DNA from: Anthoceros angustus
Lineage: Eukaryota > Plantae > Anthocerotophyta
DNA length: 64,000 nucleotides
Reading direction: 5' to 3'
Assembly (NCBI GenBank): GCA_010909165.1
Contig: MU008170.1
Location: 1,690,772 to 1,754,771 of the forward strand
The notes beneath the pieces are model-generated. The model was not told the DNA's origin. It saw only the letters and a program-made list of their open reading frames with translations, and did not search any database. The first letter of the stretch is position 1; the number at the start of each line of letters is the position of its first letter. Both the position numbers and the translations under genes were made by a program. Positions 1 through 64,000 of the stretch are shown here, piece by piece.

Positions 1-97
1 GTTTGGGAGTTTGTGTTTTCGGTCGGTGAATTGTTGAATTGTCTGGTGGGTTTGGGCTCGTGAAGATGTTAACGAATTGCGCGCGTGTTTGAAGCAG

Positions 98-3000
98 TTT
101 GTCCTGAATGACGATGAGGGGAAGGTTATCGGCGTTATAACCCTGAGAAAGGACGACCTGGTGGCCAGTGGATGTAAGTTCACCATTCCTCCAAGGATTG
201 AAGTTGAGGTCGGCAGCCCAATTGGTGGGTCCCCTACAACTACATCTGCAGGGGCTAGTGGTAGTGACAGGGAGGGTAGCTCGAGGGTTGATGCGGATTC
301 GGAAGCGGGTGCTGTGGTGGAACGAGCTGTTATCGCTTTAGCTGTTGGGGATGCACCGGCGGTCCAGGAATGTGATATGGATTCCAACAAGAGAAAACGG
401 TGCACGGCAGCTGGTCGGAGTGGTAAGTGTCGAACGGTCCACCTTTGTTTCGTGCGGTGATGTAGAGCTTTTGGTGTTTTGCAAGTAAGAAAATTGTTGA
501 TAGTGTTGCTGCTTGTGGTTTGCAGCTGATGAAATACTTCAGGGTTTGAAGAGACCCAGATATGGGAGTGGAGTTGAGACAAGTGGGTCAAAATGCCCAC
601 CCAAAGCAACCAAGGATACCACCTGTCAGCAGCAGGAAATGGTATTGGATGATGTTGGAGAGCGTCCATCTAATGTTCAAATTGCATGTATGTTAAGCTC
701 TGTGAGGGCAGTTATTAAGCGTGGCTGCAAGGAAGTGGGTGGTGGAGAGAGTACCTCCGGCGCGCTGCAGCTGACATCTCCCAGTACCCAGAGTCGAAGG
801 CCTCAAGCTAAAACCCTTCATGTGCAAGCTCTGTGCGCAGAAGAAGGGTGGTCTAGATCGCGTCCTGATGCTGTCCGCCCCTCTCCTTCATCTTCTGTCC
901 CTCGAGGCCATGACAAGGACTTGGACGGAGCCCGGAGGAGTCAGGACATCTACTTGCGTGTTGGACTGGAACCACCGGCATCTGGGAGTGTAGTTATTCC
1001 TGATACCTTCACAGGGTTCTTGTCGTACAAACAGATCATGTGTGAAGGAGTGGCTGAGGATATCAACTCAAAAGTATGTGCAATCAACCATATGCAAAGA
1101 CTATATAAGCTGCTCTCACTTTACTGTAGTAGTCTGTGAGTGCACGTCCCGAGTGGTAGAATTGATACTTTCTTCGGAGTGCAACAGCTCCGAGATTTTG
1201 TTTCTCACTTCTCTGACGCAAGAACTAGAGCTTCTAGTATATACACACCAAGACCGTCCTGTCAGCATGGACAAGCCAATATTGAGCTAGCAAAAGAGGT
1301 ACGCATCCTGGGTAATTGTTTGCGTCCCATCTGTATGATTTCCAGCTATTCCCTAATGCACCGTTGATGACAGGAGGGGCCTATGAAGGGGTGTCTTGTT
1401 TATAGGTGTCCAAAGCAGCATGTCGAATGTCTATTTACTCGCGCAGATGAAGGTCCTTTCCAGACCCTTCACTTGTCTCTCCTTGTCTACGTCGCTCTTT
1501 CTTAGATTTTGGTTGTATTTAACTGTAGTGATCTCTCTGTCTTCCAGGACCTCTATCCCGTGGTGGTCTGTCTCTGGACATATTAGAAGAGACTCTACAC
1601 TCGCTGGATATTGATTTCTACCGGAATTGTGTCTTGTTTGACAAGTATGGGTTGCTGTACCTGTGCGGCACAGATAGCCTTATGTTGGCTATTTAACAGC
1701 TTGCGACCTGATATCATGAGATTGTGGTCTTTGCAGAAAAACCTATGGTGGAGAAAGAGAGAAAAATGACACGCCCACAGTTCTTCTGAAGATACCGCAC
1801 AACAGACAGTCAGAACGTCCAAGGCACGATCAGTATCCTGGATAGCGCTCTTTGTTAGGCTTTGGTGCATGCTGCCTACTGATCGTGATTAGATGTTCTC
1901 ATGTCAGGGGGGGCGTCTGGATTGTTAGCAATAACTCGGAGTTTTTGCAAAGAACAAAGTATGTCATTCTAATGGTTCTTGTTGAAGCCTTGTTGGGTGG
2001 GCATATGCATTTGTACTTGGCAGTACCTCCAGACATTTTGTGATGTGGTTTTTTGTCCTTCTTTCAGGGAAGATTTTGTAGTGGTGGCTGAAGGTAGTAC
2101 CCTCACGAGGTTCACAGCAGGCTTGATTCAGGTTTGTATATGAAATTGCATGGTGGCCAATGATGTGTTATCTCTTCTTGATTGTGAATGTCTTGTCATT
2201 GTTTGCTCGTTTCTGATTGTGTGCATCCCATGCCTCAGCTGAACTTTCTAGGGGACAGCCCACCTAGGGCGCATCAGTCAAACCTTTTCGCTCTTCACTA
2301 TGATGGAGTATCTTGGGAATTGGGTTTGTTGAGAGTACTAAGGTTTGACCCTCTTCCGAGCAGTAGCGGGGTGTTAAGTGTCATTTTGTCCAACATCACA
2401 TCGACGAGGTTTTTGTGTGATTCCAGTTGCTTAATGCAGTCTGTCCAGGGCTAAGCACACGTTTTATATGCCAAACCTAGGCCTTACTTCAGGTACCTGG
2501 AATTTTCCGCAACAGGCAATTGGAGGATGGGTCCACACCCCTTGTCAGTCTGCTTCTTAAATCTCCTATGAACTCATCTCCTCACATGTTAGGAACGGGA
2601 CCGATTCAACCTTTACTGGCAAAGTACAAGCTCCCTGAAGACCAGGTAACCAAAGAACTGCCAGATACCTCACTCCTCAGTGCTTGTGCTTACAAGTTAC
2701 ATCTTACCCTACAGAGGCCATCGTGATCGCAGTTGAAAGTTCTTCGCCATACAACTCGATGGGCTTCTCCTCGTCACCGTGCAGCGAAAACAGATTTATG
2801 CTTTATTTGTGGAACTTCTGGCTCAGAAACAAGTGAGGCAAAAGTCTCGGATTCCAAATACCTCCTTTGAATCTATTGGTCGTTTGCTTGCTATAGACTT
2901 CATTTGTGTGTTTTGCAGGCAATCTGCTTGCTATTGTAGTGATCACGCTTGTTGAGCTTCTCAAGGTTCGTTTTCGAATCGCCAACACTAGGCTTTGTGT

Positions 3001-5458
3001 GAAAACGTTTGCATCGGAATAGGGCTAATCACAGATGCTCGCTGTAGGAAAAGAGCGACTCTATGACAAGAATCCTGGTGTCAGCAGCCACAGATGCTGC
3101 CATTGATAGGTATAAGTTACAAATTAAGTGAAGCTTAGTTGTTGTACTGATTTCGTTTGCCCTGAAATGGAGGAGAGTGGGATGTGCAATTGGGAGGTTC
3201 TATCTTAAACTCATATCTGGCTGCTGTAGGGTTCTAACAGGGCTTTTGGACCATGGTTTTCATGACTTTCTGCGTGTGGGGAGCTTTGGGAAGACTGCTA
3301 CAAACATCTTTCCGTAAGTGCAAAGGAGCAGTAATTGTGTGTGCTGAACCCTGAAGTTTTGCGTGTTTCACACCAGATGTTAGTCACCTACTGTTAAGGC
3401 ACTTCTTCTTCCCAATACAGGTATCTGCTTCACAGCAACTCTGAGACGGATAACGCGGAGAAAGAACTTAAAAGGCTGCTAAATAGAGTGCATGGTGGAG
3501 AAAAACTGGTAGGTTACTGTTGGATTAGGCACCCATAACTTTACAGTTGATGCATGTCAGTCTGTTAAATTCACATGAAGTCTTTGCAGCTAGTTGAAGC
3601 AGAACTGCGAGCAATCAAGGACGGAAACATGCACGAAAGACAAAACAAACTGCAGCAGGTGCGTGTGGTTGGCGCAACATGCCATGACTTGAGCAGTGCA
3701 CTCCTGACAAAGTGCAGTTTCAAGGTGAGGACTACAGGTACACGAGTTATGTTTTTGGGACGTACCTGCCACGCTCATTGCAGAACTAAGCTCTTTGCTC
3801 TCTGCCAATTGCAGGTGTGTATTCTGGATGAGTGCTCAGAAATCCCAGAACCAGTTAGCTTGATGGCAGTTAGTCAGTTTGGGTGTCACAAGTGAGTTAG
3901 ATCTTCTCATTTCTCCTCCAGAATTTGAAGCAGCTTGGCTAGGGTTTTTTTGTGTTGTTGCTCTTCAATACTAATTGGCTGCATGGAGCCTAATCTTGGT
4001 GGCTTGTGGGTGCTCATTCAGGTTGGTTGCATCTGGTGACATGCCAAAAGTCCCCGTCAGTGCTGGTCTCAAGTGTATGTCATCGATGCAAAGCACAGAC
4101 ACACAGTCCTCCTCTTATGTTATGAGGTGTAGTACAAGCTTACCCCTAGCGTACAAAATTGGTGCTTGCCTTAGCCCTCCAGGAATTTGGATTGTGTTTG
4201 TCTGCGTATCTACATAAAGCAGACCGCCTTTGCAGGAGTTTGTTTGATCGACTAATATCAAGGGGTCACCAACCAGTAGTACTTTTCCCCCAGCATGCAG
4301 GGTATACAATTTGGAAACTGGTTTGTCGTCTATCTTTAAGTTTGCATAAACATGTACACCATATTTGACAAAACAAACTGTTTTTGCTGCTGTCCGTCCA
4401 GGTTCATCAATGTTTCCTCACCAGTGCCAAGCGACACATTGACTTGTAGTGCAGAAAAAAGCTCAAGAGTGCCCAACTGGAAGCAAATAAATGGCACGAG
4501 TGTGACTAATGACCTTACCCAAGACAGCGAAGTATTCATTGCTACACATTCTTCTTGCTCTCAACGCATGGAAGAAGTCCTTATTGACCACAAATTCCAG
4601 TATGTACTCATTGCTGCTCTGACTACATCTCCGTTCTCCACAAACTTTCAGGGCACCGTGAGTACACATTAGTGGTTTGTTTTTGACTCGAAGGTAATCC
4701 AGGGTGCAGGACTTTTGGGAAGGTTATAAGTCATACTGCTTTGGGTACTATTCCAACTCAGAGGCACACAAAAGAAAATTCTCAGCCAGCAAGATGGGTC
4801 AGCGTTTCTTCCAAGAAATCCTTCGTATTGGTACTGTTGTTGTTACCACGAGATTTGACTGAGCCTGTTAATGCGTCCTACCAGGCCAAGTCATTCGTAG
4901 GATCCATGATGAGAGCAGTTTTACTAGGGGAGATTTTGATGATAAAGTCCGATCTACTTGGGCTTTGATTGAAGACTATCTTCAGCGGGAACATGGAGCG
5001 CATTGTACAGACATAAGGTGGTTCCCTTCGAAAGTGATACATATTCATCTATGTCTGTGCTACGTGGTGCTTACGACTCGTTCAACTGTTTTCAGGGTTC
5101 TCATTGACAAGTATGAAAACGCTTCTGAACTGAGTGCTACTGAAGATGGTCGTCTATTATTGGAACTCGCAAAGGTACTTCACACTATGTATCTTAAGTT
5201 CCTTCCATCAAGACGAGACGGGTGCAGATGTGCTGGGTTATGAATCTGCCAGGAAGAGTTCCGTGTAATGAACTTTTGTCCATACTGCAGGAAGATGGAA
5301 ATCTGGCAAGTCATCCATTTGCTAAACTTGCCATCGAGAACTCTAAGAAAGTGGGCCAGAATGACATAATGGAGCGGATCGGCCGACAGCTTGACCGTGT
5401 GAAAGCTGGTTTGAAGAGTCTTAAGCAAAATTCAGATTATCAGATCCTTCAATCCTAA
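98..5458 (+). CDS. ZGRF1: ZGRF1-like protein, multi-exon and 5'-partial: DUF2439-like N-terminus, GRF zinc finger, degenerate UPF1-like SF1 helicase 1A domain, unrelated C-terminal domain
   Basis: Exons read by hand at GT-AG junctions: FVLNDDEGKVIGVITLRKDDLVASG..IEVEV (second half of DUF2439); IPDTF..YKQ..EGVAEDIN; PSCQHGQANIELAKE|EGPMKGCLVYRCPKQHVECLF (zf-GRF); RILVSAATDAAIDRVLTGLLDHGFHDFLRVGS; VRVVGATC; VCILDECSEIPEP; SLFDRLISRGHQPVVL. Domain order matches ZGRF1 from memory. The window starts in an intron; stop at 5456-5458. Confidence 0.8.
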
Positions 5459-5744
5459 GCTCTGTCATCCAACATATTTTGCCTTGACGAATTGGCTTGA
5501 ATTCAAGCTTGACTCGCCGAGGAAAGTATCACCAAATTGTTGATATTAGGTACAGGACGCAGATGCGGTTGACAACTACATGTATCCGTACACAGTGATC
5601 TCAGGAGATAGATAGGGAGATGATTACAGAAGAGAAAACACAACACTAACCAAGTTTCACATGCCTACGTTCCTACATTGCCCGGTCTACGTGGCTATGT
5701 ACTGGCAGCAAGTTGAGCTGCTGTTGCTTACCAATTGCCGGGAC

Positions 5745-7696
5745 CTAGTCGACCACTGCTGGGGGTACGTCAGCAAGGTCAATATCCAGGTCGTCCAACC
5801 CTAAGCTGTCACCCCCTGATCCCCGCAGCGCGAAGGCACCCTGCAGACATTTTTGGAGTAAAGATCCAACCTCGAACAGCCAATCCTGTTTAACGTCCAG
5901 GACCATCACGTACCTCCTGCTGCAGCCGTACTTCCTCAGCTCGTGCTGCCTCTTCTGCAAGAGCTACCCTTTGCCTAAAAGATCTGGCCATTTCGTCCGC
6001 CTACGAGTTCAAAGTAACCAGAATGAGTGTCAGCCGACAAACCTAGCTGCAAGACCAGCCCAGTCATACACGACAAGTGAGGCAAGGCAACCCATACCTT
6101 CTCATAAACAAGTCCTGGATTTCGGAGCATGTCACCAGGAGTCGGCTCCAGCTTCTTGGTGGACAAACTAATCCTGCCTCTTTCCCTGTCTTGGCTGAGA
6201 ATCATAACCTGCAGACACTACCTGTTAGTAGTGTGCCCACCGGTACACTCCAGAGAAAGGACAAGACAAAAGCGAAATGAAGAGCACGCCAGAACCGAAG
6301 AGAATGTACCTTCAACTTATCTCCAGGTTGGAGGACAGTCTCCACGGTAGTGATCCGGTCATGGCTGATCTGGCTGATGTGCAACAGGCCACTTACACCT
6401 CCAATGTCAATGAAAGCACCATATGGTTTCACCGACTGCACAGTACCAACAACTATCGATCCCACTCCGTATGTGTTCTGGCTTTCAGCAGCGGCCTTGC
6501 GGTTGCTGAGAACAAGTCGCGTCCGCTCTTCATCCACCTCAAGAACCTTAAGTGGAATTTCCTTATCAATCAAGTCCTCTTGATTTGTCCTCTGCATTCA
6601 AGTACAAACGGTGTCTGGTCACGACACGATGCAACACGATGCTAGCCCAATGCAGTATCAGAATCACCGCGCGGTACCATTCAGAGCCTGGAAAATCCAA
6701 CTCACCGCAGAAACCTGAGAAAAAGGCACAAATCCTCGTAGCCCCTCCACTTGCACAACTATGCCTCCACGATTAGCAGCCAGCACCTGTGCAAATATCC
6801 ATGAACACGCCAAGTCAAAGCAAACTCCCTTCAGATCCCCTTCTCAATGGAGGTGACCTCATCCAGCCCTTACCTTGCCTCTGATAGTGATATCGTCGGC
6901 TTCAACCTGTCTGCACCGCTCCCACGACAAATCATACTGAAACTTTTTCAAACTGAGTATCAACCTGCCATTATCATCGTCATCACGAATAATGACAAAC
7001 TCCTCCTCCATACCCGGAGTCAGCCCTATCTCCTCTACCTTCTTCAGCTTGAACACACAGGCCTCTTGCAACGGCAAGTAGGCCGGTGCTTTTGCACCGA
7101 TATCAATCAATGCACCGCCGTAGTCCGTCTTAAACACAACTCCCTTCACCTGGAATCCAACACAACCATTACAAACCAAGAATGGTGACTGACTATCCAT
7201 CATCCAATGCCCACTACCACGCATCCATTTAGGGTTAGGGCAGCAAATGCAGCACAAGGAGACGCATTCCATTCCACCACAAAGCTCCAACATCCATCCA
7301 TCCATCCTCCTGGCTCGCCAAAAAGCGTACCGTGTCACCAACTTCGAAGTTGAAATCATACTTGGACAGGGCATCAGAAAACTCGTCGTAGGTGAATGGC
7401 ACTCCCTCCAGGGGGCTCTGCAGGGCCCGCATCCACCGCTCCTCCACTTCCTGCATTAGGCTAGCGTCTTTCGGCTTGGCGCGCTCCAGGGAAGCCACGC
7501 AGTGCACCCGGGATGGAGCCCTGGCAGCGGCAGCTGCCTTCCCGACGAACTTCCTGCCGAGGAATCTGCTGTTGCACAGGCCCATGGAGGCCTTGGGAGT
7601 ACCGAGGAACGGAGATGGCGAGTGCGAGTGAGCCGCCGGCTCACGGAACACCCCGACCGAGGCTGCGGCCACGGACTGCGTGGCGACCGCTGCCAT
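5745..7696 (-). CDS. PRPS1: Plastid 30S ribosomal protein S1 with transit peptide, multi-exon
   Basis: ATG at 7696 (MAAVATQS.. transit-like). S1 repeats [59 protein letters not shown] and [23 protein letters not shown]. Final exons [30 protein letters not shown]. Confidence 0.96.
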
Positions 7697-8189
7697 GGCT
7701 GCAGCTGCAACTGAGACGGGGAAGACGCGGAGCGTGGAGGTGGTCGGACAGGGGCCTGTCTGTCTCTTCACAGTCCGCTGAAGCCTGGCGAGCTGCGGAC
7801 TAGACCGGACTAGCCTAGAGCACCATGCTGGCCAACACGCTCATCCAGGCGTCCTGCGATCGACCATTCAAGCACACTCTCCTTGGAGTCCAACATCCGG
7901 GTGAGTGTGAAGGCACAGTATCTTGTGGTGCCGTTCAGTTGCTCGGCTGCGTGGTGGCATTATCCACACTTTGCCTGGCCTGGTTCGAACCCGCCTCCCA
8001 CCCGAGTTCCATCCCCACACCGCATTTTAGGATGAAAGAAAGAACTCTAAACTTCATTTAGGGGTTGAGATGGGTGAGTTGGATAGCTCATGCAAAAGAA
8101 CTTCGCAGTTAAGCACCCTTTGAGGAGATCAGATGAGTACTCATTCAAAGTTTAAAGTATGGGAGGGCCACCGGGATTTCTCTATTCCT

Positions 8190-8345
8190 AAGCCCACTCG
8201 GGCTCGTCTCCGCTCTTGCTCGCCTCCATTCCTAGGCCCTCCTTTAGGATTCCTCCATTCCTAGGCCCGCTCGGGCTCGTCTCCACTCTTGCTCGCTCTT
8301 TCTCGGGAAGCTCGTCTCTGCTCTTGCTCGCTCTTGCTCGGGGAA
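8190..8345. repeat. Short rearranged direct repeats at the 5' junction of a retro-fragment
   Basis: ctcgggctcgtctcc(g/a)ctcttgctcgc occurs about 3 times and cctccattcctaggccc twice. Confidence 0.6.
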
Positions 8346-8369
8346 GGGGGCAGGTTCCTGGCTTCTCGC

Positions 8370-8935
8370 TCGACCCAGTATTCAGGCGTTCCGCATTGCT
8401 GCGTTGCTGATGTGGTTGTAATCGATCCCATCCGGGACAGTGTCTGCGAACATGTTTTTCTTAACCCTCCAGGTTGGACGGCCAAGGGATGCGCGACGGC
8501 TAAGGTCCACAGGTACTCTCCTATGCAGGACGGCCACGACTTTGTCCCACTTGCCATTGAGACTCACGGAGCCATGGGCAACGATTTCTCTAGGTTCGTC
8601 AAGGCCTGCGCCAAGGCTTATCATAGCCGCAAGAATGGGGTTGACCTCCCCCTTTCTTGTATTGTTGCTTTCTTCCGGCATAGGGTTTCAATCGCTCTAC
8701 AGAGGGCGTTAGCCAACGCAGTGTACAAAACGACAGCGAGCGCGGGGATGCGGCTTTTTCGACACCTGGTAAGTAGGCCTTTTCACATCCCTGACCACGA
8801 AGTTCTTCAGGCGGTTGGTAGTTTTGAAATGCGTGATCATAGGGCTAGTCCCCCTGGCATGGTGCCCCTCGTTGGGTTTTTCCCCCTTTGTTTTTGGGGT
8901 GGATGGGTTTTTCCCATCTCTTTCTTATAATAAAG
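8370..8935 (+). mobile_element. 5'-truncated CRE-like non-LTR retrotransposon (restriction-like endonuclease C-terminus and 3' end)
   Basis: ORF 8289-8930 contains ADVVVIDP..AKVHRY..FVPLAIETHGAMG, the PD-(D/E)xK RLE signature of R2/CRE-group elements. It ends at ..ttcccatctcttttcttataataaa. Confidence 0.75.
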
Positions 8936-9153
8936 CCTTGTTTTCCCTTTTAGGATAGGTAGCTGCAAAAAGCTACCTAGATGTATACCTATACGTACAC
9001 ATACCTAATATTAATATAATTCATTATAATCATATTATCATATCGGCATCACTTTTTAAGGTTCAAGGTGATCCCATGGGATATACAAGAATGCAAGAAA
9101 TGTTTAATCATACTCTTTATTGGTGATGTGAATATAATATTATCACATTGGAG

Positions 9154-11397
9154 AAAAAGATGATTTATTGAGGTGAAAGAACGATGGAAAGAGACCATCT
9201 AGGAAGGGACAACAAATGGGGACCCGGGGGTCGGAGTGAAGAGGAGCAACTGAGCTCCCTACCTAAAGTGACCAATCGCACCCACAATGTCATATGCGTA
9301 GAATAAACGGCCCGCAAACCATGAGGAAGAGGAAAAGGCATCACCCACCGCCGCCTTATGGAGAATCGCCGCTGAGAGCGCCTGAAGAGCAATAGAAACC
9401 CGTCAAGTATGCCGTGAAGTACGAGAGGGACAGACACTATGCTCACAAGATGGTAAGCTTTGGCACAAGACTTGATGAATTTGTCAAAGTCCTCACCATT
9501 GCCCCATACGCTTTAGAGCAAGCGGATAAAGAGGTGGCCCGCTTGCATCCCGCTATACTTATGGACCTTGAGAGCCGCACTCACAAGTGAGGAGCAACCG
9601 ACGGTTGGTGATGACTGAGCGAGGTGGCGCCACGTGTGGTCAAGAACCACTACATCCGCCACCACAACCGGTCGCCACGACAAGGTATAAGTCCGCCCGA
9701 TTGAACGACCAAGAAGAAGAGTATACTCCCGCCTCCTCCAGCCATATAGCCACTTTCGCGAGCAATGGCAAACATGACGCCACGGATGGCGCTGAGTGGC
9801 AATGCGGCGACTGGGGACAACGAGCAAGGTGGACACCGAGACGCTAAGAGCAGAGCCGCACTCACAAGTGAGGAGCGAAGAAGCCACAGCCGGAGTAGGC
9901 CGAGACGGAATCGCATCGCAGAGTGAAGGTGGTTGGTGCGATGTGAAATCCCGTATGCATGGGCGGGCCAAGAGCTGCACCGCCTCCTTCCTGCAAGAGC
10001 GAGCCGCGCCTAGTGGACCCGGAGATGGAGGGGTCCCGGAGGATGATCAAAAGCTCGGCCGAGCCGCTTCGAGCGTAGATGCCTCGCAATCCCTAAAGCC
10101 ATCGATGATAAATGTAGAGAAAGGAGGGAAGTCCTTCCGAGCATCCGCCGATAACATGTCTCCGGCCCGCCTCAAGGACGATTGAGAGAGAAGGTTCCCT
10201 CCTCCACACTTGATACGAGATCCTCGAGAAAGGGCTTGTCATGGAGGATGAAACGGGAAGCCAAGGCAGGCAGAGGGCCCAACTCCCAAGAAAGCCGCCG
10301 GGAAGAGACCTCATGAGAGCACCCCACGCCCAAATTGCACAGCAGTGGATGCTTGCTGTGTCGCCCCTGTGGCACTCAAAAGCCCCGAGCCCAAGATGTC
10401 CCCAAGAGTATCCATAATCTTCAGATCAAACCCCGAGCCGGACAAAAGGACCGAGACGAGGCGCAGACGGATGAGGTACCTGTGGCGCCTAGCAAAGCAG
10501 AAGGAAAAGGATTCCAAAGGCCACCCGAGCATCCTCCAAAGAAAGGGAGGTCTTCAATATGGGAGAGGTCCTCTGCAAGGGCCTTGTCCAGAAGCTCCCA
10601 ATGAAGTCTGGGAACCAAAGGGGACCCCAAGAACTGCACCAAGAGCCGAGCAATCTCCCCAGAAACCGCAGAGTAGGCGATCCCGACGGAGACCAGACGC
10701 TGCACTTGGACATCTTGACCTTCAAGCCCACCAACGAAAGCTCGAAGAGAATATCTCAAAGGCCTCCTTGACTTTGTCCCTGTGCCCGAGGATGTGAGAA
10801 TCGCCGTTGAAGAGCAATAGCGAAGGGAAGACACACATGGAGAGGGCGGCAGTGGGCCCTATAGTGAGCAATAGCGAAGAGAGCACCGCCAGCGGTCGCC
10901 TTGCTCGGTACTGGCCGATTCCAAGACGAGACGGCGAAACTCAAGAGACGTTTCAGCCGGTAGTAGAGGTTGGAGGACCTCCGAGAAGCACCGGACAAAG
11001 GGTATAAGACTCTAGACGCCAAAGATCCCTAAGCTCCTCAAAGATGACGCCCGGAAATGGTATTGAAGGCGTTCTCGACATCCACCGTAAGACTACCCAA
11101 TCCGGGTGGGTATCAAGGCAAGCTTTCACCCCTAGCACCACGCACTGCACTCCTGAGTGGCAATGCCAAATTGAAGGGGTTGAAGTGTCCGGAGAAGGGA
11201 GCGATCAGAGATAGCGGCCGAGTAGCCGCATGAAGGCCTCCCCAACCGCGAGTGACGCGAGAAAGGTGCTTGTCCATAGCGACAAGCCTACTAGCTGCAA
11301 GAACAGCTGAAATCCGGTGAGGCATCTCTCCACGAGCCACCGCAGCAGCCAGAGAAAAGAGTTGTGGAAAGCCGCTAGATGGATCTTCGGGGAGAAA
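9154..11397 (-). mobile_element. 5'-truncated, frameshifted CRE-like non-LTR retrotransposon (RT + RLE) with a 10-bp target-site duplication
   Basis: AVLAASRLVAMDK..AVGEAFMRL, QFGIATQ, VVLRVDVENAFNTI, GDPLAGALFAIAH, VGLKVKMSKCSVWSP; RLE ADVVVLD..KVHKY..LFI. cacattggag flanks both ends (9144-9153 and 11398-11407). Confidence 0.85.
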
Positions 11398-11501
11398 CAC
11401 ATTGGAGTAACACAAAGTTCTTTTTAACCTTATATACTTAGTAGATATGTTTAATCATACTCTTTGTGATATGAATTTGATATAATCACATTTGAGTAAG
11501 T

Positions 11502-11568
11502 GCACCTCTATGATAGGACACAAGGCTCTTTCTAACCTTATGGTCGTGGGGTTCAAATCCCATAGGTG
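11502..11568 (+). pseudogene. Degenerate tRNA-Lys(CUU)-derived sequence (pseudo-tRNA or SINE head)
   Basis: caaggctctt(tct)aaccttatggtcgtggggttcaaatccc aligns with plant tRNA-Lys CAAGGCTCTTAACCTTGTGGTCGTGGGTTCGAGCCCC (recalled). The D-arm is partly deleted and there is an insertion in the anticodon loop. Confidence 0.6.
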
Positions 11569-12218
11569 ACAATGAATTCCTTAATTATACAAGATGTGGG
11601 TGGATTGTGGTAGACACTTTATCAAGGTTTAAACATAAAAGTGATAGTTCATTCAAGACGGCAATGAAAAGTGAAGAAGGGATGAGGAAGAATGAGTTAT
11701 ATAAGTTATATAAAAATATATATATTTTTATATATTGCTAGGGAGGATAAGTACACGCTTCCCTTCATGCTCTTGACTTTATTGTAATATTAACTCTAAA
11801 CACAAAGTGCTAGTTCATCCAAGTGGACAATGAAAAGTGAAGAAGGGATGACAAAGAATGAATTGCATTTCTATTAGGATGAGTACAAGCTTCCTTCATG
11901 CTGGTTATTGTGATATTAACACAATTCCATCATATAGGGATGAGTGACACCCCTACTGGTTTCCTTGCCACGTTACCTTAGTTCTCCCCTCTCCTTCAAA
12001 CTCCGATGAATGACGAGTGACGCCCATATTGGGTTCCTTGCCATGCCACGCTACCTTAGTTCTCCCCTCTCCTTCAAACTCTGTACACTCATGGGCAATT
12101 CCGTGTTAGCCCCCATCACCTTCGGATTGAAACCAACCGCTAGTTCAAGCCTGCGCCTCCTCAAGAAGAACGAATTTGCAAGCTCTGCTCTTTGGACCCT
12201 GAATCTGATTCTCGTTTT

Positions 12219-12554
12219 CTCTTCTATTGTCCCGTCTATGCTGATATTCGGGCTCTTGTATTGTCCCGCCTATGCTGATATTCAAGCTCTTCTATTGTCT
12301 CGCCTGTGCTGATATTCGGGTGCTTCTATTGTCCCGCCTGTGCTGATATTCAGGCTCTTCTATTGTCCCACCAGGCCGATATTGGGCTCTTATTGTCTAC
12401 TTTGTCTTGATATTCAAGCTCTTATTGTCTACTTTGTCTTGATATTCAAGCTCTTCTATTGTCCCGCCTGTGCTGATATTCAGGCTCTTCTATTGTCCCA
12501 CCTGTGCTGATATTCAGGCTCTTCTATTGTCCCACCTGTGCTGATATTCAGGCT
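12219..12554. repeat. 34-bp minisatellite, about 10 copies
   Basis: Unit tcttctattgtcccgcctgtgctgatattcaggc repeated head-to-tail with no unique spacers. Confidence 0.95.
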
Positions 12555-12601
12555 CGTTACACTCTTCTTTTCGATTTAGCTGGTTTTTGCATTCTTGTCT
12601 T

Positions 12602-12785
12602 TTCACATTCCTAAGGTCTCTAGACTCTCTTTGTGAGCTTTTTGACCTAGTTTTTGCCTTCTTCTCTATTCACATTCCTAAGGTCTCTAGACTCTCTCTG
12701 TGAGCTTTTTGACCTAGTTTTTGCCTTCTTCTCTATTCACATTCCTAAGGCCTCTAGATTCTCTCTATGAGCTTTCTGACCGTCG
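12602..12785. repeat. 67-bp tandem repeat, about 2.7 copies
   Basis: ttcacattcctaagg.. starts at 12602, 12669 and 12736. Confidence 0.9.
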
Positions 12786-13000
12786 ACAGGCCTTGTAGGA
12801 CTCTTCATAGGTTTCGCCTCTTTTTTTTCCTCCTTACTGTCTTTTTCAAATTTTCCATGTTTCACGATATACTATCTCTTGATGGTCTATCATCAAGCTC
12901 TTGATGGTCTATCATCAAGAGATAGTATATCCAAATGATGTGTGTCCAAATGGCCTAGGCCAAATGGAGACACATTTATAAGAACGCCGTGATTAAGCAT

Positions 13001-13380
13001 CCTGCGCTTGGATCGGTACTTAGATGGGGTGCCTAAAGGGAGTGGATGTCCTTGGTGCAAGTAGCTTAGGGACACCATGGTACAAGTTGTTAAGTACCAA
13101 GTCCCATGACGGAATCCTTACTTAGATGGGGTGCCTAAAGGGAGTGGATGCCCTTGGTGCAAGTAGCTTAGGCACACCATGGTACAAGTTGTTAAGTACT
13201 AAGTCCCATGACGGAGTCCTGCGCTTGGATCGGTACTTAGATGGGGTGCCTAAAGGGAGTGGATGCCCTTAGTACAAGTAGCTTAGGCAGTACTTAGATG
13301 GGGTGCTTAAAGGGAGTGGATGCCCTTGGTGCAAGTAGCTTAGGCACACCATGGTACAAGTTGTTAAGTACCAAGTCCCG
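13001..13380. repeat. Degenerate ~110-bp tandem repeat, 3-4 partial copies
   Basis: tacttagatggggtgc(c/t)taaagggagtggatg.ccttggtgcaagtagcttagg recurs 4 times. Confidence 0.85.
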
Positions 13381-13466
13381 GAAACCCGTCCTCAGCGGAC
13401 TTAAATAAAATTCTTCTTCTTCTTCTTATCATCTTATTTATGTTGTTGTTATTCGTAGAAATGTTC

Positions 13467-13574
13467 ACCTTGTGGTCGGGGGCTCGAACCCCCCGTGTGG
13501 CGGTGTGCCCAGCACATGACTGAAACAGCTCGAACCCCCCGTGTGGCGGTGTGCCCAGCACATGACTGAAACAG
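13467..13574 (+). repeat. tRNA-Lys 3'-half-like sequence followed by a perfect 46-bp tandem duplication (SINE-like remnant)
   Basis: accttgtggtcgggggctcgaaccccccgtgtggcg resembles tRNA-Lys ACCTTGTGGTCGTGGGTTCGAGCCCCACGGTGGGCG. Duplication at 13483-13528 / 13529-13574. Confidence 0.6.
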
Positions 13575-13629
13575 TAATATCGCAGTTAGACGTAAGGTTT
13601 TGCATACACTAAGTACATAGTGTACGTTC

Positions 13630-14255
13630 TCTGCAGCCCATCTTTGCAGAGATCGAACATGAGGAAGTGGGAAGCTATAGGGTAGCGTTTGCTGGTAGTC
13701 AGGCGGACAGAGCTGGTGAAGAGGCCGCTGTTCTAGCTGCAAACCCAGTTGAAACTCCAGTTAGGAGAGAGAAGGCGCAGAAGGGAAAGGCTGCTGCTGC
13801 TTAGGGTAAGGAGGTTCCACTCATAGTGGCAAGGCTGGACATTCGGGTTGAAGTTATTAGGAAAGTGCAAAGGCATCCAGATACAGACTCTTGGTATGTC
13901 GAGGAGATTGATGTGGGTGACACAGCACCACGCACTGTGGTGAGCGGTCTGCTGAAGTACGTCCCGACTCCCCATTGAAGCCATGGAGAATCACCGTAGT
14001 CCTGTGCAATCTCAAGCCTGCCAACAAGTGCGGCAGCAGGGCTTAAGCTTTAGTGCTGCTTCAAACTCTGACCATATTCTGGAGCAACTGGTGGCTCCTC
14101 CCAAATGTGCACCAGCATGAGAAAGGGTGCAGTTTCCAGGCTTTCCAGGCGAACCAGATAACGTGCTCAATCCCAAGTAGAAGATTCGGGAAACAGTGCA
14201 GCCGGACTTGATCACCAACAAGTATCTGGTTGCTTGTCACAAAGAGACCTCACCA
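13630..14255 (+). pseudogene. Intron-free pseudogene fragment of cytosolic methionyl-tRNA synthetase C-terminus (linker + tRNA-binding OB fold)
   Basis: PIFAEIEHEEV..AFAGSQADR, then [62 protein letters not shown], with in-frame stops and frameshifts. Confidence 0.85.
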
Positions 14256-14714
14256 CAACCACCGCGTGGTGCAATCCGCGGTGCAATTTGTTTAGAAGTG
14301 GTGCAATCCGGTAGACCATCGGAGAAATCATCAGTATTGCATGGTCGATTCCATTTGTGTGTTCACGAACAGCATTGGTACGCGATGGTGGCTCAACAGG
14401 TGGTTCAGCATGATGGCACCAGCCCAAGCTTTTCCATTACATGTCCTTGCTGTGCTAAAGTACAATGTCCCTTTTCCTCGGGTCAAGGGAAAGTCCTTCA
14501 CTGCTCTGAAGGAGAAGAAACAGAAAGAAACTTCACCAGACACGTAGCAAGGCGAGCCTCCTGTCTGCTTGGAATACAAGTCATATCCTTGCCAAAGCTT
14601 CAATTTTCAGGACTTTGTTCATCGAGCAGATGAACGGTCCAGGCATTCATAAGGTACACGGACTTGATACAAATTTCAGCAAGAGCGAAGGAAAGGAATT
14701 GCTTTCCCTCACGT

Positions 14715-17578
14715 TCATAATATAGCTGCTGTTCCCTCGTTTTGGTTGAGTTTCAAATGAATGTGGCCACCGGCCTTCACAATATAGTGCCAGGACCATG
14801 AACCTTGACTGGGTATTGGTTCCAAGGTCTTACAAAAACCTGTCCACAACACCAAATCGAAAAATGTCAATTCCTGAAGCACTACGGATAAGCAAAACCC
14901 AAGCCACTCTGAACGATATGATAATGAGCATACTCTTTACCTGCCTCAGACCCAGTGACCCGCATCCTGAATCCATCAGGCACTCGAAAACTTTGAGGCC
15001 CTTCAAACACAACGCCAAAAGCCTCAAACTCAGAGTTTCCTTCCAGTACTATCTCCAGTGACTCAAATCTCTTCATTTTCCGCTGCCAAAAAACATTTTC
15101 GGGACAGTTCCAATCCACCCCCTTGTTGACAACTTGGACTCTCTCCAACCTGCACCTCCCACAGCCATCTCCGTATCGTAGTAGCATTTCCCCATTCCGT
15201 GCCCTGGATGCTGAGCCCATGACATTATCAGCATGCACTATCAGGCTTCCATCAAGCTCTACATCCTTCCAGGAAAATTCTGCTATTTCCAGTTGTAACT
15301 CTGAACCTTCGGCTACGGAGCCCCCACGGATCTTCTGGCGGATCACATCCCAGAGCGGTCCTAATGCTGGGTGGAACAGTACGACAAAAGGAGGTGCGCT
15401 GTCCACATAACAATGGTTATTCTCCATCTGCGGCATCTTCACGCCACAGGAAGTAAGCAGATCAAACCCATTCCGGGTAACGTCTAAAAATGATCCATCG
15501 GGAGTCTGATGCAAAGTCTGCTCATTAGGCTTCCTCCTCCTCTTCGCTGAAGAAGTAACCTTCCTTCGCTGATTATAAGTTATAAACGTATCCAAATCCT
15601 CCATCAACTGGGGTGAGCGTCGAGAGCGAAACTGATTTACAAGAGAGTCCGCAACATTTTGCATCGTGCATTCCAGTCTACCAGCAAGAACACTGTGGTG
15701 TTGCCCCATAGAGTCCTCGAAAGTAACAGGTTTTTTCAGGTTTAAGATCATGCCTGGCAATGAAGCAGAGCACCCACTGGAAGCCACTTTCTCCACAGCC
15801 GCAAGATCAACAAATAATACATTCGTGTTGGCTGGATACTGGGCCTCCATGCTACCCGGAGAGACGGGCACATCGGGAATCCCAAGCTTGTTGAATTCCG
15901 TGTACTCAATACAGGTGACAGCATATTCCCAAGTGCCATCCCATGTGTTCCTCTCAACCAGCACGTTCACACCCTCGGCTGTCCCCACATTCCTCTTGCA
16001 GCTCGCAAAACCAAACTTTTTGTTATGATGAAGCCCAATACCCGATAGGGCAAGAAGCGTTACATCGGTGCCCGCCACAGGATTGCTAATCTGTCTGACA
16101 ATAGCTGCTTTCCGGCCCTTCTCCCGGAACCATCGGAAGACACCAGCATCTTTAGCCAGCTTCCAGATCACACCATGACCCCCGGGTTTCACTACTGCTG
16201 TCAGTGGCCCGCTGGTCAACCATCGCCCATCTGCAGCTGACACTGTGGGCACCAGCGGCTGCTCGAAAATTTTGAAGTTGCCTCGCCCACGGCCAAACCA
16301 ATCAAAGCTCTCACACAGGGCCTGTACTCTGTCGTTGTTTTTCTTAGCTGCACTCGACATGATGGCAACTGGGATCAATATCTGCTCTCCAAAAACCTTG
16401 AAGTGCAGATACTCTCTTGCTTGCAGATCCCGCACGAGACCTTCCAGCAAAGTCCTCCCACAATACGGCAACATGGCCACAGGCAAACACTCCCCAGTCA
16501 CATCATCCACAAGCCCCAGGCGGTCACCTGCACCGCCAAGAGGGTATATTTCACCCATTTCCGGCAATCCCTGGAGACCCCAGCTCGCAGCTTGGGCTGC
16601 ATAAGCTGCATTCTCCGACAGATCTGGCCCTGAAGGAACGTAGAAGCACCTGTTATCAGCACTGCAATGCCCACTCATGGCCTTAACGGCCTTCCTCTTC
16701 AACTGAGAGTTGTTGATGAGCTCCAAGGCTGCCACCTGGTACCCCACAATCCCTCCGATACAGTCATAGAATCTCTCCACTCTAGCCAGCACACTGATAA
16801 ACTTAGACAGTGCCAGATGCATCTGGCTCGAAACACCATCATCATGCCCTGCCCAGCTGCCCCGTTCCAGCCGCTTCACATCAAGCTTCCCCTGTGTCTT
16901 CTTCCTCCCTGCACCATCCCACCCATCAATCATCTGCGCAAGAACCACAAACGCTTCCTTCAGCAAGTGACCCTGGAACTGAGCCGAGCTGCTCCTCACC
17001 ATGTCACCATCCCGTCCCCCAGACCCATCCAAGTGCACGTCCTGCCAGGAAAACGGCACATCCAGAACATGCTCCTGACCCGCAGCGACCAGACACTTCA
17101 ACAGGTAAAGCTCCTCCGCATCCAGAACATGCATAGCCAACACCGCAGCCGGCTGCACGTAAACACTACCACCTGCCCTCCCAAAAACAGCCTGCACTCT
17201 CCGACAAGTGTCAAGCACAGCCACCTTCTCCTCCAGAGTCCCCAGCTTCAGCAGCCTCCTCTGCAACTCCTTCAGGTCCTGGATCTCCTGAACCAGGGCC
17301 TTGTCCCTTCGGCCCTCAGCATCCACCGGAGGAGACACCACCGGCGGCACGGACACCAGGGGGGAGGGGGAGATGCTGGAACCAAGCCGTGGCTGCGCAA
17401 CGTGCAAAGCAGCTCCCCTCTTGAATGCCCTAGGCTCCTTGTTCTGCCCCGCAGCCGAGGCCCTGAAGACCGTCCTTCGCAGCCCATCATCCGTCAGGCC
17501 AGAACCCAGCTCTCCAGGACATCTTCCGCACAAATGCAGAGGCGTTAATTTCACAGAATAAAATCCCACGCCAAACAT
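14715..17578 (-). CDS. UGP3: Plastid UTP-glucose-1-phosphate uridylyltransferase 3 (sulfolipid pathway), 2 exons
   Basis: ATG at 17578. Exon 1 (17578-14941) holds PLGGAGDRLGL, KPGGHG, PANTN, GRLECTMQN and QTPDGS. Intron 14840-14940 is GT..AG. Last exon GFCKTLEPIPSQGSWSWHY..AAIL*. Confidence 0.93.
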
Positions 17579-18434
17579 GGTAGCTACCCAACAAGGTGAA
17601 GAGTTCAGACGCGTCTCAACCCACTGTGAGGCGATTCAAACTCCACAACACCGACAATCGCACATTGTACAAACAAGTGGACATGCAACAGCAGCGTCCA
17701 GCTGCACCGACCGGCATGGCCGATGTTGCGGAGCAAGAGCAGCAGCAGAAACAGAGGCCATGGCAAGGCAATTCAGGAGACTAGCAAACATTGAATTTCG
17801 CGACCCAGCAATCCTAATCCTCCGCGCACCACCGCTCTGCTCCCCTCACATCACATCCTGCAAATTCCAGCCGGCAGGCAACTTGATCACGTAAGCACAT
17901 CAACTGGCGGCAATCGGGCGTGAGATCCGATCCTGGATTGCCTTGGTGCTCGCAGCGAGCTCAAAAAGTCCTGGGTGGAGGCCTGCCATGACGTAATATG
18001 CTACGGAGATGCGGGGGAGATCCGTTACGGAGCAGGCAGCTGGTCCCGGGCATATCCGCGCGTCTGCGATGCTATGCTGGAAGTTTGTTGCATGCGCTAA
18101 TAAAGGAGATGGCAGCGACGCACCTGGGTTGCAGGCAGGCAGACAGCGCCAGCGCCGACACTTGTGGTTGGCCTTCGCCGCTGCCAGCATATCCGATACC
18201 CAAAGGATACTCGTGCAAATGTGCAAATATTCAAAGTTTCAAACTCAAGGCAGGACATGGACTTGTGTCAGCGGAAACCTTCCACGCAGGATTTTTCTGC
18301 ACGGTTGGGGAGTCCGTTGGGAACCCTAAATTCATAAATGGGTTAGCTTGAGGAGCTGCAACACGGGCCCCGATTTTCTGGGGTCATGGAGCTGACTGTA
18401 CAAGGACATTGGACCGGTAGGACTGGAGACTTAT

Positions 18435-20274
18435 CTAGGTTAAGACCGGAGACGAGGGGTTGCTGTCGGATCGACTCCACCTGCGGAACCTCTGCTCTAG
18501 ATCTGCGATGACAGCTGTTTGCTGCTTCTTGCTCTGCTTGGGGATGGAGAGCATCCATAGCGACCCGACTTTCTCCGAAGCAGCCTGCCAAACACGCGTG
18601 CTTTAGCTTCCTGGACGGAAAGCCCTAACGCGCTGACGCTATGTCGGATTTGCAGGCGTGGCGTATACTTACCTTGAACAGAACGTCAGGGTCGTACATT
18701 CGGTGGGTTACATTTTGTAACACAGTGATCGTCTCGCCGATGTGATTGGTAGCCAGCAACTCATCTTCTCTTATCTGCGATCAGGTGGACACATTAGCCG
18801 TGAAGCCAACAACTTTGTGATATCAGCCTGCTAAGGCCTGAGGATCAAGATACCGTTACGCAACAGCTGTGCACACCTTGAATATCGCCAAAGCCACTCT
18901 GAACAAGAACTTCACTCCCTCGTTAAATACGACGTCCCACACTCTCAAAGTTGTCTGTAGCATGGCAAAGATTACTTAATGCTGGTAGGGCCACATGAAG
19001 AGAAAACGATATCCGCCAGATATGCAAAGCATTGACTAATGAAGCTCTTACCTCAGACGGGAAACTTTTAGCAAAAAGACACAGAAACCATTCCGTGGTG
19101 ATCAGCGAGATGTCAAAGCCAATATGATCAAAATGGGCTGCCAGCCTGTGAAAGCCACCAAGACTTATGAGACACGAACTTGAAGGTGCTAACTCTACGG
19201 TCGCGTACAAACATGTGGAGTTAGACAACGCACCGTGGACATTTTTTCACAAAAACTTCGTTGAAGACACGCTGCTGGACGTGACACCCTGTCAGATTCT
19301 CCGAGTAACAATCACTGAACAGAACATTTTCCAGCAATACGGCGAGCATCCAGAAGGCCTGTTCCTCGGTTTTCATCACAAGAAGCAACAGTGCTGCCAC
19401 ATAGTTCATTCCCTGCATAGAGTAAGCAGGCTTGGCGTTATAATCCATCCATTCCCCCAAAACCTTAACAGGGCCTCGGATTCGCACAAGTTAAAGCTTT
19501 TGATACACAGGAAAGGCACTCCTACCTGGCAATAACCAATATGAGAATCTCGAAATGAGTAGGCAACGAGGACCCGACGCAATGTAGCCCTTCCTTCCTC
19601 GCTGTTCACCCAAGGATGAGATGGAAATGTTCTGGATAGATCCTACAGGACGTCACACCCGGTAAGATGTTGCCTTGCCTCAGGAGGCCTTGAAGTTAAG
19701 CAAGTTGGCAGATAGGGACCACGTCTACAGACATCTCCTGCTTTGGAACGAGCTCAAATGGGAAACTTACCCGGTCAATCTGGTGTGTCGCAGGGGTTTG
19801 CCTATCAACCACAGCTTCAGTGAGGTCCTGGTAGTAACTATCGGGCACTGTGGATCGCTTCTTGGCAGCCCCAGACAAAGCCTGCCAAACTCGAGGTCTC
19901 AGAGACGGAGGGATGCCTTTCCAAATCAGCTTCTTCAGCTGGACAGACCTTGTTAGGTTGGATATGGAGAGAGATGACACAAGGTTGCCCTGCTCAGAAT
20001 GAGCCGAAATTTCCGGCTGGAGATACCATCCTGCACCCTTGTTTGCCTCCATAGCCCACCACACCCGACCCTGCTCGGCAACCCTCTCCTTCACGAGATT
20101 GAAAACCACAGCATCTTCAGCAGACAGCTCGAGACAGAAGCCATACATATCTACAACTTTAACGGTGATGTTCTTCCGTGTGTGAGTCAATCCTCTGCTC
20201 TCCACTCGGGTTTCCCCGGGATAACCTCGAACCAGGGCATCCTGAGAACCTCCCAAACGCTCAAAGCCGAACAT
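18435..20274 (-). CDS. Rab-GAP TBC-domain protein (Ypt/Rab-GAP gyp1-like), intact copy A, multi-exon
   Basis: Start MFGFERL at 20274; [30 protein letters not shown]; catalytic R-finger IDR|DLSRTFP and Q-finger YCQ|GMNY; TEWFLCLF. Last exons [34 protein letters not shown]|AASEKVG..PVLT*. Confidence 0.93.
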
Positions 20275-21845
20275 ATTCGTGGCTGTTCCACGGGATGACG
20301 GTAGGGTTGCTGTAGGACTTCCCCAAATAAATTTAGCCGCTCTTGGCTCTTCCGAATCCTCCCACCAGCGGCTCGCGTGCACGTTTTGAGACTCGCATGT
20401 CGTCTGAAGAACCCCAATTGTCTGTCTGCGCTCAGTAGACCTCGGTTACACTCCTGCTCCGATTCTCATATGTTAGATAAATATTTCGGTTACACTCCTG
20501 GTCTGATCCGCTGCTAGTATGATCCTCATGTGCTGGACATATGTCAGTCACATTGCACGCTTCATCCCGCAGTCATGCAGCTTTCAAATGACCAAGCCTC
20601 GGCAGCAAAACCACCTGACAAACATACCACAAAATCCATCAAAGAGACGTTCCGATCCACTATCCTCACCACTACAGCAATCCTGGAAAGGCAGAACTGG
20701 CAAATCACTTCACCAAGCCAGAATGCCAGCGATTCCCCTCCTGAACGGGACGAGAGGTTGCAAATGAGTCGAACCGCAAACGTACGGGTTGCCAAATTCC
20801 GACCACAGCTCGGAAGGCTGATTTCCGGCACTCTTGCGCATCAACGATCAGCAGACCTAAAGGCAGCAGGCACTCGAAAACACTCTAACCACGAATCACA
20901 GCAAGCGCAATGTCTGCTACGCCGCAAAGCAAGCGCTCCCGTTCGGCATCACACAACCCCAGCAGAACACATGATGCGCCAGTTCAAATTCCGAACGAAG
21001 CAAGCCAGAAAGAAAACACGGAAACCGTACAATGCCATTCGAAAAACATGCAGCCACTCCAAAAACAGGACAGCTCGCGTCACAGCTACCGGCAAGCACA
21101 ATCCACTTCAACAAAACTCACCAGACACAGATCGGGCACAGCGCATCCGTCCTGAAGCACACGGTCACCTCCCGCTCCTGGACGTCGCAGCTAGCCCTGA
21201 CCGAGATCCGCTCCCACGGCTCCAACGGTCTCCATCTTCACCAAACCAGCAGCAGCGCAGGAAACAGGAACAAGCAGCGCAGCGGGGGCAACAGAACCCG
21301 GCGTCTGAGAGCGGAAGCTGGCGGAAGGGCCGGGCATAACCGACAAAGCAAAGCGCCACCGATCCACGGCCCAGCCAGCCACCTTGCGGGAGCGCATCAA
21401 GCCGAGGCTCAAAATCGCAGATTTTCCCGCCCGCTGCACAAGCAAAAGCAGCAGGCGGCATTGCACCAACCAGCTGCGGGCGCGTGGGGTTTGCGACAGA
21501 GGAGGAGGCGGAGAAGCAACAGCAGAAGCAGCAGTCGTAGCAGATGTGAAGACGTAGAGCATGTGGAGGCGCTGTTGGAGGCAAGCTAACAGAGATGTGG
21601 GGCGTTGCCTTCGCACAGGCTGTTACGGCCCGACGACCACGTGCCAGGATAACTTAGCACTTAGCCTTGCCAACTGGAACGAGGCTACCTGGAAGAAGAA
21701 GTCGCACGACCGTCGGCGCCGCGTTAGAGAATCCCACTGGGAGTGTGTCACCGGCTGCCTCAGCCCGCAGCGAAATAGAAAAAGGCCGCAAGTCTCCCGG
21801 TCGTGAGGGAAATGGCCCAGTGTACACTAGGGGAATGTGGAGACT

Positions 21846-22750
21846 TTATAAAAGGAACGAGATGGGAAATCTCATCTACCCGGAGGAAAAAAGGGGACAA
21901 CCACGACGGAGCACCAGGTTAGTGCTCCCGCACTGATCTACCCTATAACCCTCAATCGTCCCCAAGATGTCGTCGTCCAAGATAGGGAAGGGTCTACTTA
22001 TCATTGGAGCCACCGATGCCGCATCTCCAGCACTCGTGATCATCCTAAAGATGGCGCTGGCCAACACCCTTTGCAGGGGATGGAAACCCGTTGCCTGAAA
22101 TATGCCACGACACTGGAAAGGGCTCCCGGAGGCCAACCCCGTCCCTATTGTTGTGGTAGGCCCTTGCGTACTCCTTGATAAAACGAGAAAAAACCTTACC
22201 TAAGGCCCTATGGGTTTCAATGGCAAGGGGATGAAAATGTGACCTTGTTGCATGGGCCTGTACTTGTAAATTTTCTTAGTTGCGCTCCCTTCCGCCGCTC
22301 AACCTAGAGGATTGATGATGACATGGTTGCTAACGGAATCTTTGGTTGGGTCAGTGACAACCACGTCCGCAACCGAGATATCGTCCCCCCGCGTCAAGAA
22401 AAGGTCAGCTCTGATAGAGACGCCATTAAGCAGAGTATACTGCCGCTCCTTGAAAGGGAAGAAACCGCTCTCCTTGGCCATCGAGAACATGACGTCTTGA
22501 ACGGCGTCGTATGTAGCAATACTTGTCCACCCATTGGACCACGCACTAAGTGGGCTCCAGGGTCGTCGATGGAGGGCCCACAGCAACCGGCCGGAAGAGA
22601 ACAGGCTAGTGGTTGGACCAGACCCAGGCGAAACTTCATCGCGGTAGAAAAAGAAGCTGGTGCGATTCGGAACGCCTGGATGCAAGGGCAGGCCAGGAGC
22701 CAGGAACCTGCACCCTTCCCTGAGCAAGAGCGAAGACGAGCTCTAGTAGG
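21846..22750 (-). mobile_element. 5'-truncated CRE-like non-LTR fragment (RLE end), unit 1
   Basis: ORF 22299-22727 has RADLFL..ADVVVTDP, followed by KKIYKY..FIP. Its 3' end ..tttcccatctcgttcctttttataaa is homologous to the 8.9 kb element. Confidence 0.75.
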
Positions 22751-23424
22751 AGAGGAATAGACACCAGGTAGGTGGTAACACCAGGAAAGGCTTATATAAG
22801 AAGCTACATATACAGTGAATTTTCTATTTAGTCACCTAGTCGGTCCTGTAACATTTTGTGATTCTTACAATACATCATCACAATCAATGCAATTAAAAAT
22901 ATTATTTTTTCTCTTCCTACAAGACTTTTGTTTTCAACAATTTATCATTCAAGGTTACCAAATACCCCAAGTGCACTATCCGTAATAGGGAGCAAGAGCA
23001 GATCAGCAAGTATATGTTTTTTCCACTCCTCGCTGGTTAGAAGGGTGTGGCACAAAGTGGAAAAGTGGAGGGGACGCAGATGCAAGGTGTGGAGAAGTTG
23101 ATGGCGGCCGGTTTGTGGTGGGCCCATGCCAAATGTCTTAAGATTCAAGCGATGCAAAAGGTCTTTACTACTAGTTCAAGTTTTTAATCACGAGATAAAA
23201 GATAAGGGTAAGTCAAGATGAGGACATATTTAGATTACGAGGTTCACAAAAGGGTTGAAACGCTAGAAGGAACCCTTTAAAATGAAAAAATCAAAAAAGT
23301 AAAAGAACAAAAATGCCAAAACTCAAGCAGCATCGCACTTGTATCTAAAACTGAAATTTTTTGGGTTTGTTTCATATTTGTTTTTGATGTTTTGTTCATT
23401 TTTTTGGGAATGGACCGTATGGGA

Positions 23425-25170
23425 ATGCACTAGGAAGCATGGACCGTATGGGTTCATGCCTCTACGGTCTTCTTGACCCCAGGTGCACACACAAGTGCAT
23501 ATTCTTAAAGTCTACATTTTGCTGTAATCCCATTGTAATGCACTATAGTGAACTTTTTATATACATACTCATGTTTGATCGAGGCTAGGCTAGGCGCGAG
23601 ACGCGGTCACATTCATTCGTAAGTCTACCGAAATCGAACCCCGAGGAGTAAGGAGGTCCAAATATTCGCACTTGTGCAGATGGCACTCCATGCAAAGATG
23701 GCACTTGCCCATTGGAGGGCCCAAGCCACGGGACTAGCTCTCGTTACCTGGAAGCTATCTATAACTCCCAATCTTAGGATTCTTTACCCTGGAGCTATTT
23801 TTAAGCTATTTAAGATGTCAGTAGTCTAGAATAAGGAAGGGTATGCTTGCCACTAGACCTGAAGATGCAGCGCCTTCCTCATTCGAAGTCCTCTTGATAA
23901 TCCCTTTGCGGTTGCCGAAGAAAGCCACCACAAAACACGATTGCGGAAGAAAGCCACCACCAAGCGAAGGTGACAAAAATACAATGTTTTGGATTCTTAA
24001 TTCTTTATCATATATTAAATTATATATATTATGATTTATGTATACAAACGATTCAAGATCTCCTCCATATGGGGGGGTGTGTGTGGAGACGAAGTAAACG
24101 GGAATAAACTTAGCGTGTCTTGCGGACTCGGTGAAGAGAAATCGACGAACCCCGTTTTTTGAGTGGGATGTGATGCCCAATTATATTTATCTTGGTTTTT
24201 GTTCTTCGCTTTAACAATTAATCATAACAAAAAATACAAATAATATCTCCTTGTTGAATTGAGCCAAGAAAGGCCACAGCAAGGAGAGCATGCAAGTTCA
24301 GCCATGCACTAGGAAGCATGGACCGTATGGTTCATGCCTCTATCTTCTTGACCCAGTGCACACACAAGTGCATATTCTTAAAGTCTACATTTTCTTGTAA
24401 TCCCATTGTAATGCACTATAGTGAACTTTTTATATACATACTCATGTTTGATCGAGGCTAGGCTAGGCGCGAGCACGGTCACATTCATTCGTAAGTCTAC
24501 CTCGAACCCCGGGGAGTAAGGAGGTCCAAATATTCGCACTTGTGCACGAGATGGCACTCCATGCAAAGATGGCACTTGCCCATTGGAGGGCCCAAGCCAC
24601 GGGACTAGCTCTCGTTACAGGCTATCTATAACTCCCAATCTTAGGATTCTTTACCACAGGCTATTTTTAAGCTATTTAAGATGTCGGTAGTCTAGAATAA
24701 GGAAGGGTATGCTTGCCACTAGACCTGAAGATGCAGCGCCTTCCTCATTCGAAGTCCTCTTGATAATCCCTTTGCAGGTTGCCGAAAGAAAGCCACCACA
24801 AAACACGATTGCCGGAAGAAAGCCACCACAAAACGAAAGGTGACAAAAAATACAATGTTTCTGTGGATTCTTAATTCTTTATCATATATTAAATTATATA
24901 TATTATGATTTATGTATACAAACGATTCAAGATCTCCTCCATATGGGGTGTGTGTGGAGCAGTAAGCGGAATAAACTTAGCGTGTCTTGCGGACTCGGTG
25001 AGAAATCGCGAACCCGTTTTTGAGTGGGATGTGATGCCCAATTATATTTATCTTGGTTTTGTTCTTCGCTTTAACAATTAATCATAACAAAAAATACAAA
25101 TAATATCTCCTTGTTGAATTGAGCCAAGAAAGGCCACAGCAAGGAGAGCATGCCGAAGTTCCAGCCCATG
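23425..25170. repeat. ~880-bp direct tandem duplication, non-coding; single copy in unit 2
   Basis: atgcactaggaagcatggaccgtatgg.. starts at about 23425 and 24305, and the segments align throughout. Confidence 0.85.
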
Positions 25171-25724
25171 CAGCTACTAGTACATAATGCGGCTTTGCCC
25201 CGGAAAAACCAAATGAAAGTAGGGTTTCGCCAACTCATGATTGAAATGTACAAGCGCGGTGGCCTATGCTCCTTGCTCATGCATCACAATCTGGACTGTG
25301 GAACTGTTCCGTGCCATTCACAATCATAAAAACACCATCCAAATGTGACAAACAATGCAACAAACTACACCCACACAAATACCAGGAACCGGGCCAGAAC
25401 TACTTGCCGAAGGAGAAGTGGCAAACCTGAATTGCAACCAGGAAATCATCTGCGACGCCAGGAGGGAAGAAGACATCTGGAAGCTTCTTGGTTTTTCCAG
25501 CACACATCCATCACAAGATGCAGGTTTGCTTCAAAGAATCATCCAAACGGAAGTAACCAGCCAACAATCATCGACATCCTGCCATCAGCTCAATACACTC
25601 AATCTGGACATCCTACCTGGTACTGCACCAAACTCAAATACTATGCAACTTCGAAGTCAGCTGTCTAGCATTGGAAGACTCCAATTCCAATTCCCTTCTC
25701 GAAATAGTATTTTGCAATCTCTCT

Positions 25725-25850
25725 CTGCAGCAGCAGGCTTTCCCTTCTACAACGTCTTTCTCCCAACTAGAGTTTCTACCGTGTTCGCAGCTGGAATAGC
25801 TGCCTCCGCAGCAGCCCTGTCCGCCCGACTCCCACAAGCATCTTTCAAAG
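25725..25850 (-). pseudogene. Short MetRS linker fragment, unit 1
   Basis: The minus strand reads GSRADRAAAEAAIPAANTVETLVGRKTL*KGKPAAA, colinear at DNA level with GSQADRAGEEAAVLAANPVETPVRREKAQKGKAAAA at 13.70-13.80 kb. Confidence 0.65.
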
Positions 25851-26050
25851 GGGATAAGAGCCCTTGCAACCTAGTCGAACATTGTCCAACTCCGCTCTTG
25901 TCGTTTCAGTCTTGTACTCCTATCCATGCCTCATCAGAAAGACCATAAAAAAGCAAGACACTTCGCGATCTGAAAAACAAAACAGTGCCAAGGCAGTCAC
26001 AGCTGTATACCTCGACGAAGATGCTACCGAATTGTATGCATCATCGTGTG

Positions 26051-29000
26051 CTACAGTCCTTTTAGGATTGAAAGAACCTTTTCAGTCGCTCCGTCCTTCA
26101 AGAGGACACCCCTCTCCTTCAGAAGCGTGATCTGCTCCTCATACAACTCCTCCTCTGATCGCAATACCGCGAAAAGCACATTTTCTAGGGTGATGTTGGA
26201 ACAGATGGCAAATTCCTCCTTCATTCGCTGAAGCTTCTCAAGGTTCAATTCTTGCCAAACCTTTGCAGCCTTTGTACCTTGCAGGTGGGAATCCATATGG
26301 TTCACCAAAAGCATCTGCTTCGCAGCCGGGCACACTTTCTTCTTATCAATCGTTTGGCCAAGCTCATGGTCCTTTGCACGTCTCCTTGAACATCATGCCT
26401 GAAGCAAAAATCGGCACCGTTCAAACCGCCAGCCAAAAATCCTCGTCATGCGTTATTATTGATGGTCATCCACAATCGCAGTGACTTGTGTGACTGGAAA
26501 GTGGCAGTCACACCTGTAGACTTGCATACTTGCCGTATGTTCAGTTAGAGTGACCTTCTCGATTGTCTGTGCCAATTCACCTCCGCCACACTTGCTCAAC
26601 ATGGATTGCACAAGAGTGGACTTGCCCATTCTCCTCCCCAACCACAAGAATTACTTTATAGAACTTGCGAGTTTCTCATCGCCACAAATGTCATGTATCA
26701 CGGCTCGGTCCACAAACCGTAGGCGAGACTCTTGCTTCATCCCGTCTTTACTGCGAGGTTTGATGGAATCCGTGTTCCGGGAGCTTGAGGTACGATTTCC
26801 GTTAATGCTTCAAAACATCCGAGTGGTCCGCTTATAATCGTCCTCTCCGACTCAAATCGGCATCACTACTCTCTCATTCAGCACCAACCAGACTTGAGAA
26901 AGTCTTCATCATACTTTCCCGTTTACCTCGTCCTCTAGTATAATTTGTTTCGGTTCCATCGGCCTTTGTACCTTGCGGTGGGACGCTACTAAAGTCCGGG
27001 ATTGCTACCATTCCTCCACTAATCCCTTTATCGCCACTAGTGCATGCAATTAAGTTGAAAGCTGACACTAGCTACTCATTGCACTGCGACTCTTGCGGGT
27101 CTCGGTTTACGATCAAACACGGATGCTTGAATCGACCGATTTTCATCAATCCCTCCATCATTATGTTCAAATATGTCTTCTCTATTTCTACGAAGGAGCA
27201 TGTCGCCGGTGATAACGCCGGAGAGTCGAGACCTCATCCGCCTGCAAATGTCATGTATCACGGCTCGGTCCACAAACCGTAGGCGAGACTCTTGCTTCAT
27301 CCCGTCTTTACTGCGAGGTTTGATGGAATCCGTGTTCCGGAGCTTGAGGTACGATTTCCGTTAATGCTTTCAAAACATCCGAGTGGTCCGCTTATAATCG
27401 TCCTCTCCGACTCAAATCGGCATCACTACTCTCTCATTCAGCACCAACCAGACTTGAGAAAGTCTTCATCATACTTTCCCGTTTACCTCGTCCTCTAGTA
27501 TAATTTGTTTCGGTTCCATCGATTGCACCATGAGCGGTGGGACGCTACTAAAGTCGGGATTGCTACCATTCCTCCACTAATCCCTTTATCGCCACTAGTG
27601 CATGCAATTAAGTTGAAAGCTGACACTAGCTACTCATTGCACTGCGACTCTTGCGGGTCTCGGTTTACGATCAAACACGGATGCTTGAATCGACCGATTT
27701 TCATCAATCCCTCCATCATTATGTTCAAATATGTCTTCTCTATTTCTACGAAGGAGCATGTCGCCGGTGATAACGCCGGAGAGTCGAGACCTCATCCGCC
27801 TGCAAATGTCATGTATCACGGCTCGGTCCACAAACCGTAGGCGAGACTCTTGCTTCATCCCGTCTTTGCGAGGTTTGATGGAATCCGTGTTCCGGGAGCT
27901 TGGAGGTACGATTTGTTGCTTTCAAAACATCCGAGTGGTCCGCTTATAATCGTCCTCTCCGGAAATGCCGCGCTACTCATCTTCTCATTCAGCACCAACC
28001 AAGCGGCTTGAGAAAGTCTTCATCATACTTTCCGTTTACCTCGTCCTCTAGTATAATTTGTTTCGGTTCCATCGCACTGCCATGAGGCGGCGACGATTAC
28101 TAAAGCTAGGGATTGCTACCATTCCTCCCCATGCTAATCACGCTTTTCGCCACTAATTCCGCAATTAAGTTGAAAGCTACCACTAGCTAGCTACGAAATT
28201 GCACTGCGACTCTTGCGGGTCTCGGTTTACGATCAAACAGATGCTTGAATCGACCGATTTTCATCAATCCCTCCATCATTATGTTCAAATATGTCTTCTA
28301 TTTCTACGAAGGAGCATGTCGCCGGTGATAACTCGCGGAGAGTCGAGACCTGCCGCAAGTCATCCACGATGAGGGTTGCGGTGATTGTCGACACCTCCGC
28401 CAAACTTCGTGCAGAATTTGAAAGGGTATTTGTGTGCGTGAGGAAGGTTGTCTTTGCGGTGGGAGGTCTAAACTGTAGCAACAACCGGCTCCCATGGTCA
28501 CTGATGCAGTTGAAGCACGGTGCTCGAGGCGGGTGCAAAGGCGGTAATACGCTTCACCCACAAGGCTATCCTCATAATCTTCACCCAATGGTTTGAAGGT
28601 GTTCGGCCTTTGTTATGCCAAGCATGTAACGATCTCCAGTTGGATTGTCTTATGCGATAATCCTTTTCGTAGCGTCCATGCCTTCTATAATTTGAAAGGC
28701 ATAAATCACATGTAGCTTTGGTCGCATCTGCGATCCTTTTCACCTCTGCGTACCATTTCACAGGAGCGTCCTTAACCCTCGCCTCTCGAAACAAGAGCTC
28801 AGATGTTCTCCCGTCACACGGACACAATAATCTTCTTGATGCACCCGCAGTCGACAACCCAAGCATCTTAGGCGGTCCGAGTTCAACTAGAGGTGGATCA
28901 ACATGACCGGGATCGGGGGCCAACTACGGTTGGTTGCCGCTGGACCACTTGAGGATTTTCACCAAGTAGCCGCCATTTTGTGAGACTTTATGTGCGCTCT

Positions 29001-29965
29001 GTGATTTCGCCTGCGGCTCCTCCCGGCTCCGGGCCGATGCTATGGTAGAAATTATCGGACTTCTCCACGCCCATGGGAACATACCATGCGTTACCGTTGT
29101 GTGAAGTCTGCATCAAGCTTCCTCCAAGCGTGCAACTAGTTTGGTGATGTAGCTTGCGGCCTTGAACAACATCTCTTGGCGAAATCCTCGCCCACCCAAT
29201 CACAGGAGATCGGCGGCCCGTCCAGAGCAGTATTTCAAACTTTCCTTCACGTCACTGTAAAAGATCATCGAATTTCGGGGGCCTCACTTGATCGAGAATG
29301 GCCTTCTTCACTCACACCAGTCTTGTGGCATTGCGAACCGATCAGGCGGTTGTTGAAGACTCTGGGAGCAGGTCCCCTGTGTCACAATGTTGAAGAGCCT
29401 TTCCTCGATGCCATTCTTTCTCGGTAGTCCCTTGCGGCTCCGTCGCCAATGTGGGGAGCCCCAAACCCGATTGCGATAGCCCGAACTTGTCTAGTATCCG
29501 GTGTCCGGAGAAAAGTGGCCACCGTGTACTTGATAAGAACGGATCTTACGCGCCTCCCAAGCTGCGAACACCACTTTTGTGGGGCCAGTAGCGTGGGTGT
29601 TCGGACTCAAGAGGTCGTGGAGGAGCAAGCGGCAGCATCGGTAAGAGCCGAAGCCTCGATGGAAGAGGCCATCTACGGACCGTCCACGCACGAGCTCATT
29701 GTTGTTCGTCGCTCCGTCGCGCCCCACGGTGTCGATCGGGACGTCTGTGCGCTCTTGGTGCCCGGAAGCGGATGTAGAGTGTGCCATCCACATCACACAC
29801 CATCTTCGTACCCTCCTCGGCCGCCGTGGTGTGGGCGAACTCAGTGGTCCTGGGACCGGCACCTCACTTTGAAGTTGAGCTTGGTCATGGAAGTGAGCGG
29901 TGAGAAAGGCTCGCTCTCGACCCCAGCCAGTGGAAGCTTCACGCATTGCCCTCGGCCGTCGCCAT
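26051..29965 (-). pseudogene. Class-3 lipase / P-loop GTPase fusion gene, copy A (frameshifted, with internal triplication)
   Basis: GLFHRGF, AIGFGAP; the GHS elbow is partly deleted at ~29555-29570; GEEN.GKSTLV at ~26617-26640; LLVNHMD. Colinear with copy B. Confidence 0.7.
26690..28350. repeat. 558-bp tandem triplication inside lipase-GTPase copy A
   Basis: Identical ORFs offset by 558 (27076 vs 27634); the third copy is more divergent; single copy in unit 2. Confidence 0.9.
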
Positions 29966-30085
29966 GGGCCAACAATGTCCTTCACTCTGTCACCTCAAGC
30001 TGTTAGGAAAGAGGTGAGACTTTATAAAGAGATGAGACTTTCTGAGGAGGCAGGAACACTCCCATACACTACGAGTAGGGCTTGA

Positions 30086-31390
30086 TGTAGTCCTAGCCTT
30101 GAACCCCATCGATCAACACGCAAAACCACTTGCACACACCGCATCCCACGAATTGGTGGGCTTGGCCTTATATAGTCCTAGCCTTGGATCCTACTGGTCA
30201 CTTGACCTTGAATCCTATTGGTTACTTGACCTGGAGTCCTATTGGTTACTTGACCTTGAGTTCTAACGGTTACTTGACCTTGAGTCCTATTGGTCACTTG
30301 ACCTTGAATCCTCCTAGTAACTTCACTTGCCCTTTACTTTTGGACTTTCTAGAAGATACATTTTAGACTTTCTAAAGATTCTGTAGAAGATTCTGACTTT
30401 CAAGTTTGTTATTTTTAGTGACTGTGGACGGGGTTGTTAATTTTAGTGACTGTGGACCCCCGGGGTCCGTCGACTTGTGGACTTTCTACAAGATACTTTG
30501 TTGGACTTTTTAAAACGTACTTTGTAGAAGATGCGTGACTTTCAAGTTTGTTATTTTTAGTGATTGTGGACGGGGTGCATTGACTTTTGGACTTTCTAGA
30601 ACATACTTTTTTGGACCTTCTAAAAGATTCTTTGTAGAAGATGCGTGACTTTCAAGTTTGTTATTTTTAGTGATTGTGGACGAGGTCCATTGACTTTTGG
30701 ACTTTCTAGAACATACTTTTTGGACCTTCTAAAGATTCTTTGTAGAAGATGCGTGACTTTCAAGTTTGTTATTTTTAGAGCACTTTGACTTTCAAGTTTG
30801 TTATTTTTAGGGCACTCTTCATAACCTGTTTTAGAGCACTCTTCACAACCTATTTTTAGGCACTCTTCAAATGCTACAATCCAAATCGAAGGAGATCTTA
30901 TGTGAAATGAAGAAAAACAAATGGCAGTTGCTTTGAGCGCGCTCGCGTATGAACCGTGATTGTGGACGGGGTCCATCGATGGTGGTATGTACGTCCTTGG
31001 TAGGACCCTCTGCCTTCCGGGACCCTCTTCCTATCTTCTGCTTCATGTTGATGACAAGGGCTAATTTCTCTAAAGAATGCCTCTGTTTTGGAGGAGATTG
31101 AAGACCCTCCTTCCTCCTTGGCTTGGTTGCAGGAGAGTGTCGTGATTGGTGCTCTCGTTTTCCAGGGTTTGTGTGTGGATCCCACGCTCATGTGCTCGGA
31201 AAGCCGTGCCAGTCACTCGGACCCGCTCCTTGTGTACGAAATACATCCACGACTGGCATCTTCAGAGAATCGTTCAAACGGCACGTGAATTCAGTTGCAA
31301 CGAGTTTAGATTGGAAGCAAACTCTAAACTGATGAAAGAAATACATAGGGGCTTAACCGTGGGCTCCGAAATTGTTGATTTAAGGATGCT
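30086..31390. repeat. Repeat-rich non-coding, TE-like segment (24-bp x5 array plus ~100-bp units), unit 1
   Basis: (c/t)acttgaccttga(a/g)tcctattggt x5 at 30199-30318; recurring gactttcaagtttgttatttttagtga.tgtggacg. TGTAG (30086)..CTACA (30878) looks LTR-like, but I found no TSD, PBS or PPT. Confidence 0.6.
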
Positions 31391-32253
31391 GTGAGGGCCT
31401 TGTTATCGAAGCTGAGCAATGGACAATTCTACTCCACTTGAGGCCAAATACATTCAGACCCCAAAGAAAGGCAAAACGCAGACAACCACAATCATGTTCA
31501 CACTGTCGTCATATCAGAGCATCCGGGACAAGTGTAAGAAGTGATCCGGAAGAAGTGACCAGTTCCAGACAGAACCTATGGGAGTCTGGGAACGTCAGAA
31601 TGTGACCTGAAATAGCTCGTCTTCCAAATGGCATGGAATGCTGTCAAGAACGTTCTTCTCTGCAGTTTAAAATTCCCTGCTGCGACGTAGTTGTGGAAAT
31701 TTGTGGAAACTCACGCCTTCGAGAACCTGGATGTGACAAGTTAGTTGGCGAGCATCCTGGAAAGATTGAAATAGAGAAGGAAATTACTTATGGACGAAGG
31801 GAAGTTCATGTGCAAATGAAGCAGTGAGCGCAAAACGAGACCCACCTGGATGAGTGCGGGAACAGGGGCAGCAGTTTCAGGCCCCTGCAGGACATTCATT
31901 TCACATCCAGTTCATGCACCCTTTCCAGTCCTCTGCTGACATCAACCGCTTGGTCCCTGGAAACCATCTCTGCATGGAAAGGGAAAATGTGACTGTCAAC
32001 TCTTCTCGTGTCGTTCTTCGTAAATCAAGTAGCCATGCACCATCATCGCCATACTGGTCCTTCACGTGCCTTGTTGAGCTTTAGAGAGGGCAAGTGCTAC
32101 AGGTGTACAGTTGTATCCTCGCGCTCGACATCTAGGATCGATGAATGCCTTGTATCAGATGGAATACGAAGATTTCTTTCCTTGAATATCGCGTCGTATT
32201 TTACGAGGGAGTGAAGGTTGTGTTCTCAACCGCACCTTTGTAACATGCTATGG

Positions 32254-33583
32254 TCTCAACGTTGTCTGTAGCATGCCAAAGATTACTTAATGCTGGTAGG
32301 GCCACATCAAGGGAAAACGATATCCCCAGGTATGCAAAGCATTGACTAAAGAAGCTCTTACCTCAGACGGGAAACTTTTAGCAAAAGACACAGAAACCAT
32401 TCCGTGCTGATCAGCGAGGTGTCAAAGCCAATATGATCAAAATGGGCTGCCAGCCTGTGAAAGCCACCAAGACTTCTGTGAGACACGAACTTGGAGGTGC
32501 TAACTCTAAGGTCGCGTACAAACATGTGGAGTTAGACGACGCACCGTGGACATTTTTTCACAAAAACTTCGTTGAAGACACGCTGCTGGACGTGACACCC
32601 TGTCAGGTTCTCCGGTAACAATCACTGAACAGAACACTTTCCAGCAATGCGGCGAGCATCCAGAAGGCCTGTTCCTCGGTTTTCATCACAAGGAGCAACA
32701 GTGCTGCCACATAGTTCATTCCCTGAATAGAGTAAGCAGGCTCGGCGTTATATTCCATCCATTCCCCCAAAACCTTAACAGGACCTCGGATTCGCACGAG
32801 TTAAAGCTTTTGATACACAGGAAAGGCACTACTACCTGGCAATAACCAATATCAGAATCTCGAAATGAGTAGGCAACGAGGACCCGACGCAATGTAGCCC
32901 TTCCTTCCTCGCTGTTCACCCAAGGATGAGATAGAAATGTCCTGGATAGATCCTACAGGACGTCACACCCGGTAAGATGTTGCCTTGCCTCAGGAGGCCT
33001 TCAAGTTAAGCAAGTTGGCAGATGGGGCCACCACGTCTACAGACATCTCCTGCTTTGGAACGAGCTCAAATGGGAAACTTACCCGGTCAATCTGGTGTGT
33101 CGCAGGGGTTTGCCTATCAACCACAGCTTCAGTGAGGTCCTGGTAGTAACTATCGGGCACTGTGGATCGCTTCTTGGCAGCCCCAGACAAAGCCTGCCAA
33201 ACTCGAGGTCTCAGAGACGGAGGGATGCCTTTCCAAATCAGCTTCTTCAGCTGGACAGACCTTGTTAGGTTGGATATGGAGAGATGACACAAGGTTGCCC
33301 TGCTCAGAATGAGCCGAAATTTCCGGCTGCAGATACCATCCTGCACCCTTGTTTGCCTCCATAGCCCACCACACCCGACCCTGCTCGGCAACCCTCTCCT
33401 TCACGAGATTGAAAACCACAGCATCTTCAGCTGACAGCTCGAGACAGAATCCATACATATCTACAACTTTAACGGTGATGTTCTTCCGTGTGTGAGTCAA
33501 TCCTCTGCTCTCCACTCAGGTTTCCCAGGATAACCTCGAACCAGGGCATCCTGAGAACCTCCCAAACGCTCAAAGCCGAACAT
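32254..33583 (-). pseudogene. 3'-truncated TBC Rab-GAP copy B
   Basis: Near-identical to copy A from MFG (33583). It has a 2-nt GA deletion at ~33280, a premature stop (TTLRP*) at the junction, and lacks the last two exons. Confidence 0.88.
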
Positions 33584-35177
33584 ATTCGTGGCTGTTCCAC
33601 GGGATGACGCTAGGGTTGCTGTAGGACTTCCCCAAATAAATTTAGCCGCTCTTGGCTCTTCCGAATCCTCCCACCAGCGGCTCGCGTGCACGTTTTGAGA
33701 CTCGCATGTCGTCTGAAGAACCCCAACTGTCTGTCTGCGCTCAGTAGACCTCGGTTACACTCCTGCTCCGATTCTCATATGTTAGATAAATATTTCGGTT
33801 ACACTCCTGGTCTGATTCGCTGCTAGTATGATCCTCATGTGCTGGACATATTTCAGTCACATTGCACGCTTCATCCCGCACTCATGCAGCTTTCAAATGA
33901 CCAAGCCTCGGCAGCAAAACCACCTGACAAACATACCACAAAATCCATCAAAGAGCCGTTCCCATCCACTATCCTCACCACTACAGCAATCCTGGAAAGG
34001 CAGAACTGGCAAATCACTTCACCAAGCCAGAATGCCAGCGATTCCCCTCCTGAACGGGACGAGAGGTTGCAAATGAGTCGAACCGCAAACGTACGGGTTG
34101 CCAAATTCCGACCACAGCTCGGAAGGCTGATTTCCGGCACTCTTGCGCATCAATGATCAACAGACCTAAAGGCACTCGAAAACACTCTAACCACGAATCA
34201 CAGCAAGCGCAATGTCTGCTACGCCGCAGAGCAAGCGCTCCCGTTCGGCATCACACAACCCCAGCAGAACACATGATGCGCCAGTTCAAATTCCGAACGA
34301 AGTAAGCCAGAAAGAAAACACGGAAACCGTACAATGCCATTCGAAAAACATGCAGCCACTCCAAAAACAGGACAGCAAGCTTGAGTCACAGCTACCGGCA
34401 AGCACAATCCACTTCAACAAAACTCACCAGGCACAGATCGGGCACAGCGCATCCGTCCTCAAGCACACGGTCACCCCCCCGCTCCTGGAAATCGCAGCTA
34501 GCCCTGACCGAGATCCGCTCCCACGGCTCCAACGGTCTCCGTCTTCACCAAACCGGCAGCAGCGCAGGAAACAGGAACAAGCAGCGCAGCGGGGGCAACA
34601 GAACCCGGCGTCTGAGAGCGGAAGCTGGCGGAAGGGCCGGGCATAACCGACAAACAAAGCAAAGCGCCACCGATCCACGGCCCAGCCAGCCACCTTGCGG
34701 GAGCGCGCATCAAGCCCGAGGCTCAAAATCGCAGATTTTCCCCGCCCGCTGCACAAGCAAAAGCAGCAGGCGGCATTGCACCAACCAGCTGCGGGCGCGT
34801 GGGGTTTGCGACAGAGGAGGAGGCGGAGAAGCAACAGCAGAAGCAGCAGTCGTAGCAGATGTGAAGACATAGAGCATGTGGAGGCGCTAACAGAGATGTG
34901 GGGCATGTGGAGGCGCTAACAGAGATGTGGGGCGTTGCCTTCGCACAAGCTGTTACGGCCCGACGACCACGTGCCAGAATAACTTGGCACTTAGCCTTGC
35001 CAACTGGAACGAGGCTACCTGGAAGAAGAAGTCGCACGACCGTCGGCGCCGCGTTAGAGAATCCCACTGGGGAGTGTGTCACCGGCTGCCTCAGCCCACA
35101 GCGAAATAGAAAAAAAGGCCGCAAGTCTCCCGGTCGTGAGGGAAATGGCCCAGTGTACACAAGGGGAATGTGGAGAC

Positions 35178-35990
35178 TTTATAAAAGGAACGAGATGGGA
35201 AATCCCATGTACCCGGAGGCGAAAAAAAGGGACAACCACGACGGGGCACCAGGTTAGGGGCGTGCCCCGCACTAATCTACCCTATAACCCCCAATCGTCC
35301 CCAAGATGTTGCCGTTCGAGATAGGGAAGGGCCTACTTATCATTGGTGCCACATCTCTAGCACTCGTGATCATCCTAAAGATTGCGCTGGCCAACACCCT
35401 TTGTAGGGAATGGAAACCCGTTGCCTGAAATATGCCACAACACTGGAAAGGGGGAGGCCAACCCCGCCCCTATCGTTGTGGTAGGCCCTTGCGCACTCCT
35501 TGATAAAACGAGAAAAAACCTTACCTAAGGCCCCATGGGTTTCAATGGCAAGGGGGATGAAAATGCGACCTTGTTGCATGGGCCTGTACTTGTAAATTTT
35601 CCTAGTTGCCCTTGGCCAACACGGAGGTTGATGATGACATGTCGCTTCGGAATTGGTTGGGTCGGTGACAACCACGTGCGCAACATCATCCCAGCGCCAA
35701 GAAAAAGGTCGCTTTGATAGAGGCCATTGAGCGGAGAGACGCCATTGAGCGAGCTTTGATAGACGCCATTGAGCTTTGATAGAGGCGCCATTGAGCAGCT
35801 TTGATAGAGCGCATTGACGCGCTCCTTGAAAGGGAAGAAACCGCTCTCCTTGGCCATCGAGGACATGGCGTCTTGAGCAGGCGTAGGATACCGCGAAACT
35901 TCATCGCGGTGAAAAGAAGTGATGCGATTGAATGCCGGGCAGGCGGCCAGACCTAGGAACACACACCCTTCCTAAGCAAGGCGGCGAGAT
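35178..35990 (-). mobile_element. CRE-like non-LTR fragment, unit 2
   Basis: VVTDP..KIYKYRPMQQGRIFIPLAIETHGALG (ORF 35370-35675); homologous to 21846-22750. Confidence 0.75.
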
Positions 35991-36961
35991 CCGTAGGACG
36001 AGGAATAGACACGAGGTAGGTGGTAACACCAGGAAAGGCTTATATAAGAAGCTCCATATACAGTGAATTTTCTATTTAGTCACGTAGGTAACACCAGGAA
36101 AGGCTTATATAAGAAGCTACATATACAGTGAATTTTCTATTTAGTCACGTAGTCGGTCCCCTAACATTTTGTGATTCTTACAATACATCATCACAATCAA
36201 TGCAATTAAAAATATTTTTTTTTCTCTCACGACTTAAAAAAAATAAAGATTAATAGGTTTTTAGTTACTCAACCAACCAGAGGCTGTCAAATGCTCATCA
36301 CCCAAATCTCCTCCTACAAGACTTTTATTTTCAACAGTTTATCATTCAAGGTTACCGAACACCCCCAGTGCACTATCCGTAATAGGGAGCAAGTATATGT
36401 TTTTTCCACTACTCGCTGGTTAGAAGGGTGTGGCACAAAGTGGAAAAGTGGAGGGGACGCAGACGCAAGGTGTGGAGAAGTTGATGGCGGCCGGTCTGGG
36501 CTGGGCCCATGCCAAATGTCTTAAGATTCAAGCGATGCACAAGGTCTTTACTACTAGTTCAAGTTTTTGATCACGAGATAAAGGATAAGGGGTAAGTCAA
36601 GATGAGGACATATTTAGATTACAGAGGTTCACAAAAAGGGTTGAAAACGCTAGAAGGAACCCTTTAAAATGAAAAAAAAATAAAAAAATATGTAGAGAGA
36701 ACAAAAAATGCCAAAACTCAAGGGCAAGTGCACGCACTTATATCCTAAAACTAAATTTTTTTGGGTTTGTTTCATTGTTTTTTGATTTTTTGTTCATTTT
36801 TTTGGGAATGAACCGTTTGGGAATGCACTAGGAAGCATGAACCGTATGGGTTCATGCCTCTAGGGTGTTCTTGACCCCAGGTGCTCACACAAGTGCGTAT
36901 TCTTAAAGTCTACATTTTGCTGTAATCCCATTGTAATGCACTATAGTGAACTTTCTATAAA

Positions 36962-38506
36962 CAGTCGGCCCCCCCTAATTGGAAACTCTATAAATGGGAT
37001 TCCTCTGTAAATGGGACCTCCCATCCTACTTTCTTTAGTTTACAATGTAATAAATTGGACTTTTCCCTAAATGGTAATTGGGACCTTTTGAAACATACAT
37101 TCATGTTAGTTTCACCTCTCTAAATGGGACTTCTAATTTTTTACTAAAAAAAAATAAAAAAGAAAGAAAAAAGAATCGATTATTTCAGAGCACAATAGAC
37201 TTTTAGGTGTGATTGAAGACTCTTAAGCTAAGCTTTTTCCTTTATGATAGGTAGAGGGTTTTTGATGTTGCTTAGAGAGAGTGCTAGCTTTCAAACAACT
37301 ATACCGTACCCAAAGGGGTGGTTCAACAGGGTAATGCCGAAATAATTATTTTTTGAAAACTATAAGGTTCAACATACATATTAATATTTTTTAAAATTTC
37401 AACATTTATAAAAAATAATCTTATAAAATTTCAACATTTATTAAAATACATAGGTATCTATATACAACTAATAGATGTGTGTAGACCTCCCCTAAACAAG
37501 CCCTAATCTTCCGACTCCACTCCAGCTGAGGTTGTAGCCTCAACAAGAGAGCCAAGGACCTGGTTCCAAGATCACCGCCTTGCGCAGCCCATGTGCGCAT
37601 CTGCGGGCTCGCGAGCCTCGCGAGCCTCACGATTGCGGAAGAAAGCCGGCCGCAGCTCATGAGCCTCACGAGGGCCGTGACCGCAGCTCGCGAGCCTCAC
37701 GATAGATTGCTCGCGAGCCTCACGAGGCCGCCAGATCTCGCAGCTCGCGAGCCTCACGAGGCCGCCATCCGCATCTTGGTTGGGCAGCTCGCGAGCCTCA
37801 CGAGCCGCCGATCCGCAGCTCGCAGGTTGCCGCATCGCAGCTCGCGAGCCTCACGAGGCTGCGCATCTGCGGGCTCGCGAGCCTCACGAGGCCGCTGCAT
37901 GAGCTCGCGAGCCTCACAGGCCGCAGACCGCAGCTCGCGAGCCTCACGAGGCCGCCGTGACTGTGCTCGCGAGCCTCACGAGGCTGCGCATCTGCGGGCT
38001 CATGAGCCTCACGAGGCCGGCCAGACCGCAGCTCGCAGGTGCTACATCCGCAGCTCATGAGCCTCGCGAGCCTCGCGAGGTTCTTTGCATCTGGGGCTCG
38101 CGAGCCTCGCGAGCCTCGCGAGGTCAGAGCTCACCCTTGGTCCAGCAAGGCGAGCAAGGCAGCTCACGGCCAAGCAAGACCGCGAGGCTGTGCAGCCTCA
38201 CCGCGCATGAGGTTGCTCCTTTCTCTGTTTCGGCATTTTAGACTCTTAAATATTTACACATATCGATTTTAAGCATAATAGCTTTTAGATTTTCAACTTT
38301 ATTAATTCTAATTAATTAACCCCAATCACCCATAGAGAAGTGGTAAAAGTTATTTTTGGTTAAATCTATCAATCAAAATTTAAAAATTTCTTTTTTGGTT
38401 ATTTTTAAGTTTTTAATATTTTTAAAATTTAAATATTAAAAACACCTCCCCTAATGGGACTTCTAAAGCCACTCCGAACCCCCCAATTAGGGGAGGGGGT
38501 GGATTG
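36962..38506. mobile_element. Non-autonomous TIR DNA transposon (Tc1/mariner/pogo-like MITE), inserted only in unit 2
   Basis: Absent at the orthologous site of unit 1 (..tatacata|ctcatg). Imperfect TIRs cagtcggccccccctaattgg / ccaattaggg..ggattg; right flank TA; subterminal aatggga(c/t) motifs. Confidence 0.75.
37590..38210. repeat. GC-rich minisatellite of palindromic GCTCGCGAGC / CCTCACGAGG motifs inside the MITE
   Basis: About 20 copies of gctcgcgagcctc(a/g)cgag with variable linkers. Confidence 0.9.
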
Positions 38507-39775
38507 TACTCATGTTTGATCGAGGCTAGGCTAGGCGCTAGGCGCGAAGCACGGTCACATTCATTCGTAAGTGTACCCTAAACCCCCAAGGAGTAAGGAG
38601 GTCCAAATATCCGCACTTGTGCGCGCAAGGGGTCCATGCAAAGATGGCACTTGCTCAATGGAGGGGCCCAAGCCACGGGGACTAGCTCTCGTTACCTGGA
38701 AGCTATCTATCACTCCCAACCTTAGGATTCTTTACCCTGGAGCTATTTTTAAGCTATTTAAGATGTCAGTAATCTAGACTAAGGAAGGGTATGCTTGCCA
38801 CTAGACCTGAAGATGCTGCGCCTGCCTCACTCGAAGTCCTCTTGATAATTAATCCCTTTGCAGGTTGCCGAAGGAAAGCCACCACAGAACACGATTGCCG
38901 GAAGAAAGCCACCACCAAACGCAAGGTGACAAAAAATACAATGTTTCCGTGTGCTTAATTCTTTATCATATATTAAATTATATATATTATGATTTATGTA
39001 TACAAAGCGATTCAAGATCTCCTCCATATGGGGGTGTGTGTGGAGACGGCAAACGGAATAAACTTAGCGTGTCTTCGGACTCGGTGAAGAGAAATCGAAA
39101 CCCGTTTTGAGTGGATGTGATGCCCAATCATATTTATCTTGTTCTTATTCTTCGCTTTAACAATTAATCATAACAAAAATACAAATAATATATCCTTGTT
39201 GAATTGAGCCAAGAAAGGCCACGCAAGGAGAGCATGCAGTTCCAGCCATGCAACTACTAAGATACATAATGCCCCGGAAAAACCAAATGAAAGTAGGGTT
39301 CCGCCAACTTCTGATTGCAATGTACAAGCGCGGTGGCCTATGCTACTTGCTCATGCATCACAATCTGCACTGTGGAACTGTTCCGAGCCATTCACATTCA
39401 TAAACACACCATCCAAATGTGATAAACAATGCAACAAACTACAGCCACACAAATACCAGGAACCGGGCCAGAACTTCTTGCCGAAGGAGAAGTGGCAAAC
39501 CTGAATTGCAACCAGGAAATCATCTGCGAATCCAGGAGGGAAGAAGACATCTGGAAGCTTCTTGGTTTTTCCAGCACACATCCATCACAAGATGCAGGTT
39601 TGCTTCAAAGAATCATCCAAGTAAGCAAACGAATCATCGACATCCCCATCATTTCACACTCAATCGCACATCCTACCTGCACCGCACCACACTCACTCAC
39701 TATGCAACCGACGTCACCGCCTAGCATCAAGACTCCATTCCAATCCCCTTCTCGAAATAGTATTTTGCAATCTCT

Positions 39776-39890
39776 CTCTGCAGCAGCAGGCTTTCCCTTC
39801 TACAACCTCTTTCTCCCAACTAGAGTTTCCGCTGGTGGAATAGCGCCTCCGCAGCAGCCTCCGACTCCCACAAGCATCTTTCAAAGGGGA
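39776..39890 (-). pseudogene. Short MetRS linker fragment, unit 2
   Basis: Homologous to 25725-25850. Confidence 0.55.
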
Positions 39891-40086
39891 TAAGAGCCCT
39901 TGCAACCTAGTCGAACATTGTCCAACTCCGCTCTTGTCGTTTCAGTCTTGTACTCCTATCCATGCCTCATCAGATGGACCATAAAAAAGCAAGACACTTC
40001 GCGATCTGAAAAACAAAACAGTGCCAAGGCAGTCACAGCTGTATACCTCGACGAGGATGCTACCGAATTGTATGCATCATCGTGTG

Positions 40087-42913
40087 CTACAGTCCTTTCA
40101 GGATTGAAAGAACCTTTTCAGTGGCTCCGTCCTTCAAGAGGACACCCCTCTCCTTCAGCAGCGTGATCTGCTCCTCATACAACTCCTCCTCTGATCGCAA
40201 TACCGTGAGAAGCACATTTTGTAGGGTGATGTTGGAACAGATGGCAAATTCCTCCTTCATACGCTGAAGCTTCTCAAGGTCCAATTCTTTCCAAACCTTT
40301 GCAACCCTTGTACCTTGCAGGTGGGAATCCATATGGTTCACCAAAAGCATCTGCTTCGCAGCCGGGCACACTTTCTTCTTATCAATCGTTTGGCCAAGCT
40401 CATGGTCCTGTTTCTGCACGTCTCCCTTGAACATCGCCATGACGAAGCAAAAGCACCTGCTCCAAGCACGCCAGCCAAAAATCCTCGCCGCGATGTGGGT
40501 TGATGTGTCCACACAGCAGTGACTTGTGTGACCGCTGGAAAGTGGCAGGTCACACCTGTAGACTTGCATACTTGCCGTGTGTTCGATTAGAGTGAGCTTT
40601 CTCTGATTATGCATTCACCTCCGCCACACTTGCTCAACATGCATTGCACAAGAGTGGTCTTGCCCACATTCTCCTCCCCAACCAGAAGAATTACTTTATA
40701 GAAAATGCGGAGTTTCTCATCTCGCAAATGTCATGTATCACGGCTCGGTCCACAAACCGTAGCCGTGACTCTTGCTCTAGTCCGTCTTCTGCGGTTTGAT
40801 GGAATCCGTGTTCCGGGAGCTTGGAGGTCGATTTGTTCATGCTTAGTTTCAAAACATCCGAGTGGTCCTTATAATCGTCCTCTCCATCAATCCATCGCTA
40901 CTCATCTCGCTCATTCCGAGCACCAACCAGCCTTGAGAAAGTCTTCATCATACTTTCCCGTTTACTCGTCCTCTAGTATAATTTGTTTCGGTTCCATCGA
41001 CGCACTATGACAAAGGCCGTACTAAAGCTGGATTGCTACCATTCCTCCTCGCTAATCGCTAGTACGCCACTACCGCTCGCAATTGTTGAAAGCTACACAC
41101 TAGTGTCGAAATTGCACTGCGACTCTTGCGGGTCTCGGTTTACGATCAAACAGATGCTCAATCGACCGATTTTCATCAATCCCTCATCATTTGTGAAATA
41201 TGTCTTCTCTATTTCTACGAAGGAGCATGTCGCCAGTGATAACTTCTGCCAGAGAGTCGAGACTCCCGCAAGTCATCCACGATGAGGTTGCTGATTGGTC
41301 GACACCTCGCCAAACTTCGCAAGGTGAATTTGAAAGGTATTTGTGTGCGTGAGGAAAGGTTGTGCCGGTGGGAGGTCTAAACTGTAGCAACAACCGGCTC
41401 CATGGTCACTGCAGTTGAAGCACGTGTCGAGGCGAATTTGCAAAGGCGGAAATACGCTCACCCACAAGGCTATCCTCATAATCTTCACCCAATGGTTTGA
41501 AGGTGTTGTCGCTTTGTTATGCAAAAGCGATCTCCAGTTGGATTGTCTTATCGTGAGACAATCCTTTTCGGCGTCCATGCCTTTTATGTCAGCTGAAAGG
41601 CATAAATCACATGTAGCTTTGGTCGCATCTGCGATCCTTTTCACCTCTGCGTACCATTTCACAGGAACGTCCTTAACCCTCGCCTCTCGAAACAAGAGCT
41701 CCAGATGTTCTCCCGTCACGGACACAATAATCTTCTTCTGATCTGCACTGAGTCTGCGAGACACCCCAAGCATCTTAGGCAGAGGTCCGAGTTCAACTAG
41801 AGGTGGATCAACATGACCAGGATCAGGGCCAACTACGGTTGGTTGCCCGCTGGACCACTTGAGGATTTTCTCCAAGTAGACCGCCATTTTGTGAGACTTT
41901 ATGTGCGCCTCTGTGATTTCGCCCTGCAGCTCCTCCCCGGCTTCGTCCAGCCGGCGCTAGGTAGAAATTATCGGACTTCTCCAGCCCCATGGGAACATAC
42001 CATGCGTTACGTTGTGTGTGCTCACGCTTCACCTCCAAGCTGCAACTAGTGTGGTGATGTAGCCTGCGGCCTTGAACAACATCTCTTCGGGCGAAATCCC
42101 TCGCCCCACCCAATCACACAGGAGATAGGCGGCCACGTACAGGAACAGGTACTTTACATTTTCCTCCACGTCCTGTAAAAGATCATCGAATTTCTGGGGG
42201 GGCCTCACTTGATCGAAAATGGCCTTCACCTGCTCCGCCACCAGTCTTGTGGCATTGCAAACCGATCGGGGCAGGTTGTTGAAGAGTCTGGGAACAGGGT
42301 CCTCTGGTGTCACAATGTTGAAGAGCCTATCCTCGATGCCATTCTTTCTCGTAGTCTTGCCTCCGCCAATGTGGGAGCCCCAAACCCGATTGCGATAGCC
42401 CGAACTTGTCTAGTATCAAGTGTCCGGAGAAAAGTGGCCACCCTGTACTTGATAAGAACCGGATGCAACGCGCCTCCCAAGCTATGCCCATGAACACCAC
42501 TTTTGTGGGGACGCCGTAACATGGGTGTTCGGACTGAAGAGGTCGTGGAGGAGGAGCACCGAAAGACGGCCACCCAAGAGCCGAAGCCTCGATGGAAGAG
42601 GCCATCTGGACCCGCCCACGCACGAGCTCATTGTTGTTCGTCAGCTCGCACACCGGTGTCGATCAGACGTGCCGCTCTTGGTGCCGAGGATGTAGAGTGT
42701 GCCATCCGCCCCTCGGCACACACCATCTTCGACTCCACGCCCCTCGGCCGTGGTGTGGACGAACTCGAAAGGTGGTCCGAGCTGGGACCTTCGCACCTCC
42801 GCCTGAAGTTGAGCTTGGTCATCGAAGTAGACGATGCGGCTGAGAAAGGCAGCTCGCTCTACGCAGGCCACTGACGGCTGGAAGCTTCCTGCATTGCCCT
42901 CGACCGTCGCCAT
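40087..42913 (-). pseudogene. Class-3 lipase / P-loop GTPase fusion gene, copy B (~940 codons, frameshifted as assembled, no obvious introns)
   Basis: ATG at 42913; GHSLGG at 42472-42489; AIGFGAP; NIVTPEDPVPRL; YVPMG; KVILLVGEENVGKTTLV (G1 at 40656-40679); LLVNHMD (G4-like); stop at 40087. Confidence 0.75.
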
Positions 42914-43030
42914 GGGCCAACAATGTCCTTCACTCTGTCAACTCAACTGTTAGGAAAAGAGGTGAGACTTTATAAAGAGATGAGACTTCTGAGAGGCAGA
43001 ACACTCCCATACACTACGAGTAGGGCTTGA

Positions 43031-44320
43031 TGTAGTCCTAGCCTTGAACCCCATCGATCAACACGAAACCACTTGCACACACCGCATCCCACTAATTGGT
43101 GGGCTTGGCCTTATAGTCCTAGCCTTGGATCCTCGGTCACTTGACCTTGAATCCTATTGGTTACTTGACCGAGTCCTATTGGTTACTTGACCTTGAGTCT
43201 AATAGCACTTTGACCTTGAGTCCTATTGGTCACTTGACCTTGAATCCTCCTAGTAACTTCACTTGCCCTTTACTTTTGGACTTTCTAGAAGATACGTTTT
43301 TGGACTTTCTAAAAGATTCTCTGTAGAAGATTCGTGACTTTCAAGTTTGTTATTTTTAGTGACTGTGGACGGGGTTGTTAATTTTAGTGACTGTGGACCC
43401 CGGGTCCGTCGACTTGGACTTTCTACAAGATACTTTGTTGGACTTTTAAAAGGTACTTTGTAGAAGATGTGACTTTCAAGTTTGTTATTTTTAGTGATTG
43501 TGGACGGGGTCCATCGACTTTTTGGACTTTCTAGAAGATACTTTTTGGACCTTCTAAAAGATTCTTTGTAGAAGATGCGTGACTTTCAAGTTTGTTATTT
43601 TTAGTGATTGTGGACGAGGTCCATTGACTTTTTGGACTTTCTAGAACATACTTTTTGGACCTTCTAAAAGATTCTTTGTAGAAGATGCGTGACTTTCAAG
43701 TTTGTTATTTTTAGAGCACTTTGACTTTCAAGTTTGTTATTTTAGGGCACTCTTCATAACCTGTTTTAGAGCACTCTTCACAACCTATTTTTAGGGCACT
43801 CTTCAAATGCTACAATCCAAATCGAAGGAGATCTTATGTGAAATGAAGAAAACAAATGGCAGTTGCTTTGAGCGCGCTCGCGTATGAACCGTGATTGTGG
43901 ACGGGGTCCATCGATGGTGGTATGTACGTCCTTGGTAGGACCCTCTGCCTTCCGGGACCCTCTTCCTATCTTCTGCTTCATGTTGATGACAAGGGCTAAT
44001 TTCTCTAAAGAATGCCTCTGTTTTGGAGGAGATTGAAGACCCTCCTTCCTCCTTGGCTTGGTTGCAGGAGAGTGTCGTGATTGGTGCTCTCGTTTTCCAG
44101 GGTTTTGTGTGTGGATCCCACGCTCATGTGCTCGGAAAGCCGTGCCAGTCACTCGGACCCGCTCCTTGTGTACGAAATACATCCACGACTGGCATCTTCA
44201 GAGAATCGTTCAAACGGCACGTGAATTCAGTTGCAACGAGTTTAGATTGGAAGCAAACTCTAAACTGATGAAAGAAATACATAGGGGCTTAACCGTGGGC
44301 TGGAAATTGTTGATTTAAGG
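43031..44320. repeat. Repeat-rich non-coding TE-like segment, unit 2
   Basis: Homologous to 30086-31390. Confidence 0.6.
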
Positions 44321-45188
44321 ATGCTGTGAGGGCCTTGTTATCGAAGCTGAGCAATGGACAATTCTACTCCACTTGAGGCCAAATACATTCAGACCCCAAA
44401 GAAAGGCAAAAACGCAGACAACCACAATCATGTTCACACTGTCGTCATATCAGAGCATCCGGGACAAGTGTAAGAAGTGATCCGGAAGAAGTGACCAGTT
44501 CCAGACAGAACCTATGGGAGTCTGGGAACGTCAGAATGTGACCTGAAATAGCTCGTCTTCCAAATGGCATGGAATGCTGTCAAGAACGTTCTTCTCTGCA
44601 GTTTAAAATTCCCTGCTGCGACGTAGTTGTGGAAATTTGTGGAAACTCACGCCTTCGAGAACCTGGATGTGACAAGTTAGTTGGCGAGCATCCTGGAAAG
44701 ATTGAAATAGAGAAGGAAATTACTTATGGACGAAGGGAAGTTCATGTGCAAATGAAGCAGTGAGCGCAAAACGAGACCCACCTGGATGAGTGCGGGAACA
44801 GGGGCAGCAGTTTCAGGCCCCTGCAGGACATTCATTTCACATCCAGTTCATGCACCCTTTCCAGTCCTCTGCTGACATCAACCGCTTGGTCCCTGGAAAC
44901 CATCTCTGCATGGAAAGGGAAAATGTGACTGTCAACTCTTCTCGTGTCGTTCTTCGTAAATCAAGTAGCCATGCACCATCATCGCCATACTGGTCCTTCA
45001 CGTGCCTTGTTGAGCTTTAGAGAGGCAAGTGCTACAGGTGTACAGTTGTATCCTCGCGCTCGACATCTAGGATCGATGAATGCCTTGTATCAGATGGAAT
45101 ACGAAGATTTCTTTCCTTGAATATCGCGTCGTATTTTACGAGGGAGTGAAGGTTGTGTTCTCAACCGCACCTTTGTAACATGCTATGG

Positions 45189-46522
45189 TCTCAACGTTGT
45201 CTGTAGCATGCCAAAGATTAAGTATACTTAATGCTGGTAGGGCCACATCAAGGGAAAACGATATCCCCCAGGTATGCAAAGCATTGACTAAAGAAGCTCT
45301 TACCTCAGACGGGAAACTTTTAGCAAAAAGACACAGAAACCATTCCGTGCTGATCAGCGAGGTGTCAAAGCCAATATGATCAAAATGGGCTGCCAGCCTG
45401 TGAAAGCCACCAAGACTTCTGTGAGACACGAACTTGAGGTGCTAACTCTGCGGTCGCGTACAAACATGTGGAGTTAGACGACGCACCGTGGACATTTTTT
45501 CACAAAACTTCGTTGAAGACACGCTGCTGGACGTGACACCCTGTCAGGTTCTCCGAGTAACAATCACTGAACAGAACACTTTCCAGCAATGCGGCGAGCA
45601 TCCAGAAGGCCTGTTCCTCGGTTTTCATCACAAGGAGCAACAGTGCTGCCACATAGTTCATTCCCTGAATAGAGTAAGCAGGCTCGGCGTTATAATCCAT
45701 CCATTCCCCAAAACCTTAACAGGGCCTCGGATTCGCACAAGTTAAAGCTTTTGATACACAGGAAAGGCACTCCTACCTGGCAATAACCAATATCAGAATC
45801 TCGAAATGAGTAGGCAACGAGGACCCGACGCAATGTAGCCCTTCCTTCCTCGCTGTTCACCCAAGGATGAGATGGAAATGTCCTGGATAGATCCTACAGG
45901 ACGTCACACGCGGTAACATGTTGCCTTGCCTCAGGAGGCCTTCAAGTTAAGCAAGTTGGCAGATGGGGCCACCACGTCTACAGACATCTCCTGCTTTGGA
46001 ACGAGCTCAAATGGGAAACTTACCGGTCAATCTGGTGTGTCGCAGGGTTTGCCTATCAACCACAGCTTCAGTGAGGTCCTGGTAGTAACTATCGGGCACT
46101 GTGGATCGCTTCTTGGCAGCCCCAGACAAAGCCTGCCAAACTCGAGGTCTCAGAGACGGAGGGATGCCTTTCCAAATCAGCTTCTTCAGCTGGACAGACC
46201 TTGTTAGGTTGGATATGGAGAGATGACACAAGGTTGCCCTGCTCAGAATGAGCTGAAATTTCCGGCTGCAGATACCATCCTGCACCCTTGTTTGCCTCCA
46301 TAGCCCACCACACCCGACCCTGCTCGGCAACCTCTCCTTCACGAGATTGAAAACCACAGCATCTTCAGCTGACAGCTCGAGACAGAATCCATACATATCT
46401 ACAACTTTAACGGTGATGTTCTTCCGTGTGTGAGTCAATCCTCTGCTCTCCACTCAGGTTTCCCCAGGATAACCTCGAACCAGGGCATCCTGAGAACCTC
46501 CCAAACGCTCAAAGCCGAACAT
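45189..46522 (-). pseudogene. 3'-truncated TBC Rab-GAP copy C
   Basis: Same junction and same 2-nt deletion as copy B; MFG start at 46522. Confidence 0.88.
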
Positions 46523-48204
46523 ATTCGTGGCTGTTCCACGGGATGACGCTAGGGTTGCTGTAGGACTTCCCAAATAAATTTAGCCGCTCTTGGCTCTTCC
46601 GAATCCTCCCACCAGCGGCTCGCGTGCACGTTTTGAGACTCGCATGTCGTCTGAAGAACCCCAACTGTCTGTCTGCGCTCAGTAGACCTCGGTTACACTC
46701 CTGCTCCGATTCTCATATGTTAGATAAATATTTCGGTTACACTCCTGGTCTGATTCGCTGCTAGTATGATCCTCATGTGCTGGACATATTTCAGTCACAT
46801 TGCACGCTTCATCCCGCACTCATGCAGCTTTCAAATGACCAAGCCTCGGCAGCAAAACCACCTGACAAACATACCACAAAATCCATCAAAGAGCCGTTCC
46901 CATCCACTATCCTCACCACTACAGCAATCCTGGAAAGGCAGAACTGGCAAATCACTTCACCAAGCCAGAATGCCAGCGATTCCCTCCTGAACGGGACGAG
47001 AGGTTGCAAATGAGTCGAACCGCAAACGTACGGGTTGCCAAATTCCGACCACAGCTCGGAAGGCTGATTTCCGGCACTCTTGCGCATCAACGATCAGCAG
47101 ACCCTAAAGTCAGCAGGCACTCGAAAACACTCTAACCACGAATCACAGCAAGCGCAATGTCTGCTACGCCGCAGAGCAAGCGCTCCCGTTCGGCATCACA
47201 AAACCCCAGCAGAACACATGATGCGCCAGTTCAAATTCCGAACGAAGCAAGCCAGAAAGAAAACACGGAAACCGTACAATGCCATTCGAAAAACATGCAG
47301 CCACTCCAAAAACAGGACAGCAAGCTTGAGTCACAGCTACCGGCAAGCACAGTCCACTTCAACAAAACTCACCAGGCACAGATCGGGCACAGCGCATCCG
47401 TCCTCAAGCACACGGTCACCCCCCACGCTCCTGGAAGTCGCAGCTAGCCTGACCGAGATCCGCTCCCACGGCTCCAACGGTCTCCGTCTCCACCAACCAG
47501 CAGCGCAGGAAACAGGAACAAGCAGCGCAGCGGGGCAACAGAACCCGGCGTCTGAGAGCGGAAGCTGGCGGAAGGGCCGGGCATAACCGACAAAGCAAAG
47601 CGCCACCGATCCACGGCCCAGCCAGCCACCTTGCGGGAGCGAGCATCAAGCCCGAGGCTCAAAATCGCAGATTTTCCCCGCCCGCTGCACAAGCAAAAGC
47701 AGCAGGCGGCATTGCACCAACCAGCTGCGGGCGCGTGGGGTTTGCGACAGGGGAGGAGGCGGAGAAGCAACAGCAGAAGCAGTAGTCGTAGCAGATGTGA
47801 AGACGTAGAGCATGTGGAGGCGCTGTTGGAGGTAAGCTAACAGAGATGTGGGGCGTTGCCTTCGCACAGGCTGTTACGGCCCGACGACCACGTGCCAGGA
47901 TAACAGCACTTAGCCTTGCCAACTGGAACGAGGCTACCTGGAAGAAGAAGTCGCACGACCGTCGGCGCCGCGTTAGAGAATCCCACTGGGAGTGTGTCAC
48001 CGGCTGCCTCAGCCCGCAGCGAAATAGAAAAAGACCGCAAGTCTCCCGGTCGTGAGGGAAATGGCCCAGTGTACACTAGGGGAATGTGGAGACTTTATAA
48101 ACGGAACGAGATGGGAAATCCCAATCTACCGGAGGCGAAAAAGGGACAACCACGACGACGGGGCACCAGGTTAGAGGCGTGCCCGCACTAATATACTCTA
48201 TAAC

Positions 48205-51200
48205 GCCTAACACGGCAATTCTGTAAGGAGGTTAATATACGAACCCCTTTCGGTGTTGCAGAACCCCTTTGACGAAACCCACTCGGTACCTAAATTACGC
48301 AAAGCAATCACTGTCTCCTTACAATGGACCATTCTTGGCCCCTGAATAAGTCATGAACAACACAATTGAGGCATACACACACGAGATTACAGGCCTGGCC
48401 GTACCGGATGAAGCCATGACAAGACGTTTTAAATGTGCACATTGCAAAATGGCAAGATGGACACATGTCATAATGAAGTTGATGTCGGAATCCTAATACA
48501 TTGGAACGGTTACTCATGCGGGCTATTCGGTCTCAACGGGCCTTGAACACGCACATATGCACACAAGACCGCAAAGCGTGCTCAAGTTCTTCACTACATC
48601 AAGACACAAGGAGAAGCGCACATCGGCACCCACTCCAACAAAATCACAATGCCACCACCTCACAACCCTAGCACTGCACATGTGCAAGAGCATTATTCGT
48701 GCTCAAGTCCTTCACCGTAACATTGCACACAAGGAATGATCAAAGGGCACCTCGGCACCCACTAAAGCACCCTCACACGCCCGGACACCTCCACGGCCCG
48801 AGGCACGCACATGTCCCTAGCAGACCGTTAAGCCGGCTCAAGTTCTTCGCGGACAACATGGCGCGACTTTTGACGGCCGGCCAGGCGCGCACAATCCGTG
48901 TCGTTGTAGGAAGGTTGGTTCCCAAGGAATGATAGACTCCGTTTGCGGCGTTTGATTTCGTCTTACTTCGTCCGCTCGGTCCTACGCGCACACCTTAGTT
49001 CACGTCTAGCTACTCGCGACAAACACCGCCGCAGGCGGTATGGCCAAGCGTTTGAGACCGTTCGCGTTCGTTCCCAAGGAATGATAGACTCCGTTCTTGA
49101 CGTTCGAGGCGATTTCGTCTTACTTCGTCGCTCGGTCGCACACCTTAGTTCACGTCTAGCTACTCGCGACAAAACACGGGCCGGTGTGGCCAAGCGTTTA
49201 AGGACCGTTCGCGTCCGTTCGTTCGTCTCTCACACCTCGTCCACTCCTCTCTCACACTACACTTATCGGTCTTAAGGAAGGCGGGTTACCGTCCGGACCT
49301 CCTCCGTCGTTCCACGGGCCTCTCCGTCCGGGCGCCGCCGCCCTCCAGTCCCTCGGCTCACGTTCCGGTCCGTTCGTGGCGGGCGCGGCTGGGCGGGTCC
49401 CACCCTCCACGCACACCACAACACGTTAGGTCCGTCACGGGACCACGATCGATCCCTCGGTCTTTGTCGTGCACTTTCGGTGACTCGGGACTCACGTTAT
49501 CGGAAGACACACAAAGCAAACGGCATCAACACCAAGGAAAAGATGATTTATTAGGCGTGACCCTCTTATACTACGCCTAGGTCGGCGTCTTTATTACACC
49601 CCTATTACGGTGGCCAGCCGGTATCCTAATCGATCGCCTACCATCCTATTTCCTCCTCCTATCTCCTTCGCGGCGGTGGGGGGAAGGTCCGGTTCCGCCT
49701 TGGGATTGGTGGTCCAATCTCACGACAATTCGGCGCGCAATCGGATGATCCGCGGTGAGACCCTCCTTTCTCCCGGAATCATCGGGTTGGGCTCTGGCGT
49801 CGGCGACCGCCGTTACCACGTCATCCTCCACGGCCTTCCGTGGGTCCCCTCGGTGGGGCCACGCTGCTCCCCGCGTAAGTCGAGAGGGCTCCTCCTTCTT
49901 CCGGTCCGGACCTCGAGGTCGGTCTCGACTCGAACTGAACTCCAAGGGTCGGTTTATTTCCAGTCCGCCGGTGGGTCGGCCTCGTCTCCGGGTTCGGACC
50001 TCGGTCGAACTTATTGGTCCGATCTCCAAACTCGGACCCCTTCACGTGGACCTCGTCTTGCTAGGTCCTCCTCCTTACCCAGAACCCCTTGTCTTGGTCG
50101 GGTTGGCTCCCCGGTTGCACCCCTGGGGCCCCTCACCCCTGGATCGGGTGGTGGTGAACTTACCTTGGGGTCCATTGCGTCCGCTCCTCTTGGGGCTCCC
50201 CTCCTTGTGCCGTCGTCTCCAAGCAGGGCCCCTAGGGTCCCTGTCTTTGTCCGTGCCCTTCTTCCCCTCAGGGCCTTCCGGGGCCGTCATTGCGGAGGAG
50301 AGGCCTCTGCCGGGAGCTCGGTGTGGTAATAGGCAAAGTCCGAATCCACTTTGGATTGCCTCTTCCACGTGGGCACCGATACTCCCCGCCATAGTGCTCG
50401 GGAGGCACATTGCCCGCTTGTTGCTCCACCTCCCCGAGTTTGATAGCAGGGCTGCTTCTCATGAGGCCAGGCCCTCGGTCACCTCCCATTGTTGCTCCAC
50501 TTGCTCCAACTCCTCCGTTTGGTTCAGCGCTTGCCCGCCATAGCCGGCGTTCGACTTCCTCAATTTGGACCCGGGCTTCTTATACGCTTCAGCGCCCTCG
50601 CCTCCTTGTCCATTGCATTAACTCCGCCATCTCCGCTCCAGACGGTGCAACCTGCGGCTGCGGGCTTCACCGAGCCCTTTTCCATCTCGGCGTCACGCTC
50701 CTGTTCCATCGCCCTTCGCTCTCCGTCCGGCGCCGCCGCCCTCAGAAGTCCCTCGGCTCACGTTCCGGTCCGTTAGTTGAGTCGCGGCTACGATGCCACG
50801 GGTCCCGATCACCCACCACACACCACAACACGTTAGGTCCGTCACGGGACCACGATCGATCCCTCCGGTCCGTGCACCTCGGTGACTCGGGACTCACGTT
50901 ATCGAAGACACCCAGTGCACGCAGCAGGCATCAACACCAAGGAAAAGATGATTTATTGAGGCAGCCCTCTTATACTACGCCTAGGTCGGCGTCTTTATTA
51001 CACCCCTATTACGAGGCGGCCATCGGTATGCTAATCGGCCGCCTACCATCCTATTTCCCTCCTCCTATCGCCGGCGGTGTGGGGAAGGTCCGGGTTCCGC
51101 CTTGGGATTGGTGGTCCAATCTCCCATGCAATGCGGGCGCCCAATCGGATGATCCGGTGCCCCTCCTTTCTCCCGGAATCACATCGGGTTGGGCTCTGGC

Positions 51201-54200
51201 GGTCGGCGGCCGCGTTACCTAACGTCATCCTCCACAGCCTTCCGTGGGTCCCCTCGGTGGGGCCCCATTATCGGCTCCCTAAGCGTAAGTCGAGGGACTC
51301 CTCCTTCTTGGGAGTCCGGACCTCGGTCGGTCTCGACTCCGGGCTGAACTCCAAGGGTCGGTTTATTTCCAGTCCAAGCCGTGGGTCGGCCTCGTCTCGG
51401 GTTCGGACCTCGGTCGTACTTATTCAGGTCCGATCTCCAAACTCGGACCCCTTCATGGACCTCGTCTTGCTAGGTCCTCCTCCTTACCCCACCCTTGTCT
51501 TGGTCGGGTTGGCTCCCCTCGGTTGCACCCCTGCAGCCCCTCACCCCTGGCCGGATCGGGTGGTGGTGAACTTACCTTGGGGTCCTCCTGCGTCGCTCCT
51601 CCAGGGCTCCCCTCCTTGTGCCGTCGTCTCCAAGCAGGGCCCCTAGGGTCCCTGTCTTTGTCCGTGCCCTTCTTCCCCTCAGGGCCTTCCGGGGCCGTCT
51701 GGCGTGGCGGGAGGCCTCTTGAGGAGCTCGGTGTGGTAATAGGCAAAGTCCGAATCCACTTGCTGGATTGCCTCTTCCACGTGTGCCGGGCACCGATACT
51801 CCCTTCGCCGCCGCTCAGGGCTGAGCACCGCTTGTTGCTCCACCTCAGCTTGGTTGGATAGGCTGGGTGTGCTCCATGGCTGGCCTCAGTCACCTCCGAT
51901 CATTGTTGCTCCAACTCCTCTCGTTTAGTTCATGCCGGCCATTGACGTTCCGCCAAACTTCTCTGGATCGGACTTCTTATGCCTTCAGCCCTCGCCTCCT
52001 TGTCCATTAACTCGCCATCTCCCGCTCCAGACGGTGGGCAACACGGCGGTGCGGGCTTCACCGAGCCCTTTTCCATCTCGGCGGCGTCACGCTCCTGTTC
52101 CATCGCCTTCTGCGGCTCGTCGTAGCAGGCCGGGGCCGCTCTATTCGCGTTCGCGACCATGTCCTAGACTACCATTCCTCTCAATGATAGTTTGGGCTGC
52201 GGCTCAAAGTCTCCTTATGTCCTCCATCTCCACCCTGCTGCTCCACCTCCGGGCTGAGTCAGGAGATCCTCCACCTCCTTGTGGCGAGCTTCTTGGGCTG
52301 GTTGGTCGCGCTTGCTCCGCCACCTCTGCTCCATCTTGAGGCGGAGGCGGGCGCTCTATCTCCCTCGAAGTCTGGATTCTCCCATTGAGAATTCCTTGCT
52401 CCGGCCAGCGTCTTGGGTTGTAACTCCAAGGTGTCCTTCTTGTCCTCCAACTCCTGCCGCCTCCTTCTACCTCTTGCAGTGCGCCACAGGGTCCCGATTT
52501 CCGGTCTTTGGCCTCCGTGTTCTGCGGCTTGTCGCTTGCTGACCACTGCTCGGCCTTGATTGGCCGTGGCTCTCTCGGCCTCCCTCCACGGTTCCGATCA
52601 CGCGATGGTATCGCGATCGATCGCCGTGGCCTCCTCCTTGGCCACCTTCACAGCCTCTCGGCTTGGCTCTGGTCGGTCAGGCTGCCTCCGGATCCGCGCC
52701 CGTTACGCTTGCGCCCTCCTCGCTTCTGTGCGCTCGCCCCTCACCCCCCCTTCGGATCGGGTGGTGGTGAACTTACCTTGGGGTCAGCTGCGTCCGCTCC
52801 TCTTGGGGCTCCCCTCCTTGCCGTCGTCTCCAAGCAGGGCCCCTAGGGTCCCTGTCTTTGTCCGTGCCCTTCTTCCCCCAGGCCTTCCGGGGCCGTCTAT
52901 TGGCGGAGGTGAGAGGCCTCACCTTCGGGAGCTCGGTGTGGTAATAGGCAAAGTCCGAATCCACTTCATTGCCTCTTCCACGTGTGCCGGGCACCGATAC
53001 TCCCTTCGCCATAGTGCTCGGGAGGCACTGTTGCCCGCTTGTTGCTCCACCTCCCCGAGTTTGATAGTGGGCGGGCTGCTTCTCATGAGGCCAGTGCCTC
53101 GGTCACCTCCCATCGTCATTGCTCCACTTGCTCCAACTCCTCCGTTCGTTGCGCCCGCCATAGCGTTCCCCTTCCTTCCTCGGTGGACGGCTTCTTATGC
53201 CTTCGGCGCCCTCGCCTCCTTGTCCATTACTTAACTCCGCCATCTCCCGCTCCAGACGGTCGGGCAACCGCGGTGCGGGCTTCACCGAGCCCTTCTCCAT
53301 CTCGGCGGCGTCACGCTCCTGTTCCATCGCCTTCGGCTCGTCCGCCAGCGGAGCTCTATTTCCGGTCGCGTTCGCGACCATGTCCTGAACTACCATTCCT
53401 CTCAATGATAGTTTGGGCTGCGGCTCAAAGTCTCCTTGCGGTCCTCCATCTCCACCGCTTGCTCCACCTCCGGGCTGAGTCAGGAGATCCTCCATCTCCT
53501 TGTGGCGAGCTTCTTGGGCTGGTTGGTCCGCTTGCTCCGCCACCTCCTCCATCTTGAGGCGGTGGGCGCTCTATCTCCCTCGAAGTCTGGATTCTCCCAT
53601 TGAGAATTCCTTGCTCCGGCCAGCGTCTTGGGTTGTAACTCCAAGGTGTCCTTCTTGTCCTCCAACTCCTGCCGCCTCCCTTCTACCTCTTGCAGTGCGC
53701 CACAGGGTCCCGATTTCCGGTCTTGGCCTCCGTGTTCTGCGGCTTGTCGCTTGCTGACCACTGCTCGGCCTTGATTGGCCGTGGCTCTCTCGGCCTCCCT
53801 CCACGGTTCCGATCACGCGATGGTATCGCGATCGATCGCCGTGGCCTCCTCCTTGGCCACCTTCACAGCCTCTCGGCTTGGCTCTGGTCGGTCAGGCTGC
53901 CTCCGGATCCGCCCGTTACGCTTGCGCCCTCCTCGCTTCTGTGCGCTCGCCCCTCACTGCGAGGTCCTCCGCCAGCGCTTGGGCCTCCTTAGCTGCCTTG
54001 TTCCTCCGGTGAAGAATTTGATCCGGTCCTTGCGGATGGACGGACCTCCCTCTCGCCTCGGCGTTTCCCTCCTCAATCGGCCGAGAGCTTGGCCTTCCTT
54101 CTCGCCTCACAGGCTCCCTCAAGCACTCTGGAGGAGGTACCATGCGCCTCGGGTGGCTTCTACCTCCACAGGTCTTCTCGGCCATCCATGAGACCCCAGG

Positions 54201-55770
54201 CATACCGTCCATGGCGGTAGCAGGACCCGTGTTTCTTCCACGGCTGAGTGAGGCTCCCACAAAGTCCGTGGCGGGGCCGGCATCTCACGATCGCCAGGAC
54301 CTCCATATTGTCCGGGAGTAAGTCGGTGGGTTCTCGGACCTAATCGGGACCCTTAGGTCACAGTCTTGCTCAGCTTCCCCTCCTTGGCCCTTTTGGCGAG
54401 CTCCTTCTCAGCCCTTTTCCTCCACGGGGCTCGGAGGAGGTGAGGGGAGCAAGCCTTTTGCCCCTTCGGCGGGACCGGCTCGGGTGCAGGCTGCCGGTGT
54501 CCTCCTGCTCACAGGCGTCCCTTTACGCCCTCCTTCGCTTCCTCCGCTTCTTGCCACTCAGGTGGCGGGGAAGTCTTGCACCCGGCCCAGGTGCAGCGTT
54601 GGTGGCGTGGTCTTGCGTCTCTTGGCTCCCTCACAGTCGTGAGGGCTCCTCAGGGAGTGGCGGTGGCGGGGCTGCTTGGGGTCGGGCGCTTCTGCTGGGC
54701 CAGGCTGCTGGTTGGGGCACGAGGAGGAGGCGGAATTTCTTCCATACTTCCACAGGTGGTGAGGGGTCCGTTCAGACGTATGGAGTCGGAATCCTCCCGT
54801 CCTCCTCCGTCCGTTTGGCTTTGACGATCGGCCTCCTCCTCGGCGCCCTTGCCCGCTCCACTTGGCGGGGCCTCGGTCCTTTCGGCGCTCGCTCAAGCTC
54901 TCCTTCCTTGAGGAGCTCGAAATGCCCCATACATGGATCGGTATATGGGGCGGCCCAGAATGGCGAGCTTCTCGGTCTGAGCTTGCGAGCCTCACTGGCT
55001 AAGCGAAGATAATCCTTCCCAGTCCGCCTCTTCCCTTGCGGGCGCGTGCGGGAATACCAGCAGTTATCACCAAGGTGATCCACCTTGGTGAGTTCGATGG
55101 ACAATGATCGGGCCCGCCCTTACTCGGCATCAGCGGGTCGGATATCGACCAACCGTTGGTGGTCCGTTGCGTCGAGCCTCGGCGCCGCTGCTGTGGGCGC
55201 CTATCTTCCCGCCTTGAGGGGCTCGGCACCCTCCCCTCTTCCTCCTTTGGGCGGTTGTAGGCGCCTCGGGACCTCAAGGTCCATCGCCTTGGTCCTCCGA
55301 GGTTCTTGGACCGCACCTTATTGACCGCCGCCCGGCATCTTAGGCGAACTCCGGACGGTGACATCAAATGTCGGACCATGGAACACATCCAAATGCCACT
55401 CCTGCACCAATTCTCCTTCCGGCAGGCCCAAAGTCCGGATAGCGCGGGTCACAATGTTGCGCTCCACAAGGTTCCATGGCTCCCAAACTTCCATGGGCTT
55501 TTGGGTGCCATCGCCTTCTCCTCCTTGGTTCTGTGGCCGCTTGCCGAGGCTGGCAGCACGTTGCGCCTTCTTGCGCGTTGAGCTCCGACCTCAGCAGGTG
55601 AGCAGCAGGCGTCAGTGTCCACGAGATACGCGGAGCCGGATGCGGGCTGAGATGGGTGTCTCGAGGCTGCGGTAATGACCTTCCCCTTGACCCGCTCCAC
55701 GGGAATGTAACTCGGTCAAGGCGAGGGGCGTGTCGTGCTTTGTTCGCTGTCGTATAGGAAGCAGGCACCT
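48205..55770 (-). mobile_element. Unclassified GC-rich repetitive element with a degenerate low-complexity minus-strand ORF and internal tandem modules
   Basis: 152-bp tandem pair (48921/49073); ~1.4-kb tandem pair (~49320/50725); further module copies at ~52150/53350 and ~52740. TATA-like and AATAAA motifs are present in the 1.4-kb unit. I recognised no RT or transposase motif. Confidence 0.45.
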
Positions 55771-58700
55771 AAGACTCTATGGTTGGATCTGGAGCATCAC
55801 AGGCATAATACGAATCTTTGAAATATTTGGATCTTGTTGGAGCATCTCGGGCATAAGCCACGATCTTTGAAGTGTGATGATGTCATGTACATGGCCCATG
55901 GATGGCCGCACATGACATGTATACATGTATGCATGTGTGCCATGTATGCATCGTATGGAGATGAAGGATGACATGTGATGTGTGGACATGTGGCGGTGAT
56001 GTGTCATGGCGCATGCAATCTATATGCATGGATGCATGTAAGGCGGTGCTATGACGCATATATAGATAGATTTATATTAGAAAATACATAAAAATCATAA
56101 ATCAAGGAAAAGGACGAATAGGCTGTTAAACACATAAAATATTATTATTTGAAGGCCAAGGAAAGTAGGATTATAAAGTGCCCACCATCGATATGGGTGG
56201 ACACTTCATCGAGAACTCTGGGGTTTTGCCTATATATGTAGGCACCCGCCATGGATTCTGGATTGTTGATGTTTGTCTTGTTCTAATAGACAGCCATACT
56301 TCGTCCTACTGTCTTTGTCTCCTAGAGGTTCTTGTGGTTCGTTGCATTGTCGTTGGGAGAATTTTCCTTGATTTCACCACATCAACAATCCTCTTGTTGG
56401 GGACTAAGATATCTTGGAGGAGGCGTGGCGCTGGAGATTGGAGGAGGCGAGTGTCCACCATCCAACCCAGAGGCAGTGCGATCCGAGAAGGTTGAGTGTT
56501 GCAGAAGGCAACAAGAGATAGGCTGATGTTTTTCTGATGGACATGAATTCTGCCATTGATTATACACAGCTTAGGTGTGGTAGTCTCACGATTCGAGTTA
56601 GCGTATGCGGAGAAGAGCACACATACTGCTTTGTGGATAGAGGCGGTGGATGTACTTTTACGGCTAGCTGGTTGGGCTAACGGTGGAACAATTTGCCTTT
56701 GACAACATCCGCAAAGCGTGGTGCATAGGAGAAGTAACCATTGATGGTGTTCCCGAGATCGGGGTGGATCGACGAAAGGACACTGCTCTTCATCGGAGAA
56801 GTGCACGGCGTCTACTACTACTCGCCATTCAAGAGGACACGAACAATACGAGACAACGCCCATCACAAGGAGACAGTTCGGCGATTGGGAGAGTGCAAGA
56901 ATGGAGCTTGAGTTCACACCAAGTAAGAACGATGTCTTCACAGAAAACATGGAAGCATGTCTCTTGCGATTCGAGGAGAAGTTTCGTTGGGCAATGGCGG
57001 AAAACAAGATGAAATACAAGGACGAGTTCACTCGAGGATGGCGTTCATGAAGATGTCATCCTACCTTGCGGTGAGGCTCTAATGTATTACAGAGATGAGA
57101 AGGTGGGATCCCAAGGTGGCCGAGAAGAGAAGCGTGCAGGAGGCAGCCAAGAGGGGTGGTTCATTGCCCCCGACGAGGACAAGCTCGAGCATCCGTGGAC
57201 TTGATGTTCGCCAAGTTAACCACCATGTTTCCTACAGCTTCGCTGGAAAAGATCCAGGAATTGTCGAGGTTTTCTTTCAGGCCTAACGAGACATTGCGTG
57301 CATCTTACCTCAGATTGAAGGTTCTAGTGGAAGACACGGATGTCAAGACGATGAGGGAGGCTGCCGAGATCTTCATGGCGGCATTGCCCCGCCGACAAAG
57401 AAGGAAGGTGATGGACTCACGCATGGAGCGATGGGAGAGATATCTGATAGACGCCTATCAAATTGCGAGAAGGTGCTCAAAGGAGATGCAGTAAGCCAGG
57501 CTTACTTGGAGGATCACGGAGTCGTGAAGAGCCCTTCGCAGCACGGGTCTGGAGGACACGGGAATTCCAGGTTTGTCCCAAGGTACCGATCAGCAAGCCC
57601 GATCCTCGGACATGGCAAGCAGCCACATGTGCCGAAGGAGAGGCCAGCTAACAATGCAGGCCAAGCAGCTGTGAAGTGTGGCAGAGGCCGTGGAGCGCAC
57701 AAGGCGTCAATGCGACTACAAGCGTGGTCCGAAGGGCGGGAAGCCCTGTAAGTCTTGTGGCGGATGGGGTCACATGGAGGCGTGTTGGGAAGCTCATCCA
57801 GTCTGAAGCCCAAGCTTGCATCGAGAAGGAGAAGGGCAAGGGCCCAAGTCGTAAGGCTCTCCTCGGGCAAGTGGAGGAGCTCAAGAAGGAGATGGCCAAC
57901 ATGGCCCAGCGAGCAGGATTTTGTTCTCGACTCATGAAGATGAGGCGTTTGGCATGATGGCGGTGCGCAAGAAAAGAAAAGGCTGTTGACTTTGGTGAAG
58001 GCGTCACAAGGGAGTGCGGAACGGAATCGACCAAGATGCCGAGAGTTTCGTCGAGAAAACTCCACGGTGTCAAGATCGGTCGAGACGTTGAGGCGTTCTT
58101 TGGACAAGGCCATGGAGGTGCTCGCAGAAGTCTTGTGGATCCGGGAGTGAAGGGCAACAACTTCAAAAACATCATGCGAGAATGGCTGAGAAAGGAGCTT
58201 GAATCCGCAGGATCTCTTCCTAGTATGGCCGGGTGTGTGTGGCGAGCATCCGATGCCGAGGAGCGAGGTGAAGGAGGTGTTGCCATGATTGATAACACAG
58301 ACGACGTGACCTTTGATGGCTATGCTCCAAGACGCGTGCTTGAACACAGGAGCGGATCCGATCTGGGAGCACGGTGCAGGAGGCACTAAAGTCAGACACA
58401 AGCTCGTTCGGCGGCGTGAACATCACCACCTCTGCGTACCAAGGGCAGTGCGGGAATGACGAGGAGGCCCGTGAAGATTGAATTGAAGCGCACGAAGGAT
58501 GCCAGATCGTTGAAGTGAGATGTTTGGTCACCGGTGCAAAGACATATGATGTCTTGGGGTCGGACGGAACTCACCTCCCGCCATGGGGTTGATCCCTTTG
58601 CATGAAGCTTTCTCTCCATTGGTGGAGAGGAGATTTCACGATGTTGCAATTCCTCTAAGGATGAATAGGAGTGGTGGCAAGAGCGGGGCGAGGATGACGG

Positions 58701-58959
58701 CGCCATGATTGCCCGGTGCTCGAGTGAGCATCGACATGAGATGTGGGAGGAAACGCAGGAGTTATCCTCTCCGGAGATGCCGCCAAGAGAGCGAGAAGGT
58801 GCTCAAGGTTGTGCGCTCGATATTTGGATCAAGCGAGGGTTCGAAGAAGGAGGATCGACCGTGGAATCTCACGACACATGTCCCGAGAGGTCGATCCGTA
58901 TGAGGCCCTGCCAAGTCGGAGATCGACGATCGACGATGCTCTACGATGGAAGGTGGGTC

Positions 58960-59770
58960 AAGGCATCCATTTGTTGGAGCTCGCTGGAATCGGCGGTGGC
59001 GGGTTGCGTGTGGCGTCAAGATATGCAATATACTGCGTGGAAAAGGATGAGAAGATTCGGGGCCAGGGGTCGAATCTCGTTCGCAACGATCCAACATCGA
59101 GCGAAGCGATTCGGTGCTCGAGGCGTGAACACGGTTGGGAAGCGGCTAGAAGCCTTGTCAAGCCCGGTGGATATCGATCGCGGGATGGGAATGCAAGACA
59201 TTTTCGGGCAGTGAGGCAAAGGTGAAGGCGTTTCGTTGGCGAGCTCGCACGAATCACGCGAGAAGTCCAGTTGCGAATCCACGATGTTGGTACATTCGAG
59301 AGAATGTGTGCGACCATGGACAAACGTCCAGTTAGGGCCCTATGAAGAGATTCGGGCGTGGTTCGCAATGAGTTGATCATGGACGCGTGCGGTGTGGCTC
59401 ATATGCACACAGCTTCGCGATTCGACAAATGTGGTCTGGACGGAGGTGCTCGACAAGACAGAATTTGACAACTCGGCGGAAGGTTGGATGACATCCTAGA
59501 GTTGGGAAGGTGCTCACAATGAAGAGGATGGACAAGTTGCCATTTTACCTGAATCGAGTAGGGGAAGCGAGGGCATGGCCAACTCGTGAGCACACCGCAA
59601 TCTTATGCCCTTGCAGGAGGAGATGGTGTGATTATTTGAAGGGAATGAGCTTGAGAGCTCAATGTTGAGGAACGCGAGCAAGCGATGGGCTTTGCCAAGA
59701 AGGACACTCGGACCATGGGCATCACAGAATCACAAGGTGCGGGATGCTTGGACAGCATTTGACTGCGATT
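58960..59770 (+). pseudogene. C5-cytosine DNA methyltransferase domain inside the gypsy polyprotein (frameshifted as assembled)
   Basis: Motifs in canonical order: I GIHLLEL(F)AGIG (58962); II YCVEKD; IV IAGWEC(Q)D (59177-59200, catalytic Cys kept); VI YIRENV (59291-59308); VIII DA..GSYAHR.R (59382-59420); IX EEREQAMGF (59667-59693); X MLGQ(A)FD (59744-59763). Confidence 0.82.
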
Positions 59771-62549
59771 AGGTGGTGGTAAGCAGGCTTGGCGTTCCAA
59801 CTTCTGCAAGAAGGAAGCGAAGCCCCTCCAACTCTAAAGAGGTTCCTAAGCAGAGGAAGATGAGTCATGCGGAGAGATTCAAGATGGCCTGTGGATCTTG
59901 AATCTGTACCAAGAGTGTGACGAAGAGGTTCATGTATGGCACATTGCGTAAGATGTGAGCCCGGAAGATAAGCGAAAATCATCAACATGCTTGAGAAAAA
60001 CAAGGGTGCTTTTGCATTCTTGGAAGGAGCTGGCGGTATGAGAAGATCAAGTTCAAAGTAGTGACGACTCATGAAGAGCCCGTCTTAAGGAGGCCGCCTC
60101 TTCAGAATGGGAGATTGTTGACAAACGCTGTCAAGAGTTGTTCGCGGGGTTGATAAGAAAATCAAGCTCTCAATATCTTATGCTCTACCGCTCAAGAAGG
60201 ATGAGAACGGTGAATGGAAGGACAGGAGGATGTGGCGACTACCGACCTCTAAACGAGGTGACTCCTATGGAGCGGTACCCCATGCCTACTCAGACGAGAT
60301 TTTCGATGCCATAGGTAAGGCAAAGTTCTTTACCACTTGGACTTCCAGCTTCAACCAAATTGTGATTGAAGAGCGGGACAAGTGCAAGACAGCTTTGGGA
60401 AGGACCAGCTTTGGGAGTGGGAGACAATGCCGTTTGGGCTGAAAAATGCTTATATATTTCCAAAGAATTGCGGATCTGAGGCTGGTGCCATTTGTGCGTT
60501 GCTACATAGATGATATCCCGGTCTTCAGTGAGACAATCGAAGAACATATGGAGCATCTAGAGATATTGCTACAGAGGTCAAGCTCAGTTTGAAAGCTCAT
60601 CCTAAGAAATGCAAGTTTGCTTTCCAGCGATCGAGTATCCGGGGCATGAGATAGTACCGAGGCATCATGCCTCGGTGGCTAAGGTGCAGCCGTGATGCAA
60701 ATGCCTAGACCAAAGGATGTAGCCGCTCTTAGAGCCTTCCGGTTTGGTGAACTATTACAGAGATTTATGAAGGATCGGTTCACGTGTAAACCTCTATGAT
60801 GTTGAAGAAAGACATTGTGTGGAAATGGGACCAAGACCGAGTTGGCTTGGCAAGATCTTGGACCGGTTGGCGGAGAAGCCTATCTTGGCCGGGCGAATTT
60901 TGATCACCCTTTCACTCGTACCGGAGAGAATTGAGGTGGAGCGGTGTTGTCACAACATGGTGCGAGATGGTGTTGAGCGAGTGATAGCTTATGCAAGCCG
61001 ATCTAACAACTCCCAAGTGAACTACTCCTCATATGAGGGAGAGTGTCTTCCGGGTAGGCGATTCGCATTTCGTGGTCTATCAGATGGAAGGCGTTTTCAC
61101 GGTCACAGATCACCAGCCACTTCATTGGTGATGACCAACATGAAGTTGAGTGGTAAGCTAGCTGTGGGCGCCGCATCCAGTACGATATGGAGATCGTGCA
61201 GGCGAGGCAAGGTACATCACAATGCGGATGGGCTAAGCAATCACTGAAAGTGACAAGGATGTCACGAGCTCGGCAGATGAGGGGCACGTAGATGGTGCAC
61301 CCGGCAGCTTCATGGCACTCATGGCGGGATAGATGATCATGAAGAAGGACATGTCGGCAGTCCGTGGATGTTTGGAGACATCCTCAAGCCATACGATTCT
61401 TGAAGGAAGGCCGCTGCAGAATGATGAAGCAGCTTGGCTAAACTCGGGCGTGGCCGATACTCATGGGAAGATGGTGAGTGCACACGCCAAGGAGAACTCG
61501 TAAGGAAAGTACCAAGTCCCGAGGAAAGAGTGGGCATAGTGACCAAGGTGCACGAAACCCTTGGCCACTTTGGTGTGAAGAGGACACACCACATGTTGAA
61601 GAGTACTTCTGGGGATGTGCGATGTCGAGAAGGTGGTGGCTAAGTGCTGCATGTGATGCGTCAAAGCTAGATTTAACACCGTGATGTGGTGTTGCACTCC
61701 CTACCAATCGGGCTATTCTTTAGATGGTCGGTTGACCTTATGCGAGCTTCCTCTCACAAAGCAAGGTAACCGACATTGCATGGTCATGATTGAGCATTTC
61801 TCTAAGTGGGTTGAAGTAGCGTTCTTCCACGGAACTCGCATTACACCCAGAGCTTTTGCAGTGTGCTCACCGATTTGGGAGTTGCGGAGGTGCTCACAGA
61901 CTGTGGTAACGAGTTTCGAATTCACCTTGCTGACGAGTCTCATTGATCACGGAGGACATCGAGGATCATCCACAGCCGATGGCTGGCGTAAAGGCTAGTG
62001 CAAACCTTCAAGGATGCACTAAGGAAATCTTGCATCTTGTGGAGCCCAAGTGTTGGGATGAATTGCTCCTTACATCGTGTTGGGGTGCAGGTGTGCAGCG
62101 CTCTTGGAAGTTTCACCATACTTTTGTTATTCGGACGTGCAGGTTGCCGAATGTGGTGAAGGACACTTACTCCATCCCTTGAAGCAAAGATGCAAATGTG
62201 TGTGCGAGTTCAAGCGAGGCAGTATTTCAAAGAATTCTTCCCATGGCTATGGACAATTTGGTCAGGCCTCGGGACCGGTGAGGTATGCTTATACGCGGGG
62301 GGGCTCGTGGAAGCCCAAAGCCCGCAAGTTTGCATCTGGAGATTACGTGTACTTGCAGCACAGGCCTGCAAGCACGTTAGATGTCAGCACAGGGAGGCTT
62401 ATCTTGAGAGTTGTCCAGGTTGGTGAGCAAGGTGTGGTTGAACTTGAAGGAAGAGATGGCAGAAGGTGCAAGGAACACATGAAGCATTTGGCTCCATGCC
62501 ATTTGCCTGATCTGGATACCTGACGTGCCTCGGACACAGGCGCCACCAG

Positions 62550-62695
62550 TTGCCTGTGAGTGTGGACACTGGCCCAGCGAAGAATTCATGTTGCTATGTG
62601 ACAGGTGTACCGTGGTTACCATCTGTTTTTGCCTCAAACCGGACGGTGTTCGGAAGGAGAATGGCTATGTGAGCAGCAATGTGCTAAGTGTGAAC
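62550..62695 (+). other. PHD finger following the gypsy integrase
   Basis: ACE.CGH..EEFMLLCDRC.RGYHLF(C)L....EGEWLCEQ.C matches the C4HC3 consensus across one or two indels. Confidence 0.8.
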
Positions 62696-63179
62696 TGTGG
62701 CTCTTAGGAAGGTGATGGTTGTCTTAAATTCACACACGTTGGAAGCTAGCTTGAGTTGGCAAGAAGAAGGACACAAGATGCTTGGGGCCAAATTCACAAA
62801 ACGGGATCTTGCACATGCTAAGACGAGTGTTGTTGCGAAGCGATTACTCGCATGTGCAAGGAATTGTGAAGAGGAATTACAGGCGTCTGAGGGAGCAAGC
62901 ACAAGGGTCTAAATTCCTACCGAAACGAGAGACGAAATTGGGCGCACATAGGCTGAGGGAGCATCTCATTTTGGAAGAGGAACCTTTGCATGCCTGGTGA
63001 TCGGGCGCGTGAATTCCTCACACGTGTTTCTAAAGGTGGTTTGTTGTTTGGAGGCTGGATAGGCAGCGTCATGGTGGAGGCCGTTTCATGCGTGCATAGG
63101 AAGGCGTAACTTGACCACGCCTATCCAATTACGGAAGGTGAGCGCCGAGGAGGAGGTGCCACTTGGCAGTCAATCAAGC

Positions 63180-63725
63180 CACTACAAGAATCGCGGTGTT
63201 TTACAAGCGCATTTACAACGTAATTTACAACCTCACGTTGTAAAACGGGCATTTACGTTTATGGCGGCGACAACTAGGTTGTAAAAATCTGACGTGGCGG
63301 GCAAGGTTGCCACGTCAGCAAGTTCTGACGTGGCCGCCCGTCACCTAACGGACGGGTAAGGTGTCCGGGTAGCCGTTTACAACGTCATTTACAACGTTCT
63401 CGTTTACAACCTAAATGACAAGCGCCATTTACAGCGTGGTTGCCTTGTAATCTAGGTTGTAAAATAGGTTGTTATTAGGAGGTTGTGGTCGGCGGCAACT
63501 AGGTTGTAAAGTGGGTCTATTTACAACGTATTTTACAATATCGTTACAACCTCATTTACAACCTTCAAACACCCTTACTTTACAACGTCATTTAGCGTCA
63601 TTTACAACGTCATTTACAGCGTCGTTTACAATGTCGTTTGCAGCGTGGTTTACGTGGTTTACAAGGTCGTTTACAACTTGATTTGCAACCTCATTTACAA
63701 CGTCATTTACAACGTCATTTACAAA
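63180..63725 (+). mobile_element. CACTA (En/Spm) transposon terminus with subterminal repeats
   Basis: Begins CACTACAAGAA at 63180, followed by many TTTACAAC/GTTGTAAA motifs in both orientations. Confidence 0.85.
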
Positions 63726-64000
63726 CCCGAGATGTCGTTTGGCACAGGAATCGGCGATTGCCTCCACCTTGGTGGCATGCGGCGAGATCGTGATCCAATG
63801 ACCCAAGTACAACACCTTTTCCAAATCGACACTTCCTGGATGGGCCTTCAACCCTAGCCGGATCTAGCAAAAGGCGCTCGAAGATGTAGATGCTCCTCAA
63901 AGGTATTCTTGAAGATGATGACATCATCAATGTAGCACTTGGCGAAATGCAAGTCCTTGAGCTCATTGTCCATGTACCTTTGGAGCTGCGTTGGCGATGT
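63726..64000 (-). mobile_element. Second Ty3/gypsy reverse transcriptase fragment, running off the window
   Basis: Minus strand QRYMDNELKDLHFAKCYIDDVIIFKNTFEEH..HP.KC.F..VLYLGHWI..SPHATKVEAI. Confidence 0.85.

Follow-up and report, generated by a model that had tools for sequence, protein, structure and literature searches.

A frameshifted C5-cytosine DNA methyltransferase domain in a Ty3/gypsy retrotransposon of Anthoceros angustus

Retrotransposons that carry a C5-cytosine DNA methyltransferase (DNMT) were described by de Mendoza et al. in 2018 (PMC5890265), the precedent that the original prediction for this locus had rightly named. In the available text of that paper, the gypsy type (Gypsy-Dnmt3) is described from Klebsormidium only, and purifying selection on the DNMT (Ka/Ks <0.2) counts here as a mark of the KnitGypsy-Dnmt3 type. 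The same text describes SymbioDIRS-Dnmt3, which methylates CG de novo in yeast and is the basis of a model of cDNA methylation, and SymbioLINE-Dnmt. EpiLTRs of Cymbomonas and Euglena carry a DNMT sister to DNMT4, together with DAM and a chromodomain, according to the available part of a preprint (bioRxiv 10.64898/2026.05.21.726589). Concerning land plants, the available text of that preprint and of PMC12344493 speaks of “streptophytes” and names no land plant, and the tree figures may include such sequences. Element-borne DNMTs in bryophytes go unmentioned in the available text of PMC6317226, PMC10952607, 10.1101/363937, PMC9516144 and PMC11982613, as does a PHD or methyltransferase for Phygy/Selgy in that of PMC6317226, while a PHD in green-algal gypsy elements was already noted in PMC9940879. 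Our literature search, which covered few subscription papers, found no published report of a land-plant Gypsy-DNMT3 element.

The element studied here lies in a stretch of 64,000 nucleotides of the Anthoceros angustus assembly, called the window, to whose positions all coordinates refer unless a locus is named. Like KnitGypsy-Dnmt3 of Klebsormidium nitens, it has an intronless Dnmt3-related DNMT in the gypsy polyprotein region, and some of its relatives show the DIRS-like split repeat layout given for KnitGypsy-Dnmt3 in the legend of Fig. 4c (PMC5890265). The host is a land plant rather than an alga, and in most relatives of the window element an in-frame stop separates the DNMT from the reverse transcriptase (RT), whereas the DNMT of KnitGypsy-Dnmt3 lies in one ORF with RT. 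This likeness is drawn from a text description whose available part gives neither the domain order nor any PHD (PMC5890265); the named matches included no Klebsormidium DNMT, and only an integrase-PHD fragment (P0054) was retrieved. SymbioDIRS-Dnmt3 and SymbioLINE-Dnmt resemble the window element in bearing a C5 DNMT on a retrotransposon but belong to other classes or DNMT clades (PMC5890265, available text), and their DNMTs and those of the EpiLTRs are captures independent of that of the window family.

A methyltransferase domain between protease and RT

The window element has the Ty3/gypsy domain order, gag-PR-DNMT-RT-RH-INT-PHD, on the + strand, with each coding part frameshifted. Its likely 5′ terminal repeat (A; 55800..56350, limits approximate) is covered by contigs of runs X2 and X3 and has no second copy in the window. 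The gag region (56900..57960, start approximate) was aligned to the gag of the Marchantia protein P0185 over 57207-57962 (score 124) and contains a zinc knuckle, CKSCGGWGH, at 57747-57773. The aspartic protease (PR; 58261..58678) and its catalytic-site region (58340-58360) were placed by alignments to the protease regions of P0185, P0209 and P0238 (scores 79-84). RT and RNase H (RH) occupy 59990..61244, where 202 of 401 residues were identical to P0012 (score 618, 26 frameshift steps), the YIDD motif was read at 60503-60514 and the Pfam profiles RVT_1 and RT_RNaseH matched weakly. The integrase (INT; zinc-binding, core and C-terminal part) followed at 61509..62517 (205/318 identical to P0003; Integrase_H2C2 E=0.0014), and a PHD finger at its C-terminus was aligned to P0002 at 62555..62670, where a single frame matched Pfam PHD at E=0.059. 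The 3′ non-coding end was traced over 62671..62883, as far as the run contigs reach, with X2/X3 cover stopping in bin 62600-62883. About 1.65 kb separate the protease site (58340) from the start of RT (~59990), and about 1.3 kb the end of the protease from RT. The top PDB match of one relative, P0140, was Ty3 Gag-Pol.

Runs X2 and X3, which come from one sample of another organism, covered 55.8-62.9 kb at high depth, DNMT included, and a single 1.3-kb piece spanned gag, protease and the start of the DNMT. Since the DNMT is covered together with the rest of the element, it is part of the family. Cover began in bin 55784-56067 at roughly twice the interior summed depth, contig depth being a weak measure. 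Run X4 gave no cover of the element, which is not evidence on expression. Summed contig depth of X2/X3 over RT-RH (60044-61179) was 74-190, against ~260-790 in other coding parts; this hints at many copies in which RT-RH is absent or divergent and the DNMT is kept, although depth cannot rank the parts. The related locus L021 likewise lacks RT-RH. No second terminal repeat, LTR pair or split repeat was found within the 64-kb window, so that the copy appears truncated at its 3′ side, and no tRNA gene was found there either. Directly after the element, a short array of TTTACAAC/GTTGTAAA repeats (63170-63740), covered by run X1 and not by X2/X3, is likely the end of another transposon, and an RT fragment of a further gypsy-like element on the − strand (63756-64000) leaves the window at its end.

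The stretch at 58960..59770 (+) encodes a frameshifted C5-cytosine methyltransferase within this element. The domain, recognised by frameshift-aware alignments, a family HMM and motifs and assigned to the DNMT3 type by family profile and the fold of a relative, contains about 15 breaks, and its motifs followed the canonical order on the + strand, distributed among three frames. Reading the frames gave a motif I-like HLLELAG (58968-58988), motif II YCVEKD (59031-59048), motif IV AGWEC (59180-59194) with the catalytic Cys codon at 59192-59194, motif VI YIRENV (59291-59308) with ENV at 59300-59308, and motif VIII GSYAH (59396-59410), whose R.R crosses a break. Motif IX, EREQAMGF (59670-59693), reads directly, and motif X MLGQ (59744-59755) is followed by FD in a different frame. 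The Phe of motif I is absent as assembled, and breaks cross motif VIII R.R and motif X in the window copy; all three motifs are complete in relatives. The order is unpermuted, unlike the DRM arrangement. The original prediction had placed C5-methyltransferase motifs in order on the gag-pol strand of a copy frameshifted as assembled, and both points were borne out, with motifs I, VIII and X touched by breaks. Because breaks cut motifs VIII and X, the motif strings given with that prediction are readings across frameshifts. The further claim, that a gypsy element carries its own C5 DNMT within Pol, also held.

A chance match of motifs, or a fragment of a host DNMT inserted once into this copy, could be suspected from the Pfam result, as PF00145 had no match in any of the three single frames of 58.96-59.77 kb. 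PF00145, however, also misses or barely scores some intact relatives (11 of the 13 intact relatives scanned were matched). In a frameshift-aware search, as proposed with the original prediction, alignment to P0140, the top-scoring of 121 references, reached a score of 143, against 35.6±5.1 (max 57) in 100 shuffles, and the best non-overlapping tile among the 142 tiles of the window scored 51 against the same protein. The P0230 DNMT was identical at 112 of 273 aligned residues with 15 frameshift steps. A family HMM matched one unguided frame at 59583-59738 (E=9.6e-9, 324 tiles), its family having been gathered partly with window fragments, and its top match outside the domain had only E=1.7. 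Read with X at each break, the domain scored 84 bits with an HMM of 119 domains whose collection used no DNMT sequence from the window; the maximum in shuffles was 2.2 (44 reported of 60). The domain also recurs at this position across many copies and many species. Shuffle scores and this recurrence together rule out a chance match or a single host-DNMT insertion, to which we give practically no credence.

By profile and by the predicted fold of an intact relative, the enzyme of the window family is DNMT3-type. A 12-sequence family profile matched DNMT3A at E=1e-16, DRM2 at 3.5e-7 and M.HhaI at 7e-6, with no DNMT1 entry among the 57 matches listed. The predicted structure of P0230 (pLDDT 84) matched DNMT3A at E=8.4e-19 (TM 0.82 by target), and DNMT3A/B/C occupied every row of the listed matches to rank 50. 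In 159 full-length DNMT domains, EN was kept in 152 and RxR in 126, and the catalytic Cys, ENV, RxR and the SAM-binding motif were conserved across very deep divergence. Motif IV had the form xEC in 84/159 and xPC in 52/159, so the GWEC of the window is the commonest family form and not decay.

Relatives in liverworts, peat mosses and algae

The DNMT belongs to the family rather than to a single copy, as the original prediction required: beyond the X2/X3 runs, which cover the domain, it lay ahead of RT in 54 of 80 fetched related loci (reverse order in 3, undecided in 23), and gene models of Marchantia have the same order, gag-PR-DNMT and then RT. Among the 120 matches listed for a query seeded with a Marchantia piece, 27 were land-plant proteins, all from liverworts or Sphagnum (Marchantia polymorpha 19, M. 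paleacea 1, Calypogeia 4, Riccia 1, Sphagnum 2), which qualifies the statement in the original prediction that canonical land-plant gypsy lineages lack such a domain; no named hornwort or vascular-plant protein was among these 120. The element type is known from Klebsormidium, and its occurrence in land plants is shown, at the level of sequence, by these liverwort and peat-moss proteins. In M. polymorpha, four ORF1 models of 1278-1281 aa form one cluster, and the motifs of Mp4g09160 are whole. The Marchantia models Mp4g09160, Mp5g06330, MpVg00370 and MpVg00540 and the Calypogeia, Riccia and Sphagnum proteins are unlabelled in public annotation. Gag, protease, DNMT and RT of the liverwort and peat-moss elements are all alignable with the window, from which they differ by GWPC instead of GWEC in motif IV, a longer DNMT-RT linker and identities of only ~40-50%.

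Two layouts were found among relatives, with the DNMT either after the protease, as in the window, or between RNase H and integrase. The second is that of the gypsy elements of Monoraphidium, Haematococcus and Cymbomonas (RT-RH-DNMT-INT-PHD), whose DNMT is homologous and often has GWEC and whose PHD follows the integrase as in the window; unlike the window element, these chlorophyte and environmental elements have one long ORF and a separate RT clade. They form a large family in chlorophytes and aquatic metagenomes (P0050-P0176) with the full order in 86/121, and the PF00145 label is missing from most. In P0148, the DNMT of this family has moved behind the protease, likely a second relocation. 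The original prediction had also joined PHD and DNMT into one writer-plus-reader toolkit. The PHD is indeed present, but because it ends the integrase throughout the clade, it is not a reader specially paired with the DNMT.

Quick trees of 61 (DNMT) and 48 (RT-RH) chosen rows grouped the window with the PR-DNMT-RT class, with SH-aLRT support of 95 and 99, on the same side as the liverwort and peat-moss elements. In both, the window stood apart from the chlorophyte RH-DNMT-INT class and outside the Marchantia/Sphagnum-like subclade; its branches are long, in part artefactually, because the damage to the copy inflates them. The window copy represents a deeper lineage. Median dN/dS among relatives was 0.39-0.63 for DNMT and 0.35-0.46 for RT (38 loci with both, mostly dead near-copies; 76 of 703 pairs saturated), and the sole unsaturated distant pair gave 0.11 for DNMT vs 0.03 for RT. 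These ratios, which come from relatives only, as the substitutions between window and runs are few and near indels, suggest that the DNMT is under constraint, weaker than that on RT.

In the relatives, Gag-PR-DNMT and RT-RH-INT-PHD form two in-frame ORFs split by one stop, as in L062, where ORFs of 1369 and 1047 aa abut. Across the loci scanned (L001-L070), DNMT and RT were in frame at 31/48, and in all 31 the stop stood at the identical place, as TAG or TAA and mostly followed by CARYYN (27/31; L062 5083-5091 and L063 4661-4669, for example). The exact CARYYA, the tobacco mosaic virus readthrough signal (PMC4132726, available text), was present in L037, L061, L062 and L063, which spread over three divergent lineages. 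The stop is therefore likely, judged by its sequence context, a TMV-type readthrough site, with the qualification that a single family of near-copies accounts for 27 of the 31 loci and that only 3-4 lineages are independent. The stop is absent from P0148, in which the DNMT continues into RT. In the window, no TAG/TAA/TGA-CAR was found at 59770-59995, where the junction is unreadable in the frameshifted copy. Our literature search, with its few subscription papers, found no published description of a readthrough stop in these elements. Split direct repeats in the arrangement A-coding-B-A-B (A ~340 nt, B ~115 nt) were complete in four of 18 long loci (L044, L048, L066 and L070), where they stand in place of LTRs in integrase-bearing gypsy elements, and two more loci had A only.

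Breaks in the window copy and its surroundings

Compared with 8 listed X3 pieces, the window showed 322 gap letters and 154 substitutions and was 7.6% shorter in net length. The breaks were mostly missing letters and were enriched at CG and CHG. Among 20 listed breaks, the best-supported of several hundred, C|G was spanned by 6 (6.1% background, p=0.001), and CG or CHG lay within 2 nt of 10 (20.5% background, p=0.003). Homopolymer shortening was rejected as a cause (9/20 vs 55% background).

Long reads can carry base-calling deletions at methylated sites, and we consider it probable that the frameshifts are systematic sequencing error of this kind. The available text of PMC7419231 holds no direct support for methylation-linked base-calling deletions. 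A clearly less probable reading, to which we nevertheless give some weight, takes the frameshifts as real: in a genome where methylated sites are prone to short losses, the copy would be one of a decayed, non-autonomous subfamily, and the DNMT would be dead in this host. The absence of a 3′ repeat fits such decay, as do contigs of run X1 (library type not on record), which matched the window at ≥95% in 13 of 16 pieces at 58850-59900, mostly without the same letters. Run X1 also shares most of the missing letters at 58872-58957, which systematic error would explain equally well. Against real decay, gap openings and mismatches were about equal in unrelated repeats of the window (54/51, 75/74 and 155/135), a ratio far from normal plant decay; gaps concentrated at CG/CHG (84/142 vs 37% background), and host genes in the same window were unbroken, for example in a clean 898-codon frame. 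The damage pattern may map host methylation. Blocks of low CWG at 8-12, 26-30 and 48-64 kb (0.3-0.8 vs genic 1.4-1.9) are indel-rich repeats wherever copies could be compared.

The remainder of the window holds host genes and further repeats. A UGP3-like gene (14885-17578, −; PF25441) has 898 unbroken codons, and its only likely splice donor lies close to the 3′ end; such intron poverty is, to our knowledge, unusual for UGP3. In a quick tree of 38 of 152 rows, in which each 50% cluster had a single representative and bryophytes, ferns and higher charophytes were absent, its protein stood beside a lycophyte (SH-aLRT 90) within a clade that also held two angiosperms (99); Chlorokybus fell outside this clade. 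A gene at 5914-7417 (−) with six exons and introns of ~87-181 nt is one that we take, from its motifs, to encode a plastid ribosomal protein S1-like product. GC was ~50% across the window and 53.1% in coding sequence; these values and the intron lengths agree with those of Anthoceros angustus (genome GC 49.6%, genes 53.3%, mean intron 173 nt; PMC7027989, available text). A unit of ~13 kb is present in about three copies between 19 and 48 kb. Among these, gene-like sequence differs little (94-97% alike, few gaps) and repeat-like sequence more (85-90% alike, about as many gap openings as mismatches).

Possible role of the element-borne methyltransferase

The window holds a broken copy of a Ty3/gypsy element with a DNMT3-type domain between PR and RT. 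On balance, and with only a slight lean over doubt, we favour the view that working copies would methylate new DNA of the element inside the particle before insertion. Because in relatives a stop in readthrough context sits 3′ of the DNMT, synthesis of the enzyme would match that of Gag: leaky readthrough would leave RT and integrase scarcer than Gag-PR-DNMT. The element protease would free the DNMT inside the particle, where cDNA would be the nearest double-stranded substrate, and the PHD of the integrase might steer insertion by reading histone H3. A new copy could then arrive premethylated, and so resemble host chromatin or stay quiet until a permissive stage. This reading is favoured by the position of the DNMT, by the retention of its catalytic residues and by the CG methylation that the unrelated SymbioDIRS-Dnmt3 achieves in yeast. 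Against it, the element is not CpG-poor (0.81 vs 0.56-0.67 in host genes), so that self-methylation has left no compositional trace, although deletions distort the figure. The weaker constraint on the DNMT and the yeast result for the Klebsormidium domain, given below, also weigh against it.

Two other readings compete with methylation in the particle. An active DNMT could work in the nucleus, after or around integration, on the copy, its flanks and its sisters, and so restrain the family while sparing the host, a possibility raised by de Mendoza et al. (PMC5890265, available text). Synthesis at Gag level would leave a large free enzyme pool, and the low CHG of the element (0.69 vs 1.2-1.3 in genes) fits heavy methylation in place; we nonetheless regard this reading as rather unlikely, as host CMT/MET1-type enzymes account for methylation in place and other repeats of the window are equally CWG-poor. 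Gag-fused products are, moreover, expected to be packaged, which would put the enzyme in the particle. Somewhat more doubtful still is a domain that has lost methyl transfer or never had it and whose task in the particle is to bind DNA or to provide structure. Most family members have another residue in place of the Pro that precedes the catalytic Cys, constraint on the DNMT is weaker than on RT, and the Klebsormidium domain did not methylate yeast DNA, a result that its authors call inconclusive; human DNMT3B also failed in the same assay (PMC5890265, available text). The retention of Cys, ENV, RxR and the SAM-binding motif over very deep divergence likewise speaks against a non-catalytic module.

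Methylation in the particle remains the reading that we prefer, and it can be set in a wider and distinctly speculative history, which we think improbable as a whole. An old green-plant Gypsy-DNMT3 lineage with split repeats would have reached land and would persist in all three bryophyte groups, the window being its first hornwort member; in streptophytes the DNMT would have moved before a leaky UAG, with packaging at Gag level and copies inserted methylated.

The role of retrotransposon-borne methyltransferases has been a standing question since 2018, in part because the hosts known so far are difficult to manipulate. The question can now be tested in a land plant, because Marchantia polymorpha, a genetic model with methylation mutants, has full-length ORF1 copies, and the stop with its readthrough context in relatives predicts the amount of enzyme and its place of synthesis. 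Because PF00145 misses many of these domains, they are probably undercounted or mislabelled in inventories of plant DNMTs and in repeat libraries. With the window copy, the Gypsy-DNMT3 elements gain a deeper lineage and perhaps also a further group of hosts. If the proposed history is true, land plants would have an element-encoded pathway of de novo methylation beside the host’s own.
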